Origin: Planctomycetota bacterium | Lineage (GTDB): Bacteria > Planctomycetota > JAJSAM01 > JAJVHW01 | Length of the DNA stretch: 64,000 nucleotides | Direction of reading: 5' to 3' | Assembly: GCA_965248445.1 (NCBI GenBank) | Contig: CBDFJG010000003.1 | Coordinates: 576,001 to 640,000, forward strand | Shown: positions 1-64,000 of the stretch, piece by piece | Layout: the number at the start of each line of letters is the position of its first letter | Numbering within the stretch: position 1 is the stretch's first letter | Made by a program: the position numbers and the translations under genes | The notes under the pieces: generated by a model | The model's database searches: none | What the model was told of the DNA's origin: nothing | What the model saw: only the letters and a program-made list of their open reading frames with translations

Positions 1-1318
1 TGCGGCCGCGGACCTGGCGGCTGCGGCGACCGACAAGAGCGGCTTGGTGGGTCGGCCCGAACTGGTGGCGCGTCCGGAGAGTGCGATGCAGGTCGCGGCC
101 CTCCTCCGGCTCGCCAACGAGCATCGCTTCGTGGTTGTGCCCCGCGCCGCGGGGACGGGACGCTGCGGCGGCGCGGTTCCGGAGCGCGGCGGCGTCGTGC
201 TCGACGTGTCCGGAATGGCCAGCATCCTCGAGATCGACGCGAGGGAGCGCGTAGCCCGCGTCGAACCCGGCGTGGTGCTCGGGCATCTGCAGGCCGTGGT
301 GCTGGCGGAGGGGCTCTACTTCCCTCCGGATCCGGCGAGTGCGGCCGACTGCATGATCGGCGGTGCGATCGCGACGTCGGCGGGCGGATTGCGCGGCGCC
401 AAGTACGGGACCATGAAGCACTACGTCCTGGGTCTCGAGGTGGTGCTGCCGACGGGCGAGATCGTGCGGACAGGGGCGCGCACGCGGAAGTCCGTCGTCG
501 GCTACGACCTGACCTCGTTGATGGTGGGCAGCGAGGGCACGCTGGGCGTCGTGACCGAGGCGACGCTGAAGCTCGTTCCCCGTCCCGAGTCGGCCGAGAC
601 GCTGGCCGCGTGGTTCGACACGGACGACGCAGCGCGGACGGGTGTGGCGGTCGCGCTCGACGTCGCCGCGGTGCCGGCGGCGCTCGAGTTCGTTGACGCG
701 CGTGCGCTCTCCGCGGTCTCGGCGCATCGCACGGACTTTGATGCGAACGGCGCCAGGGGTCTCGTGCTGGTCGAGTGCGACGGCGATCCGGCCGCGGTCG
801 CGCGGGACATCACGCGCTATGAAGAGGCTCTGAAGGACAGCGCAACGCGCGTCGAACGGGCGCGGGACTCCGGCGAACGCGACCGGCTGTGGGCCGCGCG
901 TCGCGGCATCAGTCCAGCGGTCACGGCACGCTGGCCGCATCGGATGGCCGAGGACATCTGTGTGCCGCGAGTGCGCTTCGTCGAGATGATCCAAGCGCTG
1001 CACAGGATTGCAGCGGAGCACGGCCTCTCGGCGCTGGGGTTCGGGCACGCCGGCGACGGGAACGTGCACGCGTCGATCCTGATGGACCGCGGAGACGACG
1101 AGGAGCGGTCGCGCGCCCGCGAGGCCGTGGCGGACGTGTTCCGGCACGCCATCTCGCTCGGGGGGACGCTCTCGGCGGAACACGGGATTGCCATGACGAA
1201 GCGGGAGTACCTGCCCCTCGAGCTCTCCGGCCCCGCGATCGAGGCTCAGAGGGCGATCAAGCGGGCGCTCGACCCGAACGACGTGCTCAATCCGGGCAAG
1301 ATCTTCCCGGCAGTCTAG
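1..1318 (+). CDS. FAD-linked oxidase, GlcD/D-lactate dehydrogenase-like (5' truncated by window edge)
   Basis: The frame is open from base 2. Motifs: FPPDPAS, IGG..ATSAGG, KYG, GSEGTLG, GHAGDGNVH, SAEHGI, and C-terminal LDP..LNPGKI. Confidence 0.9.
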   Translation, partial: AAADLAAAATDKSGLVGRPELVARPESAMQVAALLRLANEHRFVVVPRAAGTGRCGGAVPERGGVVLDVSGMASILEIDARERVARVEPGVVLGHLQAVVLAEGLYFPPDPASAADCMIGGAIATSAGGLRGAKYGTMKHYVLGLEVVLPTGEIVRTGARTRKSVVGYDLTSLMVGSEGTLGVVTEATLKLVPRPESAETLAAWFDTDDAARTGVAVALDVAAVPAALEFVDARALSAVSAHRTDFDANGARGLVLVECDGDPAAVARDITRYEEALKDSATRVERARDSGERDRLWAARRGISPAVTARWPHRMAEDICVPRVRFVEMIQALHRIAAEHGLSALGFGHAGDGNVHASILMDRGDDEERSRAREAVADVFRHAISLGGTLSAEHGIAMTKREYLPLELSGPAIEAQRAIKRALDPNDVLNPGKIFPAV

Positions 1319-1375
1319 GCAGGCCGAGCAGGCTCCCCAGGCTCGACCGCTTCGGCGGGGCGGGCGCGGATTCCG

Positions 1376-2305
1376 ATGAGCGATGCGATGGCTCCTCGTG
1401 TGTCCGCGCTGATCCCCTGCTACGAGATGGCGCACTGCGTCGTACTCGCGGTGCAGAGTGCGATCTCTCAGGAGGGGGACCCCGTCGAGATTGTCGTCGT
1501 GGACGACGGCTCCCGAGCGGATCCCGGTCCTGTGCTCGCGCAGTTCGGGGACCGCGTTCGGTTGATCCGTCAGGCGAACGGCGGCGTGTCGGCAGCTCGG
1601 AACCGGGCGGCGGCCGAAGCGACGGGCGAGTGGCTGGCGTTCCTCGATGCAGATGACCGTTGGCTGCCGGAGAAGACGCGGCTGACACTCGCGGCGCTCG
1701 ACGCGCGGCCGGCGGCGCGATTCGCGTTCGGGCTGACCGAGGGACACGGTGACGACGGGGAGCGCAAGATCCTCGGCACCGCCCCGCCCCCGACCGGCCG
1801 TGGCCTGGTCCTGTCCCTGCTCGGCAACGGGAACTCCATCCCCAACCTGACCGGCGTGGTGCACCGCGATGCGTTCGCCGCAGTCGGCGGCTTCGACGAG
1901 TCGCTGCCGTGCGCCGAGGACTACCACCTGTGGCTACGTCTCGCGGAACGCTACGAGTTCGCATTCGTGGACCGTCCGGTCGCGACGTACACGATCCACT
2001 CCGGCGGCGAGACGATGGGGGACCGGGACCGCTGGGTGAGCTCGGTGGTGGCGGTGCACGCCGAGGTCCTCGCCCGGTACCCGGAGGACGACGAGGTGGC
2101 CCGCGCGATCGCCCGCGGCGACGCGGCCGTGCGTCTCAGCCGCGGACGCGACCGGTTGAGAGAGGGCAACCGCCAGGGCGCCCGGGAGGACTTCGAGGCG
2201 GCCATGACGTGTCCGTTCTCCGCTCCCGAAGCGCGCCGCCTGCTGCGCCATACCCATGTGCCGGCCCCGATCTACCGGGGGCTGCGCAGGCTCCTGGCCC
2301 GCTGA
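1376..2305 (+). CDS. Glycosyltransferase family 2
   Basis: VSALIPCY, VVVDDGS, NGGVSAARN, FLDADD (DxD), GGFDE, EDY.LWLRL. Confidence 0.92.
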   Translation: MSDAMAPRVSALIPCYEMAHCVVLAVQSAISQEGDPVEIVVVDDGSRADPGPVLAQFGDRVRLIRQANGGVSAARNRAAAEATGEWLAFLDADDRWLPEKTRLTLAALDARPAARFAFGLTEGHGDDGERKILGTAPPPTGRGLVLSLLGNGNSIPNLTGVVHRDAFAAVGGFDESLPCAEDYHLWLRLAERYEFAFVDRPVATYTIHSGGETMGDRDRWVSSVVAVHAEVLARYPEDDEVARAIARGDAAVRLSRGRDRLREGNRQGAREDFEAAMTCPFSAPEARRLLRHTHVPAPIYRGLRRLLAR

Positions 2306-2316
2306 GCCCATCTCGA

Positions 2317-5031
2317 ATGCACCGCACCACGCGCACCGCTCCGTCCGCCCCGGCCGCCCAGCCCGCGAAACCGGTCCTCTTGGGCCTCGAGATTGTCGCC
2401 GGGGACGATGTGCTTCGCCTCCTCACGGACGCTGCGTTCGGGGAGGCGTGGGACGGCTTGCTCGCGTTCTGCCCGTGGAGCACCGCGTTTCAGCGGCGCG
2501 ACTTCACGTCACTCTGGTACCGCACGTACGCGGACCTCCACGTACCTCTACTCGTGGTCGGGTACGGCGATGACGGGAGCGTCGCGGGCGTGCTGGCGCT
2601 CGCACGTGAGCGGGGTACCGGACGGATCCTCTCCGCAGGCGCCCACCATGCCGAGTACCAGACATGGCTTGCGCACCCGCGACTCGGCGATGAGTTCGCG
2701 GCCCGCGCAATGACTGCGCTGCGCGGAAAGCACCCGGCCGCCCGGGTCGTGTTCCGTTACCTCGCGCCGGGTACGCCGACCGCTTGGACGCAAGGCGATG
2801 CGTGGCGCAGCCGGTGCGTGCACGAGCCTGAGTCGCGTGCACTCCTCGACACCGGTGATGAGAAACGCGGCGCTGCAGCGCTGCGCAAGAAGAGCAACCG
2901 CAGCCGTCTGAATCGCCTCAAGCGGCACGGAGACGTGACGTTCGAGCGGGTGACCACGGACGGAGGCTTCTCGGCGGTGCTCGACGAGATCATCCCGATG
3001 TACGACTTGCGCCAAGGCGCGGCACATCGGGTGCTTCCGTTCGCGAAGGACGCCTCCAAACGGCCGTTCCACGAGGCGCTGTTCGATCTGCCGGATTTCC
3101 TGCACGTCACGGTGACGCGTGCGGGGGGCCGGGTCGTCGCCGCGCACGTCGGCGTGCTGACGGGCGATTCCGTCAGCCTAGGTGTGTACACGCACGCTCC
3201 GGACCTCGCGCGGCACTCGCCGGGCAAGCTGCACCTCCTGATGCTCGCCGGGAAGCTGGCCGAGGAGGGCGTGGAGACGCTCGACCTCACGCCGGGGGGA
3301 GAGTGGAAGGAGCGCTTCGCGACGCGCACGGACACCGTGTCGACGCTGCGCGTGAACTTCGCGGTCCTGGATCGCGTGCGTCACGCAGCGCGGCTCGGTG
3401 TGGATCGCTTCGCCAAGTCCGTGGCTCTGGCTCTGGGCACGACGCCGGGCGCGCTGCGTTCGCGCGTGCAGCGTCCGCGTGCCGACGCTCTGCGCGCGCT
3501 GCTCCGCGGCCGCGACGTGACGGAGCTACTGTCGCTCCCGGCTGCGACGGGCCGCCGGATCGAGGGACGCGAGACGCACGCGCCGTGCACGCTCTCTCAG
3601 CTCGTCGCGGACCGGCCGCGACGGGCGGGCGAGACGTTCGTGGGGGCGCTGGCGGACGCCGAGGCGCGCCTGGCGGCCGGCTGGGTCCCGTACGGTCGCC
3701 GGGGAAGCGGTCCGGCGGCTCTGGCGTGGTCGCGCCATGCCGGGACCGGTGACGAGCCGTGCACCGAGGGGGACGCGGTGCTGAGCGTTTCGGTCGCGCC
3801 ACGGGAGCAAGTGGATGCACTGCTCCGCCGGCTCGTGCACGACGCGTCGCACGGTGAGGGCACACAGACGATCTGGTTGAACGTGCGCGGCGACCCGGCG
3901 GTCTTTGCGGCCGCACGCGCCCTCGGCTTCGAGCACCGGTACTCGCGCACTGCGTCGCGCCTCGAGCGGGTTCCGCGGCCCCGGCCGGGGCCGTCGTCCG
4001 GGCAGAAGATGCGCGAACTGGCCAAGCGCGCGGTCCTGCACACGGCGCGGGCGATCGGCCTGTTCCATCTGGCCCGCCGACTCACGCGCCGCGACCTGCG
4101 GATCCTCTGCTACCACGGGTTCTCGGTCGAGGACGAGGTCGGACTCGGGCCGCGTCTCTTCATGGAGCCCGCGACGTTCGGCCGGCACATGGACCTGCTG
4201 AAGCGGTGGGGCTTCCCAGTCCTGGTCTTGGGGGACGCGCTGGATGCGCTCGCGTCGGACTCGCACCCGGACAGCGGGACGGTCATCACGATCGACGACG
4301 GTCCTTGGTCGGTGCTGTCTCTCGGGCTGCCGCACCTTGAACGGAACGGCTTCCCCGCGACGCTCTACCAGACGACGTACTACACGGTGAAGCAGGCTCC
4401 GGTGTTCAACATGGCTCTGCGATACGTGCTCTGGCGCGCCCCGCGGCGTGTGTTGCGCCTCGACGGACTGATCCCCGATCTCGCGGGTGACCTGGACATC
4501 GACGACGCGACTGCCCGCGGACCCGCGCTCGCACAGATCAACGCATACGCCGCAGAGCACTTCGACGAACCCGCCCGCCAGGTGCTCGCCCGCGAGGTAG
4601 CAGTGCGTCTCGCAGTGGACTACGACCTGTTCGAGGAGAGCCGCGTCGTCGGCCTGCTCACCGTGGATGAGTTGAGGGAGCTGGGCGAGCGCGGCATCGA
4701 CGTGCAGCTGCACACGCACCGCCATCGGTTCCCGGCCGACTTCGACGTCGTGCGGCGCGAGATCGCCGACAACCGTGACGTTCTGGAGCCGGTGGCGACG
4801 CGGCCGCTCGAGCATCTCTGCTACCCCAGCAGCGAGCACTACTCCGAGCAGTTCGAGTGGATGCGCGACCTCGGTATCGTGAGCGGAACCACGTGCGACA
4901 CCGGGTTCGTCCGTCGGGGCGATGATCCCTACCGGCTGGGCCGGATACTCGACGGCGAGTGCGTGCCCGACATCGAACTGCAGGCGGAGATGTTCGGGTT
5001 CCTCGAACTCGTCCGCCGCGTCCGCGGCTAG
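2317..5031 (+). CDS. CelD/BcsL-like GNAT domain fused to a C-terminal CE4/NodB polysaccharide deacetylase
   Basis: ATG at 2317 follows the GT2 stop. N-terminal half has AW..L/FQ..W, SPGKLHL and LDLTPG motifs. C-terminal half has ILCYHG, ITIDDG, HTHRH and CYP motifs. Confidence 0.8.
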   Translation: MHRTTRTAPSAPAAQPAKPVLLGLEIVAGDDVLRLLTDAAFGEAWDGLLAFCPWSTAFQRRDFTSLWYRTYADLHVPLLVVGYGDDGSVAGVLALARERGTGRILSAGAHHAEYQTWLAHPRLGDEFAARAMTALRGKHPAARVVFRYLAPGTPTAWTQGDAWRSRCVHEPESRALLDTGDEKRGAAALRKKSNRSRLNRLKRHGDVTFERVTTDGGFSAVLDEIIPMYDLRQGAAHRVLPFAKDASKRPFHEALFDLPDFLHVTVTRAGGRVVAAHVGVLTGDSVSLGVYTHAPDLARHSPGKLHLLMLAGKLAEEGVETLDLTPGGEWKERFATRTDTVSTLRVNFAVLDRVRHAARLGVDRFAKSVALALGTTPGALRSRVQRPRADALRALLRGRDVTELLSLPAATGRRIEGRETHAPCTLSQLVADRPRRAGETFVGALADAEARLAAGWVPYGRRGSGPAALAWSRHAGTGDEPCTEGDAVLSVSVAPREQVDALLRRLVHDASHGEGTQTIWLNVRGDPAVFAAARALGFEHRYSRTASRLERVPRPRPGPSSGQKMRELAKRAVLHTARAIGLFHLARRLTRRDLRILCYHGFSVEDEVGLGPRLFMEPATFGRHMDLLKRWGFPVLVLGDALDALASDSHPDSGTVITIDDGPWSVLSLGLPHLERNGFPATLYQTTYYTVKQAPVFNMALRYVLWRAPRRVLRLDGLIPDLAGDLDIDDATARGPALAQINAYAAEHFDEPARQVLAREVAVRLAVDYDLFEESRVVGLLTVDELRELGERGIDVQLHTHRHRFPADFDVVRREIADNRDVLEPVATRPLEHLCYPSSEHYSEQFEWMRDLGIVSGTTCDTGFVRRGDDPYRLGRILDGECVPDIELQAEMFGFLELVRRVRG

Positions 5032-6116
5032 GTCAGTGCACCGAGACCCAGCGAGAGCGTCTCGAGCGCGCGCGACAGTTGCGCCGGCGGTAGGCCGAAC
5101 GAGATGCGGAGCGCACCCTCCGCGTCGAAGAAGTGGCCCGGCACGACCTGCACGTCGAGGTCCGCGCGAAGCCGACGGGCGAGTTCGAGTGAGTCCTTGC
5201 AACCTGCGACGTCCACGAGTCCGGTGATTCCCGCGGCCGGAGGCACCCACGAAGCGCGCTCCTCGCTCTCCACCCACGCGTCCATGACGGGGCGCGCTCG
5301 GTCTGCGATCTGCCGGCCGCGCTCGCGAAGTGAATCGGCGTTCCGAACGCCGACCAGCGCGGCCCGGAGCGACGGCAGCGGATCGACACCGTGCGCGATC
5401 TCGCGTACGTGTTCGGCGCGAGCCAGGACCGCTGGGGGGGCGAACACCCAGCCCGCCCGCGCCGGTCCCCACCCGTAGCACTTGGTCAGCGACGACGTGA
5501 CGATCAGCCGGCCGTCGGGCCGGTACGCCGTCGCCACGGGCTCGGGCAGGAAGTCGCGGTAGACCTCGTCCACGAGGATCCACGTCCTGGTGCGCACGGC
5601 GAGCGCATGGAGCCCCTCCACGTCTGCGTCCGTGAACGGCACGGGCACGGGGTTGTAGAGGTCGGTGAGGCACACGATGCGCGCGCCCGCGCTGATCGCG
5701 TCCTCGACGCGCGCGACGTCGATCGCGTAGGAGTCCTCCGGACGTCGGTCGAGAGACGCGATGCGCGCCCCCGCGAGTCGTGCCGCCACCTCGAATGCGG
5801 GGTAGGCCGGCCGTTCGATCGCGACGAGTGGTGCTTCGTCGCCCGCGTCCCGCGCCAGTGTGATCAGAGCGGTCACCGACAGGAACACGCCGCCGCTCGC
5901 GCCGAGGGAGGGAAGGCAGTGATCGGCGGGAACGCCGTAGCGCGCCGCGATCGCGTCGGTCAGCGCGTGAGACTCCTCGCCCGTTGCGACGTCACCGGAG
6001 TCCTGCGACACGAATCCGTCAGGCGGAGCCGACACTCCGGACATGCAGAGTTCGTGCGTTGCCCCCTGCATCTCGTCGATGGCCCAGTGCAGGTAATTGA
6101 ACTGCTTGAATCGCAT
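5028..6116 (-). CDS. PLP-dependent aminotransferase class I/II
   Basis: Start MRFKQFNYLHW at 6116. Motifs: NP, LVDEVY, SSLTKCYG..ARAGW (PLP lysine), VVPG.FF, LRISFG. Confidence 0.9.
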   Translation of the reverse strand: MRFKQFNYLHWAIDEMQGATHELCMSGVSAPPDGFVSQDSGDVATGEESHALTDAIAARYGVPADHCLPSLGASGGVFLSVTALITLARDAGDEAPLVAIERPAYPAFEVAARLAGARIASLDRRPEDSYAIDVARVEDAISAGARIVCLTDLYNPVPVPFTDADVEGLHALAVRTRTWILVDEVYRDFLPEPVATAYRPDGRLIVTSSLTKCYGWGPARAGWVFAPPAVLARAEHVREIAHGVDPLPSLRAALVGVRNADSLRERGRQIADRARPVMDAWVESEERASWVPPAAGITGLVDVAGCKDSLELARRLRADLDVQVVPGHFFDAEGALRISFGLPPAQLSRALETLSLGLGALT

Positions 6117-6161
6117 GTCCGCATTCTGAACCCTGGGGGTGGGGGTCGGTACATTCCGACC

Positions 6162-7406
6162 ATGATGCGCACACTTCGTCCTCTCTCCACGCTCACGATT
6201 CTCGCAGCCGCGCTGCTGACCGTCGCCGTGTTGCGGCCGGCATCCGCCACGCCGGATGACGAACCGATTCGCGTTGCTGCCGATCCCGCTGCCGACGCGG
6301 GCGCACCGGCAGCGGGCGAGAGTCGGAGCGCCGCGGTGCCAGTTCCAGCGCGGGTGACCGGCAACGCGGTCAACATCCGCTCGGGACCGTCCGTGGACTA
6401 CAAGGCCGTCGGCCGCGCGAATCGCGGCGACGTGGTTCTGCTCGTCGCGACGGAGGGCGAGTGGAGCCGCGTGCGGCTTCCCGGCGGCCCCGTCGCCCAC
6501 GTGTTCGCTCCTCTGGTCGCGTGGAAAGAAGGCGATCTGCGCGCCAGGGTCAGCGCCGCGGACGTGCTGCTTCGCGCGTCGCCGAGCAAGGCGTTCTTCG
6601 CGTTCAAGGCGCAGAAGCTCCAGCGGGGCGACGAGCTCATCGTCCTGGGCAAGGTTGCGGGTGAGGGGGGAGACTGGCTGCGGTGCGTGGCGCCCGAGAC
6701 AGTGCACGTCTGGGTCCATTCCAAGTACGTCCGCCCGCTCGCCGAGAGCGAGCTCGCCGGGGTCGCCATGGAGCAGGAGCGCTTCGCACGGCACGACGCG
6801 CTCACCGACGGGCGCACGCGCGTCGAGCGCGATGAGCGCCGTGAGCGCGCCAAGGAGGAGCGCGCGTTCGCCGCCCGACTCGCGGACGGCGAGCGCCGTC
6901 TGGCCGGCGGCCTGCTGGGAACTCCCGACGCCGTGACGTGGCGGACCGCCGCTGACGACGCGCCGACCGAGGCGCTGGCCCGCCGCTCTCTGGACCTCGC
7001 CACGCGCATCGAGCGCGCCGTGACCGAGCGCGAGATCCTGGATGCGACCCGCAAGTCGCGGGCGGACGCCGAACGCGTCGCGCGTCTCGAGCAGGAGGCG
7101 CGCGAACTCGAGCAGCAGCGGCGCCGCGAAGCGGAGGAAGCCCGGCGGCGTCTGGAAGACGCACAGCGGCGTGCGGAGCAGAAGAAGCCGCAGCAACGTC
7201 TCGTCGCATTCGAGGGGACGATCTCGACGCGCGAGGACGGTACGGCCGTCGTCATCGTCGAGGGTGGCTCCGCGTACGACATCTCGAGCACCCGCTACCG
7301 ACTCCTCGACTACGCGGGTCGGCGTGTCCGGATTGATGGTAGTCAGCCCGCGATCGGCGGCCTGATCGAGATCACCGGGCTTCGCGTGCTTCCTTCGGCG
7401 CGCTGA
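6162..7406 (+). CDS. Secreted protein with two SH3b-like domains, a coiled coil and a small C-terminal beta domain
   Basis: Signal peptide; VNIRSGPS..Y and VLLRASPS repeats; W..V and VWVHSKYV; E/R-rich coiled coil. Confidence 0.75.
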   Translation: MMRTLRPLSTLTILAAALLTVAVLRPASATPDDEPIRVAADPAADAGAPAAGESRSAAVPVPARVTGNAVNIRSGPSVDYKAVGRANRGDVVLLVATEGEWSRVRLPGGPVAHVFAPLVAWKEGDLRARVSAADVLLRASPSKAFFAFKAQKLQRGDELIVLGKVAGEGGDWLRCVAPETVHVWVHSKYVRPLAESELAGVAMEQERFARHDALTDGRTRVERDERRERAKEERAFAARLADGERRLAGGLLGTPDAVTWRTAADDAPTEALARRSLDLATRIERAVTEREILDATRKSRADAERVARLEQEARELEQQRRREAEEARRRLEDAQRRAEQKKPQQRLVAFEGTISTREDGTAVVIVEGGSAYDISSTRYRLLDYAGRRVRIDGSQPAIGGLIEITGLRVLPSAR

Positions 7407-7524
7407 CTGGCCTGAGGGGGCCGCCGCTGGGCGGGCTGTTGTGTTCTGTTCGTCCGCTCACGCGGACGACACGACCGCGACCGGCGGCCTGATCGAGATC
7501 ACCGGGCTGCCTTCTGCGCGTTGA
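7348..7524 (+). repeat. Degenerate direct duplication of the 3' end of the SH3 gene (7348-7406 vs 7475-7524)
   Basis: 27-nt identical core cggcggcctgatcgagatcaccgggct at 7355-7381 and 7482-7508. Both copies end ccttcNgcgcgNtga. Confidence 0.85.
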
Positions 7525-7692
7525 TGCTGGTTCATCTGCTGACGCGGATGAGACAGACCGCGATCGGCTTGTCCACTCGGCATCGGCCTGCGGCCGCTGC
7601 CTCGCGTTCGCTCCTGCCGAACCGTCCCGCGGACGCTTCGGCTGCCGCTGCGCGGCACCGTCGCTCACCCACTGACGCAGATGAGACGTGGG

Positions 7693-8748
7693 CTAGCGCA
7701 TCTCGTCGGGGGTCATCTCCTTGCGGAGGAGTGCGATCGCGCGGTAGAGGCGCGCCAGGCGCTTCTCGAGCGACTTCGACTTCGGGTCTTCCTCCGCCGC
7801 TTCCGCGTAGATGTTCCGCGCCTTGGTGAGGCTCTTGAAGGCCTCGCGGCGGTGGTTCTTGCGCTCGACGCCACTCGACGCGTCCGCCCCGGAGAGCTGG
7901 AAGTGATGGAGACCGTTCCGCTCTTCCTCCACTGCCTCCTCGAGTGACTTCCGCGTGGCGTTGCTGAAGTCGCCGCGGATCGTGAAGGCCGGTGCGACGT
8001 CTGGCATGTTCGACTTGCCGGTGCCGCCGATGCCGCTCGGTTCGTCATCCGTGTCGTCGGGGTGGGTCATTCCGTTGGTCATGCCGGATCCGCCACCTGT
8101 GCTGCGGCCGACGACCAGGAGGCCGTGCATCGTGATCGCCTCGTTGATCGCCCGTTCCGCGGCGCCGCCGGATCGCTTGGCCGCGGCGTTCAGCGCCGCC
8201 TCGACCGGCCCTCCGGAGACGGCGGCGTCGAGTGTGCCCTTGGCCAGCAGCGCGAGGTCCGCCTGGTACCCGGCGACCGCGGCGAAGCGCATGGCGGTCA
8301 GCCAATCGCTCTCGTCGTTCGTGCTCTGCGCACGGGCGCGCAGGTCGAAGAAGCGCTTCTGCCGCGTCGACTCCTCGCCGGCCGGTGGCAGCGCGCCATC
8401 GATCAGCGCGAGTGCGAGAGTGGTCTTGCGCCCGGACTGCTGAGCGCGCAGCTTCGTATGCGGATCCGGAGTCAGGCTCGCGGCGACGGTGTACGTCGGG
8501 AGGGCCGTGGCGAAGTCGCCGACGTCGTACGCGGCATCGGCCTTCGTGAGCGCGTCGCGGGCGGCTTGCGTCGGGTTCTTTCGGATCGCATCGACAGCCC
8601 CGTCCCCGATGTCATCCGACGAGACCGGCTGGTGTTCGTCCAACCCGATCATCGCCAGCGCGCCGTCGAAGCCCTCGGGGTGCACGAATGCCGCCATGCC
8701 GAATGCCACGGCGGCCACGAGAGGGATGACGAGGACGGCCTTGCCCAT
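7693..8748 (-). CDS. Hypothetical membrane-anchored or secreted helical (TPR-like) protein
   Basis: Start MGKAVLVIPLVAAVAF has a hydrophobic N-terminus. Contains TPR-like amphipathic helices and is co-oriented with tgt. Confidence 0.6.
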   Translation of the reverse strand: MGKAVLVIPLVAAVAFGMAAFVHPEGFDGALAMIGLDEHQPVSSDDIGDGAVDAIRKNPTQAARDALTKADAAYDVGDFATALPTYTVAASLTPDPHTKLRAQQSGRKTTLALALIDGALPPAGEESTRQKRFFDLRARAQSTNDESDWLTAMRFAAVAGYQADLALLAKGTLDAAVSGGPVEAALNAAAKRSGGAAERAINEAITMHGLLVVGRSTGGGSGMTNGMTHPDDTDDEPSGIGGTGKSNMPDVAPAFTIRGDFSNATRKSLEEAVEEERNGLHHFQLSGADASSGVERKNHRREAFKSLTKARNIYAEAAEEDPKSKSLEKRLARLYRAIALLRKEMTPDEMR

Positions 8749-8802
8749 CTTTCTACGCTCCGTCCCGGGCCGCGGCCGGCCACGCAAATTCGCCCCTGCG
8801 GC

Positions 8803-9933
8803 TCACTCGTGTGCCTCTACCAGACTCGCCAGCGTGTCGTGGCGAAACTGCTCGAACGAACCGTCGCAGATCGCCTCCCGCGTGCGGCGGGCGAGGTTCA
8901 ACATGAACGTCACGTTGTGCACGGCCAGCAGGGTCCAGACCAGCGGCTCGTCCACCTGAGACAGGTGGCGGATGTACCCGCGCGAGTGCGTGGCGCAGGT
9001 AGGGCAGCCGCACGTGTCGTCGAGCGGGCGTGTGTCCCTGGCGTGCTTCAGGTTGCGCATGCGCAGCGTGCCGCGGCTGGTGAGCGCGTGCTTGTGACGC
9101 GCGTTCCTCGTCGGCAGGACGCAGTCCATCATGTCGCTGCCGGCGGCGACGGCGGCCAGGAAGTCGCGCGGCGTTCCGATGCCCATCACGTAGCGCGGAC
9201 GGTCCGCGGGGAGGGCGTCGTTGGTGAGTGCGAGCACACGCCATGTATCGTCGTGTGACTCGCCCACGCTGAAGCCGCCGGCCGCGTAGCCGGGCGCATC
9301 CAATTCGACGAGTGCCTCGGCGCAGCGCAGGCGCAGATCGTCGAACACGCCGCCCTGCACGATCGGGAAGAGGGCCTGGTCGTCGCGGGTCTGCGCCGCC
9401 GCGCTCCGCCGCGCCCACGCGATCGTCGTGTCCACCGCGCGCTCCACGGTGGCGCGACCGGCGGGAAACTCGATGCAGTGGTCGAGCGGCATGACGATGT
9501 CCGCGCCGAGCGCCTCCTGCACCTCCATCACGCTTTCGGGCGTCAGGTGCAGGCTCTTGCCGTCGATCTCCGACTGGAACGTGACGCCGTCCGAGTCCAT
9601 GGCGCGCCGTGCCGCCAGCGACCAGACCTGGAAGCCGCCCGAGTCCGTGAGCAGGGGCCCGTCCCACGACATGAACTCGTGCAGCCCCCCGAGGTCCCGC
9701 ACCACATCCGCACCCGGACGCTGCATGAGGTGATACGCGTTGGCGAGGACGATGCCGGCACCCGCTTGACGCAGATCGGCGGTCGTCATGACCTTCATCG
9801 CCGCGCGTGTGCCGACCGGCATGAAGGCGGGCGTTGCGGCGCTGCCGTGGGGCGTCGCGATGGTCCCCGCGCGCGCACGTGTCGGTGTGTCCTGCGCCGC
9901 GAGCGTGAACGAGAACTCCCGAGGAACCGTCAC
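8803..9933 (-). CDS. tgt: tRNA-guanine transglycosylase
   Basis: TPAFMPVGT, NAYHL, LTDSGGFQV, IVQGG, GGFSVGE, DCVLPTRNAR, Zn motif CGCPTC...H. GTG start overlaps the upstream TGA. Confidence 0.97.
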   Translation of the reverse strand: MTVPREFSFTLAAQDTPTRARAGTIATPHGSAATPAFMPVGTRAAMKVMTTADLRQAGAGIVLANAYHLMQRPGADVVRDLGGLHEFMSWDGPLLTDSGGFQVWSLAARRAMDSDGVTFQSEIDGKSLHLTPESVMEVQEALGADIVMPLDHCIEFPAGRATVERAVDTTIAWARRSAAAQTRDDQALFPIVQGGVFDDLRLRCAEALVELDAPGYAAGGFSVGESHDDTWRVLALTNDALPADRPRYVMGIGTPRDFLAAVAAGSDMMDCVLPTRNARHKHALTSRGTLRMRNLKHARDTRPLDDTCGCPTCATHSRGYIRHLSQVDEPLVWTLLAVHNVTFMLNLARRTREAICDGSFEQFRHDTLASLVEAHE

Positions 9934-11216
9934 CACAGCCGGACCAGGCGTGCGCCCGGATAGTAGGTCGTGAGGATGTCCTCGGCCTTGAGTCCCCGCT
10001 CGGCAAGACCCTTCGCGCCCATCTGGCACAGCCCGACCCCGTGTCCCCAGCCGCGTCCGGCGACGTGCAACGCGCCGTCCGCGACGCGCAACTCGTCGAG
10101 GTGCACCGAGCGCAGCTTGCTCGGACCTGCCCGCAGGCGGAACTGGCCCGCCGCCACGTCGCGCGTGCCCTTGGTCGTCTTCACGCGGAGCGTGGTCGCT
10201 CGCTCGGCGCGGTCGCGTGCGGCGACGGTCACGGCCAGCAGCTCGCCGGTCAGTCCCGCCGCCCGCACGCAGTCCAGGGCAGGGATCTCCGCGGACCAGC
10301 GGTAGTACTTGCTGGCGGTGCACCATGCGCAGGGGACACCGGAGAGCGGGACGATGGGGGCGTCGGGGAACACAGACTGGACCGGCGAGGTGTGCCCGCC
10401 GCACGTCGAGTGGTAGTACGTGCGCAGCGGCGCCGACACATTCATCAGGACCATGCCGCGGGTGGACTGTGCCGCCTGCGCTGCCACAGCGCGATGCGTG
10501 TCCACCGTCGGGATGCCGACGTACTCCTGATCGGCGCCCCCGTGGTCGGCCATGTGGATGGGAGCGGCTGACAACCCTGCTCCGGAGGACGACCCTGCTG
10601 CGGACGAGGACAACGTGTATGTGCGCGCGATGATCGCCTGCGTACGCTGTGCCTCCGCGTGGAACGACGCCGGAAGCTCCCCCGGGACGACCCCGGCGAC
10701 GTACGTCTCGAGATCGGTCGCAATGGTCGCTTGGAACGAACCGTCGGCGCCTCTCTCCACGTACAGGACGCCGGGGTACACGCGGTCTCCGATGCGTAGA
10801 TCGCCCTCGGTGGCGGGATCCACGACGACGCCGTCCTCCGGGACGCGGAAGCCTGCAATCGATGCTTCGGTGCCGAGCACCAGGTCGCCGGACAGCGCGG
10901 ATCCCTGCCTTGCGGCGCGGCCGTTCGAGTCGATGAACTGGTACGCGCCGCGAATGGCGATCTTCGCGCGCCCGGCCTTGCTCGGCCGCGAGAGGCGGAT
11001 GCGGACTTCGGGCAGCGCGCGGGTCACGGCGGTGGCCGGTCCGTCGCGAGCCTTCGGTTCGTGGTCGCGCAGGATCTCCTCGACTTGTCGTCGCCGGTCG
11101 GTGCGCTTCGCCGGCGCCGGGCATCCCGCAAGGGCGAGTGCAATGAACGGCAAGAGGACCGCCATCAGTGCGCGCGGAGACGTGCGGTTCTCGGCAGGGC
11201 GGCAGCGAACGGCCAT
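9930..11216 (-). CDS. SpoIID/LytB-domain lytic transglycosylase-like lipoprotein (start may be 11165)
   Basis: Lipobox LALAGC; LETYVAGVVPGE, AQ..QAIIARTY, YYHSTCGG.T, GWGHGVGLCQMGA, ILTTYYPG. Confidence 0.9.
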   Translation of the reverse strand: MAVRCRPAENRTSPRALMAVLLPFIALALAGCPAPAKRTDRRRQVEEILRDHEPKARDGPATAVTRALPEVRIRLSRPSKAGRAKIAIRGAYQFIDSNGRAARQGSALSGDLVLGTEASIAGFRVPEDGVVVDPATEGDLRIGDRVYPGVLYVERGADGSFQATIATDLETYVAGVVPGELPASFHAEAQRTQAIIARTYTLSSSAAGSSSGAGLSAAPIHMADHGGADQEYVGIPTVDTHRAVAAQAAQSTRGMVLMNVSAPLRTYYHSTCGGHTSPVQSVFPDAPIVPLSGVPCAWCTASKYYRWSAEIPALDCVRAAGLTGELLAVTVAARDRAERATTLRVKTTKGTRDVAAGQFRLRAGPSKLRSVHLDELRVADGALHVAGRGWGHGVGLCQMGAKGLAERGLKAEDILTTYYPGARLVRLW

Positions 11217-11217
11217 G

Positions 11218-12312
11218 TCAGAAGAGCGATCCCTGCGCCGGAGCACGGCCGTCCTCGCTCTGCGCCCACTCCGTCCCGCGCGCCGTCAGTGAACGCCCGC
11301 GCGGCGTGCGCATCATCCAACCCTCGGTCATGAGGAACGGCTCGTAGACCTCTTCGACGGTCTCCTCCTCCTCACCGACCGCGACCGCCAGCCCCTTGAG
11401 TCCGACCGGCCGGCCGGCGCGGTGCAGCGCCAGCAGGAGACGGCGATCGGTCTCTCCGAATCCGTTCTCGTCGATGCCGAGCCGACGTAGGGCCTGTTCA
11501 GCCAGCTCCTCCGTGATGTGCCCTTCGCCTTCGACCTGCGCGAAGTCGCGTACGCGCTTGACCAGCCGGTTCGCGATGCGCGGAGTGCCGCGCGCGCGCT
11601 CCGCGAGGACCTGCGCCGCCACGGCGTCGACGCCGACTCGCAGCCGCTCCGCACTACGGGTGACGATGGCTGCCAGATCGGGCGAGGCGTAGGGCCGGAC
11701 CTTCTCCATCAACCCGAAGCGACTGCGGAACGCGGCGGAGAGCTGTCCCTCCCGCGTGGTCGCTCCGACGAGCGTGAACCGCTGCAGCGGGACCTTGACG
11801 CTGCGCGCACTCGGCCCCTGATCGATCAGGATGTCGATCTCGAAGTCCTCCATCGCCGAGTAGAGGACCTCCTCGACGGTCGCCGGAATGCGGTGGATCT
11901 CGTCGATGAACAGGAGGTCACCGCTGGCCAGGTTCGTGAGGATCCCCGCGAGGTCGACCGCCCGGACGAGTGCCGGTCCGCTCGTGGCGCGGCAGGCCGA
12001 GCCCATCTCCCGGGCGATGATGTGCGCCAGGGAGGTCTTGCCGAGACCGGGCAGCCCCGACAGCAGCAGATGGTCGAGCGGCTCCCCGCGGTCCTGAGCT
12101 GCCTGGATGAACACACGCAGGTTGTCGACAAGAGCGGACTGCCCGACGAACTCGTCGAACGAGCGCGGTCGCAACGCGACGTCGAGACCCTCGTCGCCTG
12201 CGACCCCGTCGGGTTGCAGGAAGTCGGCGGGCAGGAACTCTCCGCCCGATGACTGGTCACCCTGAGACCCGGCAGGCAGGGACCCGGCAGGCAGAGATCC
12301 GTCGGCGCTCAC
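11218..12312 (-). CDS. ruvB: Holliday junction branch migration helicase RuvB
   Basis: LRP.SFDEFVGQ, GLPGLGKT, LFIDEIHR, VGATTR, RGTPRIANRL, EPFL...RTPRGR. Confidence 0.97.
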   Translation of the reverse strand: MSADGSLPAGSLPAGSQGDQSSGGEFLPADFLQPDGVAGDEGLDVALRPRSFDEFVGQSALVDNLRVFIQAAQDRGEPLDHLLLSGLPGLGKTSLAHIIAREMGSACRATSGPALVRAVDLAGILTNLASGDLLFIDEIHRIPATVEEVLYSAMEDFEIDILIDQGPSARSVKVPLQRFTLVGATTREGQLSAAFRSRFGLMEKVRPYASPDLAAIVTRSAERLRVGVDAVAAQVLAERARGTPRIANRLVKRVRDFAQVEGEGHITEELAEQALRRLGIDENGFGETDRRLLLALHRAGRPVGLKGLAVAVGEEEETVEEVYEPFLMTEGWMMRTPRGRSLTARGTEWAQSEDGRAPAQGSLF

Positions 12313-12395
12313 GGACCGGCATGCTCCGCGGGAGCCAATCGATCCGCTGGAGCGCCCACTGAATCGAATGAGCTGTCCACGGAATCGAGTGAGAA

Positions 12396-12537
12396 CGGGG
12401 ACCCAGCTGGCGTCGTGGTCACGGGCCCTTTCTGGGCCAAAGACCCAATCACTGGACGGGCGCGGTCGGTTGGGGCGTTCACGGCCTTATGAGGTCCGTT
12501 CAGGGGATGCGCGAGCGTACACGCCGAGAGGGACCCG
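12396..12537 (-). ncRNA. Structured RNA, candidate 6S RNA (ssrS-like)
   Basis: Ends pair as a rod: CGGG.CCC/GGG..CCCG, GGCGU/ACGCC, UCGCG/CGUGA, CCC.CUG/CAG..GGG. The UCCCCUGAAC segment resembles the 6S 5' stem/bubble junction. Shorter than a typical 6S. Confidence 0.45.
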
Positions 12538-12659
12538 CCGTAGTTGTCTGGCTCGTCCGCGCACGCGGACGATGCGGTGCGATCCGGAGCGCCGGGCATT
12601 TTCGGCGGCGACGCCGGTTTCGATGCCCGCGCGGGGAGCCGGCGCACCATCATCCGGAG

Positions 12660-13409
12660 ATGGCCTCGATGCAGGAGCCGGCCCGCATCCGCGGGATGTT
12701 CGCCGCGATCGCGGGTACGTACGACGTCCTCAACCATGTGCTCAGCCTCAACCAGGACAAGGGGTGGCGGCGGTTCACGGTGGAGGCCGCCGGCGTGCGC
12801 CCGGGAGACACGGTGCTGGACGTCTGCACCGGCACCGCCGACCTTGCTCTCGAACTGGCCGAAGCCGTCGGTCGCGGAGGCCGCGCGATCGGGACCGACT
12901 TCTGCGAGGAGATGGTCCGGCTCGGATCGGGCAAGGCGGGCGAGGAGGCGGGCGCCCCGCAACTCGGCGTCGCCGACACACTGCGGCTCCCGTTCCGCGA
13001 CGACACGTTCGACGCCGTGACGGTGGGATTCGGTATCCGCAACGTGGCCGATCTGGGCGCCGGGATCCGCGAGATGATGCGCGTGGCGCGTCCTGGCGGG
13101 CGGGTCGCGATCCTCGAGTTCACGCAGCCCTCGAACCCCCTGTTCCGGTTCGTCTACTACGTCTACTTCCTGATCCTCCTGCCGATCCTCGGGAACCTCG
13201 TGGCCGGCGGGAAGCGCAACGCGTACGGCTACCTGCCGCGGTCGGTGCTCACGTTCCCTGACCGCCACGGCCTCGCCCGCGTGTGCGAGCAGAGCGGCCT
13301 CGCCGACGTGCAGGTGCACACCCGCACATTCGGGATCGTGACCGTGCACGTCGGGCGCAAGCCCCATGAGACGGCCCGACTCGTGAGGGATCCGGGGGCA
13401 AGTCGATGA
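12660..13409 (+). CDS. menG: Demethylmenaquinone methyltransferase (UbiE/MenG)
   Basis: MF..IA..YD.LN..LS, VLDVCTGTAD, LPF.DDTFD, FGIRNV, ILEF, Y.YLP.SV..FP. Confidence 0.92.
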   Translation: MASMQEPARIRGMFAAIAGTYDVLNHVLSLNQDKGWRRFTVEAAGVRPGDTVLDVCTGTADLALELAEAVGRGGRAIGTDFCEEMVRLGSGKAGEEAGAPQLGVADTLRLPFRDDTFDAVTVGFGIRNVADLGAGIREMMRVARPGGRVAILEFTQPSNPLFRFVYYVYFLILLPILGNLVAGGKRNAYGYLPRSVLTFPDRHGLARVCEQSGLADVQVHTRTFGIVTVHVGRKPHETARLVRDPGASR

Positions 13410-14017
13410 AGCACGTCCTGCTGGCACTCTCCGGGGCCAGCGGCATCCGGTACGGCCTGCGCGCAGCGCGTGTGCTGCACGCGAACGGTGTCCGGCTGAC
13501 GCTCGCCGTCACCCGCGGTGCTGCGCGTGTCGCCGAGATCGAGGAGGGCCTGCGACTCGACCCGGAGGCGCCGGACGTGAGCGCTATTCTCGATCTTCCG
13601 CCGGAGGCCACGGCCGGAGAGACGCGGGGCGTCGCGCTCTCGGACATCGCCGCCGGCCCGTGTTCCGGAACGCACCCCGTCGATGGGATGATCGTCGTGC
13701 CGTGCTCGATGGGCACGCTCGCGCGCATTGCCGGCGGCATGTCGTCGAACTTCGTCGAGCGCGCGGCCGACGTCATGCTGAAGGAGGGCCGCCCGCTCGT
13801 TCTCGTGCCGCGCGAGGCGCCTCTCTCGCGCATCCACCTCGAGAACATGCTCCGCGTGCACGATGCGGGCGCCGCGATCGTGCCGGCGTCCCCCGGCTTC
13901 TACCATCAGCCCGAGTGCATCGACGATCTGGTCGACCAGGTGGTGCAGAAGGCCCTCGACCGGCTCGGTTCTCCGGCCGAGTTGATCCGCCGCTGGAAGG
14001 CGCCGCCCTCGTCGTGA
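13406..14017 (+). CDS. ubiX: Flavin prenyltransferase UbiX
   Basis: ALSGASG..YG, VPCSMGTLA.IA.G, RAADV.LKE.R.LVLVPRE, IHLENML, PGFYHQP. Confidence 0.95.
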   Translation: MKHVLLALSGASGIRYGLRAARVLHANGVRLTLAVTRGAARVAEIEEGLRLDPEAPDVSAILDLPPEATAGETRGVALSDIAAGPCSGTHPVDGMIVVPCSMGTLARIAGGMSSNFVERAADVMLKEGRPLVLVPREAPLSRIHLENMLRVHDAGAAIVPASPGFYHQPECIDDLVDQVVQKALDRLGSPAELIRRWKAPPSS

Positions 14018-14922
14018 CCTCGACTGCGGTGACCGAACGCCGCGGACTCGCTGCGGTGGGGTCGATCCTGGCGGACATCCGGTTCGAGCAGACGCTCTTC
14101 TCGTTGCCGTTCCTGCTCCTGTCCGCGTTCGTCGCGGCAGGCGGCCCACCCGCAGCGCGCGTGCTTGGCTGGATCCTCGTCGCGCTGGTCGCGGCGCGGT
14201 CCGCGGCGATGGCCGCGAATCGCTCGGCTGATGCGCTCATCGATGCGCGCAACCCCCGCACGGCGGAGCGCGCCGTTCCAGCCGGCCGCGTCTCGCGCGC
14301 GTTCATGGCCGTCTTCGCCGCCGTCGCGGCCGCCGTCTTCGTGCTGGCGGCGGCGCAGCTCAACCCGCTCTGCCTCGCTCTGTCGCCGGTCGCCCTGCTG
14401 TTCCTTATCGGGTACTCGTGGACCAAGCGGGTAACCGCCCTGTGCCACCTGTTTCTCGGAGCGGCCATCGGGATCGCACCGCTCGGCGCTTGGGCGGCGG
14501 TGCGCGGGACGTTCGCGAACGCCAGCGGTGCGGTCGATTGGACGCCCTGGCTGCTCGGCGGCGCCGTCGCGGCGTGGGTGGCCGGGTTCGACGTGATCTA
14601 CGCGTGCCCCGACGCCGATCGCGACGCCGCGGACGGGCTGCACTCGATCCCGGCACGACTGGGCGCCTCCGGCGCGTTCCGCGTCGCCGCGCTGCTGCAT
14701 GTCGCCGCGCTCGGCTTGTTTGCGGGAGGCGGCATCCTGGGCGGTCTGGGGCCCGTGTTCTGGGTGGCCGCCGCCGTCGGAGCCGGAATCCTGGTCCTCG
14801 AGCACCGGTTGGTTGGCCCCGGGCGGTACGAGCGAATGGGGCTGGCGTTCTTCCGCTTGAACGCGCTGTTCAGCGTGCTCCTGGCCGGGGCCGGAATCGT
14901 CGACGTCCTGCGCTCCGCTTGA
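14014..14922 (+). CDS. UbiA-family prenyltransferase (MqnP-like, futalosine pathway)
   Basis: I.FE.TLF.LPF, ARSAAM..NR..D..IDARNPRT..R, YS.TKR.T, WVAGFD.IYA..D, G.HSIPAR.G, AFF..N; multiple TM helices. Confidence 0.9.
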   Translation: MTSTAVTERRGLAAVGSILADIRFEQTLFSLPFLLLSAFVAAGGPPAARVLGWILVALVAARSAAMAANRSADALIDARNPRTAERAVPAGRVSRAFMAVFAAVAAAVFVLAAAQLNPLCLALSPVALLFLIGYSWTKRVTALCHLFLGAAIGIAPLGAWAAVRGTFANASGAVDWTPWLLGGAVAAWVAGFDVIYACPDADRDAADGLHSIPARLGASGAFRVAALLHVAALGLFAGGGILGGLGPVFWVAAAVGAGILVLEHRLVGPGRYERMGLAFFRLNALFSVLLAGAGIVDVLRSA

Positions 14923-15078
14923 CGTCGGGGCCGTCGGCGGCAGCGGCTAGTCTCGTCGGGTTGCGGGGCGGTTCGCCGCTCGGCGTGCTGACTGCCCGGC
15001 TCGCGAGACTGGTTTCTACGGACGGCTGGGTTACGAGGTCGGCTGGGCTACGAGATCGGATTCGGAGGATCGGACCGG

Positions 15079-15630
15079 ATGTCACTCGCGAGTTGGCTGG
15101 CTGACGGCGGAGAGCCGGGCCGCATGTCGCCCGAGGAGGTCAGGCGGCAGCTGAACCTGCTCGCCGTGCGCGAGGAGCAGGTCATTGCGCGGCTCGAGGC
15201 CCGCTCTGCCGAACAGACCGATCTCGTGGACCGGGGGACCTGGACGCGGTCGGAGCCGCTGCGCCGGGCGCTGGCCCGGCGTCACGGACGGCTCGACGAG
15301 GACGTCGTCGCCCTGGATCGCGAGCTCTCGCGGATCGGCAAGGAGATGGCGGGCCTGACCGCCATCAAGGCACTGCTGCGCGACGGGGTGCCGCTCGCGG
15401 CGCCGGGGGACTGCGCCCCGCTGCTCGCGCAACTCGACGACACGGGCGTCAGCGACGCCGAGTTCTCCGATCAGCTCGAGCGCAGCCTGCGCGCGGGAGA
15501 CGTGCCACGGGGCAGCGCGCGCAAGCCGTCTAACGCCCCGGACCTGATCGAGGTCTGGAAGCGCCTGGACCGCGGCGAGGTGACCGACGTGCGCGAGGCC
15601 ATGCGCCGCCGCCCCGAGCGGGACGCGTGA
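15079..15630 (+). CDS. Hypothetical all-helical coiled-coil protein (possible ESCRT-III/Snf7/PspA-like)
   Basis: GGAGG RBS upstream; operon position; predicted long helical hairpin with an N-terminal W-containing amphipathic segment. Confidence 0.6.
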   Translation: MSLASWLADGGEPGRMSPEEVRRQLNLLAVREEQVIARLEARSAEQTDLVDRGTWTRSEPLRRALARRHGRLDEDVVALDRELSRIGKEMAGLTAIKALLRDGVPLAAPGDCAPLLAQLDDTGVSDAEFSDQLERSLRAGDVPRGSARKPSNAPDLIEVWKRLDRGEVTDVREAMRRRPERDA

Positions 15631-15646
15631 CTCGCGAGAGCATCTC

Positions 15647-16726
15647 GTGAGCCGGGCGAAGGGCCTGCAGCCCAGCGGGCTCGCGCGCGCACTCGGTGAG
15701 CGCGCCGACGTCCGCGTGGTGGTCGGCGTAGGGCCGGAGACCTTTCATCGCGAGAGCGTTCTCCGCACGGTCGCCGAGAAGGTGCTCGGCGATACGGAGA
15801 GCACGGGAATGGTCGTGCTCTCGGGAGCGTCCACGTCCACCGACGTCGATCAGGAGACGCTCGCGCGCTTCTTCGACGAGACGCGTACGGGCTCGCTGTT
15901 CGGCGGGCGCAAGGTCGTGGCATTGCGCGCGGCGGACGGACTCGTGTCCCGGCACCGCATCGCGTTCCTGGCGTGGCTCGCGGATCCGGGTCGCGCCGCA
16001 GTGACCGTCATCCTGGCGCGCGACCTGCCGCCGACGGTGCGCGCGGCGGCGCAGACAGCCGGTCTGGTCGTCACCTGCGGAACCACGCGTGGGCGGGGCG
16101 ACGAGCACCCGGGACGCTTCGTCGCGCGGCGGGCCGAGGAGCGGGGCAAGCAATTCGCCCGTCCGCAAGCTGAGTTGCTGGTGGAGTTGCTCGGCCGCGA
16201 TCTGCAGACGCTGGACAGCGCGGTCGAGGTGCTGTCGCTCCACGCGGGCGACCGCGACAGGATCACGGACGAGGACATCGACGCGCTCTTCACGTCCGCC
16301 CGCGAGGGCTCGGTCTGGGCGTTCGGTGACAGACTGCTCGAGGGAGACGTGGCCGCGGCGTTGCACGAAGCCGAGCGGTGCTTTGTGGACGGCGTCCCGG
16401 AGCGTCGCGGGAGCGCGCGGGTCTTGCGCGGTGAGACACCCGTGGCGCATCGTCTGGTCTCGGCCTTCGCGACCGTCGCGTGCCGGGCACTGTCTGTGCG
16501 CGAGCAGCTCGATGCAGGGACGCCGCGCGAGTCCGTGACGGTGTCGGGTGGCAGCTCACCCTGGATGCGCGACGGTGCGCTGCGCGCCGCGCGTCGGCGG
16601 CCCCGCCGCGCGTTCGAGGCTCTGGTCGTGTACGCCGAGGAGACCGATCGCGGCCTGAAGTCCGGCGGGCCCGGTGGCCGCGTCGCGGTGGCCCGTCTCG
16701 CAGCCGCAGTGGCGATGATCTCGTGA
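15647..16726 (+). CDS. holA: DNA polymerase III subunit delta
   Basis: G.E.F, T.SLFGGRKVV, LVELLG.DL..L...VE.L.L, ITDEDI..L, D.GLKSG. Confidence 0.8.
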   Translation: MSRAKGLQPSGLARALGERADVRVVVGVGPETFHRESVLRTVAEKVLGDTESTGMVVLSGASTSTDVDQETLARFFDETRTGSLFGGRKVVALRAADGLVSRHRIAFLAWLADPGRAAVTVILARDLPPTVRAAAQTAGLVVTCGTTRGRGDEHPGRFVARRAEERGKQFARPQAELLVELLGRDLQTLDSAVEVLSLHAGDRDRITDEDIDALFTSAREGSVWAFGDRLLEGDVAAALHEAERCFVDGVPERRGSARVLRGETPVAHRLVSAFATVACRALSVREQLDAGTPRESVTVSGGSSPWMRDGALRAARRRPRRAFEALVVYAEETDRGLKSGGPGGRVAVARLAAAVAMIS

Positions 16727-18525
16727 GCGCGCGCGGCACCTCCGATCCGACCGGCGCGCCTGCAGCCGGCTCGCGAATTCGCCGCCTACCGCGAAAGGTC
16801 GTCGATCGCATCGCTGCCGGAGAGGTCGTCGAACGCCCGGCGTCGGTCGTCAAGGAGCTCGTGGAGAACGCGCTCGACGCGGGCGCAACGCGCATCGACG
16901 TCGAGACGGCGGAGGGCGGCCGCGACCTCATCATGGTGACCGACAACGGCACGGGCATGGGACAGGAAGATCTCGCGCTCGCCTTTGCGTCGCACGCCAC
17001 GAGCAAGCTCTCCGACGTCAGCGACCTCGACCACGTCGCGTCCTTCGGATTCCGCGGCGAGGCGCTTGCGTCGATCGGCGCAGTGGCGGATTGCCGGATC
17101 ACGTCCCGCGAGCGGGGCGCGGAGCACGGCAACACCGTCGCGTGTGACGGCGGCACTCCGTCCGAGATCGAACCGGCAGCCTGCGCGGAGGGAACACGGG
17201 TCGAGGTCCGGCACCTGTTCCGTCACGTGCCTGCGCGGCGGAAGTTCCTGCGCACGGCAGCCACGGAGTCGTCACACATCGGCTCCCTGCTTCACCGCAC
17301 CGCGATCGGACACCCGGGTGTGGCGATCTCGCTGACACGCAACGGTAAGCACGTCTTCCGGGTTAGCGCAGAGGAGGACCGCCGCGAGCGCATCGCACGG
17401 TTCTTCGGCCGGCAGTTGTTCGCTGCATTGCTCAGGGTCAAGGGCGAGAGCGACGGACTGCGACTCTCGGGCTACGTGGCGCCGCCCGGTCAGGCGCGCG
17501 GCACCGCCGCCTGGATGCACGTCTTCCTGAACGGGCGGCCGATCAGCGACCGCGGCGTGTCGCACGCCGTGCGGCACGCGTTCGAAGGGCTGCTCACGAG
17601 GGGCAAGCACCCGGTGGCGTTCCTGTTCCTGTCGGTTCCGCCCGATCGCGTCGACGTGAACGTGCACCCGGCGAAGAGCGAGGTGCGCTTCCAGGACGGT
17701 CAGGCCGTGCACCAACTGGTCCGCCGCGCCGTTCGGCGCGCTCTACTCGCAACCGAGCTGGGACGCGAGATCGTGCCGGACGCCGCCCGGGGTGGTTCGC
17801 CGTCGAACGGGCAAGGCAGCATCGCGCACGCCGAGGGCGTTCGCGAGGCGCTGACGGACTATCTCGCCCGCCCGGCTGCGCCCGGTCAGCGGCCGGGCTC
17901 GGGGTTCCACGCCCCGCGTTCGTCGCCCGGGGACGCGCGAGCTCCGGCGCCGATGCGCGCCATGCGCTTCCTGCAGGTCCACGACTCGTTCCTGGTCCAC
18001 GAGACCGAGGAGGGCGTCGCGATCCTCGACCAGCACGCGCTGCACGAGCGCATCCTGCTCGAGGAGTTGAGCGAGCGCGTCCGTTCCGGAACACCTACGG
18101 TCCAACCGTTGCTGGTGCCCGCCATTGTCGAGTTGCCGACGGGAGACATCGACGCGCTGCTCGCCCATGCGGACGAACTGACTTCGATCGGCGTTCGCAT
18201 CGGGCGCTTCGGTGAGAGCGAGATCGCGGTGCACGCGCTCCCGGCGTTGCTGTCGGGTCGTGATCCCGAGAGGATCCTGCGCGGGATCGCCGAGCGACTG
18301 CGCAGCGGCAAGGGCGCAGGATCGCGCACCGCGATCCTCGATGGCGTGCTGCACTCCATGGCGTGCCGCGCCGCGGTGATGGCCGGCGACCCTCTCACCG
18401 AGGCGCAGGCCGCGGAACTGCTGCGGCGCGCGGACCTGATCGAGAACCCGCACGGCTGCGCGCACGGACGCCCGACCGTCCTGCGTATCCCGCTACGCGA
18501 GCTGAGGCGGCATTTCGAGAGGTGA
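16723..18525 (+). CDS. mutL: DNA mismatch repair endonuclease MutL
   Basis: IAAGEVVERPASVVKELVENALDAGA, HATSK, GFRGEALASI, DVNVHPAK.EVRF; endonuclease motifs DQHALHERILLE, ACR, CAHGRP. Confidence 0.98.
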   Translation: MSARGTSDPTGAPAAGSRIRRLPRKVVDRIAAGEVVERPASVVKELVENALDAGATRIDVETAEGGRDLIMVTDNGTGMGQEDLALAFASHATSKLSDVSDLDHVASFGFRGEALASIGAVADCRITSRERGAEHGNTVACDGGTPSEIEPAACAEGTRVEVRHLFRHVPARRKFLRTAATESSHIGSLLHRTAIGHPGVAISLTRNGKHVFRVSAEEDRRERIARFFGRQLFAALLRVKGESDGLRLSGYVAPPGQARGTAAWMHVFLNGRPISDRGVSHAVRHAFEGLLTRGKHPVAFLFLSVPPDRVDVNVHPAKSEVRFQDGQAVHQLVRRAVRRALLATELGREIVPDAARGGSPSNGQGSIAHAEGVREALTDYLARPAAPGQRPGSGFHAPRSSPGDARAPAPMRAMRFLQVHDSFLVHETEEGVAILDQHALHERILLEELSERVRSGTPTVQPLLVPAIVELPTGDIDALLAHADELTSIGVRIGRFGESEIAVHALPALLSGRDPERILRGIAERLRSGKGAGSRTAILDGVLHSMACRAAVMAGDPLTEAQAAELLRRADLIENPHGCAHGRPTVLRIPLRELRRHFER

Positions 18526-18684
18526 GCGACGGCGCCGCGAAGCGGCGTGAGGACTCTCCGCGGGAGAGTCCGAGAGGAGCGAACGCGAGCGCAGGCCCTG
18601 GGCCGGAGCGAGTGTGCGCCTTCCCCATAACTCGCTGAACGCGGCGAAGCGATGTCGCCACAGCGGATCGGCACCCTCGCTCAC

Positions 18685-19635
18685 CTACTTCGAAGACGAC
18701 CAGAACTCCGCCGGGTCACGCACCGCAAACACCGAGTTCGGCAGCGGCGTGAACGTGATGTCGGAGATTCGCAGTATCAGGCGCGGCTCTTCGTCGTCGG
18801 GTCGCGGCGCCGTGGTCGTCTCGTCTCGCTCGTGCGTTTGCAGGATCATGGGCACGCGCATCGTGGCTCCGTGCACGTTCGGCCACTTGGCGTGGTACTC
18901 GAAGCGCAAGTCCTGCGTGCGCCCGCCTTCGACGAGCGGCGGGATCCTCACCGCGACGAGATCGCGCGTGTCCTCGTCGATCCAAATCTTGAATGGCAAC
19001 GCAGCGCGGGCGCTCTCCGGCGGGCGGCGCAGGAACGCACGCCCGCGGTGTGTCTTGTCCTCGAGCCGTGACCACGCGCTGCCGTCGGCGATCGTGCGAC
19101 GCAGCACCAGAAGCTCCGCGAGCGTCCCGATCAGGCGTCGGCGGTCGCGCAACTGCGTCAGATCCTCGGGGTGCGAGTCCTCCTTGAGCGGGGTGGACGC
19201 CGGTTCCCCCTCTGCCCAGAACCAGCCAATCTTGCGCGGCCCGAAGAGGCAACGCGAAGAGGCCTTGCCGTTCATGTTGAGATGCTCGATGAAGGACGTT
19301 TCGCCTGTGTCGTGACGGCGCCAGGCGAATGCCGCGCGATCCGTGTCGAAGCCTTTCCGCAGAGTCACACCATCGGCCTGCCGAGTCGGCTGCCAGCCGC
19401 TCACGCGCCCGAAGTGCAACTGCAGTGACGTGACGCCGTCCAACAGCGTGCCGCCGCCCTGGCGCGTGGCGGCACGCACGAGGAACGCCCGGTCTGCGTT
19501 GGAGAGCTTGTTCGCCGCCGCGGTCACGGGGGCCTTCTTGGCCGGCGGGGGAAGGGGTGCGCCGCGCTTCTCGTCTTGTGCCGACGCAATCGCGGTCACG
19601 AGAGCGACGAACAGGACGACGGCCGGACGGCGCAT
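18685..19635 (-). CDS. Secreted hypothetical protein (paralog of 19635-20567; possibly LolA-like beta fold)
   Basis: Signal peptide ending ASA-QD; shares RQGG, FGRV, HP.D, DGS.W..LED and F..P motifs with its neighbour; TGATG coupling. Confidence 0.75.
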   Translation of the reverse strand: MRRPAVVLFVALVTAIASAQDEKRGAPLPPPAKKAPVTAAANKLSNADRAFLVRAATRQGGGTLLDGVTSLQLHFGRVSGWQPTRQADGVTLRKGFDTDRAAFAWRRHDTGETSFIEHLNMNGKASSRCLFGPRKIGWFWAEGEPASTPLKEDSHPEDLTQLRDRRRLIGTLAELLVLRRTIADGSAWSRLEDKTHRGRAFLRRPPESARAALPFKIWIDEDTRDLVAVRIPPLVEGGRTQDLRFEYHAKWPNVHGATMRVPMILQTHERDETTTAPRPDDEEPRLILRISDITFTPLPNSVFAVRDPAEFWSSSK

Positions 19636-20567
19636 CAGCGAGGCGGCGTCTTCTTCGGTGGCGCGAACGCCTTGCGGTCGACGCCGTTGAACGCGACGCG
19701 GCGCAGCCACAGGTCCATCGCCATCTTCGGCTCCTGCTCCGGGATGCGCTGCTCCAGCACGGTGACGCCATGGGGGAAGCGGATCTCGGCGCCGTCCACC
19801 TTCGGGTAGCCGGGCACGTACGTGAGGCGGTAGTGCAGGATCGACGCGCCGCGCTCGATGGGCTCGACCTTGATCGCGTACGGGTCCATCGTGCGCTTGT
19901 CGAGCCACAGCGTGAACGTGAGCGCACCGGTGGCGGTGCGCGGGGGCGTGCGCTTCAGCGCGATACCGGGGTAGTACGGATCTTCGAGCAGCTTCCAGAT
20001 GCTGCCGTCGGTGGTGAGCTTCTTGAGCACGGCGACGTCGATGAGCGCACGGGACAGTCGGCGGTGCTGCTGAATCTCGGCGACGTCGTCAGGATGCGTC
20101 TGCCCGCTGATCGCGGTGAAGGTCTGACCGTCGTGCATCCAGTAGTACGCGCGGGGTCCGAACACGGCCCGCGTGGTGACGCGACCGTTCAGCTCCCACG
20201 GCGTCTTGAGCGAGGGCTCGGACTCGTCGTGGTGCATCCAGTCGATGTCGAGGCGCTCGGCCTCCTCGGTGGCGTAGACGACGGTCCCGTCCTCCTGCTC
20301 GTTGCGCTTCTGCACGATGACGCGGCCGAACTCGAGACGGAACGATGCGAGGCCGCCCACGCGAGCCAGCGCGGCCCCGCCCTGGCGGGCGATGGCCTGA
20401 TTCAGGTATTCGATGGCCTTCTCGTCGCTCTTCTTGGCCGCGGGAACCGGGGCGGTCGCGCCTCCGCCCTCCTGTCCGAGAGCGTTCTCGGTGGGGGACA
20501 CTGTGTTCGCGGCTGCGAACACCAGCACGATCAGGCCGGCGTGGACGAGGGCGCGTGGGATGCTCAC
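19635..20567 (-). CDS. Secreted hypothetical protein (paralog of 18685-19635)
   Basis: AGGAGA RBS before GTG at 20567; signal peptide; shared motifs with the downstream gene. Confidence 0.75.
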   Translation of the reverse strand: MSIPRALVHAGLIVLVFAAANTVSPTENALGQEGGGATAPVPAAKKSDEKAIEYLNQAIARQGGAALARVGGLASFRLEFGRVIVQKRNEQEDGTVVYATEEAERLDIDWMHHDESEPSLKTPWELNGRVTTRAVFGPRAYYWMHDGQTFTAISGQTHPDDVAEIQQHRRLSRALIDVAVLKKLTTDGSIWKLLEDPYYPGIALKRTPPRTATGALTFTLWLDKRTMDPYAIKVEPIERGASILHYRLTYVPGYPKVDGAEIRFPHGVTVLEQRIPEQEPKMAMDLWLRRVAFNGVDRKAFAPPKKTPPR

Positions 20568-20667
20568 GATGCGATCTCCTGAGCCCGTCCGTGGCCGTCT
20601 CGGGCTTGTCCCGAGGCCGGCGTCCGGATACGGACGGCGAGGTGCGCCCCATTCTCGGGGGCTCCGG

Positions 20668-21639
20668 TCACGGAACAGTCGCAAAGTCGGGGCCAGGCGC
20701 CGCGGTGAGCGCGGCAGCGACACGAGCGCCCACGACTTCCGCGGGCTCGTCGGCCGCCACGTCGAGCCAGGTGACGCCCTCGAAGCGCTTGAACCACGTC
20801 ATCTGACGGCGGGCGAGCTGCCAGGTGTGTGCGGTCATCTGCTCGACCGCCGCCGCCAGCGAGGTCTCCGGTTCTGCTGACGCCAGGAGGGGAAGGACCT
20901 CCTTCACGCCGATCGCCTCGCGGGCAGTCGGACCGAGGTCGCCTCCGGCGGACAGTGCCGCCACTTCGTCGACGAGTCCCGCGCCCACCATCCGGTCGAT
21001 CCGGCTCACGATCCGCGCGCGCAAGTCCTCGCGGCTGCGCAGTATCCCGACTGCGCGAAAGGACATCCGCGCTGGCCTGTTCCATTGTCCCTGTGCGTCG
21101 CTGATCGGCAGTCCGGTCGCCGCATACACCTCCAGCGCGCGAAGCAGTCGCTTGTGGTCGTTCGCGTGAATGCGCGCCGCGGCCGCTTGATCGACTTCCG
21201 CGAGACGACGGTGCAGCGCTCCCGGCTCGTCGCGCTCGAGTTGCGACAGACGCTCGCGCAGTTCCGCGTCGGCGGCCGGACCCTCGAACAGACCGTAGAG
21301 CAGCGCTTTCAGGTAGAGCGGCGTCCCGGCTACCACGAGCGGTGCACGGCCGCGAGACCGCACGTCGCGGATGGCCGTATCGGCCAGCGCGATCCAGCGG
21401 GCCGCGTGCAACCGTTCCGCGGGTTCGAGGCAGCCGACCAGGTGATGGGGCACCCGCGCAAGCTGCCCCGGGTCCGGCGCCGCGGCCACGATGCCCAGCC
21501 CGCGGTAGATCTTCACCGAGTCGCAGACGATGAGTTCCGCGTCCAGCGCTTCTGCTGCATGGACTGCCGCCGACCCCTTTCCCGAAGCCGTCGGCCCAAG
21601 GAGGATCAGGAGGGGAGACGGGTCAGAGTCAGTACTCAC
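20668..21639 (-). CDS. miaA: tRNA dimethylallyltransferase
   Basis: GPTASGK, DS.KIYRGL.I, VPHHL, GT.LYLKALL.GL, IHAND.KR..RALEV, AIG.KE, LARRQMTWF. Confidence 0.95.
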   Translation of the reverse strand: MSTDSDPSPLLILLGPTASGKGSAAVHAAEALDAELIVCDSVKIYRGLGIVAAAPDPGQLARVPHHLVGCLEPAERLHAARWIALADTAIRDVRSRGRAPLVVAGTPLYLKALLYGLFEGPAADAELRERLSQLERDEPGALHRRLAEVDQAAAARIHANDHKRLLRALEVYAATGLPISDAQGQWNRPARMSFRAVGILRSREDLRARIVSRIDRMVGAGLVDEVAALSAGGDLGPTAREAIGVKEVLPLLASAEPETSLAAAVEQMTAHTWQLARRQMTWFKRFEGVTWLDVAADEPAEVVGARVAAALTAAPGPDFATVP

Positions 21640-21666
21640 GTCGAAGCGGTTCCCCGTCCAACCGCG

Positions 21667-21728
21667 CCAACAGCGTCAGCTGTTGGGCCAAGAGGAGAGA
21701 GCGCCGTCCCAACATCGTCAGATGTTGG
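21667..21728. repeat. Pair of 20-bp palindromes CCAACA(GC/TC)GTCA(GC/GA)TGTTGG, 42 bp apart
   Basis: ccaacagcgtcagctgttgg at 21667-21686 and ccaacatcgtcagatgttgg at 21709-21728, with a compensatory G-C to T-A change. Confidence 0.85.
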
Positions 21729-21752
21729 ACCAGAAGGAATGAGCTGCACTCC

Positions 21753-21795
21753 CAAACGAACAGGGGCGCACCGCGTGAGCGGTGCGCCCCTGTTT
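21753..21795 (-). terminator. Intrinsic terminator hairpin after the small lipoprotein gene (possibly bidirectional)
   Basis: 16-bp stem aacaggggcgcaccgc/gcggtgcgcccctgtt, 4-nt loop, T-containing tails on both strands. Confidence 0.75.
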
Positions 21796-21811
21796 GGTTG
21801 GTCTGGTCAGC

Positions 21812-22003
21812 TCAGTCGTTGAACGGGTCGTTCTTGTCGTAGTCGAAGAAGTACTTGTTGGTCGCGTCACGCCACTCGTCGGCGGACTTGCCGTAGTGGT
21901 TGATCATCCGGACGTTTTCGTCCCAGTTCGTGAGCGAGAAGCAGCCGCTGAGGCTGAATGCCAGGGCGGCGACCAGGCTTGAGAGGAACAACTTGCGGAT
22001 CAT
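21812..22003 (-). CDS. Small lipoprotein (63 aa)
   Basis: GGAGG RBS; MIRKLFLSSLVAALAFSLSG-C lipobox; aromatic/acidic C-terminus YFFDYDKNDPF; own terminator. Confidence 0.8.
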   Translation of the reverse strand: MIRKLFLSSLVAALAFSLSGCFSLTNWDENVRMINHYGKSADEWRDATNKYFFDYDKNDPFND

Positions 22004-22168
22004 CTGCACCCTCCGGTGGCGACCACCGTTACGTCCTTCCGGAACGGCCTGGAATCCCGGGCCGCACGCCCGCCCTAGCGGACCCGGGGAAGGTAGGTCG
22101 GCGGTGGGGCAGGGTCAACGGAAAAAGCCAAGCCCGCCGGGCTCGATCCGGGAGCGAACACGCGGCCG

Positions 22169-22849
22169 TCAGACAGCCTCGTCCGAGGTCGCCTCGGCCA
22201 CGCCCTCAGCGGGGCAGTAGAGACCCTCTGCGGCCACGTAGTCGGCAACGGGGTCCGGCACGAAGCAGCGGATCGAGCGGCCCTCTGCGACCCGCTGCCG
22301 GATGGCCGTGGACGAGATCGCGTGCCGCGGCGTTGCCAGCCATCGCTGTCTCAACCCGCGGCAGGCCTCTCGCCCCAGCGCTTTCTCGAGGGACTCCCAG
22401 TCGGGGTCCGCAGCCTCCGGGCGCGGAGCCACCGCCACGGGGACGATGCGCAACAACTCGTCGATGCGCCGCCAGGTGGGAAGCAGCGGAACCGAGTCCT
22501 GCCCGATGAGGAGCATCAGTTGCTCGCCGCGGCACGGTCCGGCGAGCAGGGCCTCGACGGTGTCGATCGTGTACGAGACGCCTCCGCGGGTGATCTCGAT
22601 GTCCAGCACGTCGACCCCGGGCAGCTCTTCGGCGACCAACCGGCACATTGCGAGCCGGTGCACGGCGGATGCGTGGGTGCCGTCCTTGTGCGGTGGGTCG
22701 GCGGCCGGAACCAGGCTGACGACGTCGGCCCCGGCCAGGCGGCCCGCCGCGGCGGCGACGGCGGTGTGCCCCGTGTGAACGGGGTCGAAGCTCCCGCCGT
22801 ACAGCAGCCGCCGCAGCGGACGCTCGTCTTCGTGTGCGTCGCCGGTCAT
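22169..22849 (-). CDS. nadD: Nicotinate-nucleotide adenylyltransferase
   Basis: GGSFDPVHTGH, PPHK, SYTIDT, LIGQDS...LP.W, ISSTAIR. Confidence 0.95.
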   Translation of the reverse strand: MTGDAHEDERPLRRLLYGGSFDPVHTGHTAVAAAAGRLAGADVVSLVPAADPPHKDGTHASAVHRLAMCRLVAEELPGVDVLDIEITRGGVSYTIDTVEALLAGPCRGEQLMLLIGQDSVPLLPTWRRIDELLRIVPVAVAPRPEAADPDWESLEKALGREACRGLRQRWLATPRHAISSTAIRQRVAEGRSIRCFVPDPVADYVAAEGLYCPAEGVAEATSDEAV

Positions 22850-23352
22850 CGCCCCGTCAACTCCGCGACGCGCGCGACACTCCCGTCGGGGAACAGCAAC
22901 TCGAGACCGCAACCTTGCGCGGAGTCGAGCAAGCTGATCAGAACGCTCGGAGAGAGCTGCTCCTCGTACGGACGCGGGCTGTGCCAGAGCGTCATCGAGA
23001 AGAGGATCACCGCGGCGAGCAGCCCGGACACGACGCCGAACGTGCCGCCGGTCCAGTCGTCCCACCGGAAGCGGAGCCGCTTGGAGAGCGGGTGCAGGAG
23101 GTAGGCCACGCCCATCAGCATGCAGGCGATGAGCGCGAACAGGGCAGCATGGGTGACCCACAGGAGGTCCTCGGGGCCGAGCGTCGCGATCTTCGAGACG
23201 TAGGGCTCTGCCAGCGGCCGCAGAAGCGTCGTCAGGACCGCAGCGAGTGCCAGGAGGGCGGTCTCGACGACGGACCAGGCAAGGCCCGAGCGCGCACCGT
23301 CCACGACGGCGAGCGCGCAGAGAAGCAGGGCGCCCAGGTCGAACCAACTCAT
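22846..23352 (-). CDS. CvpA family membrane protein
   Basis: M.W.D...L......G.R.G N-terminus, D...GG.FG...G motif, four TM helices. Confidence 0.75.
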   Translation of the reverse strand: MSWFDLGALLLCALAVVDGARSGLAWSVVETALLALAAVLTTLLRPLAEPYVSKIATLGPEDLLWVTHAALFALIACMLMGVAYLLHPLSKRLRFRWDDWTGGTFGVVSGLLAAVILFSMTLWHSPRPYEEQLSPSVLISLLDSAQGCGLELLFPDGSVARVAELTGR

Positions 23353-23424
23353 CGGCGGGAGTCTACCCAAGGCCCAGGGATGAGCCTCGCTCGGCGCGGC
23401 GGAGCAACCCAGCCGGCGGCCCTC

Positions 23425-23555
23425 GCCCGCCGCGCGCTCGCGCGCCGCCCGGCATCGCCTTCGTCAGAAGACAGCACGAGGTGCAAGCAACGATCCGCGT
23501 GGACATGGCCCGCCGCGCGCTCGGGCGCGGCCCGGCATCGTCTTCGTCAGAAGAC
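23425..23555. repeat. Two 48-bp direct repeats (period 83), each ending in a GTCA-loop hairpin
   Basis: 23425-23472 vs 23508-23555 with 3 mismatches; copy 2 forms cgtcttc-gtca-gaagacg. Confidence 0.85.
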
Positions 23556-23561
23556 GAGCCC

Positions 23562-23599
23562 AAAAAGAACAGGGCCCCGGCCGTATGGCCGGGGCCCTG
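23562..23599 (-). terminator. Intrinsic terminator of the HEAT-repeat gene
   Basis: Stem cagggccccggcc/ggccggggccctg followed by TTCTTTTT on the minus strand. Confidence 0.85.
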
Positions 23600-23619
23600 G
23601 GAACCCGTTTCGTTCCGCG

Positions 23620-25695
23620 TTAGAGGATCGTCAGAAGCTCGTTGAGCGAGGGGATCTGACCAATTGCGCGGAAGTTGATGTCGCGAGCGACGCGCGCCAG
23701 AACGGGCACGTCACGGCGATCGCTGATCTGTCCGAGGGCCACCGTCGCCAGGGCGCGGGTGATCTCGGGGAACTTCTTGTCGGCGTCCGCGGAGATGCGG
23801 AGCAGAGGGTCGATCGCGCGCTCGTCGCCGATCTGACCGAGTGCCAGCGCGACGGAACCCAGCACGTACTGGGACTCCTCGCCGGACTCGAGGATCTTGA
23901 CGAGTTCGTCGATGACCGTGGCATCGCCCATGAGGCCGGCCGCGATGGCCGTCCGCACGCGCACGTTGCGGTCGTTGTCGGTGGTGAGCGCCGTGCGGAC
24001 TGCTTCCTTGGCGTTCTGGTCACCGATCATGCCGAGAGCGACAGCGCTGTAGCCCTTGAGCTTGCTGTCGTTGCTCTCCTCGAGCACCTCCGTGAGAGTC
24101 GGCACTGCGAGCTTGTCGCGCACGAGTCCCGACGCGATGGCGTAGGCGCCGCGCGGACGCGGGGCGCCGCCTGCCTCGAACTTCTCGCGCAGGGGCTTCT
24201 TGATGGTCTCTTCAGGCGGGTTGGCCATCGAGCGGCCGATGAGGCCCATGCCGAGAGCGGCGAAGGGCTGCATCAGCGATGCCGGCTTGCCTTCCTTGAG
24301 GTAGTAGCGCAGGGCGCCGACTGCCTCCCCACGCGTCTTGTCGTCGATACCCTCGGTGGCAGCGATACGACCGATCGCGATGAGTGCGAGGTTGCGCTCG
24401 GAAGCGTCCTTGCCGTCCTTCGCGATGGCCTTGAGGTTCTTGATGATCTTGATCTGCTTGCCGCCGTCGCACTGCGGAGCCAGCTGGCCCATCGCGATGG
24501 ACGAAGAGCGGCGCAGGTTGACGTCGTTCTTCTTCGCCTTCTTGCCGACGACGTACGACTCGATCTTGTTGATCACGGCGTACTTGTCCTCGGCGGTGCC
24601 GGGCGCGCCGATCTTGCCGAGCGCCTGGATCACGAAGGACTTCTCGATGCCCTTGAGCTCGACGGCGCCCTTGCGGTTCACCTTGCCGTTCTCGAGCATC
24701 GCGAGGAGGTCGGGGACCATCGACTCGTTGCCGATCATGCCGAGTGCCATGAGGCAGGCCGGCTTGATGTCAGGCTTGGTTTCCTTCTGCGCGAGCACGT
24801 CGATGAGCGTCTCGCTGACGCGGTCATCGGTCGTGGCGCTGGCGGTCTCGGCGTTGTGGCTGCCGAGCAGACCCAGCGAGATCGCGGCGAACGGACGCAC
24901 GTACGACGCGTTCCGATCCTTGTCCCCGACCAGCTCGATCAGGAAGTTGCGGACCTCCTCGGAGTCGTGCTGCAGGAGACCGAACGCCAGGGCGGCGCTC
25001 TCCTCGACGACGCGGTGGTAGTCCTTCTTCTCGTTCAGGGCCATCTTCTTGAGCGTCGGGATGACGGTCTCGTCGCCCATCTTGGCGAGTGCGATCGCAG
25101 ACGCCGACTGGATGTCGAAGTTGAGGTCCTTCATCTCCAGCATCGCCTTCAGGGCCGGCTTGATCTTCTCGTTGATCGCGGCCTCGGTGGCGGACTTGAC
25201 GTTCGACTCCGACTTGCGCCGGCCGAACACGTGCACCGTCGTACCCGACTGCACGCCCGTCTGGGTGCGCTTGACCTCGGACTTCAGCTGAAGGATCTCG
25301 TCCTTGTTGAAGTTCCACCAGAAGGTCCAGTCCTCGAACCCGGGGGCCGCAGCGGCACCGCCGCCACCCACGCCACCCGTGATCGGACCGCCGGCTCCAC
25401 CGCCGGTCGGAGGCGGCGCTCCGCCACCACCGCCCGTCGCGGGGCCACCGCCGCCGCCGGTCGTGGGACCGCCGCCGCCGCCGCCGGTCGTGGGACCGCC
25501 GACGTCGCCGCCGCCGGTGGTGGGTCCGCCGCCGCCTTCGGGCGGGGGAGGAGGATCAGACGGCTCACGGCTGTCCGGGGGCACTTCGCCGGCCGGACCG
25601 CGGTAAGCACCGCCGTGGGCGTACGCATCGCTGATCAGGCCGTCGGTGGCCATGAACAGCGCCGCGCTCGCCAGGGTCATGATGACTAGACGCAT
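23620..25695 (-). CDS. Secreted HEAT/PBS-lyase repeat protein with a Gly/Pro-rich N-terminal linker
   Basis: AGGAGA RBS; signal ending AYA-HGG; GPTTGGGG repeats; W.FWW.FNK motif; many A..ALG..G HEAT-like repeats. Confidence 0.88.
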   Translation of the reverse strand: MRLVIMTLASAALFMATDGLISDAYAHGGAYRGPAGEVPPDSREPSDPPPPPEGGGGPTTGGGDVGGPTTGGGGGGPTTGGGGGPATGGGGGAPPPTGGGAGGPITGGVGGGGAAAAPGFEDWTFWWNFNKDEILQLKSEVKRTQTGVQSGTTVHVFGRRKSESNVKSATEAAINEKIKPALKAMLEMKDLNFDIQSASAIALAKMGDETVIPTLKKMALNEKKDYHRVVEESAALAFGLLQHDSEEVRNFLIELVGDKDRNASYVRPFAAISLGLLGSHNAETASATTDDRVSETLIDVLAQKETKPDIKPACLMALGMIGNESMVPDLLAMLENGKVNRKGAVELKGIEKSFVIQALGKIGAPGTAEDKYAVINKIESYVVGKKAKKNDVNLRRSSSIAMGQLAPQCDGGKQIKIIKNLKAIAKDGKDASERNLALIAIGRIAATEGIDDKTRGEAVGALRYYLKEGKPASLMQPFAALGMGLIGRSMANPPEETIKKPLREKFEAGGAPRPRGAYAIASGLVRDKLAVPTLTEVLEESNDSKLKGYSAVALGMIGDQNAKEAVRTALTTDNDRNVRVRTAIAAGLMGDATVIDELVKILESGEESQYVLGSVALALGQIGDERAIDPLLRISADADKKFPEITRALATVALGQISDRRDVPVLARVARDINFRAIGQIPSLNELLTIL

Positions 25696-25763
25696 CGGTT
25701 CGCTCTCCTTCTGTCCCGGGGATGCGCCCCAGGAGGTCTGCTACGGGTTCCCGAGCTGGACTA

Positions 25764-25791
25764 TGACCGTGCCGAAGTGACCGTGCCGAAG
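25764..25791. repeat. Perfect tandem 14-bp repeat upstream of the HEAT gene
   Basis: tgaccgtgccgaag x2. Confidence 0.8.
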
Positions 25792-26007
25792 TCCGCTCGA
25801 CGGTACTTGTCGCAAGCGAGATGCCACGGCGACGATCCCGTCTCGTCTCGGGGCTCCACACCCAAGTACCTGGATGGTAAGGGGTTAAGCAGTGGGCCAG
25901 CGGTCCCGACCGGTGGACGAGTCGGTGACGGCAGCCGTTCTGGTGTTACCGCACGGGAACGTGCCGGCCTGCGACCACCCGGTCCGCGCACCCGAGCGCC
26001 CCTCGAC

Positions 26008-28251
26008 CTAGAGGTCGCCGCGTTGGTCCTCGAGGTGGACCAGGGCGAAGTGGACGGCGTTCTTCGCACAGCGGCCGCAGTAGCGTCGTCCCTCCGGCCG
26101 GCTCTCTGCGGTCAGGTTCGCCATGGCCCGGTCTGCGAGGACCCGATCGGCGTCCGGCAGGTCGTCGAACGTAGGCGAACCGTGGAGCAGGAGGTGGCGC
26201 TGCGCGCGGGTCACGACCTCACGGCGCTCATCGAAGAAGCTCTGGCGCAGGAGGCGCAGGAGGTCGGGGAACAGCTTCCGGAAGTCCGGAGGCTGCTCAT
26301 CTGGATGGTCCACGGCGTACGCGCCGATCCGTGTGACCAGGTCCGCCCGGTAGTCCGCGACGGCTTCCTGCACCGGGAGGAGCTTCTCGACGGACTCGAG
26401 AAGCGTCGGATCCGGCGGTCCCAGTTCGCCGGTGTTCGGGTCGCGTACGGGGCCGCCCTTCACGATGGCGACGAGATTGACGAAGTAGCGGTCGAAGCGC
26501 CGGTCGTACTCGTTCTCGTGGACCAGTTCGAGGGCGTCCTCGACGTCGCTCAGTATCCAGTTGGCGAGCTGCCGCGTCGCGTCACCGAGGAGCGCCTCGG
26601 CATCGTGATACGGCCCTTCCGCCTCGACCTGCAGGAAGCGGTATCGAGACGGATCCGCGATCGCCTCGCGCGCCTCGTCGACCAGCGCCGAGGGGGTCAG
26701 GCACTCCAAGTTGCGAACGGCGGCACTCGAGAGGATTGACCGGATCTCGCGCACGCTGGCGCCGACGCGGCCCTCGTAGCAGAGGTTGTTCTCGAATTCG
26801 TCCCGGAGTACGGGGACCAGCCGGCGCAGCTCGCGGGCCTCGTCCGCGCTGAGACGGTCCGGCGTGCGGCCGTCCGCGTACAACCACGCCTTCTCGAGCG
26901 GCGTGAGGTCGGACACGATCGTCCGGACCTCGGTCTCGTAGGCCTCCTTGCGGGGCGCCTGCACACGCGTCAGCACGGCGAAGATCGCGCAGAAGTCCGC
27001 TATGTGGGGCGCCACGTGACGGCTGCGCGCGAGCTCCTTGCACACGGCGCGGTAGATCTGCACCTCCTGCCGCATGTTGCGCAGGTAAGGGATCCGCACG
27101 AACGTCATGCGCGCCTGGAACGAAGGGAACTCGGGCATCTGCTTGAAGGCGTCGAGGTGCCTCTCGTTGACCGTCGCGGCGAATGCGATATCGACGTCGA
27201 ACAGTCGGTTTCCGACCGTGACGAAGCCCTTCTCTGTCGTTTGAAGCAGGTACTTCGAGAGTTCGAGATTGCGCTTGAGGAAGTCACTGAATTCCAGCAG
27301 CCCGCGATTGGCGTCCGCCAGATCGCCGAGCACTTCGAAGAGCGGAATCGAGCGGAGGTGGGGGGGCAACCCGGCGGCCGCGGCATCGGTGGATACGATC
27401 CGCAGTTGCGCGTCCGCCGTGCCCTGCGGTTGTGTCACCACCGCCCCGATGCGGTAACGGCGGGAGATGTAGACGCGCTCGACCTGCACGTGCTGGACGA
27501 GCCTGCGCCAGTCCCCCCGATAGGCCGCAAGCAGTGCCTCGTAGACGTTCTTGCAGCGCGGGCAGAGGTTGCCGCCGAGGAAGTGACGGAACGACGCGGA
27601 GCGGTGCTCCGGCGATTGTCCCAGCGCGGCCTCCAGTAGCGCCGGCCGCTCCGAGTCCGGAACCACGAACAGGGGGTTGCAGCGCAATTCACAGACGATT
27701 CGAGCGGCGACGTCGTCGGCTTCGAGCAGTGCGTACGACTCGCCGTCGTCCGGGCGCGCACCGCCGCCGAAACCGAGCGTGGAACCCTCGGCAGGCGTCC
27801 GCGGGAACATCCAGCGCAGCGAGTACGCGGCGCCGGCGTCCGAGTGGCTGTAGACCTCGAGGCCCCACAGCAGCAACTCGATCAAGCTCGACTTGCCCGA
27901 CCCGTTCGGACCGTGCAGGACGATCATCCGGTTCATACGGCCCTGGCGTGCCGCAGCGCTGATCGCGTTCACGATCTGCGCCTGTGCAGCCTCGTGTCCG
28001 ACGAGCCCGGCCGGATCGTCGGCCTGTCCGTCGAACACGCGGTAACGCGTGGCGGTGCCACCGATGGTCTCGACCTCGCGGGTCCCGAACGACGTGACGG
28101 CATCGCTGAGGTACTGCGCGGCATTGCGGGCGAGCGGGTAGGGGTTCTCCGCAAACGCGTCCAGCAGTTCGTCGAAGGTGAGCAGCCGGCGGCCCTCGTC
28201 GTACCGGCGAGCGACGTTCTCGGCGACGCGTTCGAAGGAGGAGGAACTCAT
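26008..28251 (-). CDS. PrkA/YeaG-family AAA+ ATPase / serine protein kinase
   Basis: LHGPNGSGKS Walker A, G.L..ANRGLLEFSD.LKR, F..R...V..PY, HVAPH, A.FAVLTR, EG..G.S.RE. Confidence 0.88.
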   Translation of the reverse strand: MSSSSFERVAENVARRYDEGRRLLTFDELLDAFAENPYPLARNAAQYLSDAVTSFGTREVETIGGTATRYRVFDGQADDPAGLVGHEAAQAQIVNAISAAARQGRMNRMIVLHGPNGSGKSSLIELLLWGLEVYSHSDAGAAYSLRWMFPRTPAEGSTLGFGGGARPDDGESYALLEADDVAARIVCELRCNPLFVVPDSERPALLEAALGQSPEHRSASFRHFLGGNLCPRCKNVYEALLAAYRGDWRRLVQHVQVERVYISRRYRIGAVVTQPQGTADAQLRIVSTDAAAAGLPPHLRSIPLFEVLGDLADANRGLLEFSDFLKRNLELSKYLLQTTEKGFVTVGNRLFDVDIAFAATVNERHLDAFKQMPEFPSFQARMTFVRIPYLRNMRQEVQIYRAVCKELARSRHVAPHIADFCAIFAVLTRVQAPRKEAYETEVRTIVSDLTPLEKAWLYADGRTPDRLSADEARELRRLVPVLRDEFENNLCYEGRVGASVREIRSILSSAAVRNLECLTPSALVDEAREAIADPSRYRFLQVEAEGPYHDAEALLGDATRQLANWILSDVEDALELVHENEYDRRFDRYFVNLVAIVKGGPVRDPNTGELGPPDPTLLESVEKLLPVQEAVADYRADLVTRIGAYAVDHPDEQPPDFRKLFPDLLRLLRQSFFDERREVVTRAQRHLLLHGSPTFDDLPDADRVLADRAMANLTAESRPEGRRYCGRCAKNAVHFALVHLEDQRGDL

Positions 28252-28381
28252 GAGCCCATGCTACCTGGGCGCGGTGCCGCGGCCCCCGCTGGTCGGCGAA
28301 CCGATCCCGAGGCTGGCACAGGCTCGGCCGGGACTTCAGCCGGGCACCGTGTCCTCCCGATGGGGAACCGAGGGAGAACCC

Positions 28382-29488
28382 ATGTCCGACACCATGACTC
28401 ACCGCGCCCCGGCCACCTGGCCCACGACTCTCGCGCCGTACTGGATCGACGATGCCGAGTTGCTCGCGAGCGACGACCGCAGCGACGAGCGCGCCGGCCG
28501 CGATTCGCTCGGCAACGTCGGTCGCGTTCACAGCCGTTCGGAGAGCGGATCGCTGGGTGTGAAGTGGACGCGGTCGCGGATTGTCCGACACCTGGAGGAG
28601 ACCGGTCTCGCAACGCTGCGCGACGTGCAGGGCGAGAGCGAGATGCACCGCGCTGCCCAGCAGTTCACGTCGGTGGACATCGACCCGTTCCTGCTCGAGC
28701 GCAGCGTGCGGGTCATCGTCAAGGGACGGGACTTCCCCGGTCAGCAGCGCGCGGTGCTCGAGGCGAAGGTCGAGAAGCTGCGGCGCGAGCTCTCCGATCC
28801 GACCACGGCGTCCGACCGCAAAGAAGCCGCGCGAGCGATGCTCGACGCGATGCACGACGGCCTGAAGAGCACGGTCGACCTGCTCGCCGTCGAACGTCGT
28901 TTCCGTCCGGAGATCCGGGTCGATCGCGCGGTCGACTCGATGGGTTCGGTCATCGAGATCGAGCGCGGAATGCGCATCGTCTACGACGTGCGCTCGTCGG
29001 ACCCGAACGAGGTTCTCGACGACGAGGCCGAGCCGATGGTGTTCCACGTCGTCGGTCTGGGCGTCAATGAGGTCGTGGTGCTGTTCACGGGCGGTGTCCA
29101 CGGGCTGCGCCACATCACCGACCTGAACGACAGCTCCGAGCATGCGGCCTGGTTCGCGAACCGCGAGCGCTCTCGCACGACGGCGACCGCGCCGTGGATC
29201 TCCCGCCGGACCTACCGGGAGCTCGTGGAGGACGGCGAGACGCGGCTCCTGTTGCACCCCCGTCGCGATCCGGAGCCGGTCCCGATCAAAAAGATCGGCG
29301 AGGCCACCGTGCGGTTGCCGGTGGCCGGAGTCTCTCGAGAGGTCCCCGTGATCCTCTGTGAGTCGGATCGCGATGACGAGCTCACCGTGCTCGCCGATCC
29401 GGAGTGCCCGCTGGTCCTGCGCCTGCACGAGAAGGGCTCGGAACTGTTGCGGACGGTTGAAGCGATCCTGGCCCCGATCGCAGAGTAG
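28382..29488 (+). CDS. Hypothetical protein
   Basis: GGGAG RBS before ATG 28382; long ORF with normal codon usage; no family recognised. Confidence 0.7.
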   Translation: MSDTMTHRAPATWPTTLAPYWIDDAELLASDDRSDERAGRDSLGNVGRVHSRSESGSLGVKWTRSRIVRHLEETGLATLRDVQGESEMHRAAQQFTSVDIDPFLLERSVRVIVKGRDFPGQQRAVLEAKVEKLRRELSDPTTASDRKEAARAMLDAMHDGLKSTVDLLAVERRFRPEIRVDRAVDSMGSVIEIERGMRIVYDVRSSDPNEVLDDEAEPMVFHVVGLGVNEVVVLFTGGVHGLRHITDLNDSSEHAAWFANRERSRTTATAPWISRRTYRELVEDGETRLLLHPRRDPEPVPIKKIGEATVRLPVAGVSREVPVILCESDRDDELTVLADPECPLVLRLHEKGSELLRTVEAILAPIAE

Positions 29489-29497
29489 CCCGTGCGC

Positions 29498-29737
29498 GCG
29501 TCACTCGATTCGCTTCGCGAATCTCGCGCCGCGCTTCGGGCTAGTGTCTCTCTCCTACGCGGTCTCCGACCGCTACCTAGGTGACTCGCTGCGGGGCGTC
29601 ACTCGGTTCGCTACGCGAACCTCACGCAGCTCCTCGCTCGCGTGCTGACGCGCGCCGATGTTCTGGTCGCCTCGGGCGTGCGCCGTGACGGCGAGCGAGG
29701 TATCCCGCGGCTGAAGCCGTTGCTTCCGGCTTCAGCC
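29498..29737. repeat. Cluster of REP-like palindromic elements between convergent genes
   Basis: 32-bp direct repeats at 29498-29529 and 29596-29627 with covarying stems; ggctgaagccg/cggcttcagcc hairpin at 29709-29737. Confidence 0.75.
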
Positions 29738-29874
29738 CCCTCCTCCGCCGGCATGCGGAGTCGGGTCGCGGGCGTTCGGTCGGGCTGCGGGAGGGGCCGT
29801 CTTGGTGCCGTCGATCAGATCGGCTTCGCGACCCGTTGACGGCTACCGCATCCTTGCCGCGCGCGCTCCCTCCC

Positions 29875-30606
29875 TCACTGCCCGGCGTCGTCGTGCCTTC
29901 CGGCGAATGCGACGTAGCGGATGAACGTGATGTCCTGCACGTCCTCGATCGCATCGCCGCGGTCGTCCGTCTCGACCGGGGGTTGGATCACCAGCGTGAT
30001 CCGCGCGGCGTACGGAAGACCCTTCTTCTCCTTGGCGTCCCAGTCCATCACGCCCAGGGCCTCGTCGCCCTCGGGATCGCCCGGGTCCTCTTCGAAGAAG
30101 TCGATCCGGAACTCCACGACGCGATCGGCCAGCTTGTAGAACTTGCCGCCCTCGAAGGGCTCGTCGTCGACGCCGAAGTCTTCGCGACGGTACAGCGCGA
30201 ACAGTCCGTCGTAGCGCTCACTCCGTCGCATGCGATATCCGACCTCGCAGACGGCTGACGTGAGGTAGTCGTTGTCGATCTCGACGCGGCTTCGCGAGGT
30301 AACGACCGTCGCGAAGTCGAGTTCGGTCGTGTCGGTCCCGCCCACCGACTCCTCGACGGCCTCGAACGAGTCGGACTCCTTGAACGAGTGCGTCAGCGCG
30401 TGCGCAAGATCCGCAGCGACGATGTCGAGCACCGGCGGTCCGACCTCGAACGTGCGGACCTGGCGCTCGAGACGGTCGCGGAACGTCGCCGTGGACCAGA
30501 CCAGGCCGAACAGCGCGCCCAGGAACATGAGCAACAGCGTCGACGCGAGGAGGACCTCGAGCACCGTCAGGCCACGCTCGCTGTCGCGGCGGAACGGGCG
30601 CGTCAT
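29875..30606 (-). CDS. Type II secretion minor pseudopilin (GspJ-like)
   Basis: Prepilin site RG|LTVLEVLL; EVGY, LYRRE and LP.A.RITL motifs; last gene of the gsp operon. Confidence 0.8.
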   Translation of the reverse strand: MTRPFRRDSERGLTVLEVLLASTLLLMFLGALFGLVWSTATFRDRLERQVRTFEVGPPVLDIVAADLAHALTHSFKESDSFEAVEESVGGTDTTELDFATVVTSRSRVEIDNDYLTSAVCEVGYRMRRSERYDGLFALYRREDFGVDDEPFEGGKFYKLADRVVEFRIDFFEEDPGDPEGDEALGVMDWDAKEKKGLPYAARITLVIQPPVETDDRGDAIEDVQDITFIRYVAFAGRHDDAGQ

Positions 30607-30613
30607 GGCGCTC

Positions 30614-31189
30614 CTAGTTGCCCTCGCCACCGGTGCCTCCTCCGGGACCACCGGGCGTGGGAACGGCTGCGTGATCGACCAGCGGTAGGAACGTGACGAT
30701 GGTGACCGAGTCGCTCTCGCCGTCGATCTCCGGAGAGTGGACGGTCAGCGTGAGCTCGCGCAGGTACTGCGTTTCGCCGCGCTGCTGCGCTGCGCCGGGT
30801 GTCGTGTCCTCGGCCTCCTCCTCCGCATCCTCGTCCGGCTGTCCGAACAGGTACTCGGCCCGTTCATCCGTCGTCTCGCCGAAGACGACGACGTCGCGGA
30901 TGTCCAGCTCCCACTCCCAGTCCTCCCAGCGGTCGTCGTCGAGGTCGTCGAACGATGTGCGGTCGAAGATGTCGTCGTACTCGCGCTCGAACACAGTGAC
31001 GCGTCCGAGCCGCTCCTCCGCGAGCACGCGGAGTTCCCGGGCGCGAACCGCGCCGAGCGCGCGCGATGTGGCGCGGTCGAGATCGACCAGCACCGCGGTC
31101 GCCATGAGTCCGAAGATCACGAAGGCCACGAGCAGCTCGAGCAGCGTGAACCCGGCAGCGGAGCGGTGGGAGGTGCCGATGGTGCGCAT
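30614..31189 (-). CDS. Type II secretion minor pseudopilin (GspI-like)
   Basis: AG|FTLLELLVA prepilin motif; position in the gsp operon. Confidence 0.8.
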   Translation of the reverse strand: MRTIGTSHRSAAGFTLLELLVAFVIFGLMATAVLVDLDRATSRALGAVRARELRVLAEERLGRVTVFEREYDDIFDRTSFDDLDDDRWEDWEWELDIRDVVVFGETTDERAEYLFGQPDEDAEEEAEDTTPGAAQQRGETQYLRELTLTVHSPEIDGESDSVTIVTFLPLVDHAAVPTPGGPGGGTGGEGN

Positions 31190-31752
31190 CAGAAGTCGTG
31201 CTCTTCCCGGATCTCCTCCGCTTCGACGTGCCCCCGGTGGTACGAGACTGTGCCCGTCAGTCCGCTGACCTCGACGGACAGTCCGTCGTCCTTGGGGAGA
31301 TCTTCGTGCAGCAAGTACGCCACGAATCCCGACGGGAACATCTCGCCTTTCGCGCTGATCGTGATGGTGATGAGATCGTCCAGTTCGGCCGACCGCCCGA
31401 ATGCGATTTCATCGAGCGCGACACCGTGACGCAACTCGAACCACGGTCCGTAAAACGTGAGTTCCTCGCGGTCATCCTCGTCGGAAACCTCGTTCCGTCC
31501 GGGGCGATCGATGTCGCGCCAGCGCTGATTCTCGACGTCGATCTCCAGCGTCATCTCGCGCCCCTGGACGATTGCGATGTCGCGCAGGAAGAGGACGCGA
31601 TTTCCCAGGTCGCGACCGGCCTGCGACAGGGACGACCGCGAAGTGATGCCATCCAGGTTGGAGACCACGAGCGCGGACATGAGACCGATCACGAAGATCA
31701 CCACCATCATCTCGATGAAGGTGAACCCGTGTTCGCGTCTGGTGTCGCGCAT
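31189..31752 (-). CDS. Type II secretion minor pseudopilin (GspH-like)
   Basis: HG|FTFIEMMVV; C-terminal V.GLTG.V motif. Confidence 0.8.
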   Translation of the reverse strand: MRDTRREHGFTFIEMMVVIFVIGLMSALVVSNLDGITSRSSLSQAGRDLGNRVLFLRDIAIVQGREMTLEIDVENQRWRDIDRPGRNEVSDEDDREELTFYGPWFELRHGVALDEIAFGRSAELDDLITITISAKGEMFPSGFVAYLLHEDLPKDDGLSVEVSGLTGTVSYHRGHVEAEEIREEHDF

Positions 31753-31768
31753 GATGTTCCGTCCGCCG

Positions 31769-32191
31769 CTACTCGTCGATGCCCTCTTGCCGATGGGCTG
31801 CGGCGCGGTCGATGTCCGCGTCCTCGTCTTCCCCGCCCTCCACGGCGTCAGCGCCGAGCGAGATCAGGATGAAGTCACTCCTGCCCTGAGGTTCGTACAT
31901 GAACTCGTTACCCCATGCGTCCCTGGGCACCTCGTCCGAGTCGAGGAAGCCGTCTTCGCCGACCAGATCCTCGAGCGAATCCGGCAGCCGCCTCTTCTCC
32001 ATCTTGTGCGTCTTGATCGCGTTCTCGATGTTGATGATCTGCGCCTTCGTTGTTTGGATGTTGGCGACCTTCAGTCGGCCCACGACGTTGACGCCTACGA
32101 TGCCGGCCAGCAGGCCGATGATCGTGATCACGACCATCAACTCGATCAGCGAGAAGCCGGCGGAGGGCCGGCGACGATCACAGTTGCGCAT
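31769..32191 (-). CDS. gspG: Type II secretion major pseudopilin GspG
   Basis: AGGAGG RBS; G|FSLIELMVVITIIGLLA; DAWGNEF; SLGAD..GGE.EDADI. Confidence 0.93.
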   Translation of the reverse strand: MRNCDRRRPSAGFSLIELMVVITIIGLLAGIVGVNVVGRLKVANIQTTKAQIINIENAIKTHKMEKRRLPDSLEDLVGEDGFLDSDEVPRDAWGNEFMYEPQGRSDFILISLGADAVEGGEDEDADIDRAAAHRQEGIDE

Positions 32192-32232
32192 GTCAGTACC
32201 TCCTGAGGCGAACCGTAGGTCCGCTCTCTCCT

Positions 32233-33465
32233 TTAGACGCCTGCCGCCTGCCCGATCTGCAGGATGGGCAGCAGAATAGCGATCACGATGAATCCGATGA
32301 CCAGCGCGAGGGCAATGATCAGGATCGGCTCGACCATGGAGGTCACCTTCTGAGACGTGATCTCGACCTCGTCGTCGTAGGACTCGGCGACGCGGCCGAG
32401 CATCTCCTCGAGCGTACCGGCCTGCTCCCCGACGGCGATCATGTAGCCCACGACAGGCGGGAACACGCCCGACTTCTTCACAGGACCCGAGATGTCGGCG
32501 CCCTCCACGATCTTGTCGTGGATCTCGCCGACCACGCGGGCCATCACGGTGTTGCCGACGATCCCCTTGACGATGTTGAGGGCGTTCAGCGCGGGAATGC
32601 CGCTCTTCAGGAGCGTAGACAGCGTCACGCAGAAGCGCGACACGCTGACCTTCTTGAACAGGTCGCCGAGCACGGGCAGCCGCAGCCGGAACTTGTCGAA
32701 GCGATAGCGGAACTCCTCGCTGCGCAGCGCCATCTTGAACGCCATGAACGCGCCGACCATCGCGAGGAGGATGACCCACCACCAGTCGCCGACGAACGAG
32801 CTGACGGCGACGAGGATCTCGGTTGGGAGGGGCAGGTCGCCGCTCTTGCCGTGGCCCTTCCTGAGCAGCCGCAGGATGCGCGGCACGACGAACGTCATCA
32901 GGACGATGACCACGATGACACCGAACGAGATCAACACCACTGGGTACGCCATCGACGCCTTGAGCTTGGCGCGCATGCGGTCTTGCTTCTGATTGAAGTC
33001 CGCGAGGCGGGTCAGGATCTCGTCCAGGTTTCCGGCGGCCTCGCCGGCCTTGACCATGTTGACGAACAACTCGTCGAAGTAGCCAGGGTGGTTCGCCAGC
33101 GCCTCCGCGAACCCGGCGCCCTGTGTCACGCGCTCGCGAATGTCGCGCAGCACGATCTCGAGGTCGGCGTGCCCGGCCTGCTCCACGAGCGCTGTGAGGC
33201 ACGAGGCGAGGGGGATTCCCGAGCGCAGCATGGTGGCGAGCTGCCGCGTGAGCAGTGTGATCGCCTCGCGATGCCGCCGCTGCAGGAATGCGGGCAGGAA
33301 GCGCCGCGCACTGCTGACCTGCAGCGTGTCGAGCGGCTCGAGCTCCGTGACGTGGACGCGCAGGGCACGGAGCTGGCCACGCGCCTCCTTCGGAGAGTCG
33401 GCGTCGACGATCCCCGTACGGCCCGCCCCGCCGCTGTCGTAGCCCTTGTACTGGTAGACCGGCAT
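32233..33465 (-). CDS. gspF: Type II secretion inner-membrane platform protein GspF
   Basis: MPVYQY, TRQLATML.SGIPL, MVKAGE..GNL, YP, GEQAGTL..ML, EP.LI. Confidence 0.95.
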   Translation of the reverse strand: MPVYQYKGYDSGGAGRTGIVDADSPKEARGQLRALRVHVTELEPLDTLQVSSARRFLPAFLQRRHREAITLLTRQLATMLRSGIPLASCLTALVEQAGHADLEIVLRDIRERVTQGAGFAEALANHPGYFDELFVNMVKAGEAAGNLDEILTRLADFNQKQDRMRAKLKASMAYPVVLISFGVIVVIVLMTFVVPRILRLLRKGHGKSGDLPLPTEILVAVSSFVGDWWWVILLAMVGAFMAFKMALRSEEFRYRFDKFRLRLPVLGDLFKKVSVSRFCVTLSTLLKSGIPALNALNIVKGIVGNTVMARVVGEIHDKIVEGADISGPVKKSGVFPPVVGYMIAVGEQAGTLEEMLGRVAESYDDEVEITSQKVTSMVEPILIIALALVIGFIVIAILLPILQIGQAAGV

Positions 33466-33478
33466 CTACTGTTGGCCC

Positions 33479-35188
33479 TCAGAGCAGGTCGAGCTGCGTT
33501 ACGCGCAGCACTTCGCCGACGGTCGTCATGCCGGCCCGCACCTTGCGGGCTCCGTCCATGCGCAACGTGGTGCAGCCGCGGTCGATCGAGGCGCGCTTGA
33601 TCTTCGAAGCGGACTCGCGGTTCATGATCTGTTCCTTGACCTCTTCGCCGACCGGCAGCACTTCGTAGATGGCGGTGCGGTCCAGGTAGCCGGTCTGGAA
33701 GCAGTTCGCGCAGCCGGCGCCGCGCCACATCTTGGATTCGGGGAGCTCTTGCAGCCGCAGGCCGATGTCCTCGAGTTCCACGAGGTCAGCGGCGGTCGGA
33801 TCGAAGCTCTCCTTGCACTCGTCGCAGATCATGCGAACGAGACGTTGTGCGATGACGACGAGCACGGACGACGCCACGAGGTACGGCTCGACCTCGAAGT
33901 TCAGCATGCGCGCGACCGCGCCGGCGGCGTCGTTGGTGTGCAGCGTCGAGTAGACCAGGTGGCCGGTGAGTGCGGCCTGAGTTGCGATCTTCGCGGTCTC
34001 TTCGTCTCGAATTTCACCGACCATCAGCACGTCAGGGTCCTGGCGCATCAGGCTGCGCAGACCGGTCGCGAACGTCAGGCCCTTCTTGTTGTTGACCTGG
34101 ATCTGACTGATGTCGTCGAGGTGGTACTCGATCGGGTCTTCGATCGTGATGCAGTTCTTCTCCGCGGAGTTGATCTCGGAGAGCACCGCGTAGAGCGTCG
34201 TCGTCTTGCCCGAACCGGTCGGCCCGGTCACCAGGATGATCCCGTGCGTGTACCGGATGAAGCGGCGCAGCATTTTGAGGTTCTCGGCGTTGAGTCCGAG
34301 TTCCTCCATGCTCAGCACGCGGGCAGTCATGTCGAGCAGACGCATGACGATTCGTTCGCCGTTGCTGGTGGGAACGGACGAGATGCGGACGTCGACCTCG
34401 CCGTCGCCGAGCTTGATGGTCGCGCGGCCGTCCTGCGGCAGCCGACGCTCCGCGATGTCCATCTTGCCCATGATCTTGATGCGCGAGACGACCGCGTCCT
34501 GCACTCGCTTGGGGATCGCCTCCATGTCGTACAGGATGCCGTCGATCCGGTTGCGGACCTGGAGCCGGTCTTCGTACGGGTGCAGGTGCACGTCCGACGC
34601 ACGCATCTTGAGCGCCTGGAACAGGATCATGTTGACCAGCTTGATGATCGGCGCCTTGTTGGCAACGTCGAGGATGTCCTCGGCGGCGTCGACGTCGGCC
34701 GTGAGCTGATCGATGTCCTCTTCGTCGAGGCCGGTCAGCGCCTCGTCGACGACGTCGGCCTTGCGCTTGTATGCGTGGTTGATCAGGTTCGTGATCTCGA
34801 CGCGCGGCGCGAGCACCGGCTCGATCTCTGTGCGCAGCATCGAGGACAGGTCGTCGATCGAGTTGGTCTCGAACGGCGAACACGTTGCGACGCGCATCCC
34901 GTGGGCGTCGGAGTCGATCGCGATCACGTTGTAGCTGCGTGCAAAGTGCACGGGGACGTTGTTCACGAACTCCGCCGGCACGTCGATCTTGGTGAGGTTC
35001 TCCACGACGTCGAGCCCGAGCACCCGCCCGAACGCGCGCAGCATGTCCACTTCGGTGAGGTAGCCCTTCTGGAGGAAGAGCCGGTCGAGCGGCTCTCCGG
35101 TCGCGCGCTCCTCGCGGACGCACTCCTCGAATCGCTCTCCCGAGAGGAGGTCACGGTCGATCAGCAGGGTTCGAAGCTGTTCGTGCAT
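33479..35188 (-). CDS. gspE: Type II secretion ATPase GspE
   Basis: ASDVH, MDIAERRLPQDGR, GPTGSGKTTTLY, TIEDPIEY, RQDPD..MVGEIRD, TGHLV.STLHTND, CxxC Zn motifs. Confidence 0.96.
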   Translation of the reverse strand: MHEQLRTLLIDRDLLSGERFEECVREERATGEPLDRLFLQKGYLTEVDMLRAFGRVLGLDVVENLTKIDVPAEFVNNVPVHFARSYNVIAIDSDAHGMRVATCSPFETNSIDDLSSMLRTEIEPVLAPRVEITNLINHAYKRKADVVDEALTGLDEEDIDQLTADVDAAEDILDVANKAPIIKLVNMILFQALKMRASDVHLHPYEDRLQVRNRIDGILYDMEAIPKRVQDAVVSRIKIMGKMDIAERRLPQDGRATIKLGDGEVDVRISSVPTSNGERIVMRLLDMTARVLSMEELGLNAENLKMLRRFIRYTHGIILVTGPTGSGKTTTLYAVLSEINSAEKNCITIEDPIEYHLDDISQIQVNNKKGLTFATGLRSLMRQDPDVLMVGEIRDEETAKIATQAALTGHLVYSTLHTNDAAGAVARMLNFEVEPYLVASSVLVVIAQRLVRMICDECKESFDPTAADLVELEDIGLRLQELPESKMWRGAGCANCFQTGYLDRTAIYEVLPVGEEVKEQIMNRESASKIKRASIDRGCTTLRMDGARKVRAGMTTVGEVLRVTQLDLL

Positions 35189-35198
35189 GGTGTTTCGA

Positions 35199-37532
35199 TC
35201 AGCGGTCGTTGGTCGGGGTCGGAAGCTCCGCACCGCGGCCGGCTGCGCGAGCCGCATCGCGCGCAGCGCGAATACGCTCCTGCTCTGTCACCGGCGCCTT
35301 GAGGCGCGCGGCGTCGAGAGCACCGGATCTCTCGATGATGCGGGCGCGCTCCGCGGCCGAGATGCGGCTCGGATCGACGAAGTTGCCGCCGATGATGCCG
35401 AGTTCGCTTCCGAACAGATCCTCGCTCAGCAGCTTCTTCTCCCACGTGAGCCGCACGTAGTCCTCGAAGCGCTCCGTGTCGCGAAGGATGCGCGGCGTCA
35501 CGAACAGGAACAGGTGCGACGGAGATGAGGAGTCCGAGGACGACCGGAAGAGGAACCCGAAGATGGGGATGTCGCCCAGGATCGGGACCTTCGAGACGCT
35601 CGAACGCTCTTCTTCCTGCACCAGGCCGCCGAGCACGACCGTGTAGCGGTCGGGCAGCGTGACGTTCGTCGAAATGTCGCGGCTGACCTGGTCCGGTGGC
35701 GCATCCGGCGCAGGGCGCGTTCCGAAGTTCTGCACGGACTGCGTGATGACGAGACGCAGGTAGTTGTCGCTCGCGATCGTCGGCGAGATCGTCAGGTTCG
35801 TCGTCGCCGTGACGGTGTCGAAACTGTCGCGCCTGTCGCCGGTGTCGTCGCGGATGCTCTGTCGGAACGAGGTGGTGCGCTCGAACGTGAGCGTCGCCTC
35901 CTTGTTGTCGTTCGTCACGACGCTGGGCATCGTCAGGATCTTGGCGCGACCGGAAGACTGGAGGGCCGTGAGCAGAACGGGCAGCCGGCCGTCCTTGAAG
36001 ATGCCGGCGGTGAAGCCGGTGCCGAGGATCGGGCTGCGCCCGGGCACGGTCACGCCGTTGATCACCTCTTCGGTCGGAGTGCTCAGTCCGAACGTGGATG
36101 CGCCGAACAGCTTGCGCTCGCTCGTGAGCGAGTCGGCCACACCGTCGCCGTCGGTGTCCACCCCGATGTCGTTGTTGCTCGCGAACAACTCGACGCCGAG
36201 CGCCAGTGAGTCGTCGATGGCCAGTTCGACGAGCGCGGTCTCGATCAGCACCTGTGGGCGGCTCTGGTCGAGGCGCGTGATCAGCTGGTCGATGGAGTCG
36301 TACTGCGTCGGGCTTGCGTGGATGATCAGGCTGTTCGAGCGATTGTCCGCGATGATCACAGCGTCGCCCTCGCCGACGCCGCCGCCGAACGCGCTCTGCT
36401 GCGCGCCCTGGTTCGAGGTGTTCGGACGGTTGCGGTTCGTGGTGTTCCGCCGCGAGCCGGAGGTGGAGCGGGTACCGCCGCCCACGACGCCGGTCCGCTC
36501 GATCAAGTCCGAGATCGTGGCGGCCATCTCGTCGGCATCGGTGTGCTTGAGAGGACGGAAGTGGATGCGTTGGCGTCGGTTCGCGTTCGGGACGTCGAGC
36601 GTGTGGATCAGTTCCTTGATCCTCCGCATGTGCGAATCGACCGCGTAGATGATCAGGGCGTCGAGTCGCGGGTCCGCGATGATCTTCGGCTCCGGCTCCT
36701 GCTGGGGCGTCGTCTGGTTGCGGTTCCGCGGCGGCTGGCCGGCGACGACGCTCTGCTCGATGAGTTCCGAGATGATCGGCTCGAGCTCCGAGGCGACGGC
36801 GTGGTACAGCTGCACCACTTCCATGCGTGGCTCGATGTTGACGTTCGGGACGTCGATGAAGTCGAGCAGCCGCTTCATGGCGGCGACGATCGGGGCGAAG
36901 TCACCGACGATCACGGCGCGATGCCCCGGGATGTCGTTCATGCGCCCGAGGCCGGCGGTCTTCGTCGACAGTTGCGAGAGCGCCTGGCGCACGCGGCCGA
37001 CGTCCTTGATGTGCTTGAGTGTGAACGTCGTGACGACGTAGAGGCCGTCGCGCTCGGCGTACTTGAGGATCTCGTTCTCTGCGAGGTAGAGGGGATGCGA
37101 CGTGAGGTTCGCGTTCGCGGAGTCGAGCGCGAACCACTGCTGCTGCCCGCTGGCGCCCGGAGGACCGACCGGCACGAGCACGAGACCGTGGTACGAGAGC
37201 ACCGCCTGCAGCCAGTAGAAGAGCTCGCCTTCCTGGATGCGGTGGGGCCCCGTCCACTCGACGGTCTTGTTCTTGACGATCTGGGTGCCCGATTCGAACA
37301 GGATCGAGCGGCCGGTCGCCTGCGCGATCGCGTCGAACAGGTCGCGGATGGGCCAGCCCTTGCCGCCGGGGTGGGGCTTCAGGATGACGTAGTTGCCCTC
37401 TTTCCGGATGTCCGGTTGTTCGCCGTCCTGGGCGAACGCGGGGGCGGCGACGGCAGCCAGGAGTCCGGCAGCCACGAGGGCCACGCTGCGGAGCATCCTG
37501 GGAACGGCACGGACAGGTCGATTTCGGCTCAT
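35199..37532 (-). CDS. gspD: Type II secretion secretin GspD
   Basis: Signal peptide; N-domain repeats (IIAD.R.N.LII); RPQVLIE; P.VVT.DN.EA; SKVPILGDIP.FG.LF; LFLFVTPRIL. Confidence 0.93.
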   Translation of the reverse strand: MSRNRPVRAVPRMLRSVALVAAGLLAAVAAPAFAQDGEQPDIRKEGNYVILKPHPGGKGWPIRDLFDAIAQATGRSILFESGTQIVKNKTVEWTGPHRIQEGELFYWLQAVLSYHGLVLVPVGPPGASGQQQWFALDSANANLTSHPLYLAENEILKYAERDGLYVVTTFTLKHIKDVGRVRQALSQLSTKTAGLGRMNDIPGHRAVIVGDFAPIVAAMKRLLDFIDVPNVNIEPRMEVVQLYHAVASELEPIISELIEQSVVAGQPPRNRNQTTPQQEPEPKIIADPRLDALIIYAVDSHMRRIKELIHTLDVPNANRRQRIHFRPLKHTDADEMAATISDLIERTGVVGGGTRSTSGSRRNTTNRNRPNTSNQGAQQSAFGGGVGEGDAVIIADNRSNSLIIHASPTQYDSIDQLITRLDQSRPQVLIETALVELAIDDSLALGVELFASNNDIGVDTDGDGVADSLTSERKLFGASTFGLSTPTEEVINGVTVPGRSPILGTGFTAGIFKDGRLPVLLTALQSSGRAKILTMPSVVTNDNKEATLTFERTTSFRQSIRDDTGDRRDSFDTVTATTNLTISPTIASDNYLRLVITQSVQNFGTRPAPDAPPDQVSRDISTNVTLPDRYTVVLGGLVQEEERSSVSKVPILGDIPIFGFLFRSSSDSSSPSHLFLFVTPRILRDTERFEDYVRLTWEKKLLSEDLFGSELGIIGGNFVDPSRISAAERARIIERSGALDAARLKAPVTEQERIRAARDAARAAGRGAELPTPTNDR

Positions 37533-37813
37533 GGTTCTGCTCGAGTCTCCCGACGGTCTTCCCAGCTCGCGTCCCTGGCCTCTCGCGCTCTTCACGATCG
37601 AGGGTGGCGGGGTCGGACCGGCTCGGCCGAGGGTACGCAAGCCCGGGCCGGTCGCGAAGTTGGACGTCGGGGGAGGCGGGGTATTCCCCTCGGGCTTCCT
37701 TCCCAGCCGCAGCCTCCAGGGCTACGCTTTGGGGTTCCCGGTACCAGGGCACTGGATCCGGGACCCGATGGGCAGTCGCCCCCGGATCAGAAGGCGCACT
37801 TCAAGGAGGCCGT

Positions 37814-38041
37814 ATGGCCGTTCGTATCGTGGTCAAGAACGGGGAGCCGCTGGAGAAGACCCTCCGCCGGCTTCGCAAGATCTGCAACAACGAGGGGCTG
37901 ACCCGCGACATCAAGCGGTCCTCGATCTACGAGAAGCCCAGCGAGCAGCGCCGCCGCAAGGAGCGTGAGCGCCAGAAGGCCCTCCGCCAGGCCCTGAAGA
38001 AGGCGGCGGGCAAGGGCAAGAAGAAGCCCCCACGCCGTTGA
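37814..38041 (+). CDS. rpsU: 30S ribosomal protein bS21
   Basis: AAGGAGG RBS; GE.LEK.LRR..K....G; YEKPSE.RRRK. Confidence 0.93.
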   Translation: MAVRIVVKNGEPLEKTLRRLRKICNNEGLTRDIKRSSIYEKPSEQRRRKERERQKALRQALKKAAGKGKKKPPRR

Positions 38042-38090
38042 TCCCGGGCGTCCGCGCAGCGTTTCCTATGCCGATCGCTAACGTGAGGCG

Positions 38091-38522
38091 ATGAGGATTG
38101 CGCTCGCCTGCGACCACGCGGCCTACGAGGAAAAGGCCGCGGTCAAAGCCCATCTCGAGGGGCGCGGCCACGAGGTGCACGACTTCGGGACAGACGGTCC
38201 CGACAGCGTGGACTATCCGGACCACGCCGAACCCGCCGCGCGCGCCGTCGCTTCCGGCGAAGCCGACCGCGCCGTCCTCATCTGCGGCACCGGCATCGGA
38301 CAGAGCATGTCCGCCAACCGCATCAAGGGCTGTCGCGCCGCCGTTCTCTGGAACGCCGCGAGCGCCGAGATGAGCCGCCGTCACAACAACGCCAACGTGG
38401 CGTGCTTCGGCGCCCGTCTCCAGACGCTCGACGACATCCTGCGCATTCTCGACATGTGGCTGACCACGCCGTTCGACGGCGGCCGCCACGAGCGCCGGGT
38501 CGCCAAGATCGAAGCGCTGTAG
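38091..38522 (+). CDS. rpiB: Ribose-5-phosphate isomerase B
   Basis: DHA, DYPD, ICGTGIG..M.AN, R.HNNANV, FDGGRH.RR..KI. Confidence 0.96.
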   Translation: MRIALACDHAAYEEKAAVKAHLEGRGHEVHDFGTDGPDSVDYPDHAEPAARAVASGEADRAVLICGTGIGQSMSANRIKGCRAAVLWNAASAEMSRRHNNANVACFGARLQTLDDILRILDMWLTTPFDGGRHERRVAKIEAL

Positions 38523-38704
38523 GGAATCGACGGGATGGCGATCCAGCGCTGAGTCGGCGCGGTTACTCGAAGCGGAAGTGCTCCTTCGCCAGCCAGCGCT
38601 CGGGAAGCGTCGCGAGACCGTCGAGCACCGCGCGGGCCGCCTGCGCGCGCAGACACGGCTGACTCGATCGAGTGTAACGCGAGGCGGGGGCCGGCGGTTC
38701 GGAG

Positions 38705-39796
38705 CTAGAGCCGCCGTTCAGAGTCGGGCACGTACTCCGAACCGTCCCGTCGCGCGAGCGCGACGTCCAGGGACGCGAGGATGGGCCGCTTGTCGTGGGG
38801 GAGCGTTCCACCGATGGGCAGGTAGTTGCTCGAGTGGTTCGCGCGGAAGATCGTCCCGTCGCAGTCGAGGTGCGCGACGAACTCGCGCAGTTCTCGCGTG
38901 ATCTCGTGGGCGGTCATCGCCTCGACCTGACCGAGCGCGACCTGCTCGAAGAGGGGTGTGCCCTCGACGGGCGTCATCACGAGCGTGCTGACGTACGTCG
39001 GCCGGATCCCGTTGATCACGCGGGCGGACTCGCGAGCGTGCTCGAGCGAGAGTGAGAGCCCGCCGGCTCCTAGGAGGACCATGGTGGATAGCCCCACATC
39101 CGCGGCCCGTGCCTTCTGTCCGACGCGGATCATCTCGTCGGCATCGACACCCTTGGTCAGGCGCGCGAGGACCTCGTCGTGTCCGCTCTCGACGCCGAGG
39201 TAGTAGTGGGCGAGTCCCGCCTCACGCAGCCACTCCATCTGGGACACGGTTCGGATCTGCAGTGCCTGGGGCGAGGCGTAGCAACTCACGCGCTCGAGGT
39301 CCGGGAACGCAGCGCGGAGGGCGAGCAGTATCCCGTGCAAGTAGGAAGGCGGCGCGATCAGCGCGTCGCCATCGGTCAGGAAGACGCGGCGGACGTCTCG
39401 GGTGTGCTGCCGCACCGCGTCGATCTCCGCCGTCACGTCGGCCAGCCGCCGGACACGGAACTTCTTGTCGCGGTACATCCCGCAGAACGCGCACTCGTTG
39501 TAGCTGCAGCCGATCGTCGCTTGGACGACCAGGCTGCGGGCCTCGGACGGGGGCCGGTAGAGGGTGCCGGCGTAGTCGCCGGCGGTCGGATTTCGCCCGT
39601 CGACGCCGCTCGTGAGTGCGGTATCGGGGCGGCAGTGCCCGGTGGCGAGATGGCTGGTGGGCGCGACCTCCCGCTGCAGGAGCCGTTGTTCACGGCTTCT
39701 GCCCCCTTGTCCGCCGACATGCGGACTCGGGTCGCGGGCGTTCGGTTGCGCCGCTCGGCGCGGCGCGCCCTCACGGGGCGGGAGCTGCTGGGTCAT
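38705..39796 (-). CDS. Radical SAM protein (start uncertain)
   Basis: YRPPSEA.SL..Q.T.GCSYNECAFC.MY, FL.DGDAL, G.ESG, F.ANH.SNY. The ~70-aa N-terminal extension is low-complexity. Confidence 0.88.
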   Translation of the reverse strand: MTQQLPPREGAPRRAAQPNARDPSPHVGGQGGRSREQRLLQREVAPTSHLATGHCRPDTALTSGVDGRNPTAGDYAGTLYRPPSEARSLVVQATIGCSYNECAFCGMYRDKKFRVRRLADVTAEIDAVRQHTRDVRRVFLTDGDALIAPPSYLHGILLALRAAFPDLERVSCYASPQALQIRTVSQMEWLREAGLAHYYLGVESGHDEVLARLTKGVDADEMIRVGQKARAADVGLSTMVLLGAGGLSLSLEHARESARVINGIRPTYVSTLVMTPVEGTPLFEQVALGQVEAMTAHEITRELREFVAHLDCDGTIFRANHSSNYLPIGGTLPHDKRPILASLDVALARRDGSEYVPDSERRL

Positions 39797-39836
39797 GGTC
39801 GTGGTCTCCGGCTCAACATGAGAGATGTGAGAAAGA

Positions 39837-39853
39837 ACTTTGCATCGCAAAGT
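39837..39853. promoter_or_regulatory. Palindromic operator ACTTTGC-N3-GCAAAGT upstream of the radical SAM gene
   Basis: Perfect 7-bp arms; a second copy is at 40899-40915. Confidence 0.75.
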
Positions 39854-39882
39854 AGATGGGCAAAAAAGAGAGAGGCGCGCAC

Positions 39883-40242
39883 TCAGCCTCCCCGGGTCGC
39901 GTGGATCAGCGCCTCCATGTGGTCGAGATAGCGCCCCAGGGCACGGCGTCCCTTGGCGGAGAGCCTGTACTCGGTGTGCGGTGTACGGCCCTGGAACGTC
40001 TTCTTGCAGAGGACGTAGCCGGCTTCTTCGAGCTTGCGCGCGTGCACGCTGAGGTTTCCGTCCGTCGCGCGCAGGATCTCCTTCAATTCAGTGAAGGACA
40101 GGCCCGCGTTGACCGCGAGTGCGCTGACGATGCCGAGCCGCACGCGCTCGTGGATGAGCTTGTCCAGCCCATCACCAGCGGATGCGAGACCGGCGAGACG
40201 ATCGAGGCGTGTCGGACGCTTGCGTTTGCGCTCAGCCCCCAT
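39883..40242 (-). CDS. Winged-helix transcriptional regulator (ArsR/MarR-like, HTH_34 type)
   Basis: LDKLIHERVRLGI.S.L, SF.ELK..L..TDGNLSVH.RKLEEAGY, T.Y.L...GR.AL. Confidence 0.9.
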   Translation of the reverse strand: MGAERKRKRPTRLDRLAGLASAGDGLDKLIHERVRLGIVSALAVNAGLSFTELKEILRATDGNLSVHARKLEEAGYVLCKKTFQGRTPHTEYRLSAKGRRALGRYLDHMEALIHATRGG

Positions 40243-40861
40243 GGTGCCTCGCGATCCAGAACCCGGAGAGCAGGTGAAGCCCGCCGAATCCGAGGACGAG
40301 CAGCGGCGTCCCCCAGGTTGCCGGCCCCACGGCGGCGACCGTTCCGAGCACCATGAAGGCGGCACCGGTGATCGGCACGACGGTGACGGAGTACGCGCCG
40401 CCCGTTACGACACCCGTGCCGTAGAGCAGCAACCAGACCGCGGGCAGCGCTTCCGTCATCCCCGCGCGATGGAGCACGACACTCAGCACGGCGCCCGCGA
40501 TGAGCGGGGGACAGAGGCCGAGCAGGAACTTGCGGCCCAGCCCCGAGAACAGCGGCACTCCCTCGCGGGATGCCTTGCGCGTCATCGCAAGTGCGCCGCC
40601 GCCGATGGCGATGGCCAGCGCGCACGACCAGGTCAGGAGCCACGCACCCGCCGGGACCTGACCCGCGGACACGAAACCCGCGACGATTGCGTAGAGCCCC
40701 ATGCCGACCGCACCCCAACCGGGCACCGCGGTGAAGCGCCCCGAGCGTTCAATCGTCGAGCGGATGTAGCGAAGGTCCGAGACCGCGCGGTCCCCGAGCG
40801 CGGGCGTTGCGCACGCATGAGGGGAGTCGTCGACCGGCGGGAGCTTGTGCAGCAGGGCCAT
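40232..40861 (-). CDS. Integral membrane protein co-transcribed with the wHTH regulator
   Basis: A..DL.YIR..IERS, about 6 TM helices, WLLLYG, FGGLH. Confidence 0.8.
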   Translation of the reverse strand: MALLHKLPPVDDSPHACATPALGDRAVSDLRYIRSTIERSGRFTAVPGWGAVGMGLYAIVAGFVSAGQVPAGAWLLTWSCALAIAIGGGALAMTRKASREGVPLFSGLGRKFLLGLCPPLIAGAVLSVVLHRAGMTEALPAVWLLLYGTGVVTGGAYSVTVVPITGAAFMVLGTVAAVGPATWGTPLLVLGFGGLHLLSGFWIARHHGG

Positions 40862-40898
40862 ACCCGGATCATCGGCACGCCCCACGAAACGGTCAAGC

Positions 40899-40915
40899 AC
40901 TTTGCGTTGCAAAGT
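40899..40915. promoter_or_regulatory. Palindromic operator ACTTTGC-N3-GCAAAGT upstream of the membrane protein/regulator operon
   Basis: Arms identical to 39837-39853; lies 38 nt upstream of the ATG. Confidence 0.75.
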
Positions 40916-40942
40916 CTATCTGAGGCTCGGCCGCCGCCGCTG

Positions 40943-42007
40943 CTACACGTCCTTCAGCCGCGCCTGCACGGCCTCTTCGACGACGACCGCGATCTTCGAG
41001 TAGGCGGCCGGCCCCTGGCCGTACGGGTCGGGGATGTCGCGGCCCTGCGGGTCGAGCGGGCGGATGCGCGCACGGGCGTCCGGGGAGAACTCGCAGATCG
41101 AGTCGCGATGCGCCTCGGTCATCACGAAGATCTCGTCCGCGTCCTCGACGAGGTTCAGCGTCAGCGGACGCGAGCGGTGCTGTGAGATGTCCAGGCCGTG
41201 GCGTTCGGCGACCTCCACTGCTTCGGCGGTGGCGGGCTCACCCTTCATGCACGCCGATCCAGCGGACTCGACACGCAGTCCGGCGAGCAGCAGTTCGTGG
41301 ATGTCCACGCCGCGGCGCTGGGCGAGCAGGCGTGTGGCGAACGCCGCGGCGAGCGGGCTCCTGCACCGATTCCCGGAGCAGACGAACAGGACCGTGTGGG
41401 CTGTCGCTTCTCGGATCTCGCGCTCGGGGATCACGCCTTCGCGCATCACCTCGACGTCGCCCTCGATGCCCACGCGAACCACGGACGAGCCCTTGCCGTG
41501 ACGGCACGGACCGCCGTCGATCACGGCGTCGAGCACGCGATCGAAGTATGCCAGCACCTGCGTGGCGGTGCGTGCGGGAGGCTGATCGCTCGGGTTCGCG
41601 CTCGTGGCGCCGATCACGAAGTCGCTGGCACCGAGCAACGCCTGTGCGACCGCGAGGTCGGGCACGCGGAATCCGGTGGGCCGTCCGTGCCGGTCCGGCG
41701 TCACCAGCGTCAGCGGCCCGGGCCAGAAGCGCTCGGTCAGTTTGCGCGCCGTCAGAGGCAGATCGCGGATGTGCTTCGAGATGGCTTTCGTGTCCGCGAG
41801 GTGGACCGTGAGGGGCTTCGCGTCCGGACGCCCCTTCGCCTGGTAGAGGCGTCGGGTCGCCGCCTCGTCCCGCAGGTTGACGGCGATCCCGTAGACCGTC
41901 TCCGTCGGGAACGCGACGAGACCGCCGTCCTGAATGATCTGGGCCAGCGCCGCCAGCTCCGGCCAGGGGCCTTCGTCGGGATCGAGCTTGACGACGTCGG
42001 TGTCCAC
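40943..42007 (-). CDS. Threonylcarbamoyl-AMP synthase (TsaC/Sua5) fused to a low-molecular-weight protein phosphatase domain
   Basis: VAFPTETVYG, KGRP..KPL, FWPGPLT, TSANPS; then VLFVCSGNRCRSP and DIPDPYG. Confidence 0.92.
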   Translation of the reverse strand: MDTDVVKLDPDEGPWPELAALAQIIQDGGLVAFPTETVYGIAVNLRDEAATRRLYQAKGRPDAKPLTVHLADTKAISKHIRDLPLTARKLTERFWPGPLTLVTPDRHGRPTGFRVPDLAVAQALLGASDFVIGATSANPSDQPPARTATQVLAYFDRVLDAVIDGGPCRHGKGSSVVRVGIEGDVEVMREGVIPEREIREATAHTVLFVCSGNRCRSPLAAAFATRLLAQRRGVDIHELLLAGLRVESAGSACMKGEPATAEAVEVAERHGLDISQHRSRPLTLNLVEDADEIFVMTEAHRDSICEFSPDARARIRPLDPQGRDIPDPYGQGPAAYSKIAVVVEEAVQARLKDV

Positions 42008-42093
42008 GCACCCGAGGCTACGGAAAAGGACCTACGGCTGGCCGGAGGTTCGCGGGGTGGGGGCGGGGCGGCTACCGTCCCTGACAAGACGTC

Positions 42094-42911
42094 ATGGATC
42101 CACACCTGAAAGACCGCCTCGCGTTCATGGGCTCGCTGGCCGGCGGTCTGGCCCACGAGATCAAGAATCCGCTGTCCACCATGACGATCACGCTGGGTCT
42201 TCTGCGCGAGGACTTCGAACAGCAGGAGCAGGACGAGGGCTCGACGCAGCACGGACGCCGCACGCTGCGGAAGATCCAGTTGCTCGAGGCCGAGGTCGTG
42301 CGGCTCGAGAACATCCTGGTGGACTTCCTCCAGTTCGCGGGCGGGCACGCGGTGCGGCCCGAACTGGTCGACGTCAACGTGTGGCTCGAGGAGCTGCTCG
42401 ACTTCTTCGAACCCAGTGCGGAGAAGGGCGGTGTTCAGCTCGACCGGCAGCTCGCGGTGGGGCTGCCGGACGTGCTGGTCGATCGCGAACTCATGAAGCA
42501 GGCGACGCTGAACCTGCTGAACAACGCCGTGGAGGCCATGCCGGACGGCGGTTCACTGACGGTGCGGACGTGGTCGCCCGGCGACCGCGTCCACGTCGAG
42601 GTGATCGACACGGGAACGGGCATCCACCCGGCGGACGTGCCGCGCGTCTTCCAGGTGTACTTCTCGACCAAGGACACCGGGTCGGGACTCGGCCTCCCGA
42701 CTGTGCGGCGGATCCTGGCGGAACACGGAGGGGATGTGCTCGTCGAGTCGACGCTCGGCTCGGGCACGCGTTTCACCCTCGTCCTGCCGCGCCCGTCCGC
42801 AATCTCCGGGAGCGAGACCTTGCGCCTTCCCGGCGCTTCGGCGAACGACGTGGTGAACGTCCTCGCGCGTCCGGGTGAGAACACCACGGACGCGCCGGAC
42901 ACGGAGGATTC

Positions 42912-42915
<4 letters not shown>
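42094..42915 (+). CDS. Histidine kinase lacking any sensor domain
   Basis: H-box LAHEIKNPL at residue ~20; N-box NLLNNA; DTGTGI; FSTK..GSGLGL. Confidence 0.92.
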
Positions 42916-44344
<1,429 letters not shown>

Positions 44345-44348
<4 letters not shown>

Positions 44349-44818
44349 CGCGGCTCCTGGCGGTCGTCGCTTTCGTGGTGGCCGTCGCGGCGTGTGGAGA
44401 TCCCCGCGCCTCCCACTACACCCCGCACGAGCCCGCTGTCGCCGACGTGGTCGGCCGCTACGAGTACGACGCGGACCTGACCTACTTCGGCGACGAGGTC
44501 GCTCCGCTGCCGGAGACCGATCCGCCTTCCGTGCTGATCCTCCGCGCCGACGGGACCTTCACGGCGACCGACTTGCCGGCGGATCAGCGCGAGTTCGACC
44601 CGGTGCCTCTCGTTTCGGCGAGCGGCCAGTGGACGATCGGCACCGTCGGGCAGGTGTACTCGGGCGACGAGGGGCGCCCGGTCTACGCGATCGAGTTCGA
44701 CGGCGAGCCCCGTCTGCAGTCGGCCTCGATCCTTGACGATGCGCCGCCACACCGGCTGGCGATCAGCCTGGGCGATCCCGACGAGGGCGCCGGTATGGCC
44801 CTTCGTCGCGCGGACTGA
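44345..44818 (+). CDS. Hypothetical lipoprotein
   Basis: Lipobox VAVAA-C; L.L.ADGTF..G.W beta-rich pattern; GTGA coupling to the upstream gene. Confidence 0.7.
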
Positions 44819-44843
44819 GGTCTTGCGCCTCGACCTCGCACTC

Positions 44844-44939
44844 TGACAGCCTGACAGCGGGCTGCGCGGGCCAGGCTCGCTCCTGCCACCCTGGCAAGGC
44901 TCTGGATGTGATTCAACTCCCTTCCAGGTAACGGGTTGA
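44844..44939 (+). promoter_or_regulatory. Candidate regulatory sites upstream of dnaK
   Basis: TGACA-GCC-TGACA (44844-44856), TGCCA-CCC-TGGCA (44884-44896), TCAAC-N17-GTTGA (44913-44939). Confidence 0.45.
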
Positions 44940-45012
44940 GGCGGATTGTCTCCGGCGGCCCGCAGGCACACGGTTTGATCTTCTCCGGTCGTTCAAAGGA
45001 ACGGAGAACGAC

Positions 45013-46947
<1,935 letters not shown>

Positions 46948-47062
46948 CAGCCCACCATCCGCCGGAGGGTCGGGTCACGCCTGTGCCGACACAGAACACG
47001 AGCGGTCACCGCAGCGCGGTGGCCGCCTGTTCGATTCCGGCCGCGGCGTTACACTCGTCTCC

Positions 47063-47602
47063 ATGCGTACGCCCGCCCTCGCGCTCGTCCTCTTGCTTGC
47101 CGCGTGCGCGAGCGACCACTCGTACGAAGCCGGCCCCGGACTGAGCCCCGAGGTACGGGCGGCTCTGCAGGCCGGTCCCTCCGGGGTGATGCGGCTCGAC
47201 GTCGGCCGCGGGACCTACCAGATCCCTGCCGGTCACCTCGCGCGGGAGCGCGATGCGCTGCTCGGCGCGCTCCTGAGGGCGCCGGTGCCGACGCCCTGGT
47301 GGGCCGACGCGAGCGGGAACCCGGGCGTCGTCCGGGTGTTCTTCGAGGACCACGATCAAGTCGTGCTCCACGAACGCCGCGAGCTGCTGCAGTTCGACTC
47401 CACCCAGGGCCGGTTCGCGCTGGTGCGCACCGATGGTATCTACCACTCCGAACTGGTCGAGCCCGAGGACCCGACGCATCACTACGTCGTGGAGTTCGAG
47501 CCGACACCCGAAGTCGATCGCGCATGGGACGCGCTCGTGCACGCCGCCGACGGTGTTGCCGTGACCGGCGTGTTGGCGGAGTCGCTCGTGGACGCTCGCT
47601 AG
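47063..47602 (+). CDS. Hypothetical lipoprotein
   Basis: Lipobox LLLAA-C. Confidence 0.65.
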   Translation: MRTPALALVLLLAACASDHSYEAGPGLSPEVRAALQAGPSGVMRLDVGRGTYQIPAGHLARERDALLGALLRAPVPTPWWADASGNPGVVRVFFEDHDQVVLHERRELLQFDSTQGRFALVRTDGIYHSELVEPEDPTHHYVVEFEPTPEVDRAWDALVHAADGVAVTGVLAESLVDAR

Positions 47603-47637
47603 CGCGGTCGCGTCGCCGATATGCTGTCGGGTCTGCC

Positions 47638-48720
47638 ATGCGTCGGATAGCGACCGTCCTCGGCCTCCTTGCTGCTGTCGCCGCCCTAGCCTGGTGGTCG
47701 CTGTCGCCGCAGGAAGCGGAGGCGCCGGACGGGCCGGATCGCGCGAGCCCGACAACGCAGGAACCGGACTCTACACGGATCCCACGGCTGCGGGTGGCGC
47801 TGCCGAGAGACGCCCGGGAACGGGTGATCTACCTGCACGAGCACCTGCGGGCGCTGCGCGCCCGGTTCGACGCCGGCGTCGCAACCGAGAATGATGTCGC
47901 GGAGACCGAGCGTGCGCTGTGGATCGCTCGCGTGGCGGCGCGCGAGGTCTCGGAGAAGGCGTCGTACACCGAGGTCGCCAGGCTCGACGCGGAGGCGCTG
48001 AGCCGGGTGGAACGCAGGGAGGAGCAAGGAGTCGTGACCCCCGACGTGAAGTGGGTCGCACGTGTCCGTCTGCAGCAGTCGAAGCGGCGTGCGGGACATG
48101 ACGACGAGGAGTTCACCGCGGTGCGCGCCGCGTATCTCCAGTTCCTCGCCGCCGACAACGAGGCGAGGCTCCGGTCCGGTGTCAGCACGCCACGCGAGGT
48201 GCATCGCCGCGTCTTCGACGCGTGCAGCATATTCCCGTCGGCCGACGGTGCGAAGGACGCCGCGTGGGATCGGGCGGGCGCTGCCCTCCGCGACGTGCTC
48301 GCTGCGGATCTCGAGCGAGTGGGCGCGCAGACGCCGGGCGCGCGTCGCGTCGCTCTGGAGCTCGAGCTCGTGGACGTTTGCGAGGCGATCGGAGACGTCG
48401 CTGCCGACGACGCGCACACCCAGCGGGCGGTCATCTACGAGCAGGTCTTCCGGGAGCTCGAGCGGCGCACGGGGGCGACAGCCCCGTCGTCTGGCGACCT
48501 GGCCGCCGCCCGGCTGCGATGGCACCGCGAGATGCACTTCGGCGGTGAGAACAACCAGTACGTGCGCTTGCGCGAGCAGCTGTTCCGCGACGAACGTAAG
48601 CGTCTCGACACGCTCGTCTCGAACGGTCTGCTGGGCCCGAGCGAGCGCGCCACGACGATGGAGCGTCTGCGGGTGGAGTTCCCCGCCGCGAACGTGCTCG
48701 AAGATGTGCCCGGCGACTAG
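47638..48720 (+). CDS. Hypothetical membrane-anchored helical-repeat protein (TolC/OEP-like helical motifs)
   Basis: N-terminal TM; repeats LRARFDAGVAT, RREEQGVVT, RLRSGVST, LVSNGLLG. Confidence 0.65.
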   Translation: MRRIATVLGLLAAVAALAWWSLSPQEAEAPDGPDRASPTTQEPDSTRIPRLRVALPRDARERVIYLHEHLRALRARFDAGVATENDVAETERALWIARVAAREVSEKASYTEVARLDAEALSRVERREEQGVVTPDVKWVARVRLQQSKRRAGHDDEEFTAVRAAYLQFLAADNEARLRSGVSTPREVHRRVFDACSIFPSADGAKDAAWDRAGAALRDVLAADLERVGAQTPGARRVALELELVDVCEAIGDVAADDAHTQRAVIYEQVFRELERRTGATAPSSGDLAAARLRWHREMHFGGENNQYVRLREQLFRDERKRLDTLVSNGLLGPSERATTMERLRVEFPAANVLEDVPGD

Positions 48721-48768
48721 CCCGAAGAGGGGATCCGCCGGTCTGCACCGCTTCGCGGGCGGCCTAAG

Positions 48769-48874
48769 CTCAGGACTGCACTGGCCGGGCGCCTTGCGGC
48801 GCTGGGGATCCACGTTGTTCCGGGTGTCGCCAACTTCCTGCTCTGCCGGCTCCCGGCCCACGGCCCGGATACGT
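48769..48874 (+). pseudogene. Fragment resembling the C-terminus of a HisC/CobD-type aminotransferase
   Basis: Translates LRTALAGRLAALGIHVVPGVANFLLCRLPAHGPD with no start codon. Confidence 0.55.
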
Positions 48875-48967
48875 CCATCGTCGAGATGGAGAGCACACGG
48901 GTTGAGGACGATGGGGTCCTTGCGGACTGAAAGCGGTGCACGAGGCGAAGGGGGATCGGAGCATCGG

Positions 48968-51271
48968 GTGAGAGGACTCGGCGCGACTGTCGCCTTGCTG
49001 TTCTGCGCGACCGTCGCTGCGTGCGGAGGTGCGGACTCCGATCCCTCGTCGCCACGCCTTGACTACGTCGGGCGGGCGGCGTGCGCTGCTTGCCATGCGG
49101 ATGAGCACGAAGCGTGGAGCGGTTCGCACCACGATCTCGCGATGCAGGTGCCGACGGCGAGGACGGTCCTCGGGGACTTCGGCGGCGTCACGCTCGATTG
49201 GTGCGGCGTCACCTCCACGTTCACGCAGCGTGGCGACGAGTTCATCGTGCGCACCGAAGGCGACGACGGGGAGCTGCACGACTACACGGTTGCGTACACG
49301 TTCGGGGTCACGCCGCTGCAGCAGTACCTCGTGGAGTTCCCCGGCGGGCGGTACCAGACGCTCCCGTTCTGCTGGGACTCGCGCCCGGCGGATGCGGGAG
49401 GCCAGCGGTGGTTCCACATCTACCAGGACGAGCGGATCCCGCCCGGCGACGGGCTGTTCTGGACCGGGCGCGCCCAGAACTGGCAGATCATGTGCGCGGA
49501 GTGCCACTCGACACACCTCGTGAAGAACCACGATATCGAGACAGACTCCTACGCGACGACGTGGTCCGAGATCGACGTGTCCTGCGAGGCCTGTCACGGT
49601 CCGGGGCGCGAGCACGTGGCGTGGGGCGAGTCGCGGGCCGGGCGGGGGGTGGATCCGTACGAAGACGATCCGGATGACCCGATGGGCCTCGATGTAGTGC
49701 TGCGGCGCAGCACGCTACCGCCATGGGAGATCGACCCGGAGACCGGCAACGCGAAGCGCGAGCGGAGGCCGGAGGACGACGCCGAGATCGACGCATGCGC
49801 ACGCTGCCACTCTCGGCGCAGCCAGATGCGGGACGAGTACGTCCACGGCGGGCCGCTGCTCGACACGCACCGGGTCGCCCTGCTCGAGGAGCACCTGTAC
49901 TTCCCCGACGGTCAGATCAAGGGCGAGGTCTACGTCTACGGCTCGTTCGTGCAGAGCAAGATGTACGCCTCGGGCGTCGGCTGCACTGACTGCCACGAGC
50001 CGCACTCGCTGTCCTTGCGCGCGGAGGGCAACGCGCTCTGCACGCGCTGCCACCTGGACACCCAGTACGACGTGCCGGAGCACCACAACCACGAGCAGAA
50101 TGGCACGGGTGCCGCGTGCGTCGCGTGTCACATGCCGGAACGGACGTACATGGTCGTCGACCCCCGTCGGGACCACAGCCTCCGCGTGCCACGGCCGGAC
50201 CTGACACGCAAGACCGGGTCGCCCAACGCATGCAACGGGTGCCACGCCGACGAGCCGGTGGCGTGGGCCGAACAGCACGTCACCGCGTGGTACGGAGACG
50301 CGCGTTCCACCACGGAGCACTACGGCGACGTGTTCCGCGCGGCGCGCACCGGCGGGCCCGATCATGGGGCGCGCCTGATCCGGCTGGCATCCGACGGGAC
50401 GCAGACGGTGATCGTCCGCGCCACGGCGCTCTCGCTGCTGGGCGGCGCGGCGACGCCAGGCGCGGAGCGTCTGGTCGGCGCGTCGCTCCACGATGCAGAT
50501 TCGCTCGTGCGAGGTGTGGCGGCGAACATGCTGAGCGGACGGCCCCTGCCCGCGCGTGGCGCGGCGATCCCGCTGCTGCGGGATCCGGTGCTCGGCGTGC
50601 GCGTCGCCGCCGCGGAGGCGCTCCTCCCATTGATGGCGACGATGACGGGCGACGACGCCGTTGCGATGGACTCGGCGTACTCAGAACTCGTGGCGTATCA
50701 CCTGGCCACGAGTGACCGACCGGACGCGCACGTGAGCCTGGGCGCCTCGCATGCGGAGGCGGGGCGGGAGGAGGATGCAGAGAAGTCGTACCGGACCGCG
50801 CTGCGCCTCGATCCCTCGCTGGGCGCCGCATACGTGAACCTGGCGGAGCTCTTCAGGACGCAGCGGCGGGACGCCGACGGCGAGGCGCTGCTCTCGAAGG
50901 CGGCTTCGGAGCATCCGGACCAGGCCGCGTTGCATCACGCCCTTGGACTCGCGCGCGTGCGCCTCTCGCGAGTCGACGCGGCCCTGCCCTCACTCACTCG
51001 CGCGGCGGAGTTGGCCCCGGACGTGGCGCGCTACGGCTACGCGCACGGCGTCGCGTTGCACTCGACGGGGGATCTCCGAGGTGCGATCGCGGTGCTGACG
51101 GCGGCGCACGAGCGCCACCCGCGAGACGTCTCGATCGTGGAGGCGCTGGCTACCATCCACCGAGAAGCGGGAGAGTCGGAGGCGGCGCTGCGTTACGCGG
51201 CGGTACTCGTCGCGCTGCGTCCGGGAGATCCGGCGGCGAGACGGTTGCTCGAGCAGTTGCAGGGGCGTTAG
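48968..51271 (+). CDS. Multiheme c-type cytochrome lipoprotein (8 CxxCH) with HEAT and TPR repeats
   Basis: GGAG RBS before GTG (ATG 48911 is an alternative); lipobox VAA-C; CAACH, CAECH, CEACH, CARCH, CTDCH, CTRCH, CVACH, CNGCH; C-terminal TPRs. Confidence 0.92.
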   Translation: MRGLGATVALLFCATVAACGGADSDPSSPRLDYVGRAACAACHADEHEAWSGSHHDLAMQVPTARTVLGDFGGVTLDWCGVTSTFTQRGDEFIVRTEGDDGELHDYTVAYTFGVTPLQQYLVEFPGGRYQTLPFCWDSRPADAGGQRWFHIYQDERIPPGDGLFWTGRAQNWQIMCAECHSTHLVKNHDIETDSYATTWSEIDVSCEACHGPGREHVAWGESRAGRGVDPYEDDPDDPMGLDVVLRRSTLPPWEIDPETGNAKRERRPEDDAEIDACARCHSRRSQMRDEYVHGGPLLDTHRVALLEEHLYFPDGQIKGEVYVYGSFVQSKMYASGVGCTDCHEPHSLSLRAEGNALCTRCHLDTQYDVPEHHNHEQNGTGAACVACHMPERTYMVVDPRRDHSLRVPRPDLTRKTGSPNACNGCHADEPVAWAEQHVTAWYGDARSTTEHYGDVFRAARTGGPDHGARLIRLASDGTQTVIVRATALSLLGGAATPGAERLVGASLHDADSLVRGVAANMLSGRPLPARGAAIPLLRDPVLGVRVAAAEALLPLMATMTGDDAVAMDSAYSELVAYHLATSDRPDAHVSLGASHAEAGREEDAEKSYRTALRLDPSLGAAYVNLAELFRTQRRDADGEALLSKAASEHPDQAALHHALGLARVRLSRVDAALPSLTRAAELAPDVARYGYAHGVALHSTGDLRGAIAVLTAAHERHPRDVSIVEALATIHREAGESEAALRYAAVLVALRPGDPAARRLLEQLQGR

Positions 51272-51993
51272 CTCGGTTCGAGAGCGCCGCTAATGACCGC
51301 TTCGCGGGCTGCCTCGTCGAACATGCGCAGCGTCTCGGTGCGCTCGGCGTTCGCGGCTTCGGCCTGCTCACGCGCGCCCGGTGTCGGGGCGAAGCCCGTC
51401 TGCCAGTGTTGCGCGGGACCCTCCAACCAACTCGTCGTCGAGTGCTCGGTCAGCCGTCCACCCGTGAACGTGTACGCGTGCGTGCGCACACCGAGCCGCT
51501 GCGTGCTGTTCTCGTAGAGCGTCAGATCCACCCGGATTACTCCGCGTTCCGGCTCAGTCGACCGCAGCCCGAAGCCGCCCGGTGACTCCGTCGTCGTCGC
51601 GGGCGCGAACCCGTGCTCGCGTGCGGTTCCGAGCACCGCGCGGAAGCGTCCCTCGTCCTCGACGATCAGGCCGGCATGGAACAGACGCACGAGTTCCACG
51701 GCCGCTGCTTCGGTTGTGACCGGCGCGAAGATGCGTTCGGTCGTCGTCTGCGTCAGTGCGACCCGCTCCGCGCCGTCGTCTCCGAGCAGGTAGGGGTACG
51801 AGTCACGCAGCGAAGCGCTCCCGTGCAACAGGTTGACTCCCGGCGCCATCTGCAGGCTGTGGAGCACGACGGCGTCGGCAGGGGAGCCGGTCTTCCCGCG
51901 CGGCACCTTCGGGATCTCGTTCGGAGACGTGCTCTCGACAGGTGATGCACAGCCGGTGAGCGCCAAGACGACCGCCAGTGCAGCGGCGCGCAT
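51268..51993 (-). CDS. Hypothetical lipoprotein
   Basis: MRAAALAVVLALTG-C lipobox; starts 7 nt after the upstream stop. Confidence 0.7.
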   Translation of the reverse strand: MRAAALAVVLALTGCASPVESTSPNEIPKVPRGKTGSPADAVVLHSLQMAPGVNLLHGSASLRDSYPYLLGDDGAERVALTQTTTERIFAPVTTEAAAVELVRLFHAGLIVEDEGRFRAVLGTAREHGFAPATTTESPGGFGLRSTEPERGVIRVDLTLYENSTQRLGVRTHAYTFTGGRLTEHSTTSWLEGPAQHWQTGFAPTPGAREQAEAANAERTETLRMFDEAAREAVISGALEPS

Positions 51994-52000
51994 CCCGTCG

Positions 52001-53005
52001 CTACTCGCCGGTCTCTTCGGAACTCGCGTCGCCGTCATCGCCCGCCGGTCCCTTGCCACCGAAGAGAGGCGCCCAGCGGGTGCCCCCGAGACTCTCCAGC
52101 GCCTTGGCCTTTGCCCTGTCGAGCTGGTCGGTCTTCTCCGGGCGTATCGCGTCGATCTGCACGTATGCGGTGATCGCGGCGACGCCGTGCTCTGCGGTGG
52201 CGGCCTCCGGCTCGCCCTTGAACAGCTTGGCTAGTCTCTTGAGGTCCTTCTTCCACGTGGCTGCGGCCTTCTTGTCGGCGGGCCTCTCGACCAGCGCTTG
52301 TTCGATGCGCACGAACTCAGAGTCCGCGTAGTCGCGGGCAAACTGCATTGCCTCGTCGACTTGCGCCCGTTCGTCGCAGCGGCCGCGAATGGCAGCGCCC
52401 TGCCTGCCGAACGCGAGAACCTTCGGCAGGTCACCGTCCTCGGCGGCGGCAACGGCCTTCTCACCGAGCACGACGAGCTTCGCCGCGTCCTGCGCGGTCG
52501 CGGGGAACAGCGGGTGGTTCTCGACGAGATCGAGGTCCTTCTCGAACTCCGCGATCGTGCGGCTGCCGGTGTAACCGTGCACGAACTGGAAGTCGTGCGT
52601 CATGAACGCGATGTAGGGGAGGCTGCCCAAGCCTTTGAACTTCTCGCTGAAGTAGAGGAGGAGCTTGCGCTCGACGTCGGGCGGGTCGGCGGCCGCGGCC
52701 AGACCGACGGCGATCTTCGAGATGCGCGCGCGCACCGGCTTGGTGGGGAGGACGCCCTCCACGAGGGCGCGGCACTTGCTTCAACTCTCGCGGCCGAACT
52801 CGATCAGGATCAGCTTGCGCCGCTCCTCCGCGACCTTCTGCGCGTCGGCCAGCTTCTTGGACCAGTCGAGCGTGCCCTTGTCGTCGTAGAGACGGTGGGG
52901 GCGGAGCGGGTCGGTGTCGGATCCGCGGGCGCCCAGCAGACTGGGCGCGAACGACAGCGCGAGGGTGGCGAGCAGGGCCACGGCAGCGATCCGGGTTGCA
53001 TGCAT
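52001..53005 (-). CDS. Secreted thioredoxin-like probable selenoprotein (U75, UxxC motif), 334 aa with readthrough
   Basis: The 52781-53035 and 52001-52762 ORFs share one frame, joined by TGA: W...L..A...A....KLILIEFGRES-U-SKC-RALV. GGAGG RBS, signal peptide, later LPY cis-Pro motif, SECIS-like hairpin. Confidence 0.82.
52752..52770 (-). promoter_or_regulatory. Candidate bacterial SECIS element
   Basis: GCGCCCUC-GUG-GAGGGCGU hairpin begins 11 nt after the UGA; the loop starts with G, 18 nt from the UGA. Confidence 0.7.
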
Positions 53006-53198
53006 CCGAGAACCTCCCTGCAGGTCGGGACGCACGTGGCCGCGTTCCGGTTCCGCCAGGCTACTCGTTCGGATCGTCAGCGCACGCGGCGGGCCGGAGC
53101 CGCTCTGCTCAGCCGATCGTCAGAGAAGGCCAACGGCCTCTCGCGGGAGGGATCAGCGCGTCCCGGCGGCGGGACCGCCGGGACGCGCGTCGATCAGA

Positions 53199-53603
53199 CT
53201 ACTTCGGCGGACAGGCCTCGGCGCCGATGGGCGCGTTGTAGTCGCCCTCCCACGTGCCGTGGTACGGCTCGCTCATCTCGCCGCCGAATGCTTCGCACAG
53301 GTCTCCGGGGTTGGCGGGGCCCATGTCCTCCGTCATGTCGCTCGGCTGGATCGGCCACAGCGAGTTGTCGTAGACGATGGTCCCGCTGCCGTCGCCGTTG
53401 TCGTAGACGGCTGCGACGAGAGCGGGCGGCGGGGGCGGATCGACCGGCGGATCGGTGATGATCTGTCGGCGCACCTGGATCAGTCCCGGCGTGCCGGTGT
53501 GTTCCTCTTTCGTCTCTCCGTTGCACGCACTGAGTGCCGCGACGCACCCCAGCGCGGCCACCAGTGCCACGGTCGTCACGACTCGTCTCCAGTTCGAGAT
53601 CAT
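53199..53603 (-). CDS. Small Pro-rich lipoprotein
   Basis: GGAGG RBS; lipobox ALSA-C; DPPPPP linker; two further Cys. Confidence 0.7.
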   Translation of the reverse strand: MISNWRRVVTTVALVAALGCVAALSACNGETKEEHTGTPGLIQVRRQIITDPPVDPPPPPALVAAVYDNGDGSGTIVYDNSLWPIQPSDMTEDMGPANPGDLCEAFGGEMSEPYHGTWEGDYNAPIGAEACPPK

Positions 53604-53722
53604 CTCACCCTCCAGCCCGCCGACATCGGTGCCGACGGTGACAATTCAGCACGGCTCCCGAGGCGGGCTGATGACGCTATCGAACCGTGGTGGCCTGGCG
53701 CAAGCGGAGCTTGCGCAGGGGC

Positions 53723-56700
53723 TCAATCGCAGCCTGCGCGCTCGAGGGCCCCTCGCACGGAGATGACGTCCCGGACCTGCTCGTACTGGGCGGTTGAGAC
53801 CCTCGCCGCAGCCTGCGCCAGCAGCTCCCGCACGCGTGGCAACGAGTCGCCGGCATGCGGCGCGATGAGCCCCAGGAACTCGCAGACCGCGAAGTGGTCG
53901 GGCTCCTCCGCCGCTTCGTCGAGGAGGTCGGACAGTTCGTCTTGATCGACCGGCGCCCCGCAGTCCATTTGGAGACCGCGCGACACCATGTAAGCAGCGC
54001 GGAACCCCGCCGCCGCCCAGAGAGTGCCCGCGCGCTCGGCCAGTGACCGCGCCAGGTTGCGATCCCCGGCCTGCCGGGCGAATGGCGCTTCCGCGGAAAG
54101 AGCCATGGCTTCGATCCACGGAGAGCCGATCGCGGCGGCGGCCTCGACGAACTCGAGATCGGGGGGCAAGACGTCACCCGCGTCGTAGTGCATTCTGCGG
54201 ATGACGGCCTCGGCGTACGCCTCGTACAGCGCGTGGCGCGAGACCCTTGCGATCTCGCGCGCTTCGTCGGCCGCGTTCAGACAATCGTCGAGACGACCTG
54301 CTTCCAGGAACGCCACGGCCGCGTTCAGCAGCGCTGCCATGCGCACGGGCGCGCGCGTCACGCCCTCGAGGCCGGCGATCTCCATCTCGGCGGCTTCGGC
54401 GTGCCGCATCTGGCGGCTGTAGAGCAACGCCGTCCACGCGCGGTGGTTGGCGCGCGCGCGGTCGCTGTCGATGCGCTCGGCCCACTCACCGATCTCCTCC
54501 AGGATCGCGATCTGACGGTCCAGCGGGAGGCGCCCGCTCACGTTCGACCGTATGCCCTGTCGCCACAACTCGAGCACCACATCGTCGAACGGACCGCACG
54601 CGTCGAGCATCTTCATCGCCCGCGCGGGATCGCCGGTGTGGCTCTCCTGGACAGCGAGCAGGAACTGACGCATCTCTCCGAGGTGCGCGGCCTGGTTCGG
54701 TGCGCGCCCCATCTCGTAGAGCGCCTGGTTCACGGCTCCGGTCGTGCCGTCGGCGAGACAGGCCCGCACGTACGCCATGAGCACGTCGTCGTGCGAGCGG
54801 TCGTCGTTTGCCCGGCGGGCCGCGTCAAGCCCCAGCGCGAACGCGGCGAGCGCGTCTCCCGTCTTCCCCGCCGTGACGAGACGCCGGCCCAGAGCCAGGG
54901 ATTCGGCCACGACCTCGTCGGGATCGCCGGACGAGGCGAGGTGCCGAAGGCGACCCCCCGAACCCGGGGGCAGGGAGTCTGCGAGCTTCCTGTGCGCGGC
55001 CTCACGCTTCTCGTCCGTCCATGTCTGGAGAACTTCGGGCAGCGCCAGTGGCTGCAGGCGGCCGTCCTCCAGGCGGCGGAGCAGTCCCTCCTCGACCAGC
55101 AGGTCGATCTCGGGCTGGAGAGTCCAACCGGGGCGGCCGGCGACCTTCGTGAGGAGGTCGAAGTCGCCGTACGGCCACGCCAGCGCGATCCACGCGAGGA
55201 GTTCCTGCAGCTCTCCCGAACGCAGCGCCGCGAGCCGCGGGCCGGAGAGCAACGCGCCACCGACCGGCAGTCCGTCGTGCAGGCGATTCAGCGCGGTGCG
55301 CTCGATTTCGATGCGGCCGTCCACCCAGTGCGCGAAGCCGTGGCGCACCCACGCGGAGATCTCGGCTGCGACGTTCCCCGGGACGCCCCCGGTGCGCCGC
55401 CACAGCTCGTCCGCGGCGTCCTCGGGGATGTGGAGGATCCGGCTGGGCCCCGCGAAGAGCGGGCGCAGGTCTTGTGCGGAGAGGGAGCCCAGCCGGACAC
55501 AGCCCGCGGTCGGCGCTTCGATGACCCGCACGACCGACCCTTCGGAGCGGCCGCGGTCGATTGCGGACTGGGACCACGGATCCACGCTCTGCGGTTCGTC
55601 GACCAGGAAGACCGCGCCGCTCTGGAGTGCATCGAAGAAGCGCTTGTCGAGCACTTCGAACGCGTCTTCCTGGGACATGGTCTCGAGTCCGTCGAAACCA
55701 CCGATGTGGGTTGCGAGGCTCGCGTACGGACTCCGCCCGACCTGCACCCAGTACACGGATCGTCCGTCGCTCTCGGCGGACTCCGCGGCGTCTTCGAGCA
55801 GACGGGAACGCCCACTCCCGGGGCCGCCATGGACGTCGATGGACCGGCGCTCGGTGACCGCGGCGAGCACTGACTCGACCGCTTCGCGGGACCCCAGGCG
55901 GGGCACTCGTTGCTCGCCGGTCGACGGTGCGCCGCCGCCGAAGAGCAGTCGCAGCGCCTCGCCGGCGGACTGGGGGCGGTCCCGCGGATCGACGGAAAGG
56001 AGTTGGTCGACGATGGCGGCGATTTCCCGCGGAACGTCCGGCGCCACGCGGGCGAGCGGGATCGATGCGCCGGACAGCTTCTGTCGCAGCAGGGCCGCGA
56101 AGTCGCTCACGTGGATGGGGAGGTCGCCGCTCAGCGCTTCGTAGAGCATCACTCCGAGGGCATAGAGGTCCGTGCGGCCGTCGATGCCCCGGCCTCGGAT
56201 CTGCTCCGGCGCCAGGTATTCGGGTGTGCCGACCATGGCGCCGTCAATCGTCACGCCGCCGCCGAGCGCGGGTCCGTACGACAACCCGAAGTCGACCAGG
56301 GTCACGCGCCCGTCGTCACCGACGAGCACGTTGGCGGGCTTGAGGTCGCGATGGACCACGCCGGCCGCGTGCACGCGGCCGAGTGTCTCGAGCATGGAGC
56401 GGATCAGCGGGGCGATGGACTCCCAGTCCCGGGCGCGCCCGTCTCCCGGGAACTCGGTCCCGTCGACGAGGTCCATGACGAGGTGTGTGGCGTCCCCGTC
56501 GGTGACCTCGTCTCGCAGCGTGACGACACCGGGAAGGCGCAGGAGGCGCAGCGCGGCGATCTCTCGATGCAGGCGCGGTTCGGACGAGAGCAGGCTGCGC
56601 TTGACCGACTTGACCGCGACCGCGCCGCCCGCGAACAGGTCCTCTCCGCGCCAGACCACGCCCGCCGCCCCGCGGCCCAATTCGCCGCGGAGCTCGTAGC

Positions 56701-56767
56701 GCCCGCCGAGGATGCGATTCCCCGCGTCGATCGGTTCGCGTGAGATCAGGTCGCCGTCCGCCGCCAT
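53723..56767 (-). CDS. Hanks-type Ser/Thr kinase with a degenerate P-loop NTPase domain and TPR-like C-terminus
   Basis: GRGAAG, VAVK, HRDLKPAN, DFG, GTPEYLAPE; then GGPGSGRS and TGGVP motifs; helical repeats. Confidence 0.92.
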   Translation of the reverse strand: MAADGDLISREPIDAGNRILGGRYELRGELGRGAAGVVWRGEDLFAGGAVAVKSVKRSLLSSEPRLHREIAALRLLRLPGVVTLRDEVTDGDATHLVMDLVDGTEFPGDGRARDWESIAPLIRSMLETLGRVHAAGVVHRDLKPANVLVGDDGRVTLVDFGLSYGPALGGGVTIDGAMVGTPEYLAPEQIRGRGIDGRTDLYALGVMLYEALSGDLPIHVSDFAALLRQKLSGASIPLARVAPDVPREIAAIVDQLLSVDPRDRPQSAGEALRLLFGGGAPSTGEQRVPRLGSREAVESVLAAVTERRSIDVHGGPGSGRSRLLEDAAESAESDGRSVYWVQVGRSPYASLATHIGGFDGLETMSQEDAFEVLDKRFFDALQSGAVFLVDEPQSVDPWSQSAIDRGRSEGSVVRVIEAPTAGCVRLGSLSAQDLRPLFAGPSRILHIPEDAADELWRRTGGVPGNVAAEISAWVRHGFAHWVDGRIEIERTALNRLHDGLPVGGALLSGPRLAALRSGELQELLAWIALAWPYGDFDLLTKVAGRPGWTLQPEIDLLVEEGLLRRLEDGRLQPLALPEVLQTWTDEKREAAHRKLADSLPPGSGGRLRHLASSGDPDEVVAESLALGRRLVTAGKTGDALAAFALGLDAARRANDDRSHDDVLMAYVRACLADGTTGAVNQALYEMGRAPNQAAHLGEMRQFLLAVQESHTGDPARAMKMLDACGPFDDVVLELWRQGIRSNVSGRLPLDRQIAILEEIGEWAERIDSDRARANHRAWTALLYSRQMRHAEAAEMEIAGLEGVTRAPVRMAALLNAAVAFLEAGRLDDCLNAADEAREIARVSRHALYEAYAEAVIRRMHYDAGDVLPPDLEFVEAAAAIGSPWIEAMALSAEAPFARQAGDRNLARSLAERAGTLWAAAGFRAAYMVSRGLQMDCGAPVDQDELSDLLDEAAEEPDHFAVCEFLGLIAPHAGDSLPRVRELLAQAAARVSTAQYEQVRDVISVRGALERAGCD

Positions 56768-56845
56768 GCGCGTCTAACCCTCCCTGGGAGACGCACGAGA
56801 AGCTAACTGCCGCCGCGTCTGCTCCGAAGCGCAGAGGCGGGCCGT

Positions 56846-59392
56846 TCACTCGCCGGATGCAGGCGCTGGAGACTCGGCAGGCGGGGCGCCGAGCGTGAGC
56901 GTGACGACGGACTCGAGCGTCTCGGCGTCCCTCGCGGTGGCGGTGGCGCGGTTTTCCAGGTCGCCGGTCGCGTCGGCTCGGCAGATCAGCGTGATCGTGA
57001 GGTCGGCCTCGTCGCCGGGCGCGAGCGGCTCGAGCAGCCAGACGATCTCGGTCCTGCTCTCGTTCAACGCCGCATCCTCGGGGTACGTATCGATGATGCT
57101 CGACCCGGCGGGAATCACGTTCGTCACCACGACGTCCTCGGCCGGCAGTCCGCCGATGTTCCTGACCGTCAGGGCGAGCACGAAGGGCTGCCCTGCGACC
57201 GCTCCGGACGGCTTGGACGTCTCGAACTCCAGGGCGACCTTGTCCAGCAGGCGCCGCCGCCGTGCCTCCTGGACTGCCTCGAATGCGTTCACGAACCCGA
57301 ATCCGTGCGTTTCGCTGTACAGCAGGCCGCGACCCGCTTCGCGCCGGTAGTCCGCGCTCTCTGGTTCGATCCTGTCGGCCGTACGTTCGAGGATGTCGCG
57401 GACCTCGTCACCCCTGAGTTCGGGGTTCTCGGAGATGACCAGCGCGGCGACGCCGGCAACGATCGGCGTGGCGGCCGATGTGCCCTTGAAGCAGGTGTCG
57501 TAGCTGCCGTCCTTGGTCTGGCGCGGCCCATCGGTGCGACAGGGGCATGGCCCGCTCAGGCCGCCCCAGTTGTTTCCCGTCTTCGGGCGGGAGAGGTCAG
57601 TCGTCGTGATACCGGCATTTCCGGCGGGGGGAGCGGCCGGGTCGCACTGCTTCTTGTCATTCGCGACGGTCGACTCGCCGGGACCGAGGAGGCTCATCCC
57701 GCGACCGAATCCACACCGCCCCCAGACGCGAGCGTCGGTCGCACGACCGATAGCCATGACCGCCGCGAGTGAGGCGATCGGCCGCCACTCCCAGAGCCCC
57801 GAGACGCCTCGCACGATCGACTCGCCGCCCTCGCGCACCGTCTGGAACGGCGTGGCCGAGTCGGCTTCACTCTCGATCTGGCAGGACTGGTTACCCAACG
57901 GACCGAGGGGCGGCACCGTGAAGTTGTTCGTGTTCTTGTTCGTCAGGGAGAACAGCACGACACATCCCTTGCCCCCGCGACCCAGCATGGTCGCGCGCTG
58001 GATAGCGCAGCGCAGCGCGTCGGATACATTGTTCCCCTTGCCGAGGCTCCAGCTGCAACTGATCACGGCTGCGCCGTTCTTCCACGCGTGGTCGATCGCC
58101 AGCACGTCGGCCTCGGGCGTCCCCACGCCGGTTGCGATGGCCATCAGCCCGCACTCCGGAGCCACACCGCTGATGCCGATGCCGTTGTTCCCGCGGCCCA
58201 CGGCCAGGCCGGCCGTCGCCGTTCCGTCCGTCGAGTCGCGCACCAGTTTCCCCGCGTCGTTCAGCGTCCCCCGCAGGTCCGGATCGGGAGTGCCGAGCGG
58301 GAGGTTGGTGGAGAAGTTCCGGTGCGCTTGGCCGCGCGCATTCTCCTCCAGATCCGGGTGGCTGATCTGCACGCCGTAGAGCTCGATGATCGCCACGACG
58401 ACGTCCGGCGATCCCATCGTGTTCGGGCCGCTTCTCGTCCACGCATCGACGACGCCGGTCTCCTCGAGGTGCCACTGCCGCGGGAAGAGCGGGTCGTTCA
58501 CGACGGGTGCCGGGTCGGGCACGGGATCCTCGTCCTCGACGTGTGGGACGAGGAGGTTGAGATTGGCGGTTCCGCCGCAGGCGGCCTCGTCGCGGACGCG
58601 CTGCGCCACGCGCAGCCACTCCGCCGGCTCGAACCCCGCGGCGCGAATGACGAAGAGGCCGGGCACGTAGGGGCTCTCCTCGATGCTCTCGGCGCCCCAG
58701 CGCTCGGTCAGGGCGTGGATGGCATCCTCCCGAGTCGGCTCGCACGTGGCGAGGAGCTGGTCTTCGTCGATGCGGACGATGATCTCGGGCGTGAGCACGA
58801 CCGCGGGCCACTCGTCGCAGGGGGCGCCTACCACCGGGACGAGTGCGGGCACTCCCACGTGGCGGTCCACGCAGTCGCGGAGCGCACAGAGCGCCTCGGA
58901 CTGCATTCCGGGCATCGTGTCGCCGACGAAGATCCCTCCCGAGCGCAGGGTGTCGAAACCGTCGTGGCCGACGCTGTGCGTGTTCTTCATCCCCGGCAGG
59001 AGCTCGTCGCCGTCGTATGCCAGCGAAGCCGGCCCCCAGGCGGCGATCGCGTCCGGTACGAGAATCACGGGTACGTCCTCCCCGGCGTACGAGAAGAACG
59101 ACACTCCCGGGGGGACCGGCAGCTTCATGCGCCGGTCCGGGCCCAGGAGCGACCGCGCGTCGAACCGCTTGACGTTCTCGAACCAGTCCATGGAGGGGAG
59201 CGCGTACTGCGCGTGGAGCGCGGACAGCTCGGCGATGCCGAACGCCGGCGGCGGGGGGGCGACGGGGGCGAATCGCGCCCCCGGCAGGTGGAACGGCGCG
59301 GCGCAGCCGCCTGCGAGCCCGCAGGCGACGATCAGGACGACGGCAGCCGCTGCCGGATTCCGGCCGGTTCCGTGGCTGCCTGTGTCCCGCAT
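56846..59392 (-). CDS. S8 subtilase-family lipoprotein with a non-canonical Glu-Asp-Ser triad and C-terminal DUF11-like domain
   Basis: NDPLFPRQWHL, VAIIELYGV..SHPDL, DGTATAG, GVAP, VISCSWS, FKGTSAATP.VAGVAAL, GFG.VNA; LTVRN.G...A.DVVV...P. Confidence 0.9.
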   Translation of the reverse strand: MRDTGSHGTGRNPAAAAVVLIVACGLAGGCAAPFHLPGARFAPVAPPPPAFGIAELSALHAQYALPSMDWFENVKRFDARSLLGPDRRMKLPVPPGVSFFSYAGEDVPVILVPDAIAAWGPASLAYDGDELLPGMKNTHSVGHDGFDTLRSGGIFVGDTMPGMQSEALCALRDCVDRHVGVPALVPVVGAPCDEWPAVVLTPEIIVRIDEDQLLATCEPTREDAIHALTERWGAESIEESPYVPGLFVIRAAGFEPAEWLRVAQRVRDEAACGGTANLNLLVPHVEDEDPVPDPAPVVNDPLFPRQWHLEETGVVDAWTRSGPNTMGSPDVVVAIIELYGVQISHPDLEENARGQAHRNFSTNLPLGTPDPDLRGTLNDAGKLVRDSTDGTATAGLAVGRGNNGIGISGVAPECGLMAIATGVGTPEADVLAIDHAWKNGAAVISCSWSLGKGNNVSDALRCAIQRATMLGRGGKGCVVLFSLTNKNTNNFTVPPLGPLGNQSCQIESEADSATPFQTVREGGESIVRGVSGLWEWRPIASLAAVMAIGRATDARVWGRCGFGRGMSLLGPGESTVANDKKQCDPAAPPAGNAGITTTDLSRPKTGNNWGGLSGPCPCRTDGPRQTKDGSYDTCFKGTSAATPIVAGVAALVISENPELRGDEVRDILERTADRIEPESADYRREAGRGLLYSETHGFGFVNAFEAVQEARRRRLLDKVALEFETSKPSGAVAGQPFVLALTVRNIGGLPAEDVVVTNVIPAGSSIIDTYPEDAALNESRTEIVWLLEPLAPGDEADLTITLICRADATGDLENRATATARDAETLESVVTLTLGAPPAESPAPASGE

Positions 59393-59696
59393 CGAGTCCT
59401 CCCGTCACCTGGCTTCGGTGCGCGCGGCCGTCGGGACGGTCGGCCTGCGGGCAGTCCGGGAGCCGCACCTCTATGGGCCAACCGGGCGTCCGCTTGGGAC
59501 AGGACGGGGCAGCGGCCTCCCAGGCGTGAGCGGGCATCTGCCGAACCGCCGCTCCTGAGGACCGCTGGAGCCGCTGTTTCGCTCCCGGCTCCCGTCACTC
59601 GTAGTACCTTCGTCGCGTCGTCCGCCGCCCCTTGCGCCGGAGTCGCGTGAGGGGGTTGGTCGCTGGGCGCCCGTCGTCCGTCGTTGCGGAGAGTCC

Positions 59697-60500
59697 ATGC
59701 CCGCTCAGTCCATGCCTGCCCAGCCCATGCCTGCCCGTTCCAATCCCACGCAGCCCAAGCCCGCCATCGAGGTCGAGAACCTCACCAAGCGCTACGGCCC
59801 GCGCACCGCGGTGGACGACATCTCGTTCACCGTCCAGGATGGCGAGGTGGTCGGCTTCCTCGGACCGAACGGCGCGGGAAAGACCACGACGCTACGCATC
59901 CTGACCGGGTTCCAGCCGGCCACCAGCGGGACGGCGCGCGTGGCCGGATACGACGTGTTCTCAGACGGCATCAAGGTGCGAGCGAACACCGGCTACCTGC
60001 CCGAGGGCACACCCCTCTATGGGGAGATGCGCGTCCGCAGCTATCTCGACTACCGGGCGACGCTCAAGGGCGTGCCCCGGCGTTCGCGAAGCGAGTACGT
60101 CGAGCGTGCCATGGAACGCTGCGACGTCACGGACGTGCAGGGCCGGATCATCGGACACCTCTCGAAGGGCTATCGCCAGCGAGTCGGCTTGGCCGACGCA
60201 CTCGTGCATCAGCCGCGCGTGCTGATTCTGGACGAGCCCACGTCGGGTCTGGACCCGAACCAGGTGCGCGACGTGCGCGATCTCGTGAAGGAGATCTCGG
60301 CCGACACGACCGTCCTCTTCTCGACGCACACCATCCCGTGGGTCGAGCAGGTCTGCGAGCGCGTGATCGTCATCAGCCAGGGGCGCATTGCGCTCGACGG
60401 GACGCTCGATGAGTTGCGCAAGGAGCACGACAGTTCGGTGGAGGACATCTTCACGAACCTGACCCGTGGCACCGAGCAGGTCATCGAGGTGCGGCGATGA
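59697..60500 (+). CDS. ABC transporter ATP-binding protein (GldA-like)
   Basis: GFLGPNGAGKTT, LSKGYRQR, LDEPTSGLDP, STH. Confidence 0.95.
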   Translation: MPAQSMPAQPMPARSNPTQPKPAIEVENLTKRYGPRTAVDDISFTVQDGEVVGFLGPNGAGKTTTLRILTGFQPATSGTARVAGYDVFSDGIKVRANTGYLPEGTPLYGEMRVRSYLDYRATLKGVPRRSRSEYVERAMERCDVTDVQGRIIGHLSKGYRQRVGLADALVHQPRVLILDEPTSGLDPNQVRDVRDLVKEISADTTVLFSTHTIPWVEQVCERVIVISQGRIALDGTLDELRKEHDSSVEDIFTNLTRGTEQVIEVRR

Positions 60501-61240
60501 GCCGCGTCCTCGCGCTCACCCGACGGGAACTCGGGTCGTACTTCTTCGCGCCGGTGCCGTACGTCGTGATGTTCTTCTTCCTGATCCTGACCTGGATCTT
60601 CTTCCAGGGCAGCGTGTTCCAGTTCCCGATGGGCCGGCGGGTGGCGGATGTCAGCTACTCGCACGTGTTCGACACGCTGCACTTCATCCTGATCTTCCTG
60701 CTCCCGCTGCTGACCATGAACACGGTCGCAGAGGAGCGCAGCCGCAACACGCTCGAGACGCTGTTGACGGCGCCGGTACACGACTGGCAGGTGATCCTCT
60801 CCAAGTGGACCGGCGCGTTCTGCTTCTACGTGACGATGCTCGCGCCGACGCTCGTGTACTGGGCGATCCTGGCGTATCTCGGACAGTCGATCGGGAAGCC
60901 GGATCCGGGGCCGGTCGCCTCGGCCTACCTCGGCGCGATGCTGCTGGGTGGCTTGTACATCGCGATCGGGATTTTCGCGTCGGCGCTCACGGAGAACGCA
61001 CTGCTCTCCGCGTTCTTCGCGTTCTTCGTCCTGCTCGCACTGATCGTCGCGGAGTTCTTCCCCGGCGTCGATGAGATCGCGTGGCTGCGCGCCGCGGCGG
61101 GCTACGTGAATCCGCACAAGCATCTACAGCACTTCCTGAACGGTCTGATCGCTCCGTCCCACGTGTTCTATTTTGTGTCCATGACGGCGTACTTCCTGTT
61201 CCTGGCGGTGCGCGCTCTCGAGTCGAGGAAGTGGCGATGA
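60497..61240 (+). CDS. ABC-2 permease (GldF-like)
   Basis: REL.SYF..P..Y, P.LTM..AEER...TLE.LLTAP, K; six TM helices. Confidence 0.92.
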   Translation: MSRVLALTRRELGSYFFAPVPYVVMFFFLILTWIFFQGSVFQFPMGRRVADVSYSHVFDTLHFILIFLLPLLTMNTVAEERSRNTLETLLTAPVHDWQVILSKWTGAFCFYVTMLAPTLVYWAILAYLGQSIGKPDPGPVASAYLGAMLLGGLYIAIGIFASALTENALLSAFFAFFVLLALIVAEFFPGVDEIAWLRAAAGYVNPHKHLQHFLNGLIAPSHVFYFVSMTAYFLFLAVRALESRKWR

Positions 61241-63132
61241 GCGACGACGATCGCCCAGAAGACAACGCAGGCGACATCGCAGACGACGTCGCGGCTGAGC
61301 GCGCGGACGGCGTGCCGGTCGACGCCGCGGCAACTGCGGCCTCGGCAACTGGGGCCTCGGCGGAGTCCGAGCAGAAGACGCCCGAGAACGTCCCGTACCA
61401 GGCCGCAGGCAGAAGTTCGTGGTGGGGCTACTCGTTCTTCCTCGGACTCGTGCTCATGCTGAGCGGGTTCCTGTGGAAGGAGATCGAGGGCAGCAGCGTC
61501 GTCGTGCTGGTCTGGATCGTCGCGGGGTTCTGGTTCGCACTGGCCCCGTTCGTCTGGCACGCGGTGGACGTCCTGGCCGTTCTCCGGTCCCGCCGCGGAC
61601 TGGCGAGCGGCTTCGTGGCGCTCACGATCGTCCTCGGCACCGCGCTGATGGTCGGCGTTTCGTGGGTGGGTGACCAGCACCTGGACAAGAGCCTGCGCCT
61701 CATCGGGATCCAGCCCAAGGACACGACCGTGTCCGGCCGGTACACGCTCAGCGACGAGTCGCAGAAGCTCCTGGACGACATCGACGGCACGATCTACGCC
61801 ACGTATCTGCACCGCGCGGATCCGACGATGCTGAGCGTCGAGGTGATCGAGCAGTTGCGGACCTACGCCAGCGCCGATCCCGACTTCGTCCTGCGCGAAA
61901 TCACGCCGCTGGCGGATCCGGAGCCGAGCAACAAGTACCTCGCGTCCGTAGGGGTGACCCGCATCTCGACCGCCGAGACCGAGGACGTCGTCGTCTTCTC
62001 GCACGCGGAGAGTGGACGCGAGCCGGAGCCGGGCAAGCACAAGGAGATGCGCCTCGACCCCTACGCCTTCCGGAGGACGACGGCGCTCGGCGAGCAGAAG
62101 TGGCTCGGCGAGCAGATGATCACCGAATCGGTTTACGAACTGGTCTATCGCACGTACCGCATCTACACGACGACCGGGCACGGTGAGTCCAAGATCACCG
62201 AGGAGATGCGCGCGTTCCGCGATGCGCTCCAGTCGCAGAACATCCAACTCGCCGACAAGCCTCTCGACCTTCGATCGAACGCGCAGATCCCGGAAGACTG
62301 CGACCTCTTGTTCGTCGCGTATCCGCGGACCGCGTTCACGGCCGAGGAGGCGCAGGTTCTCGGCGCGTACCTCGATGGCGGAGGCGCGATGATGCTGACC
62401 GTCGACGTCGCGGAGAAGCGGCGGACCCTCGGCATCGAGCAGGCACTCGACAAGTTCGGGCTCTTCCCGCGCCTCAACTACATGGTGCTCGCGCCGCGAG
62501 TGAGCGGAGTCACTCAGGCAGGCACTCAGTTCACCCTCAGCGCGACGCTCTCGGTCATCGGGCCGTTCTACTCGGACCACGCGATCGTGAAGCCGCTGCG
62601 CGACCGGAACTTCGGCACGTACTTCACGCGCTCCACGTTCGTCGAGATCGAGGACGAACCCCCGGAGGGTTTGACCGTCGAGCCGATCATCTGGGCGCCC
62701 ATGATTCCCGGCACGCCGGACGGCCAGGCGGTCGGCATGCTGCAACAAGTCGGCCGCACGAGTTTCACGTCACCGATCCCGGGAAAGGACCGGACGGGAT
62801 CGCGCCTCGCGATCGCTGCGGTTGCCGAGCGCGTGGTGCCCACAGCGCCGGGCGAACCGGCCAAGAGCGCACGCGTGGTGTACTTCGGCGACACCGACTT
62901 CGTCACTGACCGGGTCGCCTCGAAGGTCGCGTCCAACATCGATCTGGCGGTGGGCGCGGTGCAATGGTGCATCAAGCGCGAGAAGCTGATCGCCGTGAGC
63001 GAACGCACCATCGATCAGAGGCGCGTGGACGTCTCCGAAAAGGACATCAAACTGGCACGCCTCTGGCCGCTCGGAGTCGCGTTCTTGTCATTGATCTTGG
63101 GTGGGCTCGTGTGGTGGGCCCGCAGGCGATGA
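61237..63132 (+). CDS. GldG-like ABC-type auxiliary protein
   Basis: D.T...YTLS..S, GHGE, GD.DF...N, C-terminal TM ending WWARRR. Confidence 0.88.
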   Translation: MSDDDRPEDNAGDIADDVAAERADGVPVDAAATAASATGASAESEQKTPENVPYQAAGRSSWWGYSFFLGLVLMLSGFLWKEIEGSSVVVLVWIVAGFWFALAPFVWHAVDVLAVLRSRRGLASGFVALTIVLGTALMVGVSWVGDQHLDKSLRLIGIQPKDTTVSGRYTLSDESQKLLDDIDGTIYATYLHRADPTMLSVEVIEQLRTYASADPDFVLREITPLADPEPSNKYLASVGVTRISTAETEDVVVFSHAESGREPEPGKHKEMRLDPYAFRRTTALGEQKWLGEQMITESVYELVYRTYRIYTTTGHGESKITEEMRAFRDALQSQNIQLADKPLDLRSNAQIPEDCDLLFVAYPRTAFTAEEAQVLGAYLDGGGAMMLTVDVAEKRRTLGIEQALDKFGLFPRLNYMVLAPRVSGVTQAGTQFTLSATLSVIGPFYSDHAIVKPLRDRNFGTYFTRSTFVEIEDEPPEGLTVEPIIWAPMIPGTPDGQAVGMLQQVGRTSFTSPIPGKDRTGSRLAIAAVAERVVPTAPGEPAKSARVVYFGDTDFVTDRVASKVASNIDLAVGAVQWCIKREKLIAVSERTIDQRRVDVSEKDIKLARLWPLGVAFLSLILGGLVWWARRR

Positions 63133-63172
63133 TCCGCCGGATACGAACAACGAGAGGTCACAGAAGAACGCC

Positions 63173-64000
63173 GTGAAGTTCCGCAACGTCGTCGTCATGT
63201 TCGTGCTCGTCGCCCTCTCCGCGCTGCTCGTGTGGGCCTTGCGCGGTGGCGACAGCGACGCGTCGCTCGTGCCGGCGACCGCGCCCGGTTCGTTCGATCG
63301 GGCCGACGTGCAGCGCATCGAGAACCGAGCCGGTGACGACGAGATCATCTTGCGCCGCGCCGTGGGTGCGAGCGACTCATGGGAGCTGAAGGTCCGCGAC
63401 TCGTTCGTGCGCGCGGACGCCGTCCTCGTGGACGAACTCCTCGCGACCATGCAGAAGGCCATCGTGGGCACCCACTTCGTTGCGTCGGATCTCACCCCCG
63501 GGGCGCTGCGGTCCTACGGTCTCGAATCGCCCGAAATGGTGATCGACCTCCATCTCACCGGTGGGAAGCGGACGACGCGGATCGGTGCGGTGACCCGCGA
63601 GCGTACGCAAATGTACGTCGACCGCGGACCAGGCACGGACGTGTACGTCGTGCCGACGGACTCGCGCGACGAGTGGATGAACGCCTTCTCGAACGGACTT
63701 CGCGATCACCGCGTCGTCGACGTGCAGAACTACGACATCCAATACGTAGAGATCACCCGGCATGGCGTGACCAGGCTCGAGATCGAGAAGGACCTGTCGC
63801 AGGTCTGGCACGTGCGCCAGCCGTTCAAGGGCTTCGCCAACCCACAGCAGTTCGAAGAGGTCCTCAACGCGATCGCGAACGCGCGCGCGTCCGGCGTTGT
63901 CGACGACGACGCACAGACGGTGGGTGAGTACGGATTCGTACCGCCCGCCTATGAGATCCTGCTTCGCACCAAGCGGGGCGAGGAGCGCACGGTGCTCGTG
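63173..64000 (+). CDS. DUF4340-like protein (3' truncated by window edge)
   Basis: MKFRNVVVMFVLVAL N-terminal TM; repeated W....P..AD/AN and YGL..P motifs; fourth gene of a Gld-like operon. Confidence 0.8.
   Translation, partial: MKFRNVVVMFVLVALSALLVWALRGGDSDASLVPATAPGSFDRADVQRIENRAGDDEIILRRAVGASDSWELKVRDSFVRADAVLVDELLATMQKAIVGTHFVASDLTPGALRSYGLESPEMVIDLHLTGGKRTTRIGAVTRERTQMYVDRGPGTDVYVVPTDSRDEWMNAFSNGLRDHRVVDVQNYDIQYVEITRHGVTRLEIEKDLSQVWHVRQPFKGFANPQQFEEVLNAIANARASGVVDDDAQTVGEYGFVPPAYEILLRTKRGEERTVLV

Follow-up and report, generated by a model that had tools for sequence, protein, structure and literature searches.

Thioredoxin (Trx)-fold proteins with a UxxC active site, in which selenocysteine (Sec, U) takes the first cysteine position of CxxC, are the commonest catalogued type of selenoprotein. 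Those listed in a 2026 review (PMC13188914) include thioredoxin (PF00085, verified) and a thiol:disulfide interchange protein (PF13098, predicted), and its Table 1 adds thiol-disulfide isomerase-like, DsbG-like and DsbA-like UxxC proteins. The same review describes the bacterial SECIS (bSECIS) model as a hairpin with a loop of 3-9 nt, a G in the first two loop positions, a spacing of 16-37 nt and a minimum free energy (MFE) of -7.5 or lower; it also states that selenoproteins are seldom kept by aerobic bacteria and that replacement of Sec by Cys is a rare event (PMC13188914). Within a 64,000-nt stretch of Planctomycetota DNA (the window), the minus strand from 53005 to 52001 has an in-frame TGA at such a site, and comparison of sequences gives very good support to a real selenoprotein whose family appears to be uncatalogued. 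As a mechanism the recoding is textbook; it is the particular planctomycete family that seems to be missing from current catalogues.

A single reading frame across an active-site TGA

The locus is almost certainly a single gene for a secreted redox enzyme and not two short genes. Read with TGA as Sec, the frame encodes 334 residues with only one recoded codon (U75), in the context KLILIEFGRES-U-SK-C-RALVEG, the TGA standing at position 1 of a thioredoxin U-S-K-C site (Table 1). Gene calling with translation table 11 produces an upstream ORF stopping at 52781 and a separate 253-aa ORF from a GTG at 52762, and a public protein collection contains precisely this 253-aa piece of the gene; the false GTG start is the loop of the hairpin described below. 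The preliminary description had joined the two listed ORFs into one frame with a TGA at the first Cys of a CxxC motif, and both points were borne out when the 334-codon frame was re-read and homologues were found to have TGA or Cys at that position. The codon is TGA, and neither TGC nor TGT, in four public assemblies with no differences over the stretch, all of which come from one sample, possibly the one behind this genome, and are not independent of the source. A scan of the locus for promoters and terminators found none.

Table 1. Features of the selenoprotein gene and its product, in window coordinates
Feature	Position	Strand	Basis
Shine-Dalgarno-like GGAGG	53013..53017	-	sequence; 7 nt upstream of ATG
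Full coding sequence, 334 aa, UGA read as Sec	52001..53005	-	sequence; full-length alignment with orthologues
ATG start; true stop TAG	53005; 52003-52001	-	sequence
Predicted signal peptide, about residues 1-25	52931..53005	-	hydrophobic N-terminal stretch; without lipobox cysteine
Thioredoxin-fold domain, about residues 34-168, Thioredoxin_7/DUF255/DsbD-gamma type	52502..52906	-	sub-cut-off Pfam, structure, PDB profile search
In-frame TGA, predicted Sec75, nucleophile position of UxxC	52781..52783	-	TGA 62 and Cys 57 among 119 sites
Cys78, resolving position of UxxC	52772..52774	-	Cys in 62/62 Sec homologues
SECIS hairpin, 8-bp stem, GUG loop at 52762-52760	52752..52770	-	Sec versus Cys comparison, compensatory changes
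Pro130 (Leu-Pro), at the thioredoxin cis-proline loop position	52616..52618	-	invariant in family alignment; cis geometry inferred from fold
C-terminal domain made up entirely of helices (six long ones), about residues 171-315, end GTRWxxLF, possibly TPR-like	52061..52495	-	model
Acidic low-complexity tail, unconserved	52004..52060	-	alignment and model

A model of the protein built from a 68-sequence alignment reached a pLDDT of 90.9, with residues 1-30 at low confidence and a loose tail. It places the UxxC at the start of the first helix (residues 76-85, following a strand at 65-71) and has the proline loop with the invariant P130, the two features by which a thioredoxin fold is recognized. 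On this model the N-terminal domain is a DsbD-gamma/DUF255-type thioredoxin fold: it superposes on 3f9u with Z 14.1 (rmsd 2.8 over 126 residues) and on 3ira with Z 13.5, further structural matches include 7tkv, 2lst, DsbH and DsbD-gamma, and a PDB profile search also supports the Thioredoxin_7/DUF255/DsbD-gamma type. Pfam Thioredoxin_7, DUF255 and Thioredoxin_2 all match the 334-aa protein below cut-off, Thioredoxin_7 (PF13899) with 23.9 bits against a gathering cut-off of 27, and PF13098 reaches 18.8 bits against 27; Thioredoxin_7 matches 34 of the 68 aligned family sequences at E ≤ 0.01, the best at 2e-13. The family signature is HPxFxDxGxLxW...E[YF]GRx-U/C-xx-C.

The C-terminal domain forms six long helices with pLDDT above 90 in the same alignment-based model, and modelled alone without an alignment it reached a pLDDT of 51. 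Structure searches with the whole model barely cover residues beyond about 183. No Pfam match to this domain, TPR included, was found in the 68 aligned sequences, and a search of the Atlas with a Cys homologue as query gave a lead to TPR-clan clusters with scores of at most 0.89, so that the domain is perhaps TPR-like. It was found in none of 2,238 candidate longer proteins, which is weak evidence, and aligns weakly (HHalign probability 27%) with another exported Trx-plus-helical selenoprotein of the genome. The long form of the family is predicted to be exported from its signal-peptide-like N-terminus, a hydrophobic N-terminus being present here and in 21 of the 23 long Sec homologues with enough upstream sequence versus none of 30 short forms. 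An exported protein with a Trx fold and an extra helical C-terminal domain is what had been proposed at the outset; the first holds as a prediction, and the other two are seen in the model, the fold with a Z 14 structure match.

Two probable lipoprotein genes without Pfam matches flank the gene on the same (-) strand, at 53603-53199 and 51993-51268, the downstream one beginning 7 nt past the stop; neither was found beside homologues. Also nearby are a multiheme c-type cytochrome gene with HEAT/TPR repeats (48062-51271, +), a Ser/Thr kinase-ATPase fusion gene (53723-56767, -) and a DnaK-like gene recognized from sequence (45013-46947, +). Among 23 long-form loci, no neighbouring family was shared beyond near-identical loci. 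In 9 of 49 loci the short form immediately precedes a DUF255/YyaL-type gene, and all nine are Sec forms, mostly from one clade; an initial count of 28 such loci was mostly a clustering artefact.

Homologues, the active-site codon and the SECIS hairpin

Homologues matched in 8 of 41 related genomes and, at E ≤ 1e-8, in 49 of 301 genomes from across the phylum, and 43 genome loci and 52 metagenome loci were recovered. Titles of the named homologous records read as Planctomycetota MAGs in 41 of 43 cases, and the other two say only 'uncultured bacterium'. A profile located the active-site column in 147 hits, those gapped at the column having been left out, and after removal of duplicates 119 distinct sites remained (11 of them cut by contig ends), with TGA at 62 and TGC or TGT (Cys) at 57; TAA or TAG was found at none of the 119. 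The homologues align on both sides of the TGA, all having TGA or Cys in its column, and those bearing TGA are as distant as about 33% identity. None of the three outcomes that the preliminary description had named as refuting, namely absence of selABC, TGC or TGT at the codon, and homologues failing to align here, was seen. Family motifs guided the locus searches, which makes the sample a biased one, and since the homologues are related these counts are not independent events. Among database proteins, 154 were hit and 153 aligned: CxxC is present in 110, fragments account for 35 (29 C-terminal ones and 6 N-terminal ones, the latter all ending exactly at residue 74), and 8 are other. Such N- and C-terminal fragments beside CxxC proteins are the usual footprint of a mis-called Sec gene.

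Three architectures were distinguished. The long form with a hydrophobic N-terminus comprises 30 Sec and 6 Cys members (3 of the latter distant), a short form of about 130 aa without the hydrophobic N-terminus comprises 26 Sec and 23 Cys members, and other, mostly longer proteins (23 sites) are Cys only. A quick unrooted tree of 123 columns, with 3 short rows omitted, needs 16 Sec/Cys changes, of which 5 are forced by branches with support of at least 95. The active-site dipeptide is mostly G-N across the family and S-K in the 334-aa protein, and the counterpart of Pro130 is preceded by Leu in all 30 long Sec forms. At residue 106 (52690-52688, -), which is Ala in this protein, 23 of the 30 long Sec homologues have a third Cys immediately ahead of the conserved Asp107. 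Within the helical domain, a cysteine in a G-R-C context (Cys210 here, 52378-52376, -) is found in 21 of 30 long Sec versus 1 of 6 long Cys members. In one Planctomycetota group the longer Cys-only relatives occur as tandem paralogues, and of the 10 genomes of that group that were handled, all have selB and 9 have selA.

The hairpin downstream of the TGA, GCGCCCTC-GTG-GAGGGCGT, has its first base in the 11th position past the UGA and contains seven Watson-Crick pairs and one G-U pair, a loop 18 nt from UGA and an energy of -13.5 kcal/mol, which places it within the published bSECIS model in loop, G, spacing and MFE (PMC13188914). The 8-bp stem with a GUG loop starting 11 nt downstream had thus been correctly described from the start. 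Taken alone, the hairpin is weak evidence for Sec insertion: a 60-nt segment folds no better than its shuffles (z -0.87) and has a different structure as its MFE fold, and of 5,000 TGA triplets drawn at random from this genome (69% GC), 13% satisfy the generic model and 1.9% attain -13.5. Its significance comes from comparative data and not from single-sequence folding.

The stem core of five pairs is preserved in 62 of 62 TGA genes versus 4 of 57 Cys genes and, within the short form only, where protein sequences are similar, in 26 of 26 Sec versus 3 of 23 Cys genes. All 62 TGA genes have GT at the loop, and the stems show compensatory changes (GCC...GGC, GCG...CGC, GCT...AGC, ACG...CGT, TCC...GGA, AGC...GCT and TTC...GAA). 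When 3' arms were permuted among Sec genes, the number of intact cores averaged 18 and never exceeded 28, versus the 62 observed. Because Leu-Val-Glu codons pair easily, a synonymous-recoding control was run at family codon usage; it predicted 13.3±3.1 intact cores for the Sec genes versus 62 observed, and 3.0±1.5 for the Cys genes versus 4 observed. Among 27 distinct 15-mers, 24 are fully Watson-Crick versus 3.1 expected, and slid registers pair at 0.20-0.69 versus 1.00 at the true register. The core-pair, permutation, recoding and slide results together indicate that the hairpin is selected as RNA, and only where the codon is UGA. A 'fossil SECIS' in the Cys members was considered and rejected, since the 4 intact cores of 57 are at chance level.

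Selenocysteine machinery and other predicted selenoproteins

The genome (5.4 Mb, 92% complete) encodes selA, selB and selD, each above its family cut-off, and a 96-nt tRNA-Sec (selC) scoring 68 bits with Rfam; the selD gene itself has an in-frame TGA. All four lie outside the window, in agreement with the earlier statement that no sel genes occur within it. Across genomes carrying the family, selA was found in 32 of 33, selB in 33 of 33 and tRNA-Sec in 30 of 33, and Cys members occur in genomes that retain the Sec machinery. The idea that Cys forms result from loss of that machinery was rejected, as the family genomes are still Sec-competent.

Decoding of the UGA as Cys, Trp or Gly, through a different genetic code or a non-Sec tRNA, is very improbable. 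UGA-to-Cys recoding by tRNA-Sec-like tRNAs has been described in some bacteria, but in this genome TGA is the main stop codon, terminating 1,273 of 2,015 long coding-like ORFs, the sole UCA-anticodon tRNA found is the 96-nt tRNA-Sec, and SelA, SelB and SelD are all present. That the locus is a pseudogene, a sequencing error or two genes with a restart at the GTG is scarcely credible, even though a single change converts TGC to TGA and gene callers do make this split: one TGA column in 62 distinct sequences, with a conserved open frame behind it and a co-varying hairpin, excludes a pseudogene, and a two-gene arrangement would break the Trx fold in two at the active site and start the second gene inside the hairpin loop. 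An aligned UGA, the hairpin and selABCD, which are all the testable features of a SelB/SECIS-type selenoprotein gene, were found, and on sequence grounds it is close to certain that Sec would be inserted at this UGA.

A genome-wide screen of 106,484 TGA junctions returned 52 and 43 candidates under two filters. From these, 28 were chosen by eye and 27 scanned, giving a hand-picked and incomplete list in which 18 of 27 match redox or known selenoprotein Pfam domains; one further candidate matches an ArsC selenoprotein model, and SelD adds one. The genome is thus predicted to encode at least about 20, perhaps 25-30, selenoproteins, the predicted set including Trx, TlpA/ResA-like, Trx7, three AhpD-like, deiodinase-like, SelW-like, ArsC-like, DUF1223, DUF3179 and SelD proteins. 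With TGA in 8 of the 11 Thioredoxin_7 matches of this genome, an exported Trx-fold UxxC gene is nothing unusual here but the norm, and the 334-aa gene is therefore one of many. Three more TGA-containing Thioredoxin_7 matches were missed by the screen (C3:1611566-1611820, C3:1539388-1539633 and C1:331076-331288), two of them with two TGAs. Eight TGA read-through candidates, so classed from the screen only, have no redox family match; they include one small exported protein with U-P-N-C, one exported protein with a CU motif and one FG-GAP protein with G-U-S-C.

In the DsbD of this genome (C1:397668-399623, -), TGA replaces the codon for the first Cys of the gamma-domain CxxC; of 17 genomes of the class, 12 gave a DsbD match, and all 12 have TGA there. 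Hairpins follow the TGA, but in this genome's family most of them, this genome's own included, are without the canonical G-loop, which makes the protein a candidate Sec-DsbD whose SECIS is atypical. The genome also encodes subunit I of a heme-copper oxidase.

Proposed role and comparison with known families

In the mechanism that we propose, SelB and Sec-tRNA(UCA) would, with little room for doubt, bind the hairpin, with its GU loop at a distance of 18 nt from the UGA, and so place Sec75 in a 334-aa precursor, which its signal peptide would very probably direct to the periplasm. By established thioredoxin chemistry, the Sec75 selenolate would in all likelihood attack a client disulfide or oxidized cysteine, and Cys78 would resolve the mixed bond to give an Se-S bond. 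The last step is less firm, the balance tipping towards a reductase, isomerase or repair enzyme on the reducing side that would be re-reduced by DsbD, and the whole chain, from Sec insertion through export and thioredoxin chemistry to a reducing role via DsbD, would have a slightly better than even chance of being right. The helical C-terminal domain would most likely bind clients or a partner. Our best guess at the function is a periplasmic disulfide reductase or isomerase recycled by DsbD. The closest folds (DsbD-gamma-like, DUF255 and DsbH) support a reducing role and, as a rule of thumb, Leu before the loop proline and a dipeptide other than x-His fit a reductase better than an oxidase; the TGA in the DsbD gamma domain throughout the class is in keeping with recycling by DsbD. 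Against this stand the lack of any conserved neighbour of the long form that would point to a partner or pathway, the location of DsbD on another contig, the non-canonical loop of this genome's DsbD hairpin and the presence of a VKOR.

The same selenoprotein might instead be a periplasmic oxidase in a DsbA-like role, re-oxidized by the genome's VKOR, which seems unlikely. Oxidases typically have an x-His active-site dipeptide, and neither the S-K seen here nor the G-N that prevails in the family is of that kind; there is no DsbA/DSBA family match, and the best structural matches are to DsbD-gamma, DUF255 and DsbH types. On the other side, the presence of VKOR means that an oxidative pathway exists in the genome, DsbB was not found at 92% completeness, and DsbA-like UxxC selenoproteins are catalogued (PMC13188914, Table 1). 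By analogy with CnoX/YbbN, the protein could be a chaperedoxin, here exported to the periplasm, whose helical domain would act as a holdase while Sec75 shields client cysteines. The order of Trx and helical domains is the same, Foldseek ranks E. coli YbbN first (E 2.4e-5), and the Atlas lead for the C-terminal domain is the TPR clan, CnoX being a Trx plus TPR protein (PMC8129009). However, the YbbN match has an rmsd of 15 A and a TM of about 0.25-0.29, the 68 sequences lack a TPR Pfam match, about six long helices stand against the two five-helix subdomains of CnoX, CnoX works with the cytoplasmic GroEL and DnaK, and a short form without the helical domain exists, so that we hold a chaperedoxin, too, to be unlikely. 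A narrower job, as a reductase that detoxifies peroxide or selenium-sulfur compounds or as a reductant in apocytochrome c maturation, is quite unlikely: many Sec Trx-fold proteins are peroxidases (PMC13188914), the best structural match, 3f9u, is annotated as cytochrome c biogenesis-related and the multiheme cytochrome gene lies nearby on the opposite strand, but no AhpC, Redoxin or GPx match was found and other loci of the family do not have the cytochrome gene beside them.

For the DsbD-recycled reductase or isomerase that we prefer, a wider picture can be drawn tentatively, and we consider it possible but doubtful: a periplasmic reducing relay made largely from Sec, in a planctomycete lineage that has an oxidase, in which a UxxC DsbD would feed many exported UxxC Trx-plus-helical enzymes, the 334-aa protein being one terminal, perhaps a periplasmic Sec chaperedoxin, and the family showing a clear case of repeated gene-level Sec/Cys switching within genomes that retain the Sec machinery. 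If true, such a relay, together with repeated Sec/Cys switching accompanied by SECIS loss, would contradict both of the statements on aerobic bacteria and on Sec-to-Cys changes made in the 2026 review (PMC13188914). More broadly, the new family comprises at least 62 distinct Sec-type sequences, apparently in Planctomycetota only, and its annotation can be corrected because databases list it as fragments or as 'DUF255 protein'. Its mixed Sec and Cys members, in which the SECIS tracks the codon almost perfectly, form a clean, naturally occurring data set on which SECIS rules and Sec/Cys switching can be studied. With the UxxC DsbD, about 20 other predicted selenoproteins and the heme-copper oxidase, it points to a selenium-rich envelope redox biology in uncultured planctomycetes.

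The suggestion that the family might be uncatalogued held up as regards curated families. Wherever NCBIfam scores were given, neither the 68 family sequences nor 30 tabulated ones approached a cut-off, and the 119-family selenoprotein table of the 2026 review has no row with a Trx plus helical C-terminal domain architecture (PMC13188914). Literature searches turned up no description of the family, although members may already be within BSepDB (PMC13326102) under a broad Trx label. The NCBI label for Cys members is 'DUF255 domain-containing protein', and DUF255 is absent as a selenoprotein family from the main text and table of the review (PMC13188914).

The family shares with the catalogued UxxC Trx selenoproteins the UxxC at the Trx site, a SECIS within the ORF 16-37 nt after UGA, Cys homologues and SelA/B/C/D (PMC13188914), and differs from them in a conserved HPxFxDxGxLxW N-terminal segment and a helical C-terminal domain of about 145 aa. 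NF041199 (Trx7/PDZ) is of the same Trx subtype and matches weakly over the first ~45 model positions, but the 334-aa protein scores only 13 bits where the model demands 300, a PDZ domain was not found in it, and the NF041199 motif is CxxU where this protein has UxxC. The VPGUxxT proteins NF041382/NF041383 are likewise Trx-like selenoproteins, and the C-terminal half of VPGUxxT type 1 matches the helical tail of another exported selenoprotein in the genome, the one with which the family aligns weakly; the family itself is without the VPGUxxT motif, and its best member scores 19 bits against cut-offs of 275-350. The 334-aa protein is a member of neither NF041199 nor NF041382/NF041383. Thioredox_DsbH/DUF255 proteins (the YyaL-type N-domain; 7tkv, 3ira), DsbD-gamma, DsbH (2ju5) and 2lst are alike in fold (Z 12-14), but the fused C-terminal barrel of YyaL is absent from the family and DUF255-type proteins have Cys where the 334-aa protein has its predicted Sec. 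CnoX/YbbN (3qou) shares the succession of a Trx domain and a helical domain; it is cytoplasmic, whereas the long form of the family is predicted to be exported, the E. coli protein has SxxC in place of UxxC, the family is without a TPR profile match, and the global superposition is poor.
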